Positions 1-64,000 of a stretch of DNA of 64,000 nt are shown piece after piece. The stretch spans positions 192,001-256,000 of the forward strand of contig CAWVVV010000001.1 in assembly GCA_963933835.1 (NCBI GenBank), given 5' to 3'. The stretch's first letter is position 1. Each line of letters starts with the position of its first letter. The notes beneath the pieces are model-generated. The model was not told the origin of the DNA, did no database searches, and worked only from the letters and a program-made list of their open reading frames with translations. The translations under genes were made by a program, and so were the position numbers. The stretch is from an uncultured Puniceicoccaceae bacterium. GTDB lineage: Bacteria > Verrucomicrobiota > Verrucomicrobiia > Opitutales > Oceanipulchritudinaceae.

Positions 1-149
1 AGGAAGACAAGACGTTAAGGGTTCGTAAAAGAGGTGCCGAAGACGCCCGATTTGATTAAAAAAAAGCAAATTTAGAGTTCTGCTTACCCGTGAGCTAAAA
101 CTATTACGGGAACACCGATGTGAGAGGCACAGATCAATCTTTCGCATCA

Positions 150-1166
150 ATGATATCCAAAAACATTCTCCGCTTACTATCCGCAGCCCTCACTGCTCTG
201 GTAATGCCTACAGCCCTCAGCGCTCAAAGCGCCGCTTCGACACCTGCCGGATGCTTTCCGGTTCTTCTTCAAGCAGGCGCCGACAACGCGATCGGGATTC
301 CCCTCCAACGCTCAGCAGGATTCGTCGGACGGATCCACTCGATCTCCGGTTTCGAGATCACTCTAGCAACGAGCGCTGGATGGACGCCAAACGAGCTCAT
401 CGGAGCCAATGCCAAAAATGAGAAATATTTTTGTCAGATCAGAACGGGCGCCCTCGCTGGAGCGACACTTCCTATCATCTCAAATGACGATGGTAGCTTT
501 ATGATTTCTCCGCAGAGCGAGGACATCACTGAGCTCCTGAGCGACGCCCAAGACGGCACGGGTGACGTCATCCTCGTCATCCCTTACTGGACACCGGAAT
601 CCCTCTTTAACTACACCCAAGTCCCTGAGAACACAAAACTCATACTCCTCGAAAGCGACAGCACCGACGTTTGCGCATCGCTGGTCTATGCATCTGGGCT
701 ATGGACTGACTTGCATGGCAACGACGCCAGCAGCTCAATTATCAAACGCGGCGAGGGGCTTCTCGTCTGCCTGCCTGCGAACACGGCAGACGTCCACCTG
801 AATATCCTCGGCCATGTTCCAACAACACCCGAACGCTTCGTCTTCGATGCGGCTGACGATAATCAGGGCAAAGACGTCTTTTTCGCCCTCTCGCATCCCG
901 AAGGCATAGCGCTTCAAGATGCTGGCCTCGAGCTTGATGACCGCACGATCATTTTCGCCTATGATGGAGCATCCGGATACGGCGGCAATCCTGCCGCAGT
1001 CTATACTTTCTACGAAGGCTACGGCTGGTTCGACGAATTGTTTCAAGCTGTCGACGCATCGATCGCGCTCGATCCCGGCCGCGCCTACTTCATTCGTGTC
1101 CCACAAGCTGAGCCCTACACCCAATGGGTTTGGACGCGGTCCCCCAACTACGTCAGCAGTATCTAA
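150..1166 (+). CDS. TIGR02597-like secreted protein (Verrucomicrobia paralogous family)
   Basis: Signal peptide (LLSAALTALVMPTALSA), TPAG...ADNAIGIPLQR...FVGRI and VIPYWTPESLF motifs. ORF track starts at GTG 120; ATG 150 is more likely. Confidence 0.65.
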   Translation: MISKNILRLLSAALTALVMPTALSAQSAASTPAGCFPVLLQAGADNAIGIPLQRSAGFVGRIHSISGFEITLATSAGWTPNELIGANAKNEKYFCQIRTGALAGATLPIISNDDGSFMISPQSEDITELLSDAQDGTGDVILVIPYWTPESLFNYTQVPENTKLILLESDSTDVCASLVYASGLWTDLHGNDASSSIIKRGEGLLVCLPANTADVHLNILGHVPTTPERFVFDAADDNQGKDVFFALSHPEGIALQDAGLELDDRTIIFAYDGASGYGGNPAAVYTFYEGYGWFDELFQAVDASIALDPGRAYFIRVPQAEPYTQWVWTRSPNYVSSI

Positions 1167-1232
1167 CTACTGCGCATACACTTTGCGAAATCGTTGATCC
1201 GATACGGGGAGGGTGAGACTTCCCCCTTTACT

Positions 1233-1261
1233 AAAAAGCCCTACACATGTGGGGCTTTTTT
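1233..1261. terminator. Bidirectional intrinsic terminator
   Basis: AAAAAGCCCTAC-acat-GTGGGGCTTTTTT hairpin with A/T tails on both sides, between convergent genes. Confidence 0.8.
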
Positions 1262-1264
1262 GGT

Positions 1265-1993
1265 TTATTCAACGTTGAGCTCAGCCGCCGCAGCCTCGTC
1301 GACAAGCCAAGTGACTCGCGATGCGTATGCCTCGAGGAGCTGCACAGGATAAACATCATCAGGGCCTTCGAGCACTTCTTTGAGAACAGATGCTTTCTTC
1401 GCCCCCGTGACCGTAATCAAAATTTCAGCACACTGTCCAAAGCCCTCACGGGTAATTGTCAGGCGCCAACCTTTTTCAGGCACCTCGACACAAGCGAACA
1501 AGGCAGCGATTGGGCTTACAAGCAGGGTGCTTCCAGGAAAAATCGAAGCCGTATGCCCATCATCTCCCATCCCCAACAAACAGAGATCAAATCCATGGTT
1601 AGCGCCGTGGTTATCGAGCCAACGCTGATTAAAAACATTAGCCGATGACTGAGGGTCTACCGTCGTGATCCATGGATGTTTATTGATCTCAGAGACATCT
1701 AAGAAAGTGAGCATTTTACGGTCTGCGATGCCGAAATTGCTTTCTTCACTATCCAACGGAACCATCCGCTCGTCGCTCGCATACCACAGAACTTTGTTCA
1801 GGACTTCTTCGGAAAATGGCTTCGTTTCGGCCGCCCATTCATAAAAGGCTTTCGGGGTTGAACCTCCTGTGAGGCCAACTGTTTTCGTCACGCCGCTCGC
1901 TACTGCAGAAATCTTTTCAGCGGTGATCTGGAAAATCTCTTCGAGCGAACAGATTTTCACACTTCCATACTTTATCTCAAACGGGGCGCCCAT
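1265..1993 (-). CDS. pgl: 6-phosphogluconolactonase
   Basis: GLTGGSTP, DERMVPLDSEESN and LGMGDDGHTASIFP motifs. Confidence 0.92.
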   Translation of the reverse strand: MGAPFEIKYGSVKICSLEEIFQITAEKISAVASGVTKTVGLTGGSTPKAFYEWAAETKPFSEEVLNKVLWYASDERMVPLDSEESNFGIADRKMLTFLDVSEINKHPWITTVDPQSSANVFNQRWLDNHGANHGFDLCLLGMGDDGHTASIFPGSTLLVSPIAALFACVEVPEKGWRLTITREGFGQCAEILITVTGAKKASVLKEVLEGPDDVYPVQLLEAYASRVTWLVDEAAAAELNVE

Positions 1994-2050
1994 GTCGAAA
2001 GGCTCCTAGCTAACCACCGCCACTGGCAAGCGTCTTCTTCCGCAGCGCTC

Positions 2051-2923
2051 TTACTTCAGGAACTGAGCGATCTGCTGATGCAGCTCATCGCCACCATCTT
2101 CGAGCACATAGTGTCCACAATCCTGCTTCCAATGTGTCTGAGCTTCAGGAAAGCGTGCCTGCCACTCACGAAAAAAGGAGGCATTGAAACACCAATCGCG
2201 TCCACCCCAAGCAATCAGCATGGGCTTTTCGCGCAAAGAAGTCAGACCCTCTTCAACCTTCACTAGCCGATCATAGCTTGGGTGATTCTCATTCATCGGA
2301 ATGTCTTCGACAAAGCGTGCAATCGCGATGCGATCTGCCCAAGAGCGGTACGGCCAAAGATACCCATCCTTCAAATCGCGCGAAAGCGGTTGAACCGTTG
2401 TCATCCTTGTCGCTGGGCCAGCAAATCCATTCAGTCCACGGACGAGAAAGCGCCCGATGAAGGGCCAACGGCAGGCTGCGATGCGCAACGGCAGTCGCTT
2501 AGAACGAAAAGCGGCCGTATTCAAAACGACGATGCGCTCCACTGCCTCAGAAAGTTCCGTGGCAACGCCCATTCCGATCGCCCCACCCCAGTCATGCACG
2601 ACAATCGAGAAGCGTGTTAGGCCGAGCTCCTTTATAAGTCGTAATACGTTCTCAATGTGATCGGCGAGGCAATAGGACCAGTCTTGAGGTTTGTCCGAAA
2701 GGCCACAGCCAAGGTGGTCGGGAACAATCGCCCGCATCCCTTGATCCGCCACTGCGCGGGCGAGATCTCGATAGTAGAAAGACCAAGTGGGATTTCCGTG
2801 CACCATGATCACGGGATGGCCTTCGCCGACGTCGATATAGTGTTGACGCCCGCCAGGCTGGTCAATCCAAGAGGAGGAAAATGGATACAGGGCTTTGAGT
2901 GCTGAAGGCAACCCTTCGCTCAC
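2051..2923 (-). CDS. oleB: OleB-like alpha/beta hydrolase (haloalkane-dehalogenase fold; beta-lactone decarboxylase)
   Basis: HGNPTWSFYYR, VHDWGG nucleophile elbow and GHYVLED. Overlaps the oleA stop by 4 bp. Confidence 0.8.
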   Translation of the reverse strand: MSEGLPSALKALYPFSSSWIDQPGGRQHYIDVGEGHPVIMVHGNPTWSFYYRDLARAVADQGMRAIVPDHLGCGLSDKPQDWSYCLADHIENVLRLIKELGLTRFSIVVHDWGGAIGMGVATELSEAVERIVVLNTAAFRSKRLPLRIAACRWPFIGRFLVRGLNGFAGPATRMTTVQPLSRDLKDGYLWPYRSWADRIAIARFVEDIPMNENHPSYDRLVKVEEGLTSLREKPMLIAWGGRDWCFNASFFREWQARFPEAQTHWKQDCGHYVLEDGGDELHQQIAQFLK

Positions 2924-3975
2924 GCCTCGACTCCCATCATCATTGAGCTCAGCCCACTTCCGATGCCTAAGAGTGCGATTTTGTCACCCGTCTTCACAGC
3001 GCCTGCTCTAACCGCTTCTGCTAACGTAATGGGCAAAGAGACAGAGCCCACATTTCCGAGGTGCTCATAGGTTGTAAAATCCTTCGCAGGGTCGAGGCCC
3101 AGACGCTCAACAAGCTGGCGCTGATGCGAGCGACCCACTTGGTGACAGATAAAGCGATCGAGCTTTGTCTCAGCCCAACCAAAAGCTGCTTTAAATCGAT
3201 CCCAATTTCTCTCCGCCACCGCGAGCCCGGCATCAAGCAGAGCTTCAGCTTCGGTCAACATCTCTAATCCGTGCCCATCTACCTGACCTCCTTGGCAAAG
3301 CTTATTTGCGGACGAGTCGGTCTCAACAACTCCGCCGAGGAACTTCATGGCACCTTCCGGAGCATCATCTGCATGCGTGATGACACACGCCACGGCTCCC
3401 GCCCCAATCGTGAGATTAGCAAAGTACGGCTTGATCGTCTTTCGCGTGAAATGACCACCGAGCAAGGTCTTGATCGTATACTCAAGCAGCGGGCGACCAT
3501 TCTCCCCGGAGACGAGAAGCGCCCGTCGAATTTGGCCACTCTCAATCATGCCCGAAACCAACGTCAGACCGTTTAAGAACCCAAGGCAGGCATTCGAGAG
3601 ATCAAAAATCTGACACGTGTTCGCCAACCCTAATTGCCCGTGCACGTAGGCCGCCGTTGCTGGTTCAAGCCGGTCGCGACAAACACCACAGTGCGCAACG
3701 AGGTCGATATCGCTGCGGTCGCCACCCCACTCCTTGAGGGCTTTTTCGCCAGCCTCCGCACTTGCGGCAGAGGGCGCCCGGTTATCAGGCCAGAAACGGC
3801 GCTCGCGAATCCCAGTCATCAGTTCTAATCGGCCGAGAGGCAGCTTGAGGCGTTCGTAGAGGGCTCCTAAGCGCTCTTCAATCGTTGCGGAGCTCATGAC
3901 TTCCGGTGGGAAGACAGTGCCAAAAGAGGGAATGCGAACTTTCGAAAATCGAATCGCTTTAATCGCTGTAGCCAT
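2920..3975 (-). CDS. oleA: OleA-type thiolase / 3-oxoacyl-ACP synthase III
   Basis: LGRLELMTGIRERRFW, EPATA, SNACLGF (catalytic Cys), CHQVG and GIGSGL. Confidence 0.88.
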   Translation of the reverse strand: MATAIKAIRFSKVRIPSFGTVFPPEVMSSATIEERLGALYERLKLPLGRLELMTGIRERRFWPDNRAPSAASAEAGEKALKEWGGDRSDIDLVAHCGVCRDRLEPATAAYVHGQLGLANTCQIFDLSNACLGFLNGLTLVSGMIESGQIRRALLVSGENGRPLLEYTIKTLLGGHFTRKTIKPYFANLTIGAGAVACVITHADDAPEGAMKFLGGVVETDSSANKLCQGGQVDGHGLEMLTEAEALLDAGLAVAERNWDRFKAAFGWAETKLDRFICHQVGRSHQRQLVERLGLDPAKDFTTYEHLGNVGSVSLPITLAEAVRAGAVKTGDKIALLGIGSGLSSMMMGVEA

Positions 3976-3976
3976 A

Positions 3977-4507
3977 TCAGTAAAGCCCTTCTATCAATTT
4001 AATGACGGTGAGACCATCTGCGTAATTTGATGATCCTCCGAGGGCAAAGTGGAATATTAACATAAAAAAGAGTCCTGCGCTAAAAAAAATCAATCCTCCG
4101 AAAACACCAGCTTTATGGAACCCATAAGTTTCCGTAATCAGAAACGAGACGCTTGGATCTTTCGGATCATAAAAGGCCTCAACGACTGCCGCCGTATTCA
4201 ATTTGTGATACAGATTCTCGTGGCCGCTTGCGGAACTACTTGAATAAGCGGGATGAATTCGACTGGAGGTATATAACTGCTTATTCACGGTGTAGTGATA
4301 AGTCACTTCCACTTCGTGGACAATGGCATCGCCATCGCTCGTATTGAGAAGCTCGCAGGCACTTAATTCTGCTTGGACCGTGGGCCAGCTCTGAGCTTCC
4401 TTCGCCTTCCGCACTTGGCTCAGCGCCTTCAGGCTAAGCCAAGTTCCAGCCAACATGAAGATTGAGCAAAAGGGGTAGACGAACCATATCAGCTTCATTT
4501 CTTGCAT
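3977..4507 (-). CDS. DUF3592-like membrane protein
   Basis: N-terminal TM, AQSWPTV, VTYHYTVN, FYDPKDPSVSFL, C-terminal TM. Start uncertain (4507 or 4498). Confidence 0.7.
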   Translation of the reverse strand: MQEMKLIWFVYPFCSIFMLAGTWLSLKALSQVRKAKEAQSWPTVQAELSACELLNTSDGDAIVHEVEVTYHYTVNKQLYTSSRIHPAYSSSSASGHENLYHKLNTAAVVEAFYDPKDPSVSFLITETYGFHKAGVFGGLIFFSAGLFFMLIFHFALGGSSNYADGLTVIKLIEGLY

Positions 4508-4532
4508 ACCTTCCACATGTTCATATCCACCT

Positions 4533-5339
4533 TCATTCCGATTTCTCCGGACGCATCGCAAGGCTGACTGCTTCTTCGTCGAAGTAGTTCCAATCCATGC
4601 CGGCGTTTACCGTAATGCCCTGGGCATTGATCCCACTGCTTGCCGGGCTGAGCAGAAAAACGGCCGTATTCGCGACCTCCTGAGTGGTCAGAGCGCTTTT
4701 GCGCATCGTCAGTTTCTCCGCGAAGAGATAATTCTCCAGATATCCAGGGATGCCCGCAGAGGACTTCGTTTTCAGTGGGCCCGCGTTCACCGTATTGAAA
4801 CGGATGTCGCCGTATTTAGAAAACGATTTGGCGAGGAAACGGGTGCAGCCTTCGAGCGCGCTCTTGATCGGCGACATGTAGCCATAGCTCGAAGCCGTCA
4901 CATAGGAGCTGATTCCGATCGAAACAACCGAGGCGGTCTTGTTCAGGAGCGGTTTGAGCGCATTAGCCATCTCAACTAGAGAAAAGGCTGATATCTGCAT
5001 CGCTTGCATGAAGTGGCTGCGCGGCGTCTTCTCAAAGGAATCTGTGCCCTCGGTGTAGTTCGCAAAAGCAATGGAATGAACAAAGCCATCAAAAGGCCCC
5101 TGCGCCTGCAGTTCGCCAGCTAAACGCTGAAGCGAACCCTCTTCTTCGACATCGCAGGTGAAGCATGCGCGGTCGCCGAGGAGTTTTGACAGCGCCTCTT
5201 TGCGCGCTTCGCTGCGAACGCTGTAAACAACCGTCGCACCAAGCGCTTCGAGCGTCTGCGCGATCGCCCAAGCCACGCTCTTACGGTTTGAAACACCGAA
5301 GACGAGGAAGCGCTTACCCGCTAGCTGTAGAAACTCCAT
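4533..5339 (-). CDS. fabI: Enoyl-ACP reductase
   Basis: GVSNRKSVAWAIA, VHSIAFA, YGYMSPIK catalytic Y-x6-K and AGPLKT. Confidence 0.88.
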   Translation of the reverse strand: MEFLQLAGKRFLVFGVSNRKSVAWAIAQTLEALGATVVYSVRSEARKEALSKLLGDRACFTCDVEEEGSLQRLAGELQAQGPFDGFVHSIAFANYTEGTDSFEKTPRSHFMQAMQISAFSLVEMANALKPLLNKTASVVSIGISSYVTASSYGYMSPIKSALEGCTRFLAKSFSKYGDIRFNTVNAGPLKTKSSAGIPGYLENYLFAEKLTMRKSALTTQEVANTAVFLLSPASSGINAQGITVNAGMDWNYFDEEAVSLAMRPEKSE

Positions 5340-5382
5340 AGTGCAAAAGTCGTCGATCAGACCTCATCGGCAAGGGCGAAAT

Positions 5383-5826
5383 CTACCCTTCAGCCTCGAT
5401 CATCGCGAGGGCGAACTCGACTGTAGCCGTCACCTTGCCCTCTTTTTTGATCGAACCCTTCATGAAGTGGAAGCGCCCCATCGGCTCTTTGTACGTCACG
5501 GTGATTTCAATTTCGTCACCTGGCTTCACCATTTGCTTGAAGCGCGCATCCTGAATACGGGCTAGCACCGGTGCTAGCATTGAGGTGTCCCTCGCAGCAA
5601 CACCGAGCTTTCTAGACATGTAGACAGCAGCAGCTTGAAAGATCGCCTCGCACAACAGGACCCCCGGCATGATCGGATTGCCCGGATAGTGCCCTTGAAA
5701 CTGAGGCTCATCGCCACTGATTGTCCTCGTCGCCACAAGATGCTCATCATCCGCTTCAACGATCGAATCGATGAATAAGAAAGGCTCCCGGTGCGGAATT
5801 AGCGCCTTAATCTCCTCTTGATTCAT
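5383..5826 (-). CDS. fabZ: 3-hydroxyacyl-ACP dehydratase (FabZ/FabA hotdog fold)
   Basis: IPHREPFLFID and FQGHYPGNPIMPGVLLCEA. Confidence 0.88.
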   Translation of the reverse strand: MNQEEIKALIPHREPFLFIDSIVEADDEHLVATRTISGDEPQFQGHYPGNPIMPGVLLCEAIFQAAAVYMSRKLGVAARDTSMLAPVLARIQDARFKQMVKPGDEIEITVTYKEPMGRFHFMKGSIKKEGKVTATVEFALAMIEAEG

Positions 5827-5890
5827 TAACATCCCGCCAAAGTGGAGCACTGACGCCGCACTGCACGCAAAAAGACGAATCCACGCGAAC

Positions 5891-7200
5891 TCATCGCATA
5901 AAACGGATCAACCCCTGCTTAAGCCCTCTCATTGTAGGGAACTGCTTGGCCCGAGGATCTTGAACCCAAATCAGAGCGACAAAGCCGCAGAAACAGAGCG
6001 AAGCCGCTGTTAAGGCCAAAGCTGGCAGACCACCCTGCACCCATAAAAACCGACAGAGCGTGCTCGCCCCGAGGAGGCCAAACATCGTCACCAAAGAGAT
6101 CATTGAGAGATAGCCTGCCTGCAGCTTTCGAGGTGTTAATTCCATCACCAAAGTATCCTTCCCTACGATCCAGATCATCTGACTGAACCCGTAAAAGCAT
6201 AAGCCAGTTGTGCCTGTAGCGGTGTTTCTACAAAAAGTGCAGCTATGCACGCCATCGCCAAAACGGTATATCCAAAGCCCAGTGTCGCCCGCCCACCCCA
6301 GCGATCACCGACAAATGCGGCACAGAGATTGCCCAAAGCCCAGCCACCCATTTGCCACATCGCTAGGACACCGAGGTAACGACTACCCTGCCCGAGCTTA
6401 ACGAGCAGATGCGTCGCATAGAACGGTGGCATAAGGAGAAACGCATGCACAAGAAGCACAGCTATGGTGAAGCATATACGAGAACGCTGAAACTCACCCG
6501 GACGATAAAAATGAACAAATGATTCCCGAATGCTCTGACGTTCCGGCGGTTCTTCCTCGACCGCTTGCTCTGGTTCAGTGGCAAAACCCAGAATTACCAT
6601 ACTGATCATGAGGCACAGCGCTGCGAAAAGGTGGAGGATACCATACCCTGTCGCGCCTGGGTGTGCCGACAGCACTCGCTCGATCACAAGACCGGCAAAA
6701 ATCCCTGTCACGCCACCAAACATAAAGCGAAAAGCGATATTCGACGCCCGGCGCTCAGCGGGCACCCCCATAATATACATCCGTTGCCAAGCGGTGAACC
6801 CCAATCAACCGAGCAAGCCGGAACACAAGGGTGTCAGGGCCAATATCGCTACCGTCCAAACAGGAGACGGCTTCGCTAAAACCAAAATTATGCCAGCAAC
6901 CAAATAGGGGGACCTCTGTAAAAAGCCAGTCCACAGCATATATGTCCTTAGTCTCGGCAACCGATCGATCAAACCAGCCGTCAGGACGGGGACCCCGAAC
7001 AGACCGATCACCATCAAGCTAGGAACAAAACCAGCCAGCCATAATGGCCCGCCTTCCTGCAAGATCACCGCCGGTAGAAATGTCTGCGCATTCACAAACC
7101 CCGCGCCAAAGACATACATCCCACCTTCTAACAGGTAGACCCCATAGTTTCTACGCTCCTCCCTCGATCGCATCCCCTCAATTCCTCCTTGATCCCTCAT
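5891..7200 (-). pseudogene. MFS transporter split into three ORFs
   Basis: Three consecutive hydrophobic ORFs. In-frame TGA at 6805-6807 (GLLG*LGFTAW) and a missing T in the run at 6193-6196 (restoring it gives LAYAFYGFSQ). Joined length is about 435 aa. Confidence 0.8.
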
Positions 7201-7299
7201 CCGGCAAGGAAGAAATCAATCTCACTAAAATGGCTGCGGTTTAAAATTTCCGCATTGCCCCAAAGAACCAATACGCCTTCATCATCCACCATCCGACTT

Positions 7300-7374
7300 G
7301 TCCCCATAGTTCAACGGATAGAACAATGGTTTCCTAAACCGTAAATCTGGGTTCGATCCCCAGTGGGGGCGCCA
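7300..7374 (+). tRNA. tRNA-Arg(CCT)
   Basis: Acceptor GTCCCCA/TGGGGGC, anticodon arm ATGGT-TTCCTAA-ACCGT, T-loop GGTTCGATCC, encoded CCA. Confidence 0.96.
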
Positions 7375-7793
7375 TTTAATTATCCCATAAACTCAGCACT
7401 TGAGCCGTTTCAAAAAGAATCGCTTGGATCAAGCACACCCCTATAGAACCCCTTAAAGCAGCATAATAGCCGCCTTAAATGTTCTTAATTCGTTCTTAAC
7501 GATTCTTCAGCAGGCCTGAATTGCCGCATTGCTCCTCGCATCCTACTTCCAATGTGTTTTGGCCGATGGAGAGAGCGGGGTTCGAAATCAGTTTAAGTGC
7601 TGATAAACAGTGACTTGCAACGCTACTATGCGGGTTCGGGTGGCGTTGGGTTGCGGGGAATGTGCGTAGGATTGCACTCAGGATGACAGGAATTTGGCAG
7701 GAGGTTGGTGGGAAAACAATGGAGCAGGAACTGCGCTCGGACGTGGAGAGAATCGCTGATGCGCTGTAAAAGCAGGATCATCTTGCCTGACCA

Positions 7794-8192
7794 TTGTTAA
7801 ACGATCATCAATCGAGCATGTTCTATCATATCCGGCTGTTATGCCGTCATCATCTGTGCTTCTCGATTGCTTGCTTTGCTCTTTTGACCGCCACATGCAT
7901 CGCGGTCGATGACGCCGCAGGAATAGATCCCGAAACTTTGCAGGCCGCAGAGCAGGGACACGCCGACGCTCAATATAATCTGGGCGTTGCCTACAACTTT
8001 GGCAATGGCGTCATCAAAGACTACGAAACGTCCTACATGCATTTACTTCTGGCGGCAGCACCGGGTAACCAACAGGCTGCGGAATTTGGTGATAAGATTG
8101 AACTCAAATTGACCCCTGAGGCTATCTCCCGAGCCCAGAAGGCAGCATCTGCGATGCTTGAAGCAATCAAGGCACGCCAGAACGCCGAGTAG
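7794..8192 (+). CDS. Small secreted Sel1-repeat protein
   Basis: Hydrophobic leader, AAEQGHADAQYNLGVAYNFGNGVIKDY Sel1 repeat and LTPEAISRAQKAA tail. Start uncertain. Confidence 0.75.
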   Translation: MLNDHQSSMFYHIRLLCRHHLCFSIACFALLTATCIAVDDAAGIDPETLQAAEQGHADAQYNLGVAYNFGNGVIKDYETSYMHLLLAAAPGNQQAAEFGDKIELKLTPEAISRAQKAASAMLEAIKARQNAE

Positions 8193-8558
8193 CGTTCCAA
8201 AGGCTCTATATCGGTTTTCAGCTTTAGGCGTGTCTTTTCGAATAAATTGAACTGCGCCTGTCTCACCGCTGATTTCAACAGCTTGGCGCGTTGCCTCTGC
8301 AGTCATCATGATAACTTTGGCCTTGGGATCTTCGCCCAAGATTTCTTTGAGGGCAGAGAGCCCATCGAGAATAGGCATGTTGATATCAAACAACGCCAAG
8401 TCCGGGCGATACTCTCGATAGAGTTCGACGCCTTCCTTGCCATTGCCTCCTTCGACGAATTGCTCGATACCCATGTTTTTTAATAACATGCGGATATAGA
8501 GCCGGACGTGGGCTTCGTCATCTACGATGAGGACCGATTGCGGTAACGACTTTTCCAT
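8043..8558 (-). CDS. CheY-like single-domain response regulator; C-terminus appears truncated and read through
   Basis: VLIVDDE, LFDINMPILDG, MMTA and FIRK. After about 8216 the frame runs antisense across the Sel1 gene with non-REC sequence. Confidence 0.75.
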   Translation of the reverse strand: MEKSLPQSVLIVDDEAHVRLYIRMLLKNMGIEQFVEGGNGKEGVELYREYRPDLALFDINMPILDGLSALKEILGEDPKAKVIMMTAEATRQAVEISGETGAVQFIRKDTPKAENRYRAFGTLLGVLACLDCFKHRRCCLLGSGDSLRGQFEFNLITKFRSLLVTRCCRQK

Positions 8559-8690
8559 TGTGCTCCTCACCTATACCGGAGCTGCACGGAGTAGCCTGAG
8601 ACTTTTTTTACACTTTTAGCAATCTATCTGAAATGGAGCGTTCGTAGCTAAGGCTTACAGCCCAAAAACCCCTCAAATTCGCGCCATTTC

Positions 8691-10838
8691 TCACTGTTCG
8701 ACAAATGAACGATAACGTTTCCGCCATTCTTTGAGTTTCTTTAGATATGCCCCAGGATCGTAGGGGCACGTCACCGGATCGAAATGTTCGAGCGGATGGG
8801 CTCGCTGCCAGTCAGCTGTCTGTCCCTTGGATCTTGGCCCGATGAAGTAGCTCACCTTGTCGCCTGATCGAGGGGTGGGTTCAATCTTGAGCGCCACTTC
8901 GAGCGACGCCCGGCGCGGCTTTCCACCTGCCGCAATCTTCTCAGCATAAGCACTTGGGTTCATACTCAGGTATTCGCTCTTAAGAAGGCGCACCACCGGC
9001 ATCGAGCTCTCTTCAATCTGCTCAGCAAAGCGCTGCCAACACGTCAGCACTGGTTCATCCTCTAACCCTAGAAGGTGCGAAATCAAGTGGTGCGTAAGAT
9101 CCTTCAGAAACGGCTCCGTTGCCCGTGATCGCAGCGCCGAACCTCTTACCCGAATCTGGTCTCCCTCACGCAGAGCATAGTTCTTCGCCTTGTAGCAAAA
9201 CATCCGCTCATAGCGGCCATCGAATTCCAGTTCGATCCCTTCGGGCAGGGTCGCTTGCGCAGCCGCTAGAAGCAACTTTGGTGCCTCGAAGTCATCGCCC
9301 GCCTGCACATAGAGCCCATCTGTGTCAGCCTCTAGGACGGAGTGGCCGTTCTCCTCAAACCAAGCAATGAGTCCCTGAAGAAGCTCCCGACCACGCAACG
9401 TCACCTCGGCCGCAAGATCTCCGTCCGCAAAACGTGCGCCTGCAAACCCCAGATACCCATAGAATGAATTGATCAGGATCTTAAAACTGTTTTGGCGCGC
9501 ATCAAACTCAGCTTTCACCGCAGGATCCGTCGCTGTCCGTGCCTTCTCCTTATACTCTAGGCGATAAGCTCGCAGCTCTTTGAGCAAAGGAATCATCGCC
9601 CCAAGACTGTCATTCACTGGGTCACGGCCGATCTGGATAAGCAGGCTCGGGTAGAGTGATGCAACGTCGAAGTGTAGGACATTTTCGAATACACCTTCGC
9701 CAAACGATTTTGAAAATCCTCCAGCAAACGGAGCTACCCCGCCCGGGATTGAGAGCGCAGCTTCACCACGGAAATACTTCTCCACCATGAGGAGATCTAC
9801 CTTTGCACCGGTACCGCGCAGCAAGGCTTCTTGGAGCAAAATCGGAAAACTCTGACACTGAGCAACGTAGGTCGGAAGAAGACGGTCTGCGAGACCGGCA
9901 GTCTCACGTAGGTCATCGGCAAGGTAACGATCAAAAGCCTCTGGGTCTTCGCGGAAGGCATCCTGGATTTTGTCTCCCGGTAGATAGGTGCGATCATCAC
10001 TCTCCGTCGTGATACCAAAATACTGAGCGGCCACCTTTAGACCATAGCTCGGCAGATCGCGCTTAGACACGTCCCAGAGCTGAAGGGCCATGAGCGTATC
10101 GACAACAGTGCGCCCTGGTATGTCGCAGCGCAAAAAATCAAGCTGTCGCTCCGCAACGCGCTGGCGACTGGATCGAAAGCGCGCGAGCTCGCCCTCACGC
10201 CCCCACGCCATTTTCACCCGGTAGCGCCGGCAGCGGGTGCGGAGATATGCCAAGTCGAAGTTAAAGATATTATGCCCCTCGATCGTGTCTGGGTCTGCCT
10301 CTTGCAGAGCCACGTCCAAGTCCTTGAGCAAGTTGAGCTCGGCAGCATCACTCTCCTCTTCTAGACGTAGAATCCGCGGCGACTCTTCATGCGAGAAACG
10401 TAGTCCAATCGCTAATACACGATCGCCCGGTCGAGTGGCATCAGGAAAATTATACGGAGGTGTTGTCGCGACTTCGATATCGAGTTGGCACCGACGCAGT
10501 TCAGAAAAGCGCATGCCGCCAAAGAGCCTCTCTCCGGAGCGTAGGAGCCATTGCTGTTCGAGCGGTTTGACCACCTCGCCAGAGCGCCCAACCGCCTTAA
10601 TCCCTTCTTTCGCCTCCGCGACGGACGAAAAATCAACGCGGCTATCGAGCTCGCCCTCGCCTGCCAAGGGCACCGCGTTCCCGGGTATCTCGGCCGCGAG
10701 TTCAGATGCGCACCAGAGAAAGGGTCTAAAGGCTGCCGTCTCAATCGACGTCGCTCCAGCGCATTCACCACGCCGAGCGACCTTCATCTGGTCGTCACTA
10801 TCAATCCATAGGCCAACGATTGGAGCCGATTCACTCAT
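8691..10838 (-). CDS. polB: Family B DNA polymerase with 3'-5' exonuclease
   Basis: ExoI LDIEV, ExoII GHNIFNFDL, ExoIII YLADD; motif A FDVASLYPS, motif B KILINSFYGYLG, motif C ADTDG. Confidence 0.92.
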   Translation of the reverse strand: MSESAPIVGLWIDSDDQMKVARRGECAGATSIETAAFRPFLWCASELAAEIPGNAVPLAGEGELDSRVDFSSVAEAKEGIKAVGRSGEVVKPLEQQWLLRSGERLFGGMRFSELRRCQLDIEVATTPPYNFPDATRPGDRVLAIGLRFSHEESPRILRLEEESDAAELNLLKDLDVALQEADPDTIEGHNIFNFDLAYLRTRCRRYRVKMAWGREGELARFRSSRQRVAERQLDFLRCDIPGRTVVDTLMALQLWDVSKRDLPSYGLKVAAQYFGITTESDDRTYLPGDKIQDAFREDPEAFDRYLADDLRETAGLADRLLPTYVAQCQSFPILLQEALLRGTGAKVDLLMVEKYFRGEAALSIPGGVAPFAGGFSKSFGEGVFENVLHFDVASLYPSLLIQIGRDPVNDSLGAMIPLLKELRAYRLEYKEKARTATDPAVKAEFDARQNSFKILINSFYGYLGFAGARFADGDLAAEVTLRGRELLQGLIAWFEENGHSVLEADTDGLYVQAGDDFEAPKLLLAAAQATLPEGIELEFDGRYERMFCYKAKNYALREGDQIRVRGSALRSRATEPFLKDLTHHLISHLLGLEDEPVLTCWQRFAEQIEESSMPVVRLLKSEYLSMNPSAYAEKIAAGGKPRRASLEVALKIEPTPRSGDKVSYFIGPRSKGQTADWQRAHPLEHFDPVTCPYDPGAYLKKLKEWRKRYRSFVEQ

Positions 10839-10945
10839 CCTAAAAACCTACCGAATATTTGCCCTCACGCAACCGCCAAGACGGATCATTACCAACATAT
10901 TGATCAAGATGAAACGTAGTCGCTAAACTCATACATTGCGGGGTC

Positions 10946-11443
10946 TCATTCGGGCGCTTGACGTTTTTTCAACCAGCGTGAGACGCGCTCCTTCGCTCCA
11001 CCTTCACCACTCTCTGCCCCATCCCCGAAGACATCATCTCCATCCCCGTCGAGGATGTCGCCATACTGTTCTTCGAGCTTCTCGGGATCTTCGCCTCGTT
11101 CAAGACGTTCGACCATCTCTCGCATTGGGCCCGGTAGCTTTTCGCCCGTTAGATCACTCATCCGGCGCATGAGCTGTCCGAGTTGGCGTGGATCTGGGTT
11201 CTCTTCGTCGATGCCTCCCATCTCACTTTCAAGTTGGGCCATCGCAGCCTCCATTTTCGGATCATCAGAGTCAGCGTCGCCCTCTTCTCGACCTGTCGTA
11301 ACAGCGAAACTTGAGACCTGGCGCTCCATGAGCGCCTTCGGGTCATCGGGGCAGCGTGGCGTCTTGTCGGTCGAGCTGAGACTACGAGCGAAGAAGCTGT
11401 AGATCTTGTGCGTATCAGGGGAGTAAAACTCGTAGATCGGCAT
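10946..11443 (-). CDS. FmdB-family regulatory protein (degenerate zinc ribbon)
   Basis: MPIYEFY start, PRCP, DEENPDPRQLGQLMRRM and RLERGEDPEKLEE. Confidence 0.7.
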   Translation of the reverse strand: MPIYEFYSPDTHKIYSFFARSLSSTDKTPRCPDDPKALMERQVSSFAVTTGREEGDADSDDPKMEAAMAQLESEMGGIDEENPDPRQLGQLMRRMSDLTGEKLPGPMREMVERLERGEDPEKLEEQYGDILDGDGDDVFGDGAESGEGGAKERVSRWLKKRQAPE

Positions 11444-11472
11444 GAGGCAATCGGAACGCTTTCGGACAGAAG

Positions 11473-12006
11473 CTAGCGCAACCCACCTTGTTGAAAAATC
11501 GTCGCAATAGGCAGGAAGAGCGCAATCACGATGGTCCCGACGATTACGGCAAGAAGGACGATCATGATGGGCTCAATCATGGCGGTCAGGCCGGAGACAG
11601 CTGTATCCAGTTCTTCCTCATAGGTATCAGCGATGCGCTCGCACATTTCACCGAGCTGACCCGTTTCTTCCCCTACCTCGACCATACTCGGAACAAAGGC
11701 GGGGAACACTCCGGAGCGCTCTAGCGGGCGGGCCAAGGTATCACCATCTTTGACTCGCTCACGGACGTCATCGAGCGCCCGTTGAACAACCGTCTGCCCG
11801 ACGACATCTCGCGATATTTGAAGCGCATCCAGAAGAGGCACCCCACTTTCGAAAAGCGTTCCAAAGGTGCGAGCAAAACGGCTCACGGCGAGTCGCTGGG
11901 AAAGTCCTTTGGCCAGCGGTAGACTAAAGACCAAGCGATCCCAAAGCTCCTTGCCGACTTTACTCCGAAGAAAGGACTGACCGCCGACAATCAACGCGAC
12001 TAAACT
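11473..12006 (-). pseudogene. C-terminal fragment of a type II secretion F / PilC-family protein
   Basis: SRFARTFGTLFESGVPLL, MVEVGEETGQL and IEPIMIV...ALFLPI. Only the second T2SSF domain is present. An in-frame TAG lies at 12007-12009 and the fragment abuts the rluA-family gene. Confidence 0.85.
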
Positions 12007-12686
12007 CTATAGGACAAATTCACCTTAAGCCCTAGGCTGTGCACAAGCCTCTCTAAGTCTTCGGCAAGTGGGATTGTCCAGCGTGTGCCTTTTATCCCAA
12101 CCACCGGAGGGATGCTCAACTGATAGGCATGCAAAGCGTGACGGGGATGCTCTGTGGAGGGTTCTGTGCGATACCATTTTTCTCCGACGACGGCATGTCC
12201 GAGATGGGAAAGATGGATACGGATTTGATGGGTACGGCCCGTGTGCAGGGTCGCACGCACAAGCGCATGACCCTGCGCGCGACCTATGACACAAAATGAT
12301 GTCCGTGCTTCTTTTCCGTCAGCACAAACGCCTAGATTATTCGGGCTCAACTCTCCGATTGGAAAGTCCGCTTCCATCGTCTCCCATTCAGGCTGCCCCT
12401 CTACGACGGCGAGATAGATCTTCTGCGTCTCTGGGGTACTCCAGCGAGCCTTGACCTTTTTCACCAGTGCTTTTGAGCGTGTAAACAAGCACACGCCGCT
12501 TGTGTCGGCGTCGAGTTGGTGGAGCGCCCAGACCATCGTTCCAAAGTGCTGGATGAGATGAGCCTGCACGCAGTTCTGATCGTCCAGCGTGAGGCCCGTC
12601 GTTGGGAGTCCCGGTGGCTTAGCGACAACAACGAGGTCGCCATCAAGCTGATGGATGAGGTCCGCTACGTTGTGACTACCGAGCAT
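12000..12686 (-). CDS. RluA-family RNA pseudouridine synthase
   Basis: KPPGL, HQLDADTSG (catalytic Asp), KIYLAVV, TGRTHQIRIHL and ALHAYQL. Confidence 0.9.
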   Translation of the reverse strand: MLGSHNVADLIHQLDGDLVVVAKPPGLPTTGLTLDDQNCVQAHLIQHFGTMVWALHQLDADTSGVCLFTRSKALVKKVKARWSTPETQKIYLAVVEGQPEWETMEADFPIGELSPNNLGVCADGKEARTSFCVIGRAQGHALVRATLHTGRTHQIRIHLSHLGHAVVGEKWYRTEPSTEHPRHALHAYQLSIPPVVGIKGTRWTIPLAEDLERLVHSLGLKVNLSYRV

Positions 12687-12962
12687 GGCTCAGTTGATCT
12701 CAACGCTGAACACGCACGTCAAGCGGATCGAAGAGAAAAGCGGCAGCCAAAAGCGCGAGCTATATACCCAGACCTACCGAATCCAGTAGCTCTGAGCTAT
12801 TCGACTCCAAAGCCGCACGCGCAAATTCGTTCGCAATATGTCCACAGGCAAGAATGCCCCATTGGGTTTTCCCATTCATCAATAAATTGCCAAAAGGCGG
12901 ATGCAGGAACGGGGGGCCTGCTTTCTAGCTGACAGCACCCACCATCCAAGAATGCTAGAGAA

Positions 12963-13199
12963 ATGAGCACGCACGAGAAAAAGTGGATCGCAGACTTACA
13001 ATCCAAGGGGGCCACCACTGCCGCACAAAAGGATGCTCTCGCTAAAATCGGCGACTATATGGAGGAATCTTTTATTCTCAACCTACCCCCTTCACAGGCT
13101 TTGCTCAAAGGCCTCAAAGCATTCGCGAAAAAACCCAAAACAGCCACCGCCCTGAAATCGGAAGCAAACCGACTGATCAAAGCCTACCAAACCCAGTAA
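12963..13199 (+). CDS. Small basic hypothetical protein
   Basis: ATG-started 78 aa helical, Lys/Ala-rich ORF filling an intergenic gap. No family recognised. Confidence 0.55.
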   Translation: MSTHEKKWIADLQSKGATTAAQKDALAKIGDYMEESFILNLPPSQALLKGLKAFAKKPKTATALKSEANRLIKAYQTQ

Positions 13200-13309
13200 C
13201 GAGCGGCCTGATTTTTAGGATCGCCGAAAAGCTAAAATAGGCTATATCCCCTGCATACTGATAAATCTGTCCATTTGTCACACAGTAGCCCCAAACCCGC
13301 CATTTCACG

Positions 13310-14544
13310 ATGTTTTTACAAAATCCCCTCCCTGCCTTCCTGCGTCTTATGACCTCTTCCCAGGGTGTCGTCCTTGCAAGCATCTGCTTGCTCCCATGCC
13401 TGCTCAACGCGCAGTTCACGACGGCAAGCAACGCAACTGGGCTCACGATCACTAGTTACACCGCTGGGGGTGCTAACGTCGTCATCCCAGCCACAATCAA
13501 CGGGCAGGCGGTGACGGGAATCGGAGGAGACGCCTTCCGGGAGAATTTAAATATTACGAGCGTTACCATTCCCAATTCAGTCACTTCTATTGGGGTCCAA
13601 GCCTTTTTATTCTGCAGCAATCTTGGCAGTGTCACGATTGGTAATAGCGTCGAATCAATCGGCAGTGCGGCGTTTTTAGGCTGCACCAGCCTGAATAATG
13701 CAGTGCTTCAAATAGCCTAATAACGATCGGCGACCTCGCTTTCCGTGAGTGTTCCAGCCTAACGAGTATCGTCATACCAAACAGCGTTACGACAATGGGA
13801 GATCAAGTATTCTCCACGTGTAGTAATCTCGCCACCGTAGTTATCGGTGATAAGGTCGAAAGCATTGGCGAGTTTGCTTTTCATAGCTGTGTCAACATGA
13901 GCTCGGTCACCTTCGGCAGCAGCATCACAAGTATCGGTAAACTTGATTTCTTCGACTGCGATTCACTCACTGTCGTAGCGCTCCCAGATAGTGTCACCTC
14001 GATCGGTGAAAGCGCATTCAATGACTGCTCGAACCTCATCAATATCTCGACGGGTGAAAGTTTGGTCGATGTCGGTGATGCTGCCTTCAATCTTTGCACC
14101 CAACTTCAAACCGTCACATTTCCCGCCACCCTTGAGACGATCGGTGAATCTGCTTTCGCCTTCTGCGTGAATCTCGATAAAATTTATGCCGCCGGTAACG
14201 CTCCCGCTTTCAACGAATTCAACACCTTTGCTGGAGCGGAAGCCGCAACCGTCTACTACTTCGCCGACACGAGCGGCTGGGGACCACTCCTCGGCACCCT
14301 ATCGACGGAAGTGCTCCCAGAAATCGTCACCACCGATGGCAACTTCGGAGTGAGCAACAATGAGTTTGGCTTTACCGTTGTCGGGGATGCAGGACAGGAA
14401 GCAATCGTCCAAGTGAGCACAGACTTTGTCTCCACGAGCTGGGTCGAAGCAGGTCGGATCGTTTTAACGAATGGCTCCGGTTTCTTCGTTGATGCCAACT
14501 GGACCGCGCTGTCTGGCCGCTACTACCGCATTGTCTGGCCTTAA
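13310..14544 (+). pseudogene. BspA-type leucine-rich-repeat (LRR_5) surface protein split by a frameshift
   Basis: Repeats of xTIPNSVTSIGxxAFxxCxxL in both ORFs. Adding one C near 13709 restores VLPNSLITIGDLAFRECSSLTSIVIPNSVTTMG and joins them. Confidence 0.85.
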
Positions 14545-14570
14545 AGAGGGATCAGCGAGGTCTTAGGCAC

Positions 14571-15704
14571 TCAGCTAGAAGGCGTCTCATCGTCCTCTTC
14601 CCCAACATACATGCAGTCGCGATATTCATCAGCTGAATAGGCAGACTGTCCCCAGTGCCATGTATCCAAGTCATACCAATGCTCTGCGCCAATTGTCATA
14701 TCGAGGATATCGCCGGCCTTTAAGTCGATTTGCTCTGTGCGTAAGACACGATAGCCCCAATGGGGTGCTCGCCCCGAATCGATGGGACTCGTTGAGAGGA
14801 CGAGGTCCTCATCAACGATCGCTTTGAAATATACGGCATAGCCATCCATTCGGCCCGCTTTCACGACCGCTGAAGCTAGGCTCATTTCGAGCGGCAGCTC
14901 ATTCTCACGCAGCGTATGTAGATCGAAGCTGAGGAGTGGGACAGGATCGCAGAGAAAGTGCTCAATGAGAGACTGATCCGTCTCGGGAAACACGTAGTAG
15001 CCAGCATCTTGTGCCTGCTTATCTTTGAGCGGACTAAAATCGAAACCCTCGACGTTGAGCTCCCAGATATAGGGGACGACTCGGCTATCCCTAATTTGAA
15101 TCGGCTCACAGTAGAGCTCGAACCGGGCGGGTAAGATTCGACCACCCTCTTTGAGCAAGCGGTCGCGAAGATCCGTGACATTCGCCACCATATCCTCGTC
15201 AAAAAGGATGTCTCCCATCTGCTCGTGAAGGATGACGTCGACCCGCTCATCGAGCTTGAAGTCCTTACTGTGAATGTCGTGAAACTGAACCCCTTCGATA
15301 CCATTGTGCGCAGCGAGGGCTCTCGCGTGCTCGATGATATCAGAGTGATCTAGGGCGTGGATCTGCGATGCCTTTTGCCACGAAGCGAAGGCGGAGAGAA
15401 TACCTGTGCCCGTCCCCAGATCGATCACCCTGTCACCCTCATGAATGTGCCTCCGAATCATCTCCCGGTAGAAATTCATCCGCGGTTTATCCGCTAGCAT
15501 CTGCTCCTGCTCACCAAACTGAGCAAAGACCCGCTTATTGTTCTCCGGATAGGGGTCTTTCTTTTTCGGAAGCTCTAAGAGGTCTTCCTCTTCGATATAG
15601 GCTCGGCGCTTCTTGGCCTTAAAGCCTTTCTTCTTTTCCCGAGCAAAGCCATCGGCCGCATTGGCCGAGTTTTTATCAGACTTCTTTTTAGATGAGTGCG
15701 CCAT
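14571..15704 (-). CDS. Protein arginine methyltransferase (PRMT)-like SAM-dependent methyltransferase
   Basis: QMLADKPRMNFY, VIDLGTGTGILSAFA, VDVILHEQMGDILFDEDM (double-E loop), LLKEGGRILP, NVEGFDFSPL and LSTSP...PHW. Confidence 0.82.
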   Translation of the reverse strand: MAHSSKKKSDKNSANAADGFAREKKKGFKAKKRRAYIEEEDLLELPKKKDPYPENNKRVFAQFGEQEQMLADKPRMNFYREMIRRHIHEGDRVIDLGTGTGILSAFASWQKASQIHALDHSDIIEHARALAAHNGIEGVQFHDIHSKDFKLDERVDVILHEQMGDILFDEDMVANVTDLRDRLLKEGGRILPARFELYCEPIQIRDSRVVPYIWELNVEGFDFSPLKDKQAQDAGYYVFPETDQSLIEHFLCDPVPLLSFDLHTLRENELPLEMSLASAVVKAGRMDGYAVYFKAIVDEDLVLSTSPIDSGRAPHWGYRVLRTEQIDLKAGDILDMTIGAEHWYDLDTWHWGQSAYSADEYRDCMYVGEEDDETPSS

Positions 15705-15731
15705 GGATAAGGGTCTAAGTAATCGTATGAA

Positions 15732-16679
15732 TTAATTCACTACGTTCAGGACAGCTTCAATCTCGCTGCGCTTGGGCGCAGATAGTTGAGCACCGGGAAC
15801 CGTCACCGAGTGGGCGGCAGCAGCATTCGCAAAGCGGACGGCATCTTTCAAATCGCTTCCCTCCGCTAGGGCAACCGCGAGAGCCCCATTGAACACATCC
15901 CCTGCTGCCACTGTATCGACGGCGGCGACTGCAAATGCAGGGACTAGATAGCATCCATCAGCCTGCGACACGAAAGCCCCTTGATCACCAAGGGTAAGAA
16001 CGATCGTCTCGACGCCACGCTTTCGCAGGGCGGACGCAGCACGCTCGGCATCATCGACACTCTTAATAGCAATGCCTGTCAGCAGCTCCGCTTCGGTCTC
16101 GTTGGGGGTCAGGATCGAAACCATTCTCATCAACGAATCTGGGAGCGACTGGGCAGGCGCTGGGTTCAGGATAAGACGGACATTCTTCTCTCTCGCGAGT
16201 TCAGCAGCCGCCACAACGGTCTCTAGCGGCACCTCAAGCTGGAGAAGTAAAACGGAAGCCGTTTCAAACGCAGCAGCCGATGCGACCACATCGTCGGGTG
16301 AGAGCTGAGCATTCGCGCCGGACGCAACCCCGATTGAGTTTTCTCCCGTCTCTGCGACAAAGATCAGCCCGACACCTGTCGGTGTTTTAGAATCACGGAC
16401 AACAAATGATGTATCGATGTCGTCGGCCTTAAATCCTTCGAAGATTTCGTCACCATGGTGATCGGCTCCGAGACGCCCAACGAAAGTCAAATCCGCTCCA
16501 GCGCGCGCCGCCGCCACAGCTTGATTCGCACCCTTACCACCTGGACAGGTCAAGAATTCACCGCCTAAAATCGTCTCACCAACCTTCGGAATACGCTCGA
16601 GATAGATCGTCATATCCATTCCGGAACTCCCCACGACAAGGACCTTTGGTCTAGCTCCGTCAGAATGGCTCATGGGCAA
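15732..16679 (-). CDS. rbsK: Ribokinase
   Basis: PGGKGANQAVAAAR, LNPAPA, TPNETEA and DTVAAGDVFNG. Confidence 0.93.
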   Translation of the reverse strand: MPMSHSDGARPKVLVVGSSGMDMTIYLERIPKVGETILGGEFLTCPGGKGANQAVAAARAGADLTFVGRLGADHHGDEIFEGFKADDIDTSFVVRDSKTPTGVGLIFVAETGENSIGVASGANAQLSPDDVVASAAAFETASVLLLQLEVPLETVVAAAELAREKNVRLILNPAPAQSLPDSLMRMVSILTPNETEAELLTGIAIKSVDDAERAASALRKRGVETIVLTLGDQGAFVSQADGCYLVPAFAVAAVDTVAAGDVFNGALAVALAEGSDLKDAVRFANAAAAHSVTVPGAQLSAPKRSEIEAVLNVVN

Positions 16680-16745
16680 AAAGAAGTATCAATAAGCACA
16701 CTCCAGTCGACTTGAAAAGACTGCTCGTCGCGAAGATCGCAACGC

Positions 16746-17432
16746 CTATGCCTTATCCTGCTCCGGGGCAGAATCATTCCGAATATGGCGGGCATCTTCT
16801 GCTGTTTTGAAGTAGATCACTTCCTCGGCCAAGTTCGTCGAATGATCGGCAATGCGCTCGATAGACTTACTGATAAAGATGAGGTCGATACAGCTATCGA
16901 TATCGTCAGGGTCATTTTTCGCAGTTTCGATGATGGCGCGAATGTTTGCTTTGTTCAGTTTATCGACGGCAGCGTCTTCGTCGAGAATGGCACGTGCACC
17001 CTTAGCATCCTCATTGATGAAACAGAGGAGCGCACGATTGATCATGTCGAGCGCTTGATTCGACATCTTCTCGAGCTTGTAAAATTCCTTTTGGACACCC
17101 TTACGATTTAAGATGCGGCGGGTCTTTTTAGCGATGCTCTTAGCTTCATCTCCGACGCGTTCGAGGTCATGTGAGGCCTTAATCGCAACCGTAATGATCC
17201 GCAAATCTGAGGCTACCGGAGAGCGAAGCGTAAGGTATCGTGTCGCCTCCAAATCGATCGTGAGCTCGAGGTCATCGATTGCGTAGTCTGCAGCAATGAC
17301 GGCTTCTGATAGCATAATCTCATTTTCGAGAAAGCCTCTCATTGCCTTGCGCACGGCTTCAACGGCCAAAGAACCCATCAGGGTAATATGTGAGCGAAGG
17401 GTTTCTAGTTCAGAATGAAAATATCGATCCAC
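16746..17432 (-). CDS. phoU: Phosphate signalling protein PhoU
   Basis: PVASDLR, DLERVGD and IERIADHSTNLAEEVIY; last gene of the pst operon. Confidence 0.95.
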   Translation of the reverse strand: MDRYFHSELETLRSHITLMGSLAVEAVRKAMRGFLENEIMLSEAVIAADYAIDDLELTIDLEATRYLTLRSPVASDLRIITVAIKASHDLERVGDEAKSIAKKTRRILNRKGVQKEFYKLEKMSNQALDMINRALLCFINEDAKGARAILDEDAAVDKLNKANIRAIIETAKNDPDDIDSCIDLIFISKSIERIADHSTNLAEEVIYFKTAEDARHIRNDSAPEQDKA

Positions 17433-17504
17433 GTTCTAAAGGGTATGAGTTAAACATGTATTAGGTCCAAGCCTAATTCTTTCGCACTTTAATGATGAAC
17501 ACAA

Positions 17505-18293
17505 TCAACCGAAACGCCCAGTGATGTAAGCCTCGGTCTGTGGTAACTTCGGTCTCATGAAAATATCATCCGTAGGTGAATATTCGATCAATTTGCCGAG
17601 ATAGAAAAAAGCCGTGTTTTGAGAGACCCGAGCAGCCTGCTGCATATTGTGGGTAACGATGACGATGGTGAACTGATTCTTAAGCTCATGTATCAGTTCT
17701 TCAATACGACCCGTCGCAATCGGATCGAGAGCTGAGCATGGCTCGTCCATGAGGATGACCTCTGGCTTATTCGCGATCGCCCGAGCGATACAGACTCGCT
17801 GCATCTGACCACCCGAGAGGCCGAGGGCACTTTGATGGAGGCGGTCCTTCACTTCATCCCAAAGAGCGGCTCCCCGCAGGCTTTCTTCGACGATGCGATC
17901 GAGGTCAGATTTTTTCGTGCGACCGGCGACGCGCAGTCCATAGACGACATTTTCATAAATCGACTTTGGAAATGGGTTCGACTTCTGAAAGACCATCCCA
18001 ATGCGCTTACGCAGCGAAATAACTTCCAAAAGTGGATTGAAAACACTTTCGCCATTGATCCGTATATCACCCTTTGAATTGGCTCCATCGATGAGGTCAT
18101 TCATACGGTTGATACTGCGCAAAAGAGTCGATTTTCCACAACCAGAGGGGCCAATGAAGGCCGTTACTTGCTCCTTTGGAATATCGAGGTTGATATCATA
18201 GAGAACTTGGTTCTGCCCATAGGAGAAATCGAAGTTCTCGATTTGGATGAACGTCTCCGAGTCTGAAGCGGTATTTGAGGAAGTCGGTTCCAT
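17505..18293 (-). CDS. pstB: Phosphate ABC transporter ATPase
   Basis: [43 protein letters not shown] and YITGRFG. Confidence 0.96.
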
Positions 18294-18297
18294 GATA

Positions 18298-19941
18298 TCA
18301 GAAAGTGCTACTGGTGTATTTGCGACGGAGGCGATTACGGATGATGATCGCGCCAAGATTCATCACAACGACAAGAGCAATGAGGAGCAATGTAGTGGCG
18401 AAAACGATCGGGCGGGCGGCCTCAGAGTCCGGGGATTGAAACCCTAAGTCATAGATATGAAAACCGAGGTGCATGAATTTGCGCTCAAGGTGAGCAAAGG
18501 GGTATTCACCATCGAGAGGAAGGCTCGGAGAAAGCTTTACCACCCCAACGAGCATGAGCGGTGCGACCTCCCCTGCCCCACGGGCCATCGCCAGGATAAG
18601 ACCGGTAAGAATCCCTGGCGTCGATACGGGAAGGACAATACGCAGAATCGTCTGCCACTTAGAAGCACCACAAGCGAGAGAGGCATCGCGCACGCCTTGG
18701 GGAACTGAAGCAAGGGCTTCCTCGGTCGCGACAACGACGACCGGCACCGTCATTAGGGCCAAGGTCAAGGACGCCCAAAGAATGCCTCCGGTTCCAAAGG
18801 TCGCGGTTGGCAATTCATTACTAAATAAAAGCTGATCGAGGGTTCCGCCAACGAAGTAGACAAAGAACCCGAGGCCAAAAACGCCAAAGACGATCGATGG
18901 CACACCTGCCAAATTGTTCACCGCGATACGCACACCCCGAACAAAAAGCCCCTGCTTAGCATATTCCCTGAGATAGATGGCCGCCAAGACACCAAAAGGC
19001 ATCACCGCGGCACTCATCAGAACGGTCATGACAAAGGTTCCAAAGATAGCAGGGAAGATGCCTCCTTCGGTGTTCGCCTCACGTGGACTGTCGCTGAGAA
19101 AGCGCCAGATTTCAGCGAAGAAAAATCCTATTTTTTGGAAGAGACCCAACTGGTTGGGTTGGTGGACCCGAATGAAATCTCCGAGCACTTGGCTTCGAAC
19201 TTCACCCGACGGAAGTCGGAAACTCAGACTGCCCACCTTCTGTTTATTACGCAGTTGGCGCGCTTCCGTTGCGAGGACCTCATAGTCTACCTGAAGGGCA
19301 TCGATTCGTCCATTAATCGATTCAATTGAAGCACTGTCACCTTCTGTCTCCAAGCCACGTAAACGCTGACGCAGAGATTTCATCTTATGGTTAATCTTCC
19401 CGATCCGCTTTTTCTCCAATTTACGGATGGCTACACGACGATCATTAACGCTATCGAGAGCGGCTTCCAAGCGGACAACGAAATCAGCATCATCAACCAA
19501 GACCGCGGCGCCCTGCTCGGTCTTAAGCTCCAATGGATAAAAAATCGCGTCACCATACTCCATCCGCTCAGCGACAAAGATGTTTGCAGGGTTACTTACT
19601 TCTAAAATATCAGCCTCGTCGATGTAGTGAAACATCATCCCATAGGTATCTTTATTACCTACAAAGAGCTGCCATTCTTCACCGATCGCATTAGTTTTTG
19701 CCTGCTTCTTAGCAATTGAACCGGCAAGGACGCTACTCCCACTCAAGGCATATTGAGAATCTTCACGTAGTTTAATTTCCACTACAGGGTGTGGCCAAAA
19801 CACGGTAATCCCTTGCCAGAAGACAATCCCCAGCAGGCCGATAACCATGAGAATCCCTGTAGCGAGACCTGCCGCAGCGAGCCATACTTGAACCTCTCCC
19901 TTCGGGCGGGCCTTAAAATCGAACTGAGTCTTTGATTCCAT
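18298..19941 (-). CDS. pstA: Phosphate ABC transporter permease PstA (long form)
   Basis: [29 protein letters not shown] and [10 protein letters not shown]. Confidence 0.94.
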
Positions 19942-19961
19942 TGGAAAACGTAGTGGTCAGA

Positions 19962-22247
19962 TCAACCAGACACCTTGTAACGATCACGGAGCTTTTGGCG
20001 GAGGAGTTCGGCCAAGGTATTGATCGTGAAAGTGAGAACAAAAAGAACGAAGGCTCCAAGGAACAGGGTGCGATAAAGAGTGCCGCCATGCGGTGCTTCA
20101 GGAAGTTCGACTGCAATATTGGCCGAAAGGGTCCGCATGCCGGTGAAGATATTCACATCCATGATCGCGGTATTCCCAGTCGCCATCACTACGATCATCG
20201 TCTCTCCGACGGCTCGGCCGAGGCCGATGATCAAAGCAGAAAAAATGCCTGCGGCAGCCCCTGGCAAGACGACCCGCATCGTTGTTTGCCAACGACTAGC
20301 ACCCAGCGCAAGGGAAGCTGAAACAAGATTTCTCGGGACGTTGGATAGTGCGTCCTCGGCGATGGTGAAGATAAGCGGAATGACGGCAAAACCCATCATG
20401 ATCCCGACGACGAGCGAATTACGCTGTTGGTAGCTTTCACCCGAAAACTGTGACCACCAGAGTCTAAAGTCTGCGGTCTTCGTCCCCGTCGCTGGATCGA
20501 CTACGTTGAAGACAAGGCCTTCGAAAGCAGGTCCAAGTTTCCAACCCACCCAGCCAGCAACAAGCAAGATGGGTAAGAAAACAACGAATTCTGAACCCGA
20601 GGGAATAAGGACACGGATGTTAACGGGAAAACGATTCCAGATGTAGCCGACAAGGCTCGCCGTTCCGACGATGGCAACGATGAGGAGAATGAATGAAGGC
20701 ACCTGATTATCTAAAATCGGGGCGAGCCAGAGGGCTCCTAAGAAGCCCAGCACGACCGAGGGCAATGAAGCCATAATCTCCATCGTCGGCTTGATCACTT
20801 GTTTCAAACCAGGGCGCAGAAATTGTGAGGTATAAATTGCGGCGAGGAGAGCAATCGGCACGGCAAATAGCAATGCGTAGAAGGTGCCCTTTAGCGAACC
20901 ACTGATGAGGGGGATGAGAGACAGCTTCGGCTCGAAGTCGTCCGTGCCGCCAGTTGATTGCCAGGTGTATTTCGCTTTTCCCTGCCCTTCATACCAAATC
21001 TTGCCGAAGAACGCCCGGATGCCGGCCTCAGGATGAGGGTCATCAAGCACTGATATCTCAAGTTCACCCTCTTGAGATAAGACGAGGATTCGGTCGTATT
21101 TCTCACCGATGAGCATGTCCGCGAGAGGAGCGTCGAGGGTGCGCTGCCAGCGGACTTTTTCCGTCGTGGCATAGCGCAATGAGAGCTCGGCACCGTCGGT
21201 GACAAGATAGGCCTTATTTCGAATACTCGCCTTGAAATTAGTCGCACCCGTGGAGAGCGCAACGAGGCTCTTTGTTTGCACGAATTGCAGTCCCTTCTCA
21301 GGAGATGGCGTCAAACTGAAGATGGCGTTCTCACCCGTTGCCGAAGTCAGGTTTAGTGAAACGGCCCCTTGCAGAAAATGCATCGAAGCAAGCGTCCCCT
21401 CAGGGAATGGCTGGAAGAGCTGCTCAAGCGTCCAGACACTACCCGCTTGGCGGAAGTAGGCGATGCGGTCATCTACGAGGCGGGCGACGAGCTCTTGCCC
21501 ACCGGTGCCAATGAGCAAATCGACCGGCTCAGAAGGCAGGCTATCGGTGAGGTCGAAAGTCTTATCCTGCTTAAAGGTCCCTGCCCCAAAAAGACTTCGC
21601 TTGCGGACATAGGTGACGAGTTGAAGGGTGCTCACTCCACTCAGTGCATCTTTAGCTATGACCCCCACCGTGCGCCGAGAATCGCCGGTATTAAAGGAGA
21701 TCGCTTCGATCGCTCCCTGCCCTGATGGGTGCGGAGATGCCGCTTTAACGGAGGATGTAACGGTCCGAGCAGCGTCAGGAGCAAAGATTGGCTTGTATGT
21801 AACTGAGACTAAAACGGTGCGACCGTCGCTACTGCCAAGGAGGAGCTCCTGATCCGTTTGATGATAGTCCCATGAATGAATTTTAAAATCTGCCGGGATG
21901 GGGAGGGAAGCGGTTTCTGTCGTGCCCCCCGCTACATCGACCCATGTGATGTCTCCGCCAGCCGAGATGATGAATGGGCGCTCGGTCCACTCGTCTGATC
22001 CGAGAATTATAGGATCGGCAATATCCGTCCGAATTTCCGTCAACGGGCGCACCGACGGTGCCTGAAAGAGCGGAAGGACTTCGGCAAAGATGAAAAAACA
22101 GATCCCAAATACGGCAAGGATGACTCCAACGCCTCCTACGACAATAAATCGGCCCATTAGCCGATCCATCCTCAATATGCCTTTCGAAACCGAAAAACGA
22201 TTGGGATCAAGCTCTCTAGGTTGATTCGATGGAGATTCGGAATCCAT
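19962..22247 (-). CDS. pstC: Phosphate ABC transporter permease PstC (long form with beta-rich soluble domain)
   Basis: WQSTGGTDDFEPKLSLIPL, EIMASLPSVVLG and GRAVGETMIVVMATGN. Confidence 0.92.
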   Translation of the reverse strand: MDSESPSNQPRELDPNRFSVSKGILRMDRLMGRFIVVGGVGVILAVFGICFFIFAEVLPLFQAPSVRPLTEIRTDIADPIILGSDEWTERPFIISAGGDITWVDVAGGTTETASLPIPADFKIHSWDYHQTDQELLLGSSDGRTVLVSVTYKPIFAPDAARTVTSSVKAASPHPSGQGAIEAISFNTGDSRRTVGVIAKDALSGVSTLQLVTYVRKRSLFGAGTFKQDKTFDLTDSLPSEPVDLLIGTGGQELVARLVDDRIAYFRQAGSVWTLEQLFQPFPEGTLASMHFLQGAVSLNLTSATGENAIFSLTPSPEKGLQFVQTKSLVALSTGATNFKASIRNKAYLVTDGAELSLRYATTEKVRWQRTLDAPLADMLIGEKYDRILVLSQEGELEISVLDDPHPEAGIRAFFGKIWYEGQGKAKYTWQSTGGTDDFEPKLSLIPLISGSLKGTFYALLFAVPIALLAAIYTSQFLRPGLKQVIKPTMEIMASLPSVVLGFLGALWLAPILDNQVPSFILLIVAIVGTASLVGYIWNRFPVNIRVLIPSGSEFVVFLPILLVAGWVGWKLGPAFEGLVFNVVDPATGTKTADFRLWWSQFSGESYQQRNSLVVGIMMGFAVIPLIFTIAEDALSNVPRNLVSASLALGASRWQTTMRVVLPGAAAGIFSALIIGLGRAVGETMIVVMATGNTAIMDVNIFTGMRTLSANIAVELPEAPHGGTLYRTLFLGAFVLFVLTFTINTLAELLRQKLRDRYKVSG

Positions 22248-22397
22248 AGTGGGTTCAACAGTTCGGCTAAGGCAATGGGTTGATCTACCAAGGACAAGTC
22301 TGGAAAAAAGAAAGTGGTCGACGGAACCGGCCACTTGCTCAAAAAACCACGTTCCTAGAGCTACGTAAGAGGCTCAATGAAACCCGTGAGTAAAACC

Positions 22398-23360
22398 CTA
22401 TTCGAAGAGTGCGATGATCTGCTCAGCGTACTCATTCGTTAGAGGGAAATAGCCATCTTTGACGACGATCTCCTGCCCTTCTTTGGAGAGAACAAACTTC
22501 AGAAACTCCATTGTTAGAGCATCCAGCGAGCCGACGGGGGATTTGTTCACATAGACATAGAGGAAGCGGGCCAATGGATAGTCCTGAGTGAGACAGTTCT
22601 CGTAGCTCGGATCAAAGATGGCGTCTTCAGACTCACCTAGGCCAAGGACTTTAACGCCAGAAGTGCGATAGCCGATTCCAGAGTAACCGATGCCGTAGAT
22701 ATCGCTTGATATCCCTTGAACAACCGCAGAGGAGCCTGGTTGCTCTTTTACGGTCGAGCGGAAATCACCCTTTGAAAGTGCGACCCCCTTAAAGAAGCCA
22801 TAAGTACCAGAAGCACTGTTACGTCCGTAAGCGGAGATGCCGTGCTGAGCCCAACTGTCTTCCAGTCCAAGATCTCCCCAGGTGTCGAGCGCAGTGCCAC
22901 CCCGTTTGAAGGTGTTGGAGAAGATACTGTCGACCTGCTCTAGAGTGAGGTGTGTGAGGGGATTGTCCTTATGCACATAGACCGCAAGGGCATCGATCGA
23001 GACAGGAATCGCGGTCGGCTTATAACCAAAGCGCTCTTCGAATTTATCTTCTTCAGTCGGCTTCATGGCCCGACTCATCGGCCCCAGCTGTGCCGTTCCT
23101 TCAATCAAAGCAGGTGGCGCCGTCGAGGAGCCCTTCCCTTCGATTTGGATGTGCACATTTGGATAGATCGCTTGAAACGATTCCGCCCAAAGTGTCATGA
23201 GGTTGTTCAAGGTATCTGAGCCGATGGAGTCCAAGTTCCCAGAGACCCCTGATACAGGGCTGTAGCTTGGCAGGCTAGGGTCTACTTCGATAACAGCCGC
23301 AGCTGGGAGGCAAAGGGCCAGTGCGAGCCCAGCGGTGAGGATACGAATAGGTGATTTCAT
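22398..23360 (-). CDS. pstS: Phosphate-binding protein PstS
   Basis: Signal peptide, GSDTL, GKGSSTAPPAL, GRNSASGTYGFFK and YPLARFLYVY. Confidence 0.95.
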   Translation of the reverse strand: MKSPIRILTAGLALALCLPAAAVIEVDPSLPSYSPVSGVSGNLDSIGSDTLNNLMTLWAESFQAIYPNVHIQIEGKGSSTAPPALIEGTAQLGPMSRAMKPTEEDKFEERFGYKPTAIPVSIDALAVYVHKDNPLTHLTLEQVDSIFSNTFKRGGTALDTWGDLGLEDSWAQHGISAYGRNSASGTYGFFKGVALSKGDFRSTVKEQPGSSAVVQGISSDIYGIGYSGIGYRTSGVKVLGLGESEDAIFDPSYENCLTQDYPLARFLYVYVNKSPVGSLDALTMEFLKFVLSKEGQEIVVKDGYFPLTNEYAEQIIALFE

Positions 23361-23440
23361 TAATCGAATTGAAGTGAGTTTCAGATACGGACAATGGCCT
23401 GCTCTAGCCACAGATACGTGAAGAACAGGTGACTATATGG

Positions 23441-24778
23441 TTAAAAGAGGAGTTGGAGACGGGAGCGAACACTATTGATCGTCGCATCGCCTTGGCTACC
23501 GGTGAGATTATCTGAGTAGTTAGCCCACTCATAACCGAAACTGAGCTTGATGCTGTTTCCTTTGATCAACCAGTCGGCGCCAATGTAATAGGCTTCAGCG
23601 GTATCGAAGAGCGCTGCTCCGTTTTCAGGTGCGCGGCGCATCGTGCTACTGATGTCAGCGCCAACACCGCCATCTGCATCGAGGAAGGACACTCGACCGA
23701 CAAGATTGATACTTGGATTCAGATTAAAAACACTTGTGAGGTAGAGCGCCTGAGGTTTCGCATCGCCCGAGGCAGTCGCATTTTCGAAGACACCACTCAG
23801 GTATTCGAAATCGAAACGAAGGGCCTCAAACTGGGTGCGGGCGAAGACTCCCCAAACTAAGTCCGTAGATCCATCGACGCGCTGATCAGGTATCCAACCA
23901 CCGTTCGCACCGAGTTCAAGATGTGCGCCTGAGACCTCCCCTGCCCAGCTTGTCCGAGCCCAGATGGCGATCTCATCGTTTTCAGATCCAGATGCGACAA
24001 CACCTTGGGACGGATTCGTCAATGCGAGGCTGAAAGAAACTCCAGAGTCATAGTTGCCATGCAAAGTGATCCCTGTGTGACGAGCGCCATAATCAAGCTG
24101 CTCTGTAAAATAGCGGGTTGCGATCGAGCGCTCGACGGCCGGAATCTTCGATGAAGAAGTCGTTTCCTCTATACCAAAAGGAGTCTTCTGAAATCCAAGA
24201 TCGAGTTTGTGCTGATCAGAAAGCTTAAACGATACGAGTGCCTTTTCGAGCTTACCGTCACCATCTGCATTTGACCCAAAAGTAGCGGTCAGACTGCCCG
24301 TCACCTTGGGGCCGATATCTGCCGAAACCCCCAAATAAAGGCGGCGAAGAAAGAGATTAAGTTCATCATCCGGAGAGGCGGCATTTCCATAATCCGTGCT
24401 CAAATAATCCATCTGTGCATGAATGCGGCCACTGATAGTGATCGAATCTACAGCCTTGTCCTTCGCTTTCACGATGAAGCTAGGTTGCTCCGCCGCTGGC
24501 GCTGGAGCAAGCGGTGCCGTCGCCGGTGCACTCTGCGTCGTGTTTTTTAGGCCGAAGGCCTGTTCTTGGGTGATCGCGCCATTACTGACGAGAAGACTGA
24601 GGAGAGCAGGATCGATCAAACCACTCTCCGTTGTCTCGATTGTTCCAGCCTGCTCCGACGTAATCACGTTGTTGCTGACGAGCAGGTCGAGGAGAGCCGA
24701 ATCTGTCGCTGCATGGACGCATGAAAGCATCGAGAGGCTGAGAAGTGCCAAGTAGCTCTTAGATTTTTGGTTGTTCAT
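23441..24778 (-). CDS. Phosphate-selective porin (OprO/OprP-like)
   Basis: Signal peptide, LLDLLVSNNVIT repeats, LRRLYLG, KTPFGIEETTSS...VERS and C-terminal QLLF; directly upstream of pstS. Confidence 0.78.
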   Translation of the reverse strand: MNNQKSKSYLALLSLSMLSCVHAATDSALLDLLVSNNVITSEQAGTIETTESGLIDPALLSLLVSNGAITQEQAFGLKNTTQSAPATAPLAPAPAAEQPSFIVKAKDKAVDSITISGRIHAQMDYLSTDYGNAASPDDELNLFLRRLYLGVSADIGPKVTGSLTATFGSNADGDGKLEKALVSFKLSDQHKLDLGFQKTPFGIEETTSSSKIPAVERSIATRYFTEQLDYGARHTGITLHGNYDSGVSFSLALTNPSQGVVASGSENDEIAIWARTSWAGEVSGAHLELGANGGWIPDQRVDGSTDLVWGVFARTQFEALRFDFEYLSGVFENATASGDAKPQALYLTSVFNLNPSINLVGRVSFLDADGGVGADISSTMRRAPENGAALFDTAEAYYIGADWLIKGNSIKLSFGYEWANYSDNLTGSQGDATINSVRSRLQLLF

Positions 24779-24860
24779 GAGATTAGATTACAATGTTCGG
24801 CAGACTGATTCAGATGGCACACACAAACACTCAACAAAAATCTACTATGCACCTGCAAAC

Positions 24861-24896
24861 GTCACCTTGGTGACATGAACGTCACGCCTTCGTAAC
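24861..24896 (-). promoter_or_regulatory. Pho-box-like direct repeats upstream of porin-pstSCAB-phoU
   Basis: On the minus strand: tGTTACgaaggcGTGACgttcatGTCAC. GTNAC units at plus-strand 24892, 24881 and 24870 have exact 11-bp spacing. Confidence 0.65.
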
Positions 24897-24947
24897 AAAA
24901 CTAGGCCTGAATAGGCGATCCGTCGTGTGGACGGGCCATCCACATCC

Positions 24948-24980
24948 AAAAAAAACGCCGACCTCTGAAGAGGCCGGCGT
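24948..24980 (-). terminator. Intrinsic terminator after the TonB-dependent receptor
   Basis: Minus strand ACGCCGGCCTCT-tc-AGAGGTCGGCG followed by T8. Confidence 0.85.
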
Positions 24981-25010
24981 CTATAAAAACAATTCTGAGC
25001 TAGAATAAAC

Positions 25011-28000
25011 CTAGAATTTCAAAGCACCACCGATGCTGATCGCGTAGTTACGATCGTTGTCGATTTGTGGGTTTTGCGGATCAGCCGTAAGGTCGTATTC
25101 GATCTTATTTGTAGCTGAATCGTATTCAGCAAATGCAACTTCGGAAGTGAAGCTGAACGGAACTTCAACCGTATGACCCCAATCATCGTTGAGCAAGTTG
25201 AGGAAGTTCTGCACACTGACCCAGAGCTCAAACTCAACGCGCTCAGTGACCATGAAGGAGTGAGCGAGACGGATATCAACCCGGTCGATCCAGTCACTTA
25301 CGCCTGAGTTACGATCCACGGTAGAGCCACGGTATTCCCGCAGCCCTTCTTGGCTATCGATGTAAGCAAAGAAGTCAGCGATCTCTGTCGCACTACCGTT
25401 CAGTGTCACACGTGAGTCATTAGCGCTTGAGGGAACGTAAAAGAGGTCATTTCCGGAGCGGTCGTCGTTGTTGTAGTCCCCATCAAAAACATAGCTATAG
25501 GGGCGACCACTACGACCTTCATAGACCATCGAGAAGATAGACTTGTTACGGTCGTTCCATTGCTTCTGGTAGGCGTATTGAACAAGAATACGGTGACGGG
25601 TTTCGTAGTTGGACCGAGACTCGACTTCTTCATTGCCATTGAAGATCGCGCGATTTCCGTAATTGGAACCAGCAGTGGAGCTCGTAACCGAGCTAACATC
25701 CGAAGATTCGCCATAGGTGTAGCTCGCGCTGAACGACCAGTTGTTGATCATTGGACGAGTCAGTGCGAAGCTCACGTTGGTGGCTTCACCCTTATCAGTG
25801 TTCCTTAGGTTGTATACTTCACCGTAATTACCGTTGAACCAGTTATCACCATCGTAATAGGCGCGACCATCTGGAGTCGTATCGATTGGGCTCAGATTGA
25901 GGTTCTCAACATAGATACCCTTGTTCGTCCAAGTCTGGAGCGCTTCAATCGTGAAGGTGAGGTTGGTTGATGGAATCTCAATATCGTAAGCGACATTTGC
26001 CTTCCAAACAGAAGGAAGCTCGAATGCGCGATCGATGAGGTCAACCTGACTTCCGCTAGGGCTAGCCACCTCAATGATTGGGCTACTTGGATCGAATTCG
26101 TTGTTCAGGTATTCGGTCAGTGTGATGCCTCTAATGACAGTAGTGCCGTCAGATTCAAATCCACGATTATCATATGCACCGGTTTCGTAATCGATCACCG
26201 AAGTCGTCGCACCGTTGTTGCTGAAGGCGTTCGAGAGATACACCCCAGGAACGCGCCCTTGGAAGAGCCCGATCCCACCACGGAATTGCTGACGCTCCTC
26301 TGAATCGAGGTCCAATTTGAATCCAGCACGCACTGAGAACTGATCCTTACCGTCGATCGTGTTCGTATTATCAAAACCAGTCAGACCACTTTGGGTCGTA
26401 AAGGTGGAGTTAAAGGTATTGTTTGCTGCGGGTGTTTGATTCGTGCTGAATTCATCTTTACGGATACCAAACAATAACTCCAGTCGCGAGTTCACTTGCC
26501 AAGTATCTTGAACGAATAAGCCTATGCCAGTGTAGTCCGAGCCCGCTGCAATCGACTCACCGGCGACACCCGTTTTACGGGCCATGAACGGGTTGGGGGA
26601 ACTGAAACTCTGCCGGATTATATCGTCATCAATAATCTGCTGCAAAGTTTCGAATTCAATATCACCATACACATCTTGGAGGAAGAGGTTTTCAAACTCG
26701 GTCTTTTCGTAATCGAAGCCTGTCACAATGGTGTGCTTACCCAGATAAATGGTTGCAGCTCCTTTGCCCTTCAATGTTTTCGTTGCGAGTTCATTGGCTT
26801 GGCGCGAGTCTTCAGAGCCGAAGAAAAGCTCAGCATTGGTTGAAGACGAGCCGTCTGCCGACGTGCCAGGGAATTTATCGATGATGATTTGCGGGAACAA
26901 GTTCGGGTCGTTGTAGGTCGGGGCCTTGTCGAAGGTGTCACGAGCCACACTGAACTCAGTTTCGACCACGTCGTTCCAACGGCTGTTTAACTGCGTCGCA
27001 AACGCAGTACTCTCAAAGGCATTCGTATAATAATGCGACTCCAAGGATGTTTCACCGAAGTCATCATACTCACCAAAGAGCGGCTCAGTCGCTTCCGTTT
27101 CAGAATAGCGAACAGTGAGGCGGTGCTGGTCGTTAATCACCCAATCGAGCTTCGCGAGAATTTTTTCGTCTTCTTGAGTCAGCGCTCCTGCACTGCCCCA
27201 GCCACCTGGATCATAACCCGTCGGGTAGGCCGTGGTTGAGAGGGTCGTCAGATAGTCACGCAAGCGCTGCACTTCAGCAGCATCAGGAATGAAGCCTGGG
27301 CTTGATGCTTCGCGCTCGATCTCAGCCTTCTCATAATTAACAAAGAAGAAGAGTTTATCCTTAAGGATCGGACCACCGAGGCTGATTCCATAGGTGTTTG
27401 ATTCGTATGCTGGACTTGCGCCCGTGCTAAAATTATCGGCGCGCAGACTGTCGTCTGAATAGAGGTAGTAGAGTTCACCCTCGAATTCATTCGTCCCGCT
27501 CTTTGTTACCGCATTGATCAGAGCTCCAGTGAAACCGCTACTGCGCACATCGTATGGTGAAACAGATACGCTGAACTGCTCAATCGTGCGGATAGGGAAA
27601 GGATTCAGAAGGGGAGGAAAGCCGGTTGCTTCGAGACCAAACTGGTCGTTGAGGTTAACCCCGTCGACTTGAACCGAGTTTTGGCGGAAGTGCTGGCCCG
27701 CTGCGTTGATTTCTAGGCGCTCTGGGTCCATGATCGCGATCAATGGATTTAAGCGAACGATATCAGCGATGTTCTCGTTGATCGAAGGGGTGATCTGAAT
27801 GGCTTCGCCAGCAATGACTGATCCCGAGCCGAAGCGATCGGAGTCGAAAATAGTGGCCGGGCGGGCATTCACTTCAAACGGCTCGAGTTCAATGACGTCA
27901 TCAGATGAGTCGAGGTTGGTCACGATACGAAGCGTTTGCGAGAGGCTAAGAACAATGCCATCCTCAATCGTCGAACGGTGGCCTCTGCTCGAAACCAAGA

Positions 28001-28247
28001 GCGAGTAGGGACCACCAACACGGAGACCCCCGAGGGCGTAGCGACCGGAAGAATCTGTCGTAGTGGTGTAAGAAGTATTTGTAGGAACGAAGGTGAGGAG
28101 GACCTCAGCTCCGGAAACCGAGCTATCGCCCGATACGACGCGTCCACTAAGGGCGGCCGTGGTCGATCCTTGACCGTGAACAGCAGCGGCAAAGACCAAC
28201 ATAGACATCAGAGCCAAGGCTCTTCGCATGTTTTGATTTAGTTTCAT
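25011..28247 (-). CDS. Oar-like TonB-dependent receptor with N-terminal carboxypeptidase-regulatory-like domain
   Basis: Signal peptide, TTTDSSGRY..GLRVGGPY, VDGVNLNDQFGL, PYDVRSSGFTGALINAVTKSGTNEF and terminal LKF. Confidence 0.9.
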   Translation of the reverse strand: MKLNQNMRRALALMSMLVFAAAVHGQGSTTAALSGRVVSGDSSVSGAEVLLTFVPTNTSYTTTTDSSGRYALGGLRVGGPYSLLVSSRGHRSTIEDGIVLSLSQTLRIVTNLDSSDDVIELEPFEVNARPATIFDSDRFGSGSVIAGEAIQITPSINENIADIVRLNPLIAIMDPERLEINAAGQHFRQNSVQVDGVNLNDQFGLEATGFPPLLNPFPIRTIEQFSVSVSPYDVRSSGFTGALINAVTKSGTNEFEGELYYLYSDDSLRADNFSTGASPAYESNTYGISLGGPILKDKLFFFVNYEKAEIEREASSPGFIPDAAEVQRLRDYLTTLSTTAYPTGYDPGGWGSAGALTQEDEKILAKLDWVINDQHRLTVRYSETEATEPLFGEYDDFGETSLESHYYTNAFESTAFATQLNSRWNDVVETEFSVARDTFDKAPTYNDPNLFPQIIIDKFPGTSADGSSSTNAELFFGSEDSRQANELATKTLKGKGAATIYLGKHTIVTGFDYEKTEFENLFLQDVYGDIEFETLQQIIDDDIIRQSFSSPNPFMARKTGVAGESIAAGSDYTGIGLFVQDTWQVNSRLELLFGIRKDEFSTNQTPAANNTFNSTFTTQSGLTGFDNTNTIDGKDQFSVRAGFKLDLDSEERQQFRGGIGLFQGRVPGVYLSNAFSNNGATTSVIDYETGAYDNRGFESDGTTVIRGITLTEYLNNEFDPSSPIIEVASPSGSQVDLIDRAFELPSVWKANVAYDIEIPSTNLTFTIEALQTWTNKGIYVENLNLSPIDTTPDGRAYYDGDNWFNGNYGEVYNLRNTDKGEATNVSFALTRPMINNWSFSASYTYGESSDVSSVTSSTAGSNYGNRAIFNGNEEVESRSNYETRHRILVQYAYQKQWNDRNKSIFSMVYEGRSGRPYSYVFDGDYNNDDRSGNDLFYVPSSANDSRVTLNGSATEIADFFAYIDSQEGLREYRGSTVDRNSGVSDWIDRVDIRLAHSFMVTERVEFELWVSVQNFLNLLNDDWGHTVEVPFSFTSEVAFAEYDSATNKIEYDLTADPQNPQIDNDRNYAISIGGALKF

Positions 28248-28507
28248 AAGGAGTTTAGTTTGCTGGGGGCAATGTGGGCAGTCCGTGAACAAATGAAGCC
28301 TGCACACTCTGTAAATCCATCGATGGGGGTTAAGACACTCATAAGCCGTAATAATCTGGCTAACTTGTTAGGGCCTAATACCCATAATAATTCATTAAAT
28401 CGGAGCGCGCTGGAGCCATAGCGATCTTACCGCTGAAGAGGGGGCTTTAGAAATCCTCGAACAAACAAAACGCTCGGCATTGGCACGAGGATTGTCACCA
28501 AAGGCTT

Positions 28508-29941
28508 ATGGATTTTGCGGACATTGTTTCGAAAGTGAATGAGATCATCTGGAGTCCCCCACTCGTCATTCTCTGTATGGGCGCTGGGGTTTTCTTCACT
28601 TTCGCCACCCGTTTTGTGCAGGTGCGCCACCTCCCAAGCCTTTCGAGGGTGCTTTTCGGGAGCCCCGCGTCTGCTCAGGGAATCAGTTCCTTCCAAGCCT
28701 TCTCACTCGCCGTCTCGGGTCGGGTGGGAACGGGCAACATCGCCGGTGTCGCTGGAGCGATCGCAGCTGGTGGGCCCGGGGCGGTGTTCTGGATGTGGCT
28801 GATTGCTTTTGTCGGCTCCGGCTCAGCTTACGTCGAAGCTGCCCTCGCGCAGATTTACAAGAAGAAGGTCGACGGCCAATATCGAGGGGGCCCCGCCTAC
28901 TACATCGAGAAAGGCATGAAGACGAAGGTCTACGCATCGGTCTTCGCCGTTGCGACGATCATCGGCTGTGGCCTCTGCCTGCCGACCGTGCAGTCGAACA
29001 GTATTGGCGAGGCGATGGCGAACGCCTTTGCGATACCCACATGGGTTAGCGGCGTCGTGGTCGCGCTTGGGATCGGTCTCATCATCGTTGGAGGGATCAA
29101 GCGCATCGGGCTCGCGGTGCAGATGATCGTTCCCGTCATGGCGGTCGGCTACATGCTCGTTGCCCTCGTTGTGATCGCGATGAACATCACCGAAATACCC
29201 GCTGCTTTTGGACTTATTTTTAGGAGCGCCTTTGGGATGGAAGCGACGTATGGCGGGATTGTCGGCAGCGCGATCGCCTTCGGAGTAAAGCGTGGCATCT
29301 ATTCAAACGAAGCAGGTCAAGGCACCGCTCCGATGGCAGCCGCAGCAGCAGAAGTTGAACACCCTGCTCAGCAGGGGCTCGTCCAAGCATTCTCGATCTA
29401 TTTCGACACCTGGATGGTCTGCACCGCGACAGCGCTGATGATCATTTCCACGGGAAGCTACAATGTCCTCGACGGCGCCGGAGGCTTTTTACGCGAACAG
29501 CTTCCCGGCATCACCGACGGTCCAGCCTACACTCAAGTTGCGGTCGACAGCGTCATCCCAAATTTCGGCGGGGCCTTCGTCGCCATTGCCCTCCTCTTCT
29601 TTGCCTTCACCACCACCCTCGCTTACTATTACTACACCGAAAACAACGTTGCCTACCTCATCCCTGAAAAGAGCAAGTGGCGCAAACCGGCCTACGCCGT
29701 CGTCAAATTAGCCTTTCTCGGAGGTGTCGTCTTTGGAGCAGTGAACAGCGCCAGCCTCGTCTGGCAGCTCGGTGACATCGGCGTAGGCCTGATGGCATGG
29801 GTCAACATCATTGCCATCCTCATCCTCACGAAACCCGCTATTCGCTGCCTGCGACACTACGAGGCACAGCTCAAAGCCGGCAAAGAACCCTCATTCAAAG
29901 GTTCTGACATCGGTCTTGAGGATCTCGACCACTGGAACTAG
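28508..29941 (+). CDS. Alanine/glycine:cation symporter (AGCS family)
   Basis: GISSFQA, RVGTGNIAGVA, GGPGAVFWMW, RGGPAYY and RGIYSNEAGQG. Confidence 0.93.
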   Translation: MDFADIVSKVNEIIWSPPLVILCMGAGVFFTFATRFVQVRHLPSLSRVLFGSPASAQGISSFQAFSLAVSGRVGTGNIAGVAGAIAAGGPGAVFWMWLIAFVGSGSAYVEAALAQIYKKKVDGQYRGGPAYYIEKGMKTKVYASVFAVATIIGCGLCLPTVQSNSIGEAMANAFAIPTWVSGVVVALGIGLIIVGGIKRIGLAVQMIVPVMAVGYMLVALVVIAMNITEIPAAFGLIFRSAFGMEATYGGIVGSAIAFGVKRGIYSNEAGQGTAPMAAAAAEVEHPAQQGLVQAFSIYFDTWMVCTATALMIISTGSYNVLDGAGGFLREQLPGITDGPAYTQVAVDSVIPNFGGAFVAIALLFFAFTTTLAYYYYTENNVAYLIPEKSKWRKPAYAVVKLAFLGGVVFGAVNSASLVWQLGDIGVGLMAWVNIIAILILTKPAIRCLRHYEAQLKAGKEPSFKGSDIGLEDLDHWN

Positions 29942-30065
29942 GCCCTAGAGTATAACGACCATAGAAGCCCAGTAGATAACAGGGCGGACGGATATCTGTA
30001 GCCCTACTCTGCTTTCCTAGATCGACTCTGCCCTCCGGCACCCCTCGCTGACACCAACAAGCAAT

Positions 30066-30082
30066 ATGACAATTTTGTCACA
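30066..30082 (+). promoter_or_regulatory. Candidate regulator site (palindrome / Pho-box-like) upstream of the VTC operon
   Basis: TGACAA-tt-TTGTCA palindrome; ATGAC (30066) and GTCAC (30077) are 11 bp apart. Confidence 0.45.
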
Positions 30083-30161
30083 AATAGATTGAGAATAAAT
30101 TCACATTCTGAGCCAATAATCCCCAACATGAAGTCCAAGCGGGCTTTGGGAACAGTGGGCC

Positions 30162-30941
30162 ATGGTAAATTTTCAACGCAATACAGTACAAAATAATCAG
30201 CTTGAGTCTTATCTAAAAGACTTCAGCCGTGTCAGCTTAGATGAGATCAAGAATGTCGAATTGATGAATCGTATCGACTCAAAGTGCTGGTTCGCAGTTG
30301 AGCTCTTGCCCGCTATCCTCACCGAGATCGCCCCCTACTACGACCTCCTCGCAATCGAAAATGAGTCAGTCCAAGTCTACAAAAACACCTACTACGACAC
30401 TGTCGATGACACCTTTTACCTCGACCACCAGAACAGCCGTGCAAAGCGGGTAAAAGTAAGGAAACGTGAATACGTTGGTTCCAAGCTGCAATTCCTTGAA
30501 GTAAAACATAAAACAAACAAGGGCTTAACGAAGAAACGCCGAATCGATACAGCATCCAGCACGTCAGATTTTCCTGAGAATGAAAGAGACTTCCTCAACC
30601 GATTTATCGAGGAATCGCCTGAGAGCTTAGATGCGGTCCTTCAGAATCGATTCAACCGGATCACCCTAATACACAAGAACCTCCAAGAGAGGTGCACGAT
30701 CGATTTTAATCTCACATTCATTCACGAGGACAGTAAAACCTCCCTCAAACAGCTCGTCATCATCGAACTCAAACACGGCGTCCGTGGCGTCAAAAGCGAG
30801 CTATCTCGTGCCTTAAAAAGCCACCGTATTCCCTTCAATGGCTTTAGCAAATACTGCCTTGGCAGAGCACTCATGGAACCCAATTTGAAACAAAATCGCC
30901 TAAAACATACTTTATTAGAGATCAGGAAGATCCAAAGTTAA
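30162..30941 (+). CDS. VTC-domain (polyphosphate polymerase-like, CYTH fold) protein
   Basis: LMNRIDSK, YYDT, KRVKVRKREY, FLEVKHK, ERCTIDFNL, IIELK and FSKYC. Confidence 0.85.
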   Translation: MVNFQRNTVQNNQLESYLKDFSRVSLDEIKNVELMNRIDSKCWFAVELLPAILTEIAPYYDLLAIENESVQVYKNTYYDTVDDTFYLDHQNSRAKRVKVRKREYVGSKLQFLEVKHKTNKGLTKKRRIDTASSTSDFPENERDFLNRFIEESPESLDAVLQNRFNRITLIHKNLQERCTIDFNLTFIHEDSKTSLKQLVIIELKHGVRGVKSELSRALKSHRIPFNGFSKYCLGRALMEPNLKQNRLKHTLLEIRKIQS

Positions 30942-30943
30942 GG

Positions 30944-31588
30944 ATGGAAACAATCACTACACAACTCATGGAATTTCCGCTCCAACTTCTCGTTCACCTA
31001 GCGTCACTCTTCGCCGTCGTCTTCTTTCTCTATCAGAAAAAAATCGGGAGCAAAGAATTCTGCTTTAGCTATGTCGCTATTGGAGTCGTTGTCTTCGCTC
31101 TCTGCTTCCTCCTCGAACGCGTAAAACTCGAACTCGGCTTCGCCCTCGGGCTTTTCGCGATTTTTGGTATCATCCGCTACCGAACGATCACGATCCCGAT
31201 CAAGGAGATGACCTATCTTTTTGTCATCATCGGCATCTCCGTCATCAATGCACTCTCGGATGAGTCGATCAGTATCCTCCTCCTTTCGTCTGCGAATGCG
31301 GGTATCTTTATCTGTCTAGCACTCCTCGAAGCCTTTTTGGCCAAAAGCAGTGAACGCTCGATTCTAGTCCGATACGAAAAGATCGAAAACCTCCAAAAAG
31401 ATCGCCGAGATGAACTCATTTCAGACCTCGTAGAGCGCACTGGCATTGATGTAAAAAGCGTAAGGACTGAAAGTGTTGATTTCCTCCGAGACACCGCCGA
31501 CCTCCGCGTCTACTTCGAAGACCAACCTCAAAAACCAGAGACCGTAGCCGATGCGCCTTCTGCTCTTAGCTCTTATAGCGACAAGTAA
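30944..31588 (+). CDS. DUF4956 membrane protein
   Basis: LGFALGLFAIFGIIRYRT..IPIKEMTYLF; 2 bp downstream of the VTC gene. Confidence 0.85.
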   Translation: METITTQLMEFPLQLLVHLASLFAVVFFLYQKKIGSKEFCFSYVAIGVVVFALCFLLERVKLELGFALGLFAIFGIIRYRTITIPIKEMTYLFVIIGISVINALSDESISILLLSSANAGIFICLALLEAFLAKSSERSILVRYEKIENLQKDRRDELISDLVERTGIDVKSVRTESVDFLRDTADLRVYFEDQPQKPETVADAPSALSSYSDK

Positions 31589-32168
31589 TCCCCTCGCTGC
31601 GGCCAATCGCATCTACATCGGGAGCAGCCTATCGACAGAGTTCTTAGAAGGCCTCGAATTCGAAGTTGCACCTGAGTGGAGATCAGAGCCGAGCAGTAAC
31701 ACTGAGAAATATCAGGCGGACATTTCTCTATCCTACGAGCTGCTAAAACAGCTCAAGCTGGGCATTGGATATCGTATTGGAACGACGGATACAGATGGAG
31801 AGCGCTCAGATCATGATCGCTACAATTTAGATACAAAATACTCACTGAAATGGGAAAACCTGACCACCCAATTGCGCCTACGCTATACGGATGGAAATGA
31901 TGAAGAAGGCGAAGACAAGAAATACATCCGCTACCGCGTAAAGTTTACTTACAACCTCAAGGAGCTGAACCTAAGCCCCTACATTGCATACGAGTATTAC
32001 GACAGTCTTGATCTCAACACCGGTAAAAACCGCCACGTCTACATCGGAGGCATCGGCTTCGAATTGTCCGAACGACAAGATCTCTCGATCGGCTACCGCT
32101 GGGTCGATAAGATACAGTCGAAGAAAGACTACGGTGTCATGCAAACAGCCTACGATTTTAGCTTTTAA
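31551..32168 (+). CDS. DUF2490-like outer-membrane beta-barrel protein
   Basis: Signal peptide, alternating beta strands, RYRVKFTYN, LSPYIAYE and terminal YDFSF. Confidence 0.7.
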   Translation: MRLLLLALIATSNPLAAANRIYIGSSLSTEFLEGLEFEVAPEWRSEPSSNTEKYQADISLSYELLKQLKLGIGYRIGTTDTDGERSDHDRYNLDTKYSLKWENLTTQLRLRYTDGNDEEGEDKKYIRYRVKFTYNLKELNLSPYIAYEYYDSLDLNTGKNRHVYIGGIGFELSERQDLSIGYRWVDKIQSKKDYGVMQTAYDFSF

Positions 32169-32289
32169 TTCATTTAGCGGTATTCCATTCAATCCTTGTA
32201 GCAGCTGGAAATCTAGCCGGCGCTAGATAAACCTCAACGGAATCACAAGTGGCATTGCCATTTGCGAAATTCAAATCAAGTTTCCTCTC

Positions 32290-32844
32290 ATGATCGACAA
32301 TGAACGCACCCTAACCAGCGACGTCCCTGCGACGATCGTGCCGTATGGAGATCAAGTCGTTATCCCGGCTGAGACCGTCGTCACGATTACACACCGACTC
32401 GGGGGCAATTTCACCGTCACCTGGAGTGGTGGTATGGCGCAGATCAACGGAGTCCATGCCGAGGCCCTAGGTGAGGAATCGACCGCTCCTAGTTCCGGAG
32501 CGAGCACAACCACCAGCCACGAAGGGCCGCCGACCGAAGAAATGATTTGGGATGCGCTACGAGGCGTCTTTGATCCCGAAATCCCTGTCAATATCGTCGA
32601 TCTCGGATTGATCTACAACATGACGATCGAAGAAGGCGACGCGGACAACACCTGGACGGTCAAAGTCGATATGACTCTCACTGCGCCCGGCTGCGGAATG
32701 GGGCCTGCAATCGCCCAAGACGCGAAGATGAAGATTCAAGCGATCGCCAGCGTGCCAGAAGCCGCTGTCGACATCGTCTGGGATCCGCCATGGCATCAGG
32801 ACATGATCAGCGAAGCGGGTAAGATGGAACTAGGGCTTCTTTAA
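32290..32844 (+). CDS. sufT: Fe-S cluster assembly protein SufT (DUF59)
   Basis: FDPEIPVNIVDLGLIY, MTLTAPGCGMG and WDPPW. Confidence 0.9.
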   Translation: MIDNERTLTSDVPATIVPYGDQVVIPAETVVTITHRLGGNFTVTWSGGMAQINGVHAEALGEESTAPSSGASTTTSHEGPPTEEMIWDALRGVFDPEIPVNIVDLGLIYNMTIEEGDADNTWTVKVDMTLTAPGCGMGPAIAQDAKMKIQAIASVPEAAVDIVWDPPWHQDMISEAGKMELGLL

Positions 32845-32862
32845 CCCCCCAGCAGTCAAAGC

Positions 32863-33342
32863 ATGCCAGTCTACCGCGTTCTCTTCGTTTGTATGGGAAA
32901 CATCTGTCGCTCGCCGGCTGGTGAGGGCATCTTCCGTCACCTCGTAGAGCGTGATGGCCTGTCAGACACGATCGCCTACGACTCCGCCGGCACGATTGGC
33001 TTTCACGAAGGTAATCCGCCCGACAGTCGAATGCGAGCAGCTGCCTTGAAGCGTGGTGTTGAGCTCGTCAGTCAGGCCCGACAAATCCGGCAAACAGATT
33101 TGGACACTTTTGATCTCATCCTCACAATGGACGACGAGAACTATGGAAACGTCCAAGCGCTCGCGCAGACCGACGAGCATCTCAAAAAAGTCCGACGCTT
33201 TTGCGCGTACTGCACCGACCATTCCGAAACTGAAGTGCCCGATCCCTACTACGGTGGCGCCCGCGGTTTCGAGCACGTCCTCGATCTACTCGAAGATGGA
33301 TGTGAACAGGTTTTGAAAGAAGCGATCGAAGAAATCTCCTGA
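32863..33342 (+). CDS. Low-molecular-weight protein phosphatase
   Basis: FVCMGNICRSP P-loop, DSAGT and VPDPYYG. Confidence 0.93.
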   Translation: MPVYRVLFVCMGNICRSPAGEGIFRHLVERDGLSDTIAYDSAGTIGFHEGNPPDSRMRAAALKRGVELVSQARQIRQTDLDTFDLILTMDDENYGNVQALAQTDEHLKKVRRFCAYCTDHSETEVPDPYYGGARGFEHVLDLLEDGCEQVLKEAIEEIS

Positions 33343-33353
33343 GGGATTCTGCT

Positions 33354-34219
33354 ATGTGGTCCGACATCGCTGCCGCTATCACAGAACACACCGGTCAACT
33401 CTTCGAGCTAGAGGACACACGTCCTGTAGATGGAGGCTGCATCAATGAGTCTTACCGAATTGAGGCTAAAGACAGCCGTCGATTCTTTGTAAAAACGAAT
33501 GCGTCTGATGCTCAGGAAATGTTCTCCCGCGAGATGAGTTCCCTCAGAATTTTGCGAGAGACTCAAAGTATCTTCCTTCCAAAGCCTCTGAAAACGGGGT
33601 TATCCGATAATAAGGCCTATCTAATTCTCGAATACATCGACCTTGGGGGCACGGAGAAGCCAGCGCTAATGGGCCAACAGCTCGCTAGGCTTCACCTCAA
33701 CAACGGCGAGCAATATGGCTGGCATGAGGACAACTTCATCGGACTCACTCCCCAGAAGAACACCACGAACTACGACTGGATCGATTTCTATCGCTCGGAA
33801 CGACTCGCATACCAACTCCGCCTCAACCACGACAAAGGCCATCGCTACGAGCACGGGACTGCTCTTCTCGATAAAATCGAAGCCTTCTTTTCCGGCTATA
33901 CCCCAGTGCCATCGCTCCTTCATGGTGATTTCTGGACAGGCAATGCCGCCTACACTCAAAACGGATTTCCAGTCCTCTTCGATCCGGCTTCATACTACGG
34001 AGACCGCGAAACTGACCTCGCAATGACAGAGCTCTTCGGCGGCTTTTCACCAGAACTCTATGAGGCATATACAATGCGACATGGCCACTGGATGATGGCT
34101 ACACTCAGCGCAAGCCCCTCTACCAGCTCTATCATGTTTTGAATCACGCCTACCTTTTCGGCGGCAGCTACTACGCGCAGGCTGATCGCCTCATCAACAG
34201 GCTATACGCCTCTGTCTAG
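33354..34219 (+). pseudogene. Fructosamine/ribulosamine kinase family protein, frameshifted near the C-terminus
   Basis: GGCINES, DNFIG, LLHGDFW and FDPASYYGDRETDLA. An extra TA near 34068 shifts the frame; the native tail (PLDDGY..RKPLYQLYHVLNHAYLFGGSY) continues to TAG 34217-34219. Confidence 0.85.
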
Positions 34220-34224
34220 AGAGC

Positions 34225-36972
34225 CTACGCCTGAGCCCAGATCAGCCGGACAGCGTCCTCGCGAGCATCGGCAGTTTTCAGAACGTCGAGAACAGATAGT
34301 TTTTCAGCTTCAAGACGCTGCACTTCAACCGGATCGACGTGATCGTTAAGACGACTCAGTAGATGCAGGCGCTCGATCTCCGCGTCATAGGAACTCTCCG
34401 CTTTTATTAATGCATCAGCATAGACTTTTTTGGCCGTCAGTTCACTCCACTCCTTCGACCGTTCAAGCATCACAGGTAGTAGTCTTTTCCTTACAGCCCC
34501 CTTTTCAAGAATCGGACGCGGATCTCCATCGACGAGATCTCGATCTGCCCAGAGCACGTCATCAAGTTCTTCACCCGTATGATCAACGACGATACGGAAG
34601 GGCTCGGGCGGCAAGAATCTATCCACGTGCAAATCCTTCGGAGCAACCACCTCGATAACAAACCAGACTTCGAGAAAAACGCCGTCACTCGGAGCATCAG
34701 GCCAAATTGCAAAAGAGGAGTTGCCGTTCTCACTTCCGAGCAACTGGTCAAACGCAGCATTCAGGAGAGGATGATCTGCCGAGAAGAAAATAAGGTCCTC
34801 ACGGGCGATCGCTTCGCTGCGATCGAAGGTCACCGTCATGCCCTGCTCCGGAAGTCCAGGAAGCGTTTCGGCCATCAATACCCCCGGTGCCAACCGGTAG
34901 CGACGGGGAGCTAAATCCTTAATATTCAAACCGCAGGCATCAAAAACACCCAGGGCATACTTTTCGAAACTAGGATCAGATCCAAATTCATTGATCACCG
35001 AGATCAGCTCTTCGGCTTCGCGCTGTGCTTCAGGATGAACACCCAAAAGGCGGTCACGACCATCCGCCAGCTGTAGTCGAAATGCCGCTACACTCTCTAC
35101 TGCTTCTGAAATAATCGCCGCGAGCTCTCCTTCATTCATGGGGGCTCCCATAGCATCAAGCCGCGGACCGAAGGTCTCCCCGAAGCCATGCCCGCCGGGT
35201 AGACAAGTTTCAAATGCCTGAAGGCCTTCATGATACCAGCGCACCCAAGCTTCTTCCTGCGAACCCTTGATATATGGCACGTGAAGACGGATCGTTTCCG
35301 ACTGTCCAATTCGATCCAAGCGCCCGATTCTTTGCTCAAGCAACTCAGGTGCCGGTGGCACATCGAACAAAACCAAATGGTGCGCGAATTGAAAATTGCG
35401 ACCTTCACTCCCGATCTCGGAACACACGAGTAAGCGAGCGCCCTCTGGGTCAGAAAAGTAGGCTGCTTGGCGATCTCGTTGGATCAGAGTAAGGCCTTCA
35501 TGGAAGACCCCCATCGGCACGCGCACCTGTCGTTCGACCGCTGCCATGATCGTTTCAGCCATCTCTCGCGTATGCACAATGAGAAGCACTTTTGCCTCCT
35601 TCAACTCGGCCAGCAGATCGACCAACCAGCGAATCTTAGCGCTGAAGTGGACGCTATCGTCCTTCGCTTCAAGCGGGTGCAAGATCGCTTTTCTTTTCGG
35701 GAATCCACCCAGTGCACCACGCGTCGAACGGAAGAGGACGCGACCAGGACCAAAGGCATCGATCAAGCGAGAGACCACGGCCTCACTGGTGCGCGATACG
35801 CCATCCGGCCATTCGTCTAGAAGTCGGGCAACAACACTATCGCCCTTAGCCATCTTCGCGAAAGCCTTCTTCGAAAGACTCGCCGATGGACCCGTCTCGA
35901 GTTTTTCGACGAGGTCGGCAACGACATGGTAGCCCTGTGCCTCATATTCAAAAGCCGTCATTTCGGTAAAGCGATCTGGATCAAGGAGGCGTAGGCGTGC
36001 AAAGTGGCCAGCGGCGCCCAGTTGCTCGGGTGTCGCCGTGAGCAGAAGCAGGCCGGCGGTCTGCCGTGAGAGCTGATCAACGATTACATACGCGGGACTT
36101 GCAGCCTCTGGACTCCATTCCAAGTGGTGCGCTTCATCCACTACGAGCATGTCCCACGGGGTACTCAGCACCGCTTCGGCTACAGCAGGGGCAGACACGA
36201 TAAAATCCTGACTGACAATAATCCACTGCTCTTCAAGAAAAGGGTTTCGCTCACGATCGTGGCGCTGAATCTCTTCAAAGCGCTCTTCGTCAAAAAGGCT
36301 GAAAGAGAGGTTAAATCGCCTCAGCAATTCGATAAACCATTGGTGTATGAGAGAATCGGGTACAACGATGAGGATACGTTCCGCCTGATGAGTGAGGAGC
36401 ATGCGATGGAGGACGAGACACGCTTCAATCGTTTTCCCCAGGCCCACCTCATCCGCTAAGAGGGCACGAGGCCCCGCCAAGCGAAGCACCGCACTGGCGG
36501 TTGCAAGCTGATGCGGTAATAGCTGAATACGCGCTCCGAGGTAGCCCCGGGCTTTCGAACACCGCCACTGGGCCCGTCGCTTGAGAGAATCGATTCGCAG
36601 GTCGTAGGTTTCGCGGTCGTCTATCATGCCCGCTTTGAGCCTTTCTTCCGGCCGACTGAATCGAATCGTGTCCGACAGTTCACACTCGGGAACAACCGCC
36701 TCAGGGGTGATATAAACGAAGCAACCGTTCAGCTCCTGTACTTCATCGACCGTAAGACCACTAGCGCTCCGAGACTGAATCACGTCTCCAACCTCAAACT
36801 GCACCCGGCGAAGCGGCGCCGATGAGAGGGCAAAGAGGCGTTTCTCGCCCGCCGCTCGGAACTCCAGCTCGATCCGGCCGTATTCGCAGCTCAAGACCGT
36901 TCCAAGCCCAAGCTCAGGTTCGGCTTCACTGGCCCACCGCTGGCCGGGGACGATTTTAGTTGGAGTCGACAT
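34225..36972 (-). CDS. rapA: RNA polymerase-associated SNF2-type ATPase RapA
   Basis: GQRWASEAEPELGLG, LADEVGLGKTIEA, DEAHH, TATPEQ, SEIGSEGRNFQF and EQRIGRLDRIGQ. Confidence 0.95.
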   Translation of the reverse strand: MSTPTKIVPGQRWASEAEPELGLGTVLSCEYGRIELEFRAAGEKRLFALSSAPLRRVQFEVGDVIQSRSASGLTVDEVQELNGCFVYITPEAVVPECELSDTIRFSRPEERLKAGMIDDRETYDLRIDSLKRRAQWRCSKARGYLGARIQLLPHQLATASAVLRLAGPRALLADEVGLGKTIEACLVLHRMLLTHQAERILIVVPDSLIHQWFIELLRRFNLSFSLFDEERFEEIQRHDRERNPFLEEQWIIVSQDFIVSAPAVAEAVLSTPWDMLVVDEAHHLEWSPEAASPAYVIVDQLSRQTAGLLLLTATPEQLGAAGHFARLRLLDPDRFTEMTAFEYEAQGYHVVADLVEKLETGPSASLSKKAFAKMAKGDSVVARLLDEWPDGVSRTSEAVVSRLIDAFGPGRVLFRSTRGALGGFPKRKAILHPLEAKDDSVHFSAKIRWLVDLLAELKEAKVLLIVHTREMAETIMAAVERQVRVPMGVFHEGLTLIQRDRQAAYFSDPEGARLLVCSEIGSEGRNFQFAHHLVLFDVPPAPELLEQRIGRLDRIGQSETIRLHVPYIKGSQEEAWVRWYHEGLQAFETCLPGGHGFGETFGPRLDAMGAPMNEGELAAIISEAVESVAAFRLQLADGRDRLLGVHPEAQREAEELISVINEFGSDPSFEKYALGVFDACGLNIKDLAPRRYRLAPGVLMAETLPGLPEQGMTVTFDRSEAIAREDLIFFSADHPLLNAAFDQLLGSENGNSSFAIWPDAPSDGVFLEVWFVIEVVAPKDLHVDRFLPPEPFRIVVDHTGEELDDVLWADRDLVDGDPRPILEKGAVRKRLLPVMLERSKEWSELTAKKVYADALIKAESSYDAEIERLHLLSRLNDHVDPVEVQRLEAEKLSVLDVLKTADAREDAVRLIWAQA

Positions 36973-37092
36973 CACGGACAGTCTTCGCACGTCCGATCGT
37001 GTCGCAAGAACTAGATGCTCCAAAAGGCTCCTCTCTTAGCAAAAGGCGATTACGAGATTGCCCTCGCGGAAGCCATATGGATTTTTCAAGGC

Positions 37093-38130
37093 ATGGAGAC
37101 GCCCTTGCGTTACCTTGGTGAATGGGAACGACACGACGCGGTTTGGCTTGCATGGCCAAGCAACCAAGCCCCATGGGGTGAAACACCTCCGGAAGCCGTT
37201 CAAGCCGAGTTTACTGCCTTCTGTCATGCAATTGCAGATCCTGACGCCAATACTGGAAAACTCAGAGGTGAGCCCCTCAACATCCTCGTCCCTCATCTCG
37301 AGGCAGAAAACGCCGCTAGGGCAGCCATGGGTAACCTCAATGCAACCTATCACCCGATTCCATACGGCGATATTTGGCTACGAGATACCGGGCCTATTTT
37401 CATCAAACAGGGCCATCAAAGGCAGGCTACCGCTTTTCGTTTTAATGGTTGGGGCCAAAAGTTTATCTACCCAAACGATGATACGGTTGCGGTAAATATC
37501 GCGCGGGCCAGCGGCGATCCACCCATCGAGAAAAATTGGATTCTTGAAGGCGGTTCGATCGAATCCGATGGAGAAGGGACACTCCTCACAACGGAGGAAT
37601 GCCTCCTCAACCCAAACCGGAATCCGACCCTTTCGCGCACTGAGATCGAAGCCAATCTCCGCGAGGACATCGGCGCCTCAAAAGTGCTCTGGCTCAAACA
37701 AGGGCTCATTGGCGATCACACCGATGGGCATATCGACAACGTGGCCCGCTTCATCGCCCCGGGGCGCGTCGTCTGCATGGCTTCTAGTGATCCGCTCGAT
37801 CCGAACCACGATCGCCTACGCTCAATTCAAAAGGAACTAGGAAGGATGACGGATGCGAAAGGACGCCGCCTTGACCTTTCGACCGTTCCATCGCCTGGCC
37901 GTGTCTACGACCGCGAGCGCAAACTCATGCCTGCGAGCTATCTGAATTTCTACCTCTCGAACAGTCGCGTCATTGTCCCGACGTATCAAAGTTCCTATGA
38001 CAGCGCAGTCGTCCAAGCATTTCAGAGCTTATTTCCAGAGCGAGAAGTGATCGGCTCTCCGAGTTGGAACATCTTGCATGGGGGCGGATCCTTTCATTGC
38101 ATTACCCAACACGTCCCCACCCTCCCATGA
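37093..38130 (+). CDS. aguA: Agmatine deiminase
   Basis: EWERHDAVWLAWP, WLRDTGP, LEGGSI, DHTDGHIDN and GGGSFHCITQ. Confidence 0.92.
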   Translation: METPLRYLGEWERHDAVWLAWPSNQAPWGETPPEAVQAEFTAFCHAIADPDANTGKLRGEPLNILVPHLEAENAARAAMGNLNATYHPIPYGDIWLRDTGPIFIKQGHQRQATAFRFNGWGQKFIYPNDDTVAVNIARASGDPPIEKNWILEGGSIESDGEGTLLTTEECLLNPNRNPTLSRTEIEANLREDIGASKVLWLKQGLIGDHTDGHIDNVARFIAPGRVVCMASSDPLDPNHDRLRSIQKELGRMTDAKGRRLDLSTVPSPGRVYDRERKLMPASYLNFYLSNSRVIVPTYQSSYDSAVVQAFQSLFPEREVIGSPSWNILHGGGSFHCITQHVPTLP

Positions 38131-38966
38131 TCACCGTCGCAGCCATCCAGGAAGCCTTCTCTGAAGATATTGAGTCCAATTGTGCCCTGATCCAAGGCCA
38201 TGTTGCCGAAGCCGCAAATTCTGGAGCGCAGATCGTCCTGCCTCCTGAACTCTTTCAAGGTCACTACTTCTGCAAAACCGAAACGGCAGAGCCCTTTTCA
38301 ACCGCTTACGCGACGGAGAAACACCCTGTCGTCATCGCGATGCAGGAAGCAGCGAAAGCGCATGGCATCGCCATCCCGACTTCTTTTTTTGAGAAAGACG
38401 GCCCACACTATTACAACAGTCTCGCGATGATCGACGGCGACGGGACGATTCTTGGCGTCTACCGCAAAAGCCACATCCCCGATGGGCCCGGATACGAAGA
38501 GAAGTTCTACTTTCGCCCCGGCAATACGGGCTTTCGCGTCTGGGAAACTGGATACGGAACGATCGGTGTCGGCATCTGCTGGGATCAGTGGTTCCCTGAG
38601 TGTGCCCGTGCGATGACGCTAGCAGGCGCCGATATTCTCTTCTACCCCACTGCTATCGGCTCCGAACCCGAAGAACCCGACTTTGACACCGCCGCCCCAT
38701 GGCGCCGTGCAATGCAGGGGCATGCTGTCTGCAATGTCGCGCCCGTCGTCGCGGCCAACCGCATCGGAAATGAAGCTGGCCAAATTTTCTATGGAACGAG
38801 TTTTATTTGTGATCAATTTGGCGACATCATCACTGAAGCCGACCGCACCAAATCGACCCTTTTGAAAGCGACCTTCGATCTAGACCAGATCCGCGAGGAT
38901 CGTTCAACGATGGGCTTCTTCAGGGATCGCAGACCAGAACTATACACCGACCTGACCCAAACCTGA
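38127..38966 (+). CDS. aguB: N-carbamoylputrescine amidase
   Basis: PELF, YRKSHIPDGPGYEEKFYF, ICWDQWFPE and YPTAIGSEP; ATGA overlap with aguA. Confidence 0.93.
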   Translation: MITVAAIQEAFSEDIESNCALIQGHVAEAANSGAQIVLPPELFQGHYFCKTETAEPFSTAYATEKHPVVIAMQEAAKAHGIAIPTSFFEKDGPHYYNSLAMIDGDGTILGVYRKSHIPDGPGYEEKFYFRPGNTGFRVWETGYGTIGVGICWDQWFPECARAMTLAGADILFYPTAIGSEPEEPDFDTAAPWRRAMQGHAVCNVAPVVAANRIGNEAGQIFYGTSFICDQFGDIITEADRTKSTLLKATFDLDQIREDRSTMGFFRDRRPELYTDLTQT

Positions 38967-38979
38967 ATTCCAACAAACT

Positions 38980-39534
38980 ATGCCGTTCAGCCTCAGTATC
39001 GATGACACCTTAGACCTCCGCCTGCTCGGGCTGGAAGACGCCGCAAAAATGTCTGAGCTGATTCATGGCAACCGCGCCTTTCTTCGGCAATGGCTACCTT
39101 GGGTTGACGGGGAGCATCGCCCAAGCGACTCCGCGAAGGTGATCAATCTTTGGCGACAGAGCTACGCCAAAGGGAGTGGTTTTTCTCTAGGCATTATTTT
39201 TCAAAACGAACTAGTTGGCATCATCGGCTACCACGGTTTCGACCAAGTAAATCGCATTACCAGCATCGGCTACTGGCTGATCGAATCTGAGACGGGGAAG
39301 GGCATCATGACGCGATCTATTCGCACCCTTATGAACTACGCCATCGAAGAACGGAATATGAACCGTATTTTTGTGCGCTGCGCCACTGGGAACACCGCCA
39401 GTCGCGCTATCCCGGAGCGCCTCGGCTTCACCCACGAAGGCACCCAACGCGATGCCGAATGGCTCTACGACCACTACGTCAATCTCGAGCTCTATGCCAT
39501 CCTCGCCCACGAGTGGACAACGGAGCATAACTAA
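38980..39534 (+). CDS. RimJ/RimL-family GNAT acetyltransferase
   Basis: NRAFLRQWLPWV, IGYWL...GKGIMT and NTASRAIPERLGF. Confidence 0.9.
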   Translation: MPFSLSIDDTLDLRLLGLEDAAKMSELIHGNRAFLRQWLPWVDGEHRPSDSAKVINLWRQSYAKGSGFSLGIIFQNELVGIIGYHGFDQVNRITSIGYWLIESETGKGIMTRSIRTLMNYAIEERNMNRIFVRCATGNTASRAIPERLGFTHEGTQRDAEWLYDHYVNLELYAILAHEWTTEHN

Positions 39535-39539
39535 CTCTT

Positions 39540-40187
39540 ATGAACCCAATTAAAGAAATCAAACGCCAGACTTCGTCAGCCAACCTGCCTCAGGCCCTCA
39601 CCTGGGACGGCGCTCACTTCTGGATGGGCTCTCTCGACACCCAGTCAATTTACCAGCTCAACCCCGCGACATGGCAAGTGCTCTGCGAGACAAAAACACC
39701 CGGCTATCCATTCAGCCTCGTCTCGGTCGCGAACGAGCTCCGCGTCCTTACCGGTGAAACCTCCGAAGACGACCGCTACATTCGCCGTCTAGTTCCCGGC
39801 CAAGGCTTTGATCCCGATTTCAAAGTTGCCCTTCCCGAGCTCACCGGCTCCCAGCTCAGCTATGACGGCACAAGCATCTATGTTAGTCAGTGGTATAACC
39901 AGCAGGTCCTTCGCCTCGACGAAGAAGGCAATATCACACGGACCCTCAGCGTCCCTCACGGTATTAGCGGCCAAGTCATTCTCGGTGATGTCCTCTACCT
40001 CATCACGACCGACGACGAAGAAAACGGCGACTACTGGCTCACCCGCCTAAACCTCAAAGACGAAAACCCCGTCCCTGAAGACATCGCCCTCGTCCCCTTT
40101 CCTGCGCGTTCTCTCACCCACGACGGCACTCACTTCTGGACCCACCACCGCGCTGCAGGCGAAGCCGTGTGCTTCGAACTCACCTAA
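39540..40187 (+). CDS. Hypothetical beta-propeller-like protein
   Basis: Repeated L(T/S)(W/Y/H)DG-x2-(F/I)(W/Y) blades, resembling glutaminyl-cyclase-type propellers. Confidence 0.55.
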   Translation: MNPIKEIKRQTSSANLPQALTWDGAHFWMGSLDTQSIYQLNPATWQVLCETKTPGYPFSLVSVANELRVLTGETSEDDRYIRRLVPGQGFDPDFKVALPELTGSQLSYDGTSIYVSQWYNQQVLRLDEEGNITRTLSVPHGISGQVILGDVLYLITTDDEENGDYWLTRLNLKDENPVPEDIALVPFPARSLTHDGTHFWTHHRAAGEAVCFELT

Positions 40188-40262
40188 GAAAGATTGCCGA
40201 CACAGCACTGACAATACCGCTTGAGAAATCATCCGCGGTAGATCACATTGCACCTCAATTCT

Positions 40263-40940
40263 ATGTTTCGCACCTTTCGCAAATGGTTCTTTTCCGGCCT
40301 TCTCGTTGTCGCCCCGATTGGGGTTACGCTCTTCGTCATCATTTTCCTCATGGACAAGGTGGCGGTGCCCGCACGCAACCTGATGTTTCCTGGCGATCGA
40401 ATTTCCGAGCTGACGACTTACCAGCTCTGGGGGCTCAATATCTTCGCCTTCGCCACTGTCTTGAGCTTCGTGATGCTTTTGGGGTGGCTTTCACAGCTCG
40501 TTATCGGACGGTGGATAGTTCTTACTTTCGAGCGGATCGTCGGCACCGTCCCAGTCGTGCGCACGGTCTACAACACCGTAAAGCAGATCCGCGATACCTT
40601 TGTCCAACAGCAGAAGGCTGTCTTCCAAAAAACCGTCCTGCTCGAGTATCCGCGCAAAGGCGTTTGGGTTCTCGGATTTCTCACTGGGACTGGGCGTGGT
40701 GAAATCCAAGAAAAAACAGAAGCAGATCTGGTCAATATCTTCGTCCCAACGACGCCTAACCCGACAAGCGGCTTCCTCCTCATGGTGCCAATTGTAGATG
40801 TCAAATTCCTCGAAATGAGCGTTTCTGACGGAATGAAGCTGATCATCAGCGGAGGCGCAGTGGTCCCTTCATATCCACCAGAGAAAAAGCCGGAGCTACC
40901 AGAAAACGATGCGACCGAAGACGCCTCGCCGACTGATTGA
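40263..40940 (+). CDS. DUF502 membrane protein
   Basis: GLLVVAPIGVT, VYNTVKQI, LEYPRKG and FVPTTPNPTSGFL. Confidence 0.9.
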   Translation: MFRTFRKWFFSGLLVVAPIGVTLFVIIFLMDKVAVPARNLMFPGDRISELTTYQLWGLNIFAFATVLSFVMLLGWLSQLVIGRWIVLTFERIVGTVPVVRTVYNTVKQIRDTFVQQQKAVFQKTVLLEYPRKGVWVLGFLTGTGRGEIQEKTEADLVNIFVPTTPNPTSGFLLMVPIVDVKFLEMSVSDGMKLIISGGAVVPSYPPEKKPELPENDATEDASPTD

Positions 40941-41569
40941 TGTCGGAAGCGTCACAACTTCTCACTACGATCGTTCTCGCTCGTATCGAGCAAGGTGAAC
41001 GCTACTGGCGTTATCAGCTCTTTCACCCTGAAGAGGGCCCCGTCGAAGCACTCTTTCGGCGCTCAACCAAGAGTGCAGGACATGCCCCACCGGACCTTTT
41101 TCAGATCATCGCTGTCAGCCTCAACAAGGTGGGCAAGAGCAAGCTCCCATTCATCACTGAGTTCGCCCTAAAAGAAGACCATGCCGCCCTCGCGCACTCT
41201 TACCCTGCCCTCAAAGAGGCAACTAGTTTCACGCGGACGATCTGGAAAAATCTTCGCCACGCAGAGTTTTTTCCACCCCTCTACACTCTATGCATACAGG
41301 CTCTAGAAGCTTTCGAGTCCGGCATCTCCCCCGAGCTTGTCCATTTTAAAGCCCTCTACCGCCTCGCCCGCGAAGAAGGCTATCCAGTGAAGGAACAATG
41401 GTGGGCTCAGAAACCCGAAGATGAACGCGCAGCGATTGCCGATTTGATCCAGAAACCCGTAGCAGAAATCCAATTACAGGGAGAGCTACGAGCTTACCTC
41501 GATGATCTCAAACACTACCTCCATCATCAGACAGAGATCTTGATCCCTGACCTGATGCTCAATAAATAA
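40937..41569 (+). CDS. Divergent RecO-like protein
   Basis: N-terminal OB-like IVL...GE...F.PEEG and PDLF, followed by a helical domain ending in EGYP. Similarity is weak. Confidence 0.45.
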   Translation: MMSEASQLLTTIVLARIEQGERYWRYQLFHPEEGPVEALFRRSTKSAGHAPPDLFQIIAVSLNKVGKSKLPFITEFALKEDHAALAHSYPALKEATSFTRTIWKNLRHAEFFPPLYTLCIQALEAFESGISPELVHFKALYRLAREEGYPVKEQWWAQKPEDERAAIADLIQKPVAEIQLQGELRAYLDDLKHYLHHQTEILIPDLMLNK

Positions 41570-41571
41570 GC

Positions 41572-42462
41572 TCACTGCGGATAAAACACATCGACTCTGC
41601 GAAGATATCGAATCGTATCAACCGGATAGTTACCGGGAGCCAAGCCTGCTGTAAAATCCGGATCCGCTACAGTCAACGGATTCCACGCCGCGAGGCGGGT
41701 CCAGTTGAAAAGGTCTGTCGAGGAATAGAGCCAAGCCTGCGCTGAGGCTGGTCGATTCATGTGTATCAACGGGGTGCCATCCCCAGGGAAAGTGACGCGG
41801 ATTGAATCGGAATAAACCTCAGGAAGCGAGACGACTGACTCGTCCCACGCTAAAGCAGCTGCCCCAGATCGCACAATCTCGGCCGAGTTAATCACCGCAG
41901 CTTCCGGCGGGTTCACATCATCTGGACTCCGGCTCACCGAGCCAATCAAGCGCACTATTTCGATACCTTCAACAATTCTACCGAAAACCGTGTGTAAGTC
42001 ATCGAGTTCCGGTGTTGCACGCAGCGTAATGAAAAACTGACTCCCGTTGGTATTGACACCGCTATTTGCCATCGAAAGCACCCCTTCAGCTTCATGCGTC
42101 AATCCGTCGACAAACTCATCTGCAAAGCTGTAACCCGGCCCGTCTGTTCCTTGTCCGTTTGGAGAACCAGCCTGAATGACGAAGTTAGTCACAACACGGT
42201 GAAATGTAATCCCATCGTAGAACGGTGCCTGCGAAATTTCCCCCGTTAATTTATCAAAGTATGCTTTGGTTCCAGCTGCCAGGCCGACGAAATTTCCCAC
42301 CGTGATCGGCACTTGGTCGTAATCGAGTTCAACCGTAATCTCACCCGCCGAGGTATCGAAAACTGCGTAAATACCATCCTCCGTCAGAACAAAAGCCGAG
42401 GCCAGCGATGCTAGTCCTAGGATTATCAATCCGGAGTATAAGAGGTGTGAACGCATTGGCAT
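41572..42462 (-). CDS. Secreted cyclophilin-type peptidyl-prolyl isomerase
   Basis: Signal peptide, FYDGITFHRVV, GPGYSFADEF, LSMANSG.NTNGSQFFIT and HTVFG. Confidence 0.92.
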   Translation of the reverse strand: MPMRSHLLYSGLIILGLASLASAFVLTEDGIYAVFDTSAGEITVELDYDQVPITVGNFVGLAAGTKAYFDKLTGEISQAPFYDGITFHRVVTNFVIQAGSPNGQGTDGPGYSFADEFVDGLTHEAEGVLSMANSGVNTNGSQFFITLRATPELDDLHTVFGRIVEGIEIVRLIGSVSRSPDDVNPPEAAVINSAEIVRSGAAALAWDESVVSLPEVYSDSIRVTFPGDGTPLIHMNRPASAQAWLYSSTDLFNWTRLAAWNPLTVADPDFTAGLAPGNYPVDTIRYLRRVDVFYPQ

Positions 42463-42510
42463 AAGACGACGCTAAGATTCCAACAATGGCAAGTATGAGC
42501 CTCGGTAAAC

Positions 42511-42981
42511 CTATCCGATAGAGACGACTTTAACCCGAACCCCTGACGGCAGGGCAAACTCTGTGCCTGCGACTTTTCCTTTGAGTGTGTCAAAGAGCGG
42601 GCTCTGCGGGGTGAGGACCGTCACCTTTTCTTCCTCGATCTCGACCACCTCTCCGCCACCGACCGGAGCAATAAAGTAGCGGTCCATCTCACCTCCGAAG
42701 GACACCTGAATGAGCGCGCCAAATTCAACGATACGGAGCGGTTGGCCCAACACATCCCGTTCCGCATGCAGTCGCTGCAAGGCCACCGCCGTTTCTTTGG
42801 CCTGAGTCGCCTGTCCCGCCGCGAGGTAAGACGCCTCCAGCCCTTGCGTATCCCACTTCGAATCGGCTTTCGACTCAGCATCAGTTGCGTAACTCGCCGC
42901 GTCCAACGAGGCTTGGCGTGATGCTTCTACCCGCTTTTCAAGCTGGGCAATGAGAGCAGCGATGACGGCGGCTTTTCCCAT
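42511..42981 (-). CDS. GreA/GreB-family protein
   Basis: ESKADSKWDTQGLEASYLA coiled coil and TPQSPL...LKGK..G C-terminal domain. Confidence 0.8.
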   Translation of the reverse strand: MGKAAVIAALIAQLEKRVEASRQASLDAASYATDAESKADSKWDTQGLEASYLAAGQATQAKETAVALQRLHAERDVLGQPLRIVEFGALIQVSFGGEMDRYFIAPVGGGEVVEIEEEKVTVLTPQSPLFDTLKGKVAGTEFALPSGVRVKVVSIG

Positions 42982-43093
42982 TTCCTGATTAGATCTCAAG
43001 TGTTGAGAGCAGCGCAAGACTGGAGATTGCATCCATCGATGCTCGATTTGCTTGCCATCGCTGAAAATTCTCACCTCTTTATCTCACCTTACC

Positions 43094-43183
43094 GGACAGA
43101 TGACAGAGTGGCCGAATGTGCCTGACTCGAAATCAGGTGTACCCGCAAGGGTACCGGGGGTTCGACTCCCTCTCTGTCCGCCA
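43094..43183 (+). tRNA. tRNA-Ser(CGA)
   Basis: Acceptor GGACAGA/TCTGTCC, anticodon arm CCTGA-CTCGAAA-TCAGG, long variable arm GTACCC-gcaa-GGGTAC, encoded CCA. Confidence 0.96.
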
Positions 43184-43299
43184 TTCGACGCTCTCCGCTC
43201 CGCGTCCTTTGCTCATGGCAGGCCAAGAAGATTCGAACATCATTCATTCTCGCGGAGAAATTGTCTTTAACTAGCGGGGTGAGTCTCTAAACCGCCTTT

Positions 43300-44733
43300 A
43301 TGTCGTCGGAACGAGAAAATCTGTGGTCGCAACCGGGCGGCTTCAAGCAACTCATCATTGTAGCTTTCCCACTCATTCTGAGCATGGGTTCGATCTCGGT
43401 GCTGCTCTTCGTCGACCGGATGTTTCTCAGCTGGTATTCTGCGGACGCGATCGCGGCAGCGGTTCCTGCAGGCATTTTGAATTTCGCCTTCATCTGCTTC
43501 TTTCTCGGGCTCGCAACCTATACATCTACTTTTGTTGCTCAATATACCGGAGCCAATCGACCCGATAAGGTCGGTCCATCGCTTTGGAACGGAATCTATA
43601 TCGCTCTGATCGGCGGAGCATTGATCCCCCTTATCTCGCCCTTCACGGAAGAGATTTTCGCATTCATCGGGCATCCGCCGGAAGTCCAGAAGCTACAGGC
43701 TCCGTACCTCCGCATTCTAAATTTCGCGGGGGTCTTTTTCCTCTGCAACGCCACGATGAGTTGCTTCTACTCCGGTCGAGGCAAGTCGTGGACAATTGTC
43801 TGGGTGAACATCACCCTCACGCTCCTCAATGCGCTCTTGGACTACGCCTTCATCTTTGGGCATTGGGGCTTTCCGGAGATGGGTATCCAAGGTGCCGGGC
43901 TGGCTACGATTTTGTCTTCGGCAACGATCACGCTCCTCTATGCCAGCCTCATTTTTTCCAAAAAGTACAACAAGCGATACCACACCCGCAGTGGATGGCG
44001 CTTTAAGAAAGACCTCTTTACTCGGTTCATCCGATTTGGCGCACCTTCAGGCGTTCACTTCTTTCTCGATGTGAGTGGCTTCACTGTCTTCATCCTCCTC
44101 ACAGGCCGCATTGGCTACTACGAACTCACGGCGAGTAATATCATCCTTCAAGTCAATCTCATCGGCTTCCTACCTCTTGTTGGGCTCGGCGTAGCGACCA
44201 CTATTCTCGTCGGACAATTCCAAGGCGCCGGCAATAGCAAGCTCGCCCGGCGGGCCACTTGGAATGCCGTCAAACTCGCAGCCATTTACTCAACGTGCGT
44301 TGCAACCCTCTATATCACGATCCCCGAGCTACTCGTCGCGCCCTTCCTCATTAATACGGATATCGAAGATATCGAGCTCCTGCGCTCGCTCATCTTCATG
44401 CTTTTCTACTTTCTGGTTTTTTTCACCCTTTTCGACTCACTGGCCATCATCTGTGCATCCGCCCTGAAGGGTGCGGGTGACACTCGATTTGTCATGGCAA
44501 CACTCGGGGTTTCCTCCCTCTTCGTTCTCGTCATACCGGTTTACCTCGTCGTTGAGGTTTTCCACCTTCCCTTCGCCTACGCGTGGGGATGCGCGCTCGG
44601 GAACTATTTGTGTATCTCGCTAAGCTTTGCTCTCCGTTTCCGCAGCAGCCGCTGGGAAAGCATCGAAGTGATCGAGCGCGTAGAAACGATCCCGTCAGAA
44701 GGCCAGCCGGTCGCTTCAGAAACACTCTATTAA
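43300..44733 (+). CDS. MATE-family efflux transporter
   Basis: About 12 TMs, FVDRMFLS, GFPEMGIQGAGLAT and ALKGAGDTRF. Confidence 0.92.
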   Translation: MSSERENLWSQPGGFKQLIIVAFPLILSMGSISVLLFVDRMFLSWYSADAIAAAVPAGILNFAFICFFLGLATYTSTFVAQYTGANRPDKVGPSLWNGIYIALIGGALIPLISPFTEEIFAFIGHPPEVQKLQAPYLRILNFAGVFFLCNATMSCFYSGRGKSWTIVWVNITLTLLNALLDYAFIFGHWGFPEMGIQGAGLATILSSATITLLYASLIFSKKYNKRYHTRSGWRFKKDLFTRFIRFGAPSGVHFFLDVSGFTVFILLTGRIGYYELTASNIILQVNLIGFLPLVGLGVATTILVGQFQGAGNSKLARRATWNAVKLAAIYSTCVATLYITIPELLVAPFLINTDIEDIELLRSLIFMLFYFLVFFTLFDSLAIICASALKGAGDTRFVMATLGVSSLFVLVIPVYLVVEVFHLPFAYAWGCALGNYLCISLSFALRFRSSRWESIEVIERVETIPSEGQPVASETLY

Positions 44734-44755
44734 ACTAGAGGCGTTTCGTCTTCGT

Positions 44756-47419
44756 CTAGCCTGTCGTCCGCAGTCCGCTCGCAATCGCGTTAAGGACGAG
44801 CAGTAGGCGTTCAACCGTTGCGGAATCAGGCTCTTCAGACTTTCGCAATTCTCGGAGAAGCTCGATTTGTGCGCCATGCAGCCTCCGGAGAGCGGGCTCA
44901 CGATCTTGGAGCGTTTTCCAGAAGCGAGGGCGCCGCTGCGTCATCTCTGCACCAAAGAGGCGGGAAAGGCCGACCGAAACGCGCTCATGCTCACTGAAGA
45001 TCGTATCCATAAACCAGCTACGCAATCCTTCCTCTTGGACAAGTGAGCCATACGCGCTCATCCATTCTTTGTCAGAGCTACTGAGACTACTCTCCACATT
45101 GTAGAAGAAGTAGCGCAGAAATGGCTTCGCATTGATATTGTCACGCAAGTAGGCGAAATCGTCTGGAGAATCTTGATACAGCTCTTCTAGTGCCTTACCG
45201 ACGCCGAACCACCCAGTGATGTAGAATCGGGATTGGTTCCAACTAAAGACCCATGGAATCGCGCGAAGATCATCCAGCGTTGCCTGGCCTGTGCGGCGAG
45301 AAGGCCGCGAACCAATCCGGCTGAGCTCGATCGCATCAATCGGCGTTGCCTGACGATAAAAGGTCATAAACCCATCGGCCTCAATCAAGCTCCGATAGTG
45401 CTTCTGAGAGGCTGCCGAGAGGCGATCTAGCGTATCAGCTAGTCGTGGGTCAAATGTCCGACCATCACTCAGCATACTCGCACCGAAGGTACTGGCGACG
45501 AGTGACTCCAGATTTGCGGCAGCGGTTTCGCTCGTGTTGTATTTCTGGCCGATGACTTCCCCTTGCTCGGTCGTGCGAAGCCCTCCGGCGAGGGCACGCT
45601 TCGGAAGCGCTTCAAGGAAACGGTGCGTAGGGCCCGCTCCCCGCCCGATAGTGCCACCACGGCCGTGAAAGAACTGAATCGCCACACTGTTTGCCTCGCC
45701 AATCTCGAGGAGCTCGCGCTGAGCAGATTGCAGCACCCATTGGCTTGAAAGAATGCCCGTGTCCTTATTGCTATCACTGTAGCCGAGCATGATCGTTAAG
45801 CGAGAACCGCCCTTACGATCAGACTCAAGACTTCGACGCGTCACCTCGTGTTTAAGAAACTGGTCAGTGATGCCCGGCGCACGCTTGAGATCATCATAGG
45901 TCTCATAGAGAGGGGCCACTGGTAGCTTACAGCGAAGGCCTGTGCCATCATCCACGCAAAGCCCGACTTCCTTGCAAAGAACGTAGACCGTCAGCAGGTC
46001 CACGAGGTTGCGTGTCATGCTCACAATCAAAACGCCGACGCCATCGGTGCCAAACTTCTCGATATGCTCAGCAACCACTTTAAAGCAGTCTCGGACCGCG
46101 GTCGCTTCTGGCGGCAAGGCGGTCGCACCTAGAGTAAGCGGGCGCGAACTGCGCAGCTCCTTGTTGATGAAAGTGAGTTTCTCTTCAGTACTCCACTTTC
46201 CAAAGTTGGCTGCATCTTCGATCCCAGCCTTCACCATCATCTGCGAGAGAGCCTTCTCGTAGTAGTCGCTGTTCTGGCGAATATCGACCCGTGCGAGGTG
46301 AAAGCCCATGCAATGGATCAAGCGAATGAGTGGGCGCAGCTGGATCTTGGCGAAGTGCTGAGCGCCGGCGTCTGTGAGCCATTGTTCAAGCTGTTTAAGC
46401 CGATCGAGAGTCTCAGATGAAGGCGATTTTCCGAGCGCTCCAGCAATGCTCCGAATATAGGTCTGCCACGGCGACTTTTCACTGACGTCACCAAAGCCCA
46501 ACTTGCGCAGTGCTTGGATTAAGGCTTCCGGCGCAGGTGTCTGCAAAGGAGCAAAATCGAGACGTTTCGCAATCAATTGGATGCGATCGCTCACGACACG
46601 GAGAGCCTCACTGCGCAGCCGCAGGAGCGTTTTCCGTGTAATGTCGGCGGTCACCAGTGGGTGGCCATCACGATCTCCGCCCACCCACGAACCGAAGCGC
46701 AGGAGGGGAAACTCATCGGTACTCAAAGGCTCACTGTCGGGCCATGTTTGCTCCCAAGCGTATGAAAGTCGTTCGTCGATCTCTGCCTGCGTTTCAGGGA
46801 GAATTTCAGTTAAGTAATACAGCAGGTTGTTGAACTCATCGTCGATTTTTGGCTTCCGAGCAAAAACCTCACCGGTCAGCCAAAGGCGCTCGAGCAGTTC
46901 TCGAAAGGTCGTTGTGTTCAGGTCGATTTCGTATCCGCTGTGACACGATTCACGTTCTCTCAAGGCATCAACGATTTCACGGTGAATGCGCAAAACAGAC
47001 CAACGTTTCGCCTCTGTCGGGTGTTTTGTGAAGACTGCCTCGACCGAAAGATCCGCAATCGAGCGACGAAGAACTTCCGGGTCGTGCCCATCGTCTTTCA
47101 GCTGCGCGAGGTAGCTCATCCAGTGCCCCTTGTTCACAACTCCGCCCAGTTTTGATTCGCGCTGAACGCGCATCCGGTTGGCCACGTGCTCTTCAGCGAG
47201 ATTCAGAAGCTGAAAGTAGTAGGACAGCGCCTGAATACTCTCACTTTCTAGCTCTTCGGTGTCCAACTGAGTCGTTGGCGATAGCGTGCGGATGAGAGAC
47301 GCAGCCTCTTTCTCTCCGAGGCGGTCGAGAAGGTCGACAAACAGATGCGTCAACAGGCCATGGGTCGACTCGACGTCTTTGAGGCCAGCCTCGATCAAGT
47401 CAATGTAAGCGGTTTTCAT
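44756..47419 (-). CDS. ppc: Phosphoenolpyruvate carboxylase
   Basis: VFTKHPTE, GSWVGGDRDGHP, MLGYSDSNKD, FHGRGGTIGRG, LRAIPWVF and GLRTTG. Confidence 0.96.
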   Translation of the reverse strand: MKTAYIDLIEAGLKDVESTHGLLTHLFVDLLDRLGEKEAASLIRTLSPTTQLDTEELESESIQALSYYFQLLNLAEEHVANRMRVQRESKLGGVVNKGHWMSYLAQLKDDGHDPEVLRRSIADLSVEAVFTKHPTEAKRWSVLRIHREIVDALRERESCHSGYEIDLNTTTFRELLERLWLTGEVFARKPKIDDEFNNLLYYLTEILPETQAEIDERLSYAWEQTWPDSEPLSTDEFPLLRFGSWVGGDRDGHPLVTADITRKTLLRLRSEALRVVSDRIQLIAKRLDFAPLQTPAPEALIQALRKLGFGDVSEKSPWQTYIRSIAGALGKSPSSETLDRLKQLEQWLTDAGAQHFAKIQLRPLIRLIHCMGFHLARVDIRQNSDYYEKALSQMMVKAGIEDAANFGKWSTEEKLTFINKELRSSRPLTLGATALPPEATAVRDCFKVVAEHIEKFGTDGVGVLIVSMTRNLVDLLTVYVLCKEVGLCVDDGTGLRCKLPVAPLYETYDDLKRAPGITDQFLKHEVTRRSLESDRKGGSRLTIMLGYSDSNKDTGILSSQWVLQSAQRELLEIGEANSVAIQFFHGRGGTIGRGAGPTHRFLEALPKRALAGGLRTTEQGEVIGQKYNTSETAAANLESLVASTFGASMLSDGRTFDPRLADTLDRLSAASQKHYRSLIEADGFMTFYRQATPIDAIELSRIGSRPSRRTGQATLDDLRAIPWVFSWNQSRFYITGWFGVGKALEELYQDSPDDFAYLRDNINAKPFLRYFFYNVESSLSSSDKEWMSAYGSLVQEEGLRSWFMDTIFSEHERVSVGLSRLFGAEMTQRRPRFWKTLQDREPALRRLHGAQIELLRELRKSEEPDSATVERLLLVLNAIASGLRTTG

Positions 47420-47556
47420 AGTGTGAGCGTCTTAAGTATAAATAATCAGACTGAGTCCAAATAACAGAGGAAGCCAATCACTGGATTGAAAGGAAAGGCA
47501 ATACCGAGAGAAGTGCTCGTGATTCCATCGAACAGCTCGCTATTTGAAAACACGCC

Positions 47557-48004
47557 CTGAGCCCCTTCGACAGGCGTATCCCTCTCGTTATTATAGGCGG
47601 CTTCCTCGGGGGCGGGCAAAACAACAGTTCTGAATCATCTACTGCAAACGGCAAAGGGCCGACGCCTAGCGGTCCTCGTTAATGACGTGGGAGAAGTCAA
47701 TATTGACGCCACTTTGATCCAGGACGTGGCTCAAGTCGATTCGAAAGGGACCAACAATGTCGTAGAGCTTAGCAACTCGGAGCAACCCTTGCGGGAAGTG
47801 GCCATCGCGGTCGGCATTACGGAGCGTGCCGTGCAGCGCATCATTTCAGAGCTCGAATCAGCGGGCTATCTTGAGCGCAAAAAGATTGGCCGGCAGAATT
47901 CATACACTCTGCACACAGACATAAAACTCCGACATTCCCTTGAAGAGCATACCACGATCGGAGAAATTCTCGACGTCGTCGTCGATCAAGAGCCTTCGAA
48001 GTAA
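47557..48004 (+). pseudogene. Chimeric remnant: CobW/COG0523 GTPase N-terminus fused to a winged-HTH regulator C-terminus
   Basis: IPLVIIGGFLG/AGKTTVLNHLL...AVLVNDVGEVNID...VELSN (extra G at 47608-47612, no start codon), then an abrupt switch to LREVAIAVGITERAVQRIISELE...LRHSLE. Confidence 0.82.
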
Positions 48005-48036
48005 GGACCAAGGGCGATTCTAAGCCGCCGCAGGGC

Positions 48037-49392
48037 TTACATACTACCCGTCGGCTTCTCTAAGAGCGGGAACATAGCGCCCTTCCGGAAGATAGTTACT
48101 TGGCCCGAGCTAGCGCTCAGTAGAATCGCTACACAGTCAGCCGCGAGCGAGACCGAGGCCGCTGCAGAGTGCCGAGCGCCAAACCCGCTAGGAAGCTCTT
48201 GATGGAATTCCAACGGAGCGTGGATCAAGCTTCCAGCTGATTCCATCACCCCATCACCTCGGATAATAAAGCAACCATCCATCTGGGAAAACTCCTTGAT
48301 CGTCTCATCCATGAATGGATTCAGGATGTTGCGATCCTCCTCCTTGTATCCGAAAAATGGATTCATCACGAGCGGCTTGGACATCCCAATCACATTCTCT
48401 GAGTCGCCAAGGACGAACAATGTGCCGATCGCGTGGCCTTCACGTCCTTCGATCGATAGCTCTGTCGCGATCGCGATGATGCGCTCCATGACCTCCACCT
48501 TCACCGAAGTCGGCAAGAGGTGATTCCCTTTATCGATCACTTTCTGAAACTCGCGCTCGATATCAATGACCATGAGCGTATCGAGAAGATTGCTTCCAGG
48601 CAGGCCTCCTACACAGCAGATGCGGTCGGAGTATTTAAACAGTCCACGCGTAAGCCCGATGAGAATCGCGCTACGGGTCTGAGAAAGGCGCGCCGCAGAA
48701 TAAGATCGAACTTCGATCACACCCTCAACCTGCCGGCCTTCGATACGGCGATCTCCGCCACGTGTGACGACGATCGTTCGGTGCTTCGGAAAAGTCTCGG
48801 TCATCTCGACCCCGCTGGCAAAGGTATCGCTAAATATGACGACAGCGGCGGCACCGGTGTCTTGAGCTACCTTTTCAGCTTCTTTGATGAAAAGTCGGTT
48901 AAGCCGACTCTGGCCGCGCTCTGGTTTTGCCAGTTGGGCACCAAAACCCATCAGCACACGGTCTTTAAATTTCTCTGTATTTTCCGCTTCGAAGATCTGT
49001 TGAACCAGATCGCGATCCCTAAAGAGGCGCGCGAGCGAAGCGAGGGCGTTCAGATAGTTGCTTTCTTTGTCCGAAGCGAGGAGGAGGAAAATCAGCCGTG
49101 ATTCCTCATAGTCATTAACCGTGTCATGGGTCAGACCCGTCTTCGTGCGTCCCACCGCAAAGATGTAGCGCCGCTTCATCTTGATACGCATGTGCGGCAT
49201 GCCGACACCATCGCCCAGATAGGTCGCCATCGTCGTCTCGCGATTCAGGAGAGCGCGAGAGATTTTCTTAGCGCTCAAGGTGCCAGGCATCCGCTTAAGG
49301 GCAACCTGAACGAGTTCCTCAAGAGCTCCTGAAAGGTCGGAGCTCTCTAACTCAATAATTCTTGAACGAGCAATGAAGCGGTCTAATCGCAT
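48037..49392 (-). CDS. Diadenylate cyclase (DisA_N, CdaZ/DacZ-like) with N-terminal PTS EIIA domain
   Basis: RE...TYLGDGVGMPH (EIIA phospho-His), EGREGHAIGTLFVLGD, IKEFSQMDGCFII and GFGARHSAAA. Confidence 0.85.
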   Translation of the reverse strand: MRLDRFIARSRIIELESSDLSGALEELVQVALKRMPGTLSAKKISRALLNRETTMATYLGDGVGMPHMRIKMKRRYIFAVGRTKTGLTHDTVNDYEESRLIFLLLASDKESNYLNALASLARLFRDRDLVQQIFEAENTEKFKDRVLMGFGAQLAKPERGQSRLNRLFIKEAEKVAQDTGAAAVVIFSDTFASGVEMTETFPKHRTIVVTRGGDRRIEGRQVEGVIEVRSYSAARLSQTRSAILIGLTRGLFKYSDRICCVGGLPGSNLLDTLMVIDIEREFQKVIDKGNHLLPTSVKVEVMERIIAIATELSIEGREGHAIGTLFVLGDSENVIGMSKPLVMNPFFGYKEEDRNILNPFMDETIKEFSQMDGCFIIRGDGVMESAGSLIHAPLEFHQELPSGFGARHSAAASVSLAADCVAILLSASSGQVTIFRKGAMFPLLEKPTGSM

Positions 49393-49474
49393 CCGGGGTA
49401 AAGATGAAAAGAAACACTGCCCACGATTCGGTCAAACCGAATTGTGCCCAGATGCACAGAAAAATTACGCTAGC

Positions 49475-49855
49475 TTACTTTTCCCAATCCAAAGCGCCTT
49501 TTTTCAACTCGTAGTAAAGACCTACGACAAGAACGCCAAGGAACGCCATGATCGGGAAAAAGATAGGAAGTCCTTGAGAAAGGAAGTCGCGATAAATCAA
49601 GACCCAAGGGATGAGGAAGACGACTTCGATATCGAAAAGGATAAAGAGCATCGCTGTTACATAAAACTTAATACTAAAGCGTGCTCCCGGAGTGCCTTCA
49701 GCCGCGACACCGCATTCGTAAGCGGAATCCTTAAACTTATTCGTCGGGCCCCGCTGCCCCATCAGATGGCTGACCAAGAGCACCGCCCCAGCGATAAACA
49801 AAGCGAGTAATACTTGCACTAAGACCGGAAGGTAATCTGCGAGCTCTTGCGTCAT
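49475..49855 (-). CDS. nuoA: NADH-quinone oxidoreductase subunit A
   Basis: AYECG, FSIKFY..AMLFILFDIE..FL.PW and KKGALDW. Confidence 0.95.
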   Translation of the reverse strand: MTQELADYLPVLVQVLLALFIAGAVLLVSHLMGQRGPTNKFKDSAYECGVAAEGTPGARFSIKFYVTAMLFILFDIEVVFLIPWVLIYRDFLSQGLPIFFPIMAFLGVLVVGLYYELKKGALDWEK

Positions 49856-49943
49856 ATCTCTACTGACGAAAGCCGCCCACCACTCCATGGCGAGTCGATT
49901 TTGCAAAAAAACAGCCTAGAATGGGGAAGACCCTCGGCAAAAT

Positions 49944-51020
49944 TCAGGGCTTCACGACCTTGAGGCGAACCTCTTCGAAGAAGGCAGCCCCCAACTGTAA
50001 ACTAGCGCTATAGTCCAAAATCGGCAGAAGTATACCGAGCGAACGGAAGCCCCAGCGCTCTCTCCGAGCGTTCAGCCGCTGAAGGATGAGTGCATCCAAA
50101 ATGACCGGATCGACCGCGAGCCAAAGCTTCGGCTCCGAATCCGTGTAGAGAGAATTGAATGAAGGTCCCCCTACAAACTGATACGACTCCAGTGTCATGA
50201 GCGTAAAGGCCCACGTATCGAGGAGCTCGGGAATCGCAGCAATCTCTGCGGTCGCTACCGGTGCGTTGTTCGGGCTGACAAAAAAGCGGGAGCGGTTCGT
50301 CACATTCCAAAGTGTAGCGTTCACGAGCGCTCCATTCACTCCAAGGGTCGGGTGATCGGTCACCATGGGGAGATTGATCCAGAAATCGAAGGACGTGAAG
50401 ATCTTTCCCGGCATCCGACTCTTTCGCTGTTGATCTCGGGCGACATCATCACGCCCGGGTTGAAATATCGCCCGTGCCAGCCCCGAAGTAAAATCTAGAG
50501 GCACCGGGCTGTCATATTCCCAGCCATCCGCCAAAAGCTCGCCTGAATCAATTGAAACAACGGGCACTCCATCGAAGCTCGGCGTCGAGTCCCGTTCAGA
50601 GCGCAGCGGATAGTAACCCGCATCCCGCAGCTGACTGTTCGAAGCATCCACGATCAATAAGCGATCGCGCGAAAATCCGCGCTTCACGAGCGCAGCGATG
50701 ACAGCTCGCGTGAGCGAGTGCGGCGTATCTAGCCCTGGGCCTGAGTTCGTGTAGATCTTGATGGCCGCTCGACCATGCACTGAAGGCGCAAGCGACTTAC
50801 CTGTATCCTCTTCAAAATTGGCCATCAGTGCTTCGACCGAGGCCTGATACATCTGCTCCGAAAAACTCACCATGGGAGCTTCCCAGACCACACCGTTCCA
50901 GTTCTTCCGCTCCCCCTCAAAACCCCATACGCCCGCCGATGCACACGCGGCCATAGCGCAGAGCCCGATCAGGCTAACGAGAAAAAATGGGGGATGGGAT
51001 TTCTGCACACGCATGGTCAC
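49944..51020 (-). CDS. DUF362-like secreted protein
   Basis: Signal peptide, AAIKIYT..GPGL.TP, DFWINLPMVTDH..LGVNGAL.N and DPVILDA. Confidence 0.55.
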   Translation of the reverse strand: MTMRVQKSHPPFFLVSLIGLCAMAACASAGVWGFEGERKNWNGVVWEAPMVSFSEQMYQASVEALMANFEEDTGKSLAPSVHGRAAIKIYTNSGPGLDTPHSLTRAVIAALVKRGFSRDRLLIVDASNSQLRDAGYYPLRSERDSTPSFDGVPVVSIDSGELLADGWEYDSPVPLDFTSGLARAIFQPGRDDVARDQQRKSRMPGKIFTSFDFWINLPMVTDHPTLGVNGALVNATLWNVTNRSRFFVSPNNAPVATAEIAAIPELLDTWAFTLMTLESYQFVGGPSFNSLYTDSEPKLWLAVDPVILDALILQRLNARRERWGFRSLGILLPILDYSASLQLGAAFFEEVRLKVVKP

Positions 51021-51169
51021 AAGGTAAGATACTTTAGAGCACTAAACGTTCAGGTAGAAGCGAGCAGAAGCAAATCTGCTTTTAAAAAGGTTTTGAGTCC
51101 GCGTAAAAATCTACCCATTCTATCGACGCCTCGCTTGCAACTTGGCCAAATGCCTTATCTTCTACCTTA

Positions 51170-52870
51170 TTGTGCGGTCTTCCCTGTGCCCGAGCAAGCC
51201 ACTCCCCAGTCACCCAGAACGACATGCCAGACGGTTCAAATCACATAAACATTCTAAAGTCATTCTTTGTCACACGACGCTGGGCACTCCTCGCTGTTCT
51301 TGCCCTCGCGATCGCTGGCTGTGCCGAAAAAACTAAAACTCCTGAGGAGATCCTCAGCGAGGCCCAAGCCATCGGTGCCACACAAAAACTCGGTGAAGCG
51401 ATCTCGCTCCTCGAAATCTACGATCGGGAGAACCCCGGCAACTTCGCCATCGTTGAACAGCTCGCTTTTTTCTACGGCGAAGTCGATGACCCCGCCACAA
51501 GTGCGATGTTTTTTGCCCGCGCCGCCGAGATTGATCCCTCGCAAGCCGAGCATCTCCTCTTTGCTGCCCAAGCATGGCAGAATGCCGGCGATCTCGACAG
51601 CACGATCAACCTTTACCAGCAGTATATCCTCGCTCGCCCAAACGACCAAAGCGCACGCATCGCCCTCTCCGACCTCTATTATTTGTATGGTGATCTGGAC
51701 GAAGCTCGCAACACCCTCCTCCGTTCCAATCGTCTCTCGCCCAAGAGTGGCGTTCAGGTCCGCCTCGGTGAACTCTTTCTCGAAAGCGGGAACCTCGCTC
51801 TCGCGCAACAGTGGTTCGACAGCGCTGCCCGCTTTGGCGATGAGAATCGCGACGAAGCCCTTCTCGGTCTGCTCGAAGTCGTCATTCGCGGAAACCGTTT
51901 CGCCGATGCCGATCAACTCGTCACCGTGATCGACGAAGAATTTCCCGGTCGCCTCGAAGCTAGCCACATCGCGGCCGTTCGCCCTCAGCTCGAAAAGTGG
52001 CGGAAACAACAGGCCGCAGCCGTTGCCGCGGCAGAGGAGCTGCAAGGAATACGCACCCCTACCGATGGCCGCCTCCCGAAACCCACACCGACCGAGCAAG
52101 TATCCCCTCCATCGGTCGATGCTGCCGACGTAGCCAAGCCAGAGCCCGCAACTATTGATGATGCGACTGCGTCCACAGAAGGTACCGAGATCGTTGCTGC
52201 GCCTGCTGAAACCACCCTCGAAGAAGGCTCCTCATCCGAGTCCGACCTTAGCCCGCCAGATAAGGAAGAGCGTGTCGCCCGTGTCGAAGCAAACATGGAG
52301 CCCTTCGTCCGCCCCGAGCCTGCAGTGCCCTCCGATGGCCCACTGAATCTATTTCCAACCGACGAATTCGACACCGGGTCGAACAACGTCATTGCCTCTG
52401 TTCCGACCGGAAACGACTACGCCAGCTTTCTCGCCCAAGCCCGTGTCGCATTCACTAACGAGCGCTACGCCGAGTCGATCAAGCTCTACCATCGTTCCCT
52501 CGCTCGCTCCTCAAGTGACCCCGTCGTATGGAGTGAACTCAGCGAGGCTCAGCGCCGCTCCGGCGAGAACCAGACCGCGCTCGCCTCAGCGAGCGAGGCC
52601 ATGCGCCGCGCGCCGGATGCCCCAGGGCTTCGCCTTCAGTATCTCCGTGTCGCCGAAAGCAACCTCCGCCCCAACGCCCTGCTCGAAGCGATGGAAAAAG
52701 CCCGACGCGATTTCCCTCTTCAGCCCGAGTTCACCCTCCTCATCGCCCGGGCTCACCGCGAGCTGGGTAACACGCGTTTTGCACAGCGCTACTACCAAGA
52801 CTTTATCCGCCTTGCCCCACCATCGCACCCAGAATTCGCAAAGGCCGAAACCGAGCTGAGCGAGCTCTGA
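51170..52870 (+). CDS. TPR-repeat lipoprotein
   Basis: Lipobox IAGC and two TPR blocks separated by a Pro/Thr/Glu-rich linker. The true start is probably downstream of 51170. Confidence 0.75.
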   Translation: MCGLPCARASHSPVTQNDMPDGSNHINILKSFFVTRRWALLAVLALAIAGCAEKTKTPEEILSEAQAIGATQKLGEAISLLEIYDRENPGNFAIVEQLAFFYGEVDDPATSAMFFARAAEIDPSQAEHLLFAAQAWQNAGDLDSTINLYQQYILARPNDQSARIALSDLYYLYGDLDEARNTLLRSNRLSPKSGVQVRLGELFLESGNLALAQQWFDSAARFGDENRDEALLGLLEVVIRGNRFADADQLVTVIDEEFPGRLEASHIAAVRPQLEKWRKQQAAAVAAAEELQGIRTPTDGRLPKPTPTEQVSPPSVDAADVAKPEPATIDDATASTEGTEIVAAPAETTLEEGSSSESDLSPPDKEERVARVEANMEPFVRPEPAVPSDGPLNLFPTDEFDTGSNNVIASVPTGNDYASFLAQARVAFTNERYAESIKLYHRSLARSSSDPVVWSELSEAQRRSGENQTALASASEAMRRAPDAPGLRLQYLRVAESNLRPNALLEAMEKARRDFPLQPEFTLLIARAHRELGNTRFAQRYYQDFIRLAPPSHPEFAKAETELSEL

Positions 52871-52979
52871 GGTCTGGCGAACATCTCTATCTTCTCTTAA
52901 GTCTATCTGTTGGTGACGCGTTACTAGTTACCAACCGAAAAATATTCACCGCCCTCTGGGCACCCCTCGCCGTCCTCCC

Positions 52980-54866
52980 TTGGCTCTGATTACCCGCCAG
53001 TCGATTGAAAACCTAAAGCTGCACATCAATATTTATGATGTCGTAGCGCGCGAGGTGCAGCTCAAGCGAGCCGGTCGGAACTGGGTCGGACTCAGTCCAT
53101 TTCAAAACGAGAAGACTCCCTCTTTCAACGTTCTCCCCGAACGGGGGATTTTCAAATGCTTCAGTACCGGCCTTGCCGGCGACATCTTCAAGTTTGTTCA
53201 AGAGCTTGAGCATGTAACGTTCGTCGAAGCGGTGGAGCTGCTCGCTGAGCGCTTCAATCAACCCCTCGAATACGAGAAGGGGGCGGGCCCAAAACCCGAA
53301 GAACGCTCCCTCAAGCGCCAACTCCTCGAGCTCCACGAATACGCCGCCGACTACTACCACGAGGCCTTTCTCGCAGACCACCCCGAGGCCGCAGAATGCC
53401 GCGCCTACTGGACGGAAAAGCGGGGATTCCCCCTCGATCTGGCGAAGGAATTCAAGATCGGCTTTGCCCCAGTCAAATCGCAAAAGCTCAACCAGCGCCT
53501 CATTCGCAAAGGCTTCACCGAAAAAGCGCTCCGCGACTGCGGCCTTTTTTACGCGCGCGACTACGACCCCGACCCACTCAAGTTCCGTCCTCGCTTCCGA
53601 GGTCGCCTGATGGTTCCGATCCGCGACCGCCAAGGACAGATCATCGCCTTTACCGCTCGGCAGCTTGAGCTTACCCCGGAAGATGACCCCGCCCACCAGG
53701 CCAAGTACATCAATTCGCCCGGAACGCCACTTTTCAGCAAGAGCCACATCCTTTTCAATCTCGAGCGAGCCCGCGAAGCAGTGCGAGAAACCCAGCGCTT
53801 CGTCATGGTCGAAGGCCAACTCGATGCGATTCGCTGTTGGCACGAAGGCGTCCGTGAGACGATCGCCCCACAAGGCACGAGCATCACGCCCGAACAACTC
53901 GCCCTCCTCCGCCCTTTTACGACTAAGCTCACCGTTGTGCTCGATGGCGACAAGGCCGGCCAAAAAGCGGCCCTCCGGATGCTCCCGCTCGCCCTTGGCG
54001 TTGGCCTCGAGCTCCACTTTGCCGCCCTGCCTGCTGAGCAAGACCCTGACAGCTTTCTTCAATCCCAAGGCGCCGACGCCTTTCAGGAGCTGCTCGATCA
54101 AGCGGAGGCCGCCATGCCTTTCACCGCTCGAGCGCTCCTTCCCGACAACGCCAGTGCCCAAGACCGCGCTCAAGTCATCCAGGAACTCGCTCAAATCCTC
54201 GCGCCCTGCGAATCTGACGTCGCTCGCATCGCCTACTTCGAAGAGGCCATCGAGGTCTTGCCTCTCGATGCTGTCGCCGCTCGCCACGATTTTGATCTGC
54301 ACCTGAGTCGTATCCTCAAACGCGCTAAACCCATTCGCAATGAGGCTTCACTCGATAGCTCGAAACCCAAACAGCGTTTACGCCCGGCAGCGCCCACCTC
54401 AAAAAAGCTGACCAACGCCGAGGCCGACCTCGTCGTCTACATTCTCCATCACGAAGACTATGGAGCCCCGCTCGCCGAAGTTCTCGACCCCGCTTGGCTG
54501 AACTACGAGGCCACCGAAGGACGCCTTCTTGGCTGGCTGACCAGCGAGCTTGCCGAAGGCCAAAAACTGAGCGAACTTGAACCCCGTGCCTCCCTCGAAA
54601 ACGAGGCCGACATCGACGCCTATTTTCAGCTCCTCGCCCAAGAATCACCGCCTCTGGACCCAGAAGTTTTCATCAACGCCCAGCTCGAAGTCCTCTACAA
54701 ACGTCACCTCGATCGTAAAAAGCAGTCGCTGGCAGCTCAGATCGCAAACCTCGAAGGAGACTTTGAAAAGCAAATGGAACTGCAGAAAAAGCTTTCCGAA
54801 CTGCGAAAAGACCTCCAAACGAATCAAGTTCCAGTCTTGCGAAATCTAAATCCTTCTACAAGTTAG
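52980..54866 (+). CDS. dnaG: DNA primase
   Basis: EKTPSF, RFRGRLMVPI, AKYINSP, VEGQLDAI and DGDKAG TOPRIM; upstream of rpoD. Confidence 0.96.
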   Translation: MALITRQSIENLKLHINIYDVVAREVQLKRAGRNWVGLSPFQNEKTPSFNVLPERGIFKCFSTGLAGDIFKFVQELEHVTFVEAVELLAERFNQPLEYEKGAGPKPEERSLKRQLLELHEYAADYYHEAFLADHPEAAECRAYWTEKRGFPLDLAKEFKIGFAPVKSQKLNQRLIRKGFTEKALRDCGLFYARDYDPDPLKFRPRFRGRLMVPIRDRQGQIIAFTARQLELTPEDDPAHQAKYINSPGTPLFSKSHILFNLERAREAVRETQRFVMVEGQLDAIRCWHEGVRETIAPQGTSITPEQLALLRPFTTKLTVVLDGDKAGQKAALRMLPLALGVGLELHFAALPAEQDPDSFLQSQGADAFQELLDQAEAAMPFTARALLPDNASAQDRAQVIQELAQILAPCESDVARIAYFEEAIEVLPLDAVAARHDFDLHLSRILKRAKPIRNEASLDSSKPKQRLRPAAPTSKKLTNAEADLVVYILHHEDYGAPLAEVLDPAWLNYEATEGRLLGWLTSELAEGQKLSELEPRASLENEADIDAYFQLLAQESPPLDPEVFINAQLEVLYKRHLDRKKQSLAAQIANLEGDFEKQMELQKKLSELRKDLQTNQVPVLRNLNPSTS

Positions 54867-54916
54867 ACCGCTTTTGTCCATTTTCCGCCTCTCGGCGATG
54901 ACCACCACCCGCGCGC

Positions 54917-56938
54917 ATGCCCACAAAAAAAGCCACCACCAAGAAGGCCACTAAGAAAACTTCCAGTGTCAAAAAGAAGACCGTAGCGAAGAAGGCCACC
55001 AAGAAGACTTCCAGCGTCAAAAAGAAGACGGCCGTGAAGAAGGCTCCGGCTAAAAAGACCTCGGCGAAGAAAACCGTGGTCAAGAAAGCTGCGGCAAAAA
55101 AGACGGCAGTGAAGAAAACCGCGGCGAAGAAGGCAGCCAAAAAGCAGGCCGCTGAAGAGCAACTTTCAACTCAGAGCTCTGCTGCTAAGATCGCTGCAGA
55201 ACTCGTCTCTAAGGCTGCTAGCATGGCGACAGAGTCCGACGACACGAAGAAGGCCGACGAAGCGACAGCGGAGATGAACGACCGCGTGCAAAACCTCATT
55301 CGTAAGTCGAAGGAGCAAGGTTACCTTACTTACGCCGACATCAATGCCGAGCTTCCCGGCTCCGTAGGCAGCTCAGCCGAAATCGAGAACGTCATTACGA
55401 TCCTCGAAAACCTCGATATCGACATGATCGATAATGAGGAAGTCGAGCTCTACAAGAAGCGCCTCGAAGAGCACTCCGAAGAAGAAGTCCGCAACGCTCA
55501 GTCCGACATCCTCGACGACCCTGTCCGGATGTATCTCAAGCAGATGGGTCAAGTGCCTCTCCTCACTCGTGAGGAAGAAGTCGCCATCTCGAAGCGGATC
55601 GAAGACGCCGAGCTCAAGGCTCAAGACGAGCTCTTCTCGATTGCTTTCACATCACCTTTCCAACGCGAGCTCGGTCAGAAGCTGATCGATCGCGACGAGC
55701 GTTTCGACCGCGTTGTCCTCGATAAGAAAGTCGAGTCCCGCGAAGCCTACTTCAAGGCACTTCCCGAGATCATCACTGAAATCGAAGTGATCGAGAAGAA
55801 GCTGACAAAGAACTGGGGCGACCACACCAAGCCCGAGGCAGACGACGCCTCCAAGAAACGTGCCCTCGGTCGTTTCACCAAGAATCAAGCGCTGCTCAAG
55901 CCGATTTTCCGCAAGTTCTGCTTCAAGCTTAAGGTCTTCGAAGAACACCTCGAATCCCTCGACCCGCTCATCCGCGAAATCGGCAAGCTGATCAACAGCC
56001 TCGACCTCGCAGACAAGGCTCACTTGCGCCGTCGCCGTCCGATCGATGTCGATCGCGTTCAGCGCCGTCTAGATGAGATTCATCAGCAGCTCCGGATCGA
56101 ACCCGACGAATTTCTTCAAGTCATCCGTGGCACGCGCCGCGCGATGCGAGCCGCTCACCGCGCCAAGACCGAAATGGTCGAAGCCAACCTCCGTCTCGTC
56201 ATCTCGATCGCGAAGAAGTACACCAATCGTGGTCTCTCCTTCCTCGACCTCATTCAGGAAGGCAACATGGGCCTCATGAAGGCGGTCGAGAAATTCGAAT
56301 ACCGTCGCGGTTACAAATTCTCGACCTACGCCACTTGGTGGATTCGCCAAGCGATCACCCGTTCGATTGCAGACCAAGCCCGCACGATCCGGATTCCAGT
56401 CCACATGATCGAGACCTTGAATAAGGTCATGCAGGTTCAGAAGCAGCTCCTCCAAGAACTCGGCCACGAGCCGACCGCCGAGGAAGTCGCCGACGAAATG
56501 GATCTCCCGGTCGATCGCGTGCAGTCGATCATGAAGATGGCTCAACAGCCCATCTCCCTCCAGTCGCCAGTCGGCGATTCGGATGACACCAATTTTGGTG
56601 ACTTCATCGAAGATAAGGCTGCTGAAAACCCTTACGACATGACTGCCTACTCGCTCCTTCGCGAGAAGATCATGGACGTCCTCGAATCGCTCACAGACCG
56701 CGAGCGCCGTGTTCTCAGCCTCCGCTTTGGACTCGTCGATGGCTACAGCCGGACCCTCGAAGAAGTGGGTCGCCAGTTCAACGTCACACGGGAACGGATT
56801 CGCCAAATCGAAGCGAAGGCCCTGCGAAAGATGCGTCACCCAACCCGTATTCGTCAGCTCCACGGTTTCTTCGAAAACGAAGGCAACCTCGACGGCCCTG
56901 GCGCACAGGACTTCATCGAAGGCAAAGAAGGCAAGTAA
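54917..56938 (+). CDS. rpoD: Primary sigma factor RpoD with Lys/Ala/Thr-rich N-terminal extension
   Basis: [34 protein letters not shown] and [10 protein letters not shown]. Confidence 0.97.
54941..55036 (+). repeat. Imperfect 48-bp tandem duplication in the rpoD 5' end
   Basis: AAGAAGGCCACYAAGAARACTTCCAGYGTCAAAAAGAAGAC starts at 54941 and 54989 ([14 protein letters not shown] twice). Confidence 0.85.
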
Positions 56939-56964
56939 GCCTTCGTCCTACTACCCGCCCAAGT

Positions 56965-57287
56965 ATGGCCGGAAATTCATTTCACAGACGATACCTCTTC
57001 GGGGGTATCGTCTTTTTTTGCGCGCTCATCGGGTGTCAGCAGAAAATGGGTACAGCGATGCCTCCGCTTGCGCAGCCTACCGCGACCACCTCAGACACCA
57101 CCCTCAGTCCCAATCAACGCATCGGCTTCGTCACCTGGGTCAGCGATACCGACAACACGCTCGTGATTGAACTCGACCCTTACCTTGCCGTCCCGCCGCT
57201 CTCCTTGCCGGCCAAGTATCCCCCGGCGACGAAATCGTAGCCCCCGGCCCAGACCTCCGAGCATGGGGCTCGGCTCAGCTAAACTAG
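56965..57287 (+). pseudogene. Small lipoprotein, probably frameshifted or internally deleted
   Basis: Lipobox LIGC. A plausible tail LLAGQVSPGDEIVAPGPDLRAWGSAQLN* lies in another frame from 57201 to 57287. Confidence 0.45.
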
Positions 57288-57391
57288 CTGAAAACAAATA
57301 GGTACCCACAAAAGCGGGCACTGCCTGGAGCAGACAAAATCATCTCTCACATGACCTAAATTGCAGTACTACAAAACAGAATTCACAAATA

Positions 57392-57516
57392 ATCCGTGTT
57401 CATCCGTGGTTAAAAATACCCCAATTTCTGTTTTTTGAGTCTTCTGTGCCTTCTGTGGTTCCAAAGTAAAACGATTCACAGCCGCAATCTGTTTTTATCT
57501 GCGTTCATTCGTGGTT
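57392..57516. repeat. Three degenerate ~20-bp direct repeats
   Basis: ATCCGTGTTCATCCGTGGTT (57392), TTCTGTGCCTTCTGTGGTT (57442) and ATCTGCGTTCATTCGTGGTT (57497). Confidence 0.7.
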
Positions 57517-57591
57517 TTACGCCCCACTTTTCGCACCTTTCTCAAAATCAAACTTGCGCCTGACTAAAAGGCTGATTTCACGTCATTCATT

Positions 57592-59469
57592 ATGAGCACA
57601 CAAACTCCGGAAAAACACCAATTTCAGGCTGAAACACGCCAGCTCCTCGATATCGTTATTCACTCTCTTTACACTGATAAAGAGATTTTTGTGCGCGAGC
57701 TTGTCTCAAACGCCGCTGACTCGCTCGAGAAGCTGCGCCACACCGCGCTCACTGAATCGGTCTTCGACGACAGCCTGCCACTAGAAATCAACATCACCTC
57801 CGACGATACCGCCGGCACGATCACGATTCAGGACTACGGCATCGGTTTCACCCGTGACGAGCTGAACGAGAACATCGGAACAATAGCCCACTCCGGCTCA
57901 AAAGCATTTGCTGCTGCCCTGAAAGAAGCGGGCAAGGCTGGCAAAGAAGGCGCGGAGCTCATCGGCCAATTTGGTGTCGGTTTCTACAGCGCTTTCATGG
58001 TCGCCGAAGACGTCAAGGTCTACACCCACTCATGGAAAGAAGACGGCCAAAATCTCATTTGGAGTTCTGACGGCCTTGGCGAATACGCGATCGAAGAAGC
58101 CCCTGACACACAGCGCCGCGGTGCCAAGATCGTCATCAAGCTTAAGGACGAAGACAAAGTCTTCGCTAACGCCAGCACCCTAGAAGGCATCATCAAGCGC
58201 TACAGCTCCTTCGTTCCCTTCACGATCAACCTCAACGGCAAGAAGATCGATACCGTCGAGGCCCTCTGGCTCCGCAGTAAGGCTGAAGTCACGAAGGAAG
58301 AATACACTGAGTTCTACAAGTTTCAGGCCAACGCCTTCGACGAGCCGACTTACACCCTCCACTTCAGCGCCGACGCGCCGATCACGATCAACTCCCTCCT
58401 CTTCACGCCAAAGGAAAACATGGAGAAGTTTGGTTTCGGTCGGATGGAGCCCGCCGTTTCCCTTTACTGCAAAAAGGTCCTTATCGACGCTAAGCCGGAA
58501 GGCCTCCTCCCCGAGTGGATGCGTTTCGTTAAGGGTGTCATCGACAGTGCTGACATCCCGCTAAACATCTCCCGAGAATCGATGCAGGACAGTGCCCTGA
58601 TCAAGAAGATCGGCACCGTCATCAGTGGACGCTATCTCAAGTCTCTCATCGACGAAGCTAAGAAGAACCCCGAGGACTACGACGCGTTCTACAAAAACTT
58701 CGGGCTCTTTCTCAAAGAGGGCGTCACCTCCGACTTCGCGAACAAAGAGCGCCTAGCCAAACTCCTTCGCTACGAGTCCTCCCTCACGGAAGAGAAGTCG
58801 ACCACCAGCCTCGCCGACTACGTCAGCCGCATGACGGAAGAGCAAAAAGAGATCTACTATCTCTACGCTCCTTCCCGCGACGCGATCGAGACCGGTCCGT
58901 ATCTCGAAACCTTCCGCCAAAACAACCGCGAGGTCCTCTTCCTTTACGAGCCGATCGATGAGTTCGTCATGAACCACCTCAACGAGTTCGACGGCAAGAA
59001 GCTCCTCGCCGCCGATAGCTCTGAAATCGATCTGAATGATGCGACCGGCGAAGGCGAAGCTCTGAGCGAAGACGAACTCAAAGCCCTCACCGAATGGTTC
59101 AAAACGACCCTCGGCGAAAAGGTCTCTGAAGTCGAAGCCTCCAAGCGCCTCGTCGACAGCCCCGCCGCTGCCCTCAACGCCGACAAGATGATGACGCCCA
59201 CGATGCGCCGCCTTATGAAGTCGATGCAGCAGGACGTGCCTGATCAGCAAACGATCCGCCTCGAGATCAACCCGCGTCACTCCCTCCTGCACAACCTCAA
59301 TGCCCTCCGCACGAGCGACAGTGAACTCGCTGGTGAACTCGCCGAGCAAATCTATGGCAACGCCATGGTCGCCGCTGGCTTCATCGAAGACCCGCGCGAA
59401 ATGGTCGGCCGCGTCTACAAAATGATGGAACGCCTCGCCGCCCGCGAAGCTGGCAAAAGCGACGCCTAG
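57592..59469 (+). CDS. htpG: Chaperone HtpG (Hsp90)
   Basis: FQAET, EIFVRELVSNAAD, IGQFGVGFYSAF and IPLNISRE. Confidence 0.97.
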   Translation: MSTQTPEKHQFQAETRQLLDIVIHSLYTDKEIFVRELVSNAADSLEKLRHTALTESVFDDSLPLEINITSDDTAGTITIQDYGIGFTRDELNENIGTIAHSGSKAFAAALKEAGKAGKEGAELIGQFGVGFYSAFMVAEDVKVYTHSWKEDGQNLIWSSDGLGEYAIEEAPDTQRRGAKIVIKLKDEDKVFANASTLEGIIKRYSSFVPFTINLNGKKIDTVEALWLRSKAEVTKEEYTEFYKFQANAFDEPTYTLHFSADAPITINSLLFTPKENMEKFGFGRMEPAVSLYCKKVLIDAKPEGLLPEWMRFVKGVIDSADIPLNISRESMQDSALIKKIGTVISGRYLKSLIDEAKKNPEDYDAFYKNFGLFLKEGVTSDFANKERLAKLLRYESSLTEEKSTTSLADYVSRMTEEQKEIYYLYAPSRDAIETGPYLETFRQNNREVLFLYEPIDEFVMNHLNEFDGKKLLAADSSEIDLNDATGEGEALSEDELKALTEWFKTTLGEKVSEVEASKRLVDSPAAALNADKMMTPTMRRLMKSMQQDVPDQQTIRLEINPRHSLLHNLNALRTSDSELAGELAEQIYGNAMVAAGFIEDPREMVGRVYKMMERLAAREAGKSDA

Positions 59470-59494
59470 ACGTCCCAAGATTCAACTACACTTC

Positions 59495-59529
59495 AAAAAG
59501 CCGGTCACAGCGATGTGACCGGCTTTTTT
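59495..59529. terminator. Bidirectional intrinsic terminator
   Basis: AAAAAGCCGGTCACA-gcga-TGTGACCGGCTTTTTT between convergent htpG and the OsmC-family gene. Confidence 0.92.
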
Positions 59530-59596
59530 GTCTGAGCAGTGCGCTATCTGAACATTTTACGTTTGCACCTTGCTGATTGATTCGCGCCTGAGGTGT

Positions 59597-60160
59597 TTAC
59601 AACTTCTGAATATCGACCTCCACATTGACGGGGTTGCTGACGATATCGAAGACCGGCGAGATACGCGCAAGATCAGCGAGGACCTCCGGTGCTGCATCGC
59701 TCTTTACGGTGAACTTCACGCGAATGTTTTCGTAGCCATTGCGCACTGTTTCATCGAGGCGAAGGAATCCGTGCAGATCGAGGTCGCCTTCAAGTTCGGT
59801 TTCGACCGATTCAAGATGTATCCCCCTGGCAGCGGCATGATAAACCATAGTCGTCGTCATGCATCCCGCTAAAGCGTGCAAAACATACTCCACTGGGTTT
59901 GCGCCTTGGTCTTCGCCCAAGAGCACTGGCGGTTCATCATTATCCAATACGAAAGCTTCCGTGCGTGTGCTATCTTCCTGACATGCGCCGTAGAAGCCCT
60001 TAATTTCGGAGCGGTTGTGCCCGCCTCCAAGCCATTTGTTCTTCGCACGAAATTGGAACTTCGCGATCTCTGGTTGCGCTTTCACCGCTTCTACGTTTTC
60101 GCCGAGGGCCGTAACATTGACGCCGTTAATGAGTGTGATTTCTGGTGTTTCTATTTTCAT
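59597..60160 (-). CDS. OsmC/Ohr-family protein
   Basis: INGVNV, DEPPVLLGED.GANPVEYVLHALAGC and EGDLDL.GFL. Confidence 0.88.
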   Translation of the reverse strand: MKIETPEITLINGVNVTALGENVEAVKAQPEIAKFQFRAKNKWLGGGHNRSEIKGFYGACQEDSTRTEAFVLDNDEPPVLLGEDQGANPVEYVLHALAGCMTTTMVYHAAARGIHLESVETELEGDLDLHGFLRLDETVRNGYENIRVKFTVKSDAAPEVLADLARISPVFDIVSNPVNVEVDIQKL

Positions 60161-60175
60161 GATTTTTAACTTTAC

Positions 60176-60193
60176 AGACAGACAAGTCTGTCT
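60176..60193. promoter_or_regulatory. TetR-type operator upstream of the OsmC-family gene
   Basis: Perfect palindrome AGACAGAC-aa-GTCTGTCT, 15 bp from the start codon. Confidence 0.8.
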
Positions 60194-60327
60194 TTAATTG
60201 GGCTAAAAAAAGCCCGGAGGTTTAGTTGAGGGGATGAGTCACAAAAGGAATAAGTCTCGCAAGAGTTTCTCTCCTGTTCTCTGAGACCTACGTATTAGTG
60301 TGTTTCTCCCGCGTAGATACTTTTTGT

Positions 60328-60912
60328 CTAATTCACCAATTGGCGGACGGCATTCATGCCATCTTGAATCGGTTTGATGTCATTATAAACACCCGCAAGT
60401 GCTATCGCGCCGGCGAGATGGGTCATATAGGCAGCCGTCAACTCGTCAGCTTTCAGATGCTTATACTTTTTGTCGGAGGCAATGAGCTCATCCGCCAAGG
60501 TATGGACAAAATCTTTTGCCCAATCATAGTGAGCGTGCCCCTGCTTGCGAAGCTCACTGGCTTCGTCTGGAACTTCAGGAACGATATTAATAAACTGACA
60601 GCCACGAAACTTCGTGCGGATCGCCCATGGTTCGACTGAATCCATCACTCCGTAGAACCGAGTCAACGGAGTGCGCTTGGTGCCTACAAAGTCGAGGATC
60701 TCTGCTGCTTCATTTTCGTTCCGGTTTTTCAAGTATGCCAGGCAGAGCGCATCCTTACTTTTGAAATTCGAATAGAAAGTCGCTTTTGCCACCCCAGCCT
60801 TTTGGATCACTTCATTGATGCCCGTCGCACGATACCCATTTCGGTAGAACAAATCTCCCGCGGTAATGAGGATGCGATCCCGAGCTGTTTCCTGATCTAA
60901 AGTCCGTGCCAT
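60328..60912 (-). CDS. TetR/AcrR-family transcriptional regulator
   Basis: RILITAGDLFYRNGYRATGINEVIQKAGVAKATFYSNFKSKD HTH and FRGCQFIN. Confidence 0.94.
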   Translation of the reverse strand: MARTLDQETARDRILITAGDLFYRNGYRATGINEVIQKAGVAKATFYSNFKSKDALCLAYLKNRNENEAAEILDFVGTKRTPLTRFYGVMDSVEPWAIRTKFRGCQFINIVPEVPDEASELRKQGHAHYDWAKDFVHTLADELIASDKKYKHLKADELTAAYMTHLAGAIALAGVYNDIKPIQDGMNAVRQLVN

Positions 60913-60927
60913 TCAATCAACATAAAC

Positions 60928-60945
60928 AGACAGACCTGTCTGCCT
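60928..60945. promoter_or_regulatory. Second copy of the operator, upstream of the TetR gene
   Basis: AGACAGAC-ct-GTCTGCCT, 15 bp from the start codon; 15 of 16 arm positions match the first copy. Confidence 0.78.
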
Positions 60946-61077
60946 AGCATAAAGTTGAAATTAATGAGAATTTCCTAAAAAACTGCATGAAATCTGTAAC
61001 TTTGAGCCCCCCAAGCGTATGGAGGCTCAGACTGCTAGTGACCTATCATTCGCCTACATCTGAATGCATTGGCACTC

Positions 61078-62022
61078 CTAGCCTCGAAAGTTAAACGGCT
61101 GCTGAACTTTGACGAAGGTCGAATTACCGTCCCTCATTGGTGGTTCAAACTCTGTCACTTCGAGGGTGAGCAGGGCACTCATGCTCAGGTCCGCGTGATC
61201 ACTTTCGATGACTCGAGGAAATTGAACCTTCCCCTCTGGGCCGACAAAGTATTCTACAACACAACTACCCTGCTGCCGAACGCCTTCTTCAGAGGTGTAG
61301 ATTCTGAGGGTCGACTTAGTCATGCGCAGCGGTGAATCAAGTTCGTTCACTTTGCTTTCCTGGTATTTGAACTTCTCTGGGGCAGCTTCATAAAGACGGC
61401 GTTCCAAGGCATCGCTGACAGATCCTCCTTGGGGCATAAAGCCACCGTTTCTCCAAGCTTCCTGCTCAATGTCGTAGAAATTCACATACACTTTCTTTCG
61501 AGTGCTGGTCGGTTCTCCCTCAACTACCGCTGCCTTAAACTCAGCTTTCTTGATCACCTTGAGCGCTTTATCGATCAGGCCCGCATGCGTCGCGTCGAAA
61601 GGCATCTGATCAATCAGTTCACCCTCAGCATCCACTTCTACGAGGATAACGGCGTGCGGTCTTGAGAGATGAAGCCCTTTGAGATCCTGAGGAATCGCTG
61701 TCCTCAGCCCCCCCTTTACTTCTAAATCTCTATCCTGAGCGATTCCCGTGAGCGGGAGAGCGCAGACAAGAAACACCAAGAGATGCTTTAGGGTTGGAAG
61801 TGGACGATGGAGACGACGTCTGAGATCGCGTTTAAAAAGGGATGACGCTTTTTCAACTAAGGCAGTGTGGAAAGAAAAACTAACTGAAGAGCCACGGAGG
61901 CCTTTCGTGCAAAACATGTAACTATTAATTAGAGTATTCATTTTTATGGTATTTGAAAGTTCGCCATAAAAATAGACTATCAATGTTACCTGTTTATTAC
62001 GGGAATATGACCATTTCATCAT
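61078..62022 (-). CDS. Secreted protein with two TonB C-terminal-like domains
   Basis: VILVEVDAEG...FKAAVVEGEP and VVEYFVGPEGKVQFPRVI...FEPPMRDG...QPFNF. The real start is probably well downstream of 62022, near the hydrophobic leader. Confidence 0.65.
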   Translation of the reverse strand: MMKWSYSRNKQVTLIVYFYGELSNTIKMNTLINSYMFCTKGLRGSSVSFSFHTALVEKASSLFKRDLRRRLHRPLPTLKHLLVFLVCALPLTGIAQDRDLEVKGGLRTAIPQDLKGLHLSRPHAVILVEVDAEGELIDQMPFDATHAGLIDKALKVIKKAEFKAAVVEGEPTSTRKKVYVNFYDIEQEAWRNGGFMPQGGSVSDALERRLYEAAPEKFKYQESKVNELDSPLRMTKSTLRIYTSEEGVRQQGSCVVEYFVGPEGKVQFPRVIESDHADLSMSALLTLEVTEFEPPMRDGNSTFVKVQQPFNFRG

Positions 62023-62222
62023 GAATGTAATCGTTCACCACCATCCTTCAAATCGACCCGTATCACAGATTTAATCAGAAATGCCGTTGTAATTACCTGC
62101 CTCAGAGCGCCGCATAGGTGGATTAAAGCCCAGTAGAACAGGATAACAGCTTGTACTGCAGGGGGCTAAAGTGCTCGAGATGGTCTGCACTAAGGAAGCT
62201 CTCGCCTTGCCCTTAATTCGAT

Positions 62223-64000
62223 ATGGGCAAGGATCAGCTCGACATGCCATCCACCACTCCAAGAAAGCGCGCGAAGAAAACCGAGCCCGTTTACTTCAAT
62301 CGCGAACTCAGCTGGCTGGCGTTTAACCGCCGAGTGCTAGATCAGGCAGGGGATGAGCGTTTTCCGCTCTTGGAGCGGCTAAAATTCCTTTCGTTTGTCT
62401 CGTCGAACCTGGATGAATTTTTCGAAATCCGGGTCTCGGGACTGATGCAGCAGGTCGAGTCAAAGGTTAAGACACTTGGCATCGACGGACTGGAGCCGAA
62501 GGAGCAGCTTAAACGTATCCAGAAAGCTACTTCATCGCTTGTCAGCGATCAGTATAAACGCTGGCACGAGCAAATAGTCCCAGGCCTCGCCGCCGAAGGG
62601 ATCCCATTCAAAACGAAAGATACCCTTACCGCGCGTGAAAAGGCCTGGCTGAAGACGTACTTCAAAGATCAAATCGAGCCGGTCCTCACCCCGCTCGCCA
62701 TCGATCCAGCGCACCCTTTGCCCCACTTCGGGAATCGATCGCTAAACATCCTCCTTTGGCTCCATGATCCAGACAAAGAAGCCGGCGAACGACTTCTCGC
62801 CTTCATCCCTGTCCCGCTCATCTTGCCTAGAGTCATCCGCATCCCTGGCACACGCCGTAGTCCAGACAGCTACATCTTTCTCGGTGGCGTCCTTAAGCTC
62901 TTCGCTAAAGAACTCTTTCCCGGATATCGGATCGTCGGAATTCATGCCTTCCGCATCACACGAAACAGCGATCTTTATATCGACGATGAGGAAGTCGAAA
63001 ACCTTCTCCAGACGATCGAAGAAGAGCTCTACAATTTGAGAAAGGGAGCCGCCGTCCGTCTAGAAATTGAAGGCGACATCGATGAGGCACTCCTCGAAGA
63101 GTTCCTCAAATCAATCCCCATCGCACGCGAACGCGTATACCGCATCAATGGGCCCATCAATCTGATGCGTTTGATGAGTATCTATGATGCTATTGATCGG
63201 CCGGACCTGAAGCTGCCTTCACCGATTCCCCACTACCCTCCAGCTTTACGCTTCGGTAAAACAATTTACGATGCGATCAAGAAAGAGGACTTCCTCCTTC
63301 ACCACCCCTATGACTCTTTTGAGCCTGTCGTCGACTACGTGAAACAAGCAGCGAAAGACCCTCAAGTCCTCGCGATCAAGATCACGCTCTACCGAACAGC
63401 AAGCAACTCACCGATCGTCAAAGCCCTCATCGACGCGGCAAAGGCGGACAAACAAGTTACGGTTCTAATCGAGCTCAAAGCGCGCTTCGACGAAGCGAAC
63501 AACATCAACTGGGCAAAGATGATGGAAGAAGCGGGCATCCATGTTGTCTATGGGTTTGTCGGGCTAAAAACGCACTGTAAGTGCTGCCTCATCATTCGCC
63601 GCGAAGAAGATGCAGTGAAGCGCTATGCTCACATCGGAACGGGCAACTACCACCATAAGACGGCACGTCTCTACACCGATCTCAGCCTTTTCACCAGTTC
63701 GCCCGAAATTTGTAATGAGGTAGCGGAGGTCTTTAACACGCTCACCGGCCGAGCAAAGAATCCTGTCTTTAAGAAACTGCTCGTAGCGCCTTACACCCTG
63801 CACAAGCGAGTGAATGAGAAGATCCTCCGCGAAGCTCGCAATGCTCGCAGTGGGAAACGAGCTCGTATCATCGTGAAGTGTAACAGCCTGATCGACAAAA
63901 AGACGATTGATAATCTCTACACGGCCTCACAGGCAGGGGTGCAGATAGATATCTACGTGCGCGGTATTTGCAGCCTTGTGCCCGGTCTTGCAGGTCTCAG
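62223..64000 (+). CDS. ppk1: Polyphosphate kinase 1 (partial, runs off the window)
   Basis: Not in the ORF track because it has no stop. Manual translation gives [51 protein letters not shown] and [16 protein letters not shown] at 63561 is in frame with ATG 62223. Confidence 0.95.

Follow-up and report, generated by a model that had tools for sequence, protein, structure and literature searches.

A gene in the window (the whole stretch of 64,000 nucleotides that was analysed) encodes a full-architecture member of the PRMT (protein arginine methyltransferase) family, which is neither a generic SAM-dependent methyltransferase nor PrmA. Its product, P0001, is probably an active, cytoplasmic and homodimeric SAM-dependent arginine (guanidino-N) methyltransferase that acts on the bacterium's own proteins. 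Protein arginine methylation by PRMTs is usually regarded as a eukaryotic trait.

The open reading frame runs without interruption over 14571..15704 on the minus strand and encodes 377 aa followed by a stop, as the earlier note had read it, and a genome-wide search found no second copy in the 1.94-Mb genome. All the motifs quoted in that note are present in the order it gave, including the basic N-terminal tail (residues 24-34, with 14 K/R among the first 47 residues) and the acidic C-terminus. The N-terminal helix motif lies at residues 66-79, LLKEGGRILP at 183-192 and the arm segment WELNVEGFDFSPL at 214-226, and the THW loop reads PHW with T replaced by P. The features are as follows.

14571..15704, minus strand: complete PRMT-family gene for P0001, from the reading frame (377 aa and stop)
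15570..15704, minus strand: Lys/Arg-rich tail and then an acidic patch, residues 1-45; predicted to be disordered, lineage-specific
15447..15551, minus strand: N-terminal helices over the SAM pocket, residues 52-86, including M69, D72, R75 and Y79; from the model and alignment
15132..15446, minus strand: Rossmann SAM-binding domain, residues 87-191; from Pfam matches on residues 83-195 and conservation of motif I
15402-15428, minus strand: motif I, VIDLGTGTG, residues 93-101; from conservation of D95, G97, G99 and G101
15189..15233, minus strand: double-E loop with E161 and E170, residues 158-172; both Glu aligned with PRMT2, and conserved
14634..15131, minus strand: PRMT beta-barrel domain, residues 192-357; from the PRMT_C match, modelled strands and Foldseek
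14994..15092, minus strand: dimerisation arm inserted in the barrel, residues 205-237; from contacts in the predicted homodimer
14757..14765, minus strand: PHW, counterpart of the THW loop, residues 314-316; aligned to HW of the PRMT2 loop
14574..14633, minus strand: C-terminal helix and acidic tail, residues 358-377; modelled helix at 358-365, in the closest clade only

A phmmer search of the PDB with P0001 gave 63 distinct chains at E<=0.01, and the best 60 of these 63 are all named arginine methyltransferases, except for one that bears just a clone name. The top match was PRMT2 (E 4.4e-25, residues 67-337), and PRMT2, PRMT1, PRMT8, PRMT6, PRMT3, CARM1 and PRMT7 were matched at E 4e-25 to 1e-16 over residues ~60-339. 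In the alignment with PRMT2, both glutamates of the double-E loop, the M-L-x-D-x-x-R helix and HW are paired, and the segment of residues 52-86 aligns with the EML-D--R segment of PRMT2. The Pfam model PRMT_C (PF22528) matched residues 197-338 with 32.7 bits against a cut-off of 27, and the same model found no match in 14 well-known control prokaryote genomes (0/14). Pfam Methyltransf_31/25 and PrmA-like matches fall on residues 83-195. It is evident that the likeness of P0001 to PRMTs is far beyond chance, and the comparison of profile models and structures favours PRMT over PrmA, with PRMT_C above its cut-off and the prmA model far below.

An alignment-based AlphaFold (AF2) model of P0001 reached pLDDT 89.5 and pTM 0.83, and was used in place of a single-sequence run with pLDDT 31. 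It has helices at residues 52-61, 63-71 and 73-86, and pLDDT is below 50 for residues 1-23 and 25-28. The top Foldseek matches listed against the PDB were all PRMTs, with E 1e-26 to 7e-23 and target TM-score 0.70-0.81, and the alignments to PRMT2/6/3/7/1 span 313-356 columns. The PRMT beta-barrel, on which the earlier note had made its reading depend, is present in the predicted fold as well as in the PRMT_C match. A homodimer was predicted with a score of 0.78, against 0.01 for the best of three controls. The mark for this score was passed by 20 of 30 proteins whose solved structures are one-chain pairs and by 1 of 23 with single-chain structures, counts that are only approximate here because a custom alignment was used for P0001. 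The dimer runs share at least 55% of contacts with partner pLDDT of at least 86, and arm residues 207-232 of one copy face residues 62-80, 100-106 and 122-134 of the other. This is the PRMT-type dimer, arm to Rossmann helices, though the pass may stem from likeness, since PRMT dimers have already been solved. Domain, PDB sequence, fold and predicted-dimer evidence together bear out the PRMT architecture that had been proposed from the motifs.

The residues expected for catalysis are well kept. D72, R75, Y79, D95, G97, G99, G101, E161, G164, E170 and W316 are at least 90% conserved in 137 homologues, P192 is kept in all 137, and M69, D72, R75 and Y79 are invariant in a 49-sequence alignment. 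H315 is retained in the Opitutales clade with S/N variants in distant members, and M163 sits in H-E-Q-M-G, with Ile in its place in some distant members. The C-terminal segment and the acidic residues after it are found in P0001-P0016, not in the Opitutaceae copies of the alignment. Conservation of the catalytic residues across the family fits purifying selection, which the earlier note had suspected.

By analogy with solved PRMTs, SAM would be held in the Rossmann domain beneath the N-terminal helices, E161 and E170 would grip the guanidinium group of the arginine to be modified and polarise it, and the loop with H315-W316 would close the pocket. Similarly, the arm of one subunit would rest on the Rossmann domain of the other to form the ring-shaped dimer that PRMT activity requires. 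M69 and M163 both align with Met of PRMT2, and they are the positions of M48 and M155 of PRMT1, which we take to be the type I determinants. Since both Met sit at positions favouring asymmetric dimethylation, mono- and asymmetric dimethyl-arginine would be the likeliest products. We infer that P0001 is catalytically active and that its substrates are proteins rather than small molecules.

The gene neighbourhood offers little to this assignment. In the window, P0001 is accompanied by pstCAB-phoU, a PfkB sugar kinase and a split leucine-rich repeat (LRR) gene. The LRR gene is split by a frameshift into ORFs 13310-13720 and 13795-14544, both matching LRR_5, and upstream of the ATG the second frame still reads as repeat. 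Thus a neighbouring gene is indeed broken, as had been noticed, though the frameshift could also be an assembly error. No recurring neighbour was found among 63 flanking ORFs of 13 related loci; the neighbourhoods differ in all 13, so that context yields no partner. Some RNA-related neighbours occur without recurring, namely DeaD (G002), RsgA and a MiaB/RimO-type enzyme (G257), CvfB (G289) and a DTW protein (G045). A scan for promoters and terminators around the gene gave nothing relevant above the shuffled expectation.

These neighbourhoods bear on the possibility that the substrate of P0001 is free L-arginine, a different small guanidino compound or a short peptide instead of a protein, which we consider rather unlikely. 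A double-E pocket recognises guanidinium on any carrier, and SznE/StzE of streptozotocin biosynthesis makes N-omega-methyl-L-arginine from free arginine, according to the review PMC11705231. However, no biosynthetic cluster surrounds P0001, whose neighbours are the pst/phoU, PfkB kinase and LRR genes, and no partner is conserved in the 13 related loci. Moreover, the full beta-barrel, arm and dimer appear to be retained in the model of P0001. A protein arginine methyltransferase remains our preferred reading of P0001.

The subfamily of P0001 is prokaryotic and has thousands of metagenomic relatives, and a search based on a 49-row alignment found named members in Verrucomicrobiota, Actinomycetota, Planctomycetota, Chloroflexota, Bacteroidota, Myxococcota and archaea. 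Of the top 150 representatives, essentially all belong to the prokaryotic H-E-Q-M/I-G type. The nearest relatives, P0002-P0004, are 75-82% identical to P0001, and copies in other phyla are 34-45% identical, versus 22-27% for eukaryotic PRMT structures. In a tree built without eukaryotic PRMTs, the Verrucomicrobial copies group as a single clade (SH-aLRT 100) inside this large prokaryotic subfamily, and P0001 is placed beside its family-mates Oceanipulchritudo and G288. The earlier description of the enzyme as eukaryote-like thus holds for its PRMT architecture but not in the sense of something unusual or derived from eukaryotes. To judge from these identities, P0001 does not appear to be an oddity of eukaryotic origin, and the gene is best regarded as a further member of an already known prokaryotic subfamily. 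Such proteins already go under the name 'protein arginine N-methyltransferase 1' in the output of database pipelines. In the literature searched, which covered few subscription journals, no member of this prokaryotic subfamily turned up as the subject of experiments, nor did any study of a PRMT-family enzyme of bacteria that acts on the proteins of bacteria. Fusion partners in longer homologues were considered as a clue to function, and none bears on the P0001 copy: the N-terminal parts of P0123-P0128 and of a 927-aa open frame in G289 gave no Pfam matches, while P0139 carries NUDIX and P0168 an NTP_transf_5 domain. Within Opitutales the gene is patchy (15 of 401 genomes). Matching DNA occurs in metagenomes of 7 marine or seawater studies, and 3 rows are possible sources. 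One study's marine metatranscriptome libraries also contained short contigs with at least 99% identity to the ORF; they attest presence, not transcription, because RNA libraries can contain DNA, and count as a weak hint only.

This distribution argues against the proposal that P0001 is a secreted, host-directed nucleomodulin that uses the Lys-rich tail as an NLS and methylates host histones or RGG proteins, a reading that the earlier note had left standing and that we consider very unlikely. The basic tail (14 K/R in 47 residues) does resemble a classical NLS, and the genome is small at 1.94 Mb. Secreted bacterial methyltransferases that hit host chromatin exist as precedents, and Legionella pneumophila has predicted PRMTs, as stated in the review PMC10117894. 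On the other hand, the Lys-rich tail, which is predicted to be disordered, is present in just 4 of the 60 closest homologues inspected (P0001-P0004), and in most of the others the N-terminal segment is Arg-rich and of another kind, and three hardly have one. The catalytic core is common to many apparently free-living lineages of several phyla and archaea. No secretion-related gene context was seen, and the T2SS-F ORF nearby is a fragment with one domain. Host association together with a conserved targeting element was not found. The host-effector reading is thus unsupported, because the tail is limited to the four closest sequences and the DNA is found in seawater metagenomes. The single Verrucomicrobial clade and the marine-metagenome DNA favour endogenous use.

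It is highly improbable that P0001 is a remnant, either catalytically dead or in decay, left in a streamlined genome. The patchy distribution with many apparent losses and the broken neighbouring genes may point in this direction, but the frame is intact, all catalytic motifs are retained and identity to the nearest relatives is 75-82%; the metatranscriptome contigs are a further weak hint against it. Finally, that P0001 is PrmA, the ribosomal protein L11 lysine methyltransferase, is scarcely conceivable and is contradicted by the domain architecture: NCBI names P0018 and P0160 '50S ribosomal protein L11 methyltransferase' and Pfam PrmA matches residues 83-168 (E 6.5e-8), but TIGR00406 prmA gives only 35.1 bits against a cut-off of 183.15 at model positions 156-239, the Rossmann part only, a separate prmA-like gene on contig 2 scores much better (138 bits), and the C-terminal half of P0001 is the PRMT beta-barrel, which PrmA does not have.

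If P0001 methylates the bacterium's own proteins, where are its substrates? It had been noted that none is evident in the window, which is correct, and candidates with RGG/GAR sequences are found elsewhere in the genome. The uS5 protein has 268 aa with the S5 domains at 120-266 and, before them, a GAR-rich extension with 24 RG/GR dipeptides, and a DEAD-box helicase and an RRM protein both bear GAR tails. In G000, 11 of 22 matches of a double-RGG DNA pattern fall in the uS5, DEAD-box helicase and RRM genes. The RGG/GAR tails of these three proteins (the helicase being an RNA helicase) are the most plausible substrates, an identity that we infer.

Comparative data on these candidates showed little relation to the presence of the gene. 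For the window's own family, the uS5 extension has 24, 25, 23, 6, 2 and 6 RG/GR dipeptides in the 6 carriers versus 2-23 in 21 non-carriers, several of which reach 16-23, and there was no association; two loci at contig ends were dropped from this comparison, and another locus yielded no extension. In Opitutaceae, RG motifs upstream of uS5 were present in 6 of 6 carriers and 13 of 22 non-carriers, a weak trend that is uncorrected for kinship. Across 37 genomes of the family, the counts of the double-RGG DNA pattern follow G+C and genome size, and they are about twice those of a reversed-pattern control in carriers and non-carriers alike.

This case brings together, in one small genome, a complete type I-like PRMT and three proteins associated with RNA or the ribosome that are strongly GAR-rich. 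It suggests a tentative, and on balance doubtful, further reading: some free-living bacteria may run a eukaryote-like endogenous PRMT-RGG system, in which a type I-like PRMT acts on the GAR tails of uS5, the DEAD-box helicase and the RRM protein to tune ribosome assembly or RNA binding. In such a system, the lineage-specific Lys-rich head and acidic tail might help the enzyme to dock on RNA or ribosomes as well as on the basic GAR substrates. Confirmed protein substrates would mean that eukaryotes did not invent the PRMT-RGG axis. An orthologue, P0011, which is 62% identical, is present in a cultured relative, the Puniceicoccales/Oceanipulchritudo strain.

Among known systems, PrmA shares with P0001 the related class I Rossmann fold, reflected in the weak Pfam and TIGRFAM matches, but it methylates lysine, carries an L11-binding domain at its N-terminus and has no beta-barrel. 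SznE/StzE, the sole bacterial arginine-guanidino methyltransferase with a substrate that we found named in the literature (PMC11705231), resembles our reading of P0001 in bacterial SAM-dependent methylation of the arginine guanidino nitrogen. In a comparison by description only, however, that enzyme belongs to a biosynthetic cluster, which P0001 does not have, and takes free L-arginine as its substrate. Closer are the prokaryotic PRMT-like proteins of the same subfamily from Algibacter pectinivorans (WP_092852418), Puniceicoccales bacterium CK1056, Litoribacter ruber, Archangium gephyra and Methanoculleus nereidis, which have ~330-380 aa, are 34-64% identical to P0001 and have the common H/Q-E-Q-M/I-G double-E signature. 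Unlike them, only P0001 and three metagenomic relatives have the Lys-rich N-terminal tail among the 60 closest homologues.

The eukaryotic type I PRMTs (PRMT1, PRMT2, PRMT3, PRMT6, PRMT8 and CARM1) have the same arrangement as P0001, with N-terminal helices, Rossmann domain and beta-barrel with inserted arm. The double-E glutamate pair, the two determinant Met and HW of the THW loop are common to both, and the predicted dimer of P0001 is head-to-tail as in type I PRMTs. On the other hand, identity is just 22-27%, P0001 has H-E-Q-M-G instead of S-E-W-M-G and PHW instead of THW, and it has the disordered Lys-rich N-tail and the acidic C-tail in place of an SH3, zinc-finger or PH targeting domain.

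Eukaryotic PRMT3 methylates RGG repeats of the ribosomal protein uS5 (RPS2), and the uS5 of this genome has its N-terminal GAR/RGG extension where eukaryotic RPS2 has these repeats. The likeness has its bounds, since P0001 does not have the PRMT3-type zinc finger and GAR-extended uS5 is common in Opitutales genomes without the gene. If the endogenous PRMT-RGG system is real, a prokaryotic counterpart or precursor would exist for the PRMT3-RPS2 pairing and for that between PRMT1 and RGG proteins.

The PRMT-family observation at 14571-15704 was confirmed, and every motif quoted in the earlier note was found in this ORF in the order it gave. The gene and the neighbours discussed here are as follows.

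14571-15704, minus strand: PRMT-family ORF (P0001), one open frame of 377 codons plus stop
15732-16679, minus strand: PfkB-family sugar kinase, 27 bases upstream of the PRMT gene on the same strand
13310-13720 and 13795-14544, plus strand: BspA-type LRR gene in two frames, downstream of the PRMT gene and convergent with it
11473-11994, minus strand: type II secretion protein F ORF, 173 aa, with a single T2SSF domain

The PRMT gene is present as one copy in the genome (1.94 Mb, 10 contigs, estimated to be about 97% complete). The PfkB kinase gene is preceded by phoU, pstB, pstA and pstC. The BspA-type LRR gene has a signal-peptide-like start, a frameshift near 13700-13722 and a repeat extending upstream of the ATG of the second frame, and would be either a pseudogene or an assembly error. 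The T2SSF ORF adjoins an RluA-type pseudouridine synthase gene and looks truncated.

With regard to family membership, Pfam placed generic class I methyltransferase domains at residues 83-195 of P0001 and PF22528, the PRMT oligomerisation/beta-barrel subdomain, at residues 197-338 (32.7 bits, cut-off 27); none of 14 well-known control prokaryote genomes gave a PF22528 match. A phmmer search against all PDB chains returned 63 distinct sequences at E≤0.01, of which the best 60 are all named arginine methyltransferases except for one carrying a clone name only. The top match was PRMT2 (E 4.4e-25, residues 67-337), followed by PRMT1, PRMT8, PRMT6, PRMT3, CARM1 and PRMT7. In the phmmer alignment, the double-E glutamates E161 and E170, the M-L-x-D-x-x-R helix (M69, D72, R75) and H315-W316 lie opposite their PRMT2 equivalents, the last being the H-W of the THW loop, whose T is replaced by P in P0001. 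The comparison with PrmA proposed in the earlier note thus gave a strong PRMT match and a sub-threshold prmA one. NCBIfam as a whole gave sub-threshold matches only (for prmA, 35 bits where the cut-off is 183). Some homologues are publicly labelled "L11 methyltransferase", which is wrong for P0001 because of this low score and because a separate prmA-like gene elsewhere in the same genome scores far better (138 bits).

The structure of P0001 was predicted from a 137-sequence alignment (pLDDT 89.5, pTM 0.83; the single-sequence version reached pLDDT 31 only). In this model, the chain begins with disordered residues 1-45 and continues with three N-terminal helices, then a Rossmann domain and finally the beta-barrel. 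The top Foldseek matches listed from the PDB were PRMTs throughout, with PRMT2 (E 1.2e-26) ahead of PRMT6, PRMT3, T. brucei PRMT7 and PRMT1 (identity 22-27%, target TM-scores 0.70-0.81). Because these alignments span 313-356 columns, the PRMT beta-barrel, whose absence the earlier note would have taken as refutation, is present. For the pair prediction, two copies of residues 46-377 were run three times beside three controls, and the homodimer scored 0.78 in all three runs versus 0.01 for the best control. The runs share at least 55% of contacts with a partner pLDDT of at least 86. Of proteins with solved structures, 20 of 30 one-chain pairs and 1 of 23 single chains reach the mark that this score passes; these counts hold only roughly because our own alignment served as input. 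In the predicted interface, the arm of one copy (207-232) lies on the N-terminal and Rossmann helices of the other (62-80, 100-106, 122-134), which is the canonical PRMT arrangement. P0001 is thus predicted to form a PRMT-type dimer, the pass being a likeness rather than proof because PRMT dimers are already solved. The gene encodes a genuine PRMT-family arginine methyltransferase, apparently functional and, by prediction, dimeric.

Across 137 homologues, P192 is invariant, and each of D72, R75, Y79, D95, G97, G99, G101, E161, G164, E170 and W316 is retained by at least 90% of the sequences; therefore the catalytic apparatus is under constraint. The selection inferred in the earlier note from the broken neighbouring genes is better backed by this conservation. 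Of 4411 candidates from a word-indexed search, 857 were homologues at E≤0.001. The best 119 besides the query are 53-82% identical, many of them carrying the JGI label "protein arginine N-methyltransferase 1", and their named sources are Puniceicoccales, Oceanipulchritudo, Opitutaceae, Opitutus and Horticoccus. An exhaustive search of 50%-identity cluster representatives gave 6528 at E≤0.001, of which 3240 reach E≤1e-10 and 123 reach E≤1e-30. Nearly all of the top 150 representatives have the double-E form H/Q-E-Q-M/I-G. Eukaryotic type I PRMTs have S-E-W-M-G, and the few S-E-W/C/L forms, near the bottom of the 150, come closer to it.

A search for relative loci confirmed 150 of 601 pattern matches, the best 80 being retained as 79 loci. 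The Oceanipulchritudo relative is 64% identical to P0001, and relatives at 50-59% include many Opitutaceae and MAGs labelled Akkermansiaceae, Luteolibacter or Verrucomicrobiales. Other bacterial relatives occur in Planctomycetota, Anaerolineales, Dehalococcoidaceae, Ignavibacteria, Litoribacter, Balneolaceae, Flavobacteriaceae (Algibacter pectinivorans), Ilumatobacter and other Actinomycetota, Archangium, Sandaracinaceae and alphaproteobacterial MAGs, and archaeal ones in Methanoculleus nereidis (42%), one Aenigmatarchaeota MAG and one Bathyarchaeota MAG. Some relatives are much longer: the Opitutaceae genome G289 has one with an open frame of 927 aa (locus L028:6386-9169), and P0123, P0124, P0128, P0139 and P0168 include N-terminal regions without Pfam matches, a NUDIX-PRMT form or an NTP_transf_5-PRMT form; in G+C-rich DNA, such long frames may be spurious. 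These searches place the gene in a widespread but sparsely distributed prokaryotic PRMT subfamily.

Orthologues occur in 15 of 401 genomes of the order: besides the window's genome, 5 of 34 in its own family, which holds Oceanipulchritudo, and 9 of 33 in Opitutaceae, with none in the 333 genomes of the other 39 families. A phylum-wide sample was positive in 11 of 401 genomes (nine Opitutaceae; one match distant, 28% identical). With one Opitutaceae genome per genus, 7 of 46 carry an orthologue at least 49% identical, one of them in two copies, and three more have a 29-33% identical relative only. The Opitutaceae genome G753 has orthologues on contig 6 (168750-169655) and contig 4 (323784-324695), 55% and 52% identical to the query.

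The 80 rows of a quick maximum-likelihood tree, all prokaryotic, comprise the query and 79 loci out of 89 candidates; the other ten had a match below 240 query residues or an internal stop. All Verrucomicrobial copies fall in a single 53-row clade (SH-aLRT 100) together with one Pseudomonadales-labelled MAG copy (L091), which is 51% identical to the query, lies at the base of the clade and reflects either transfer or a mis-binned contig. The query neighbours Oceanipulchritudo and one more family-mate, Opitutaceae copies form one clade (98% support), and the remaining phyla are interleaved. The pattern fits one old acquisition in Opitutales with many later losses, plus transfers among prokaryotes, and P0001 is vertically kept in its lineage of marine Opitutales. 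This tree of prokaryotic sequences does not fit a gene recently captured from eukaryotes.

We consider P0001 to be probably, with some reserve, an endogenous protein arginine methyltransferase. In our literature search, with most subscription journals outside its coverage, no bacterial PRMT-family enzyme turned up that had been studied experimentally on bacterial proteins. The main rival, methylation of free arginine, another small molecule or a peptide, is rather unlikely: SznE/StzE, which methylates free L-arginine for streptozotocin biosynthesis (review PMC11705231), is the only bacterial arginine-guanidino methyltransferase with a substrate that we found named in the literature searched, but no biosynthetic cluster surrounds the P0001 gene.

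Among bacterial enzymes, secreted M. tuberculosis Rv1988 is an arginine methyltransferase of host histone H3, and the function of predicted Legionella PRMTs is given as unknown (PMC10117894, a review of bacterial methyltransferases). Among the 60 closest homologues inspected, the N-terminal tail rich in Lys (14 K/R within residues 1-47) is restricted to the query and P0002-P0004, which are 75-82% identical. At this place most of the others have another conserved segment, rich in Arg and some 45 residues long, and three start just ahead of the catalytic core. The Arg-rich segment is seen in most Opitutales homologues from P0007 to P0120 (homologue alignment A2, columns 1-100). The C-terminal helix and acidic tail are common to the nearest clade only. 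The stretch was found in marine or seawater metagenomes (14 rows from 7 studies, 3 of which may have supplied the assembly itself). In a single study, four marine metatranscriptome runs contain contigs of 156-168 bases, at least 99% identical to the stretch, at 14597-14753, 15102-15255 and 15580-15735, within the ORF, which shows presence in RNA libraries, not transcription. The host-directed, nucleus-targeted effector with an NLS-like tail offered as an alternative in the earlier note is very improbable and finds no support, because the tail is confined to these four closest sequences and predicted to be disordered, and the stretch turns up in marine or seawater metagenomes.

For an endogenous enzyme acting on proteins, nothing in the window suggests a substrate, as the earlier note had said, and no neighbour is conserved, the surroundings differing in each of 13 related loci (63 flanking ORFs scanned). 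All ORFs of the genome were screened for RG-rich windows, and the top three matches are real genes of the same genome (G000).

Contig 2, 375897-376703 (locus L031:1398-2201): ribosomal protein uS5, 268 aa, S5 domains at residues 120-266
Contig 6, 67468-68832 (locus L032): DEAD-box helicase, 454 aa, long C-terminal GAR tail
Contig 6, 95318-95860 (locus L033): RRM-domain protein, 180 aa, long C-terminal GAR tail

Weaker Arg/Gly-rich segments occur in PNPase and Rho. The uS5 gene lies directly upstream of the L15 gene, and a roughly 115-residue extension ahead of its S5 domains has RGG/RG-P-G repeats and 24 RG/GR dipeptides. Extensions of like kind are found throughout the window's family and in many Opitutaceae, whether or not the genome has the PRMT gene. 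In the family, the extension has 24, 25, 23, 6, 2 and 6 RG/GR dipeptides in the six carriers versus 2-23 in 21 genomes lacking the gene; another such genome yielded no extension, and two loci were excluded for lying at contig ends. For Opitutaceae, 30 of 42 matched genomes were covered, and the open frame ahead of the S5 core contains RG motifs in 6 of 6 carriers versus 13 of 22 non-carriers, a weak trend of association with statistics that ignore kinship. Across whole genomes, a DNA pattern of two RGG units close together followed base composition only. Pairing of uS5 with the PRMT gene by co-occurrence failed this simple test, the extension being present in genomes of the window's family with and without the gene. 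GAR proteins are therefore plausible as substrates but not tied to the enzyme, and the RGG/GAR tails of RNA- or ribosome-associated proteins are the leading, unproven candidates. In eukaryotes, the N-terminal RGG repeats of uS5 (RPS2) are methylated by PRMT3, and the GAR-extended bacterial uS5 of this genome recalls that RGG N-terminus.
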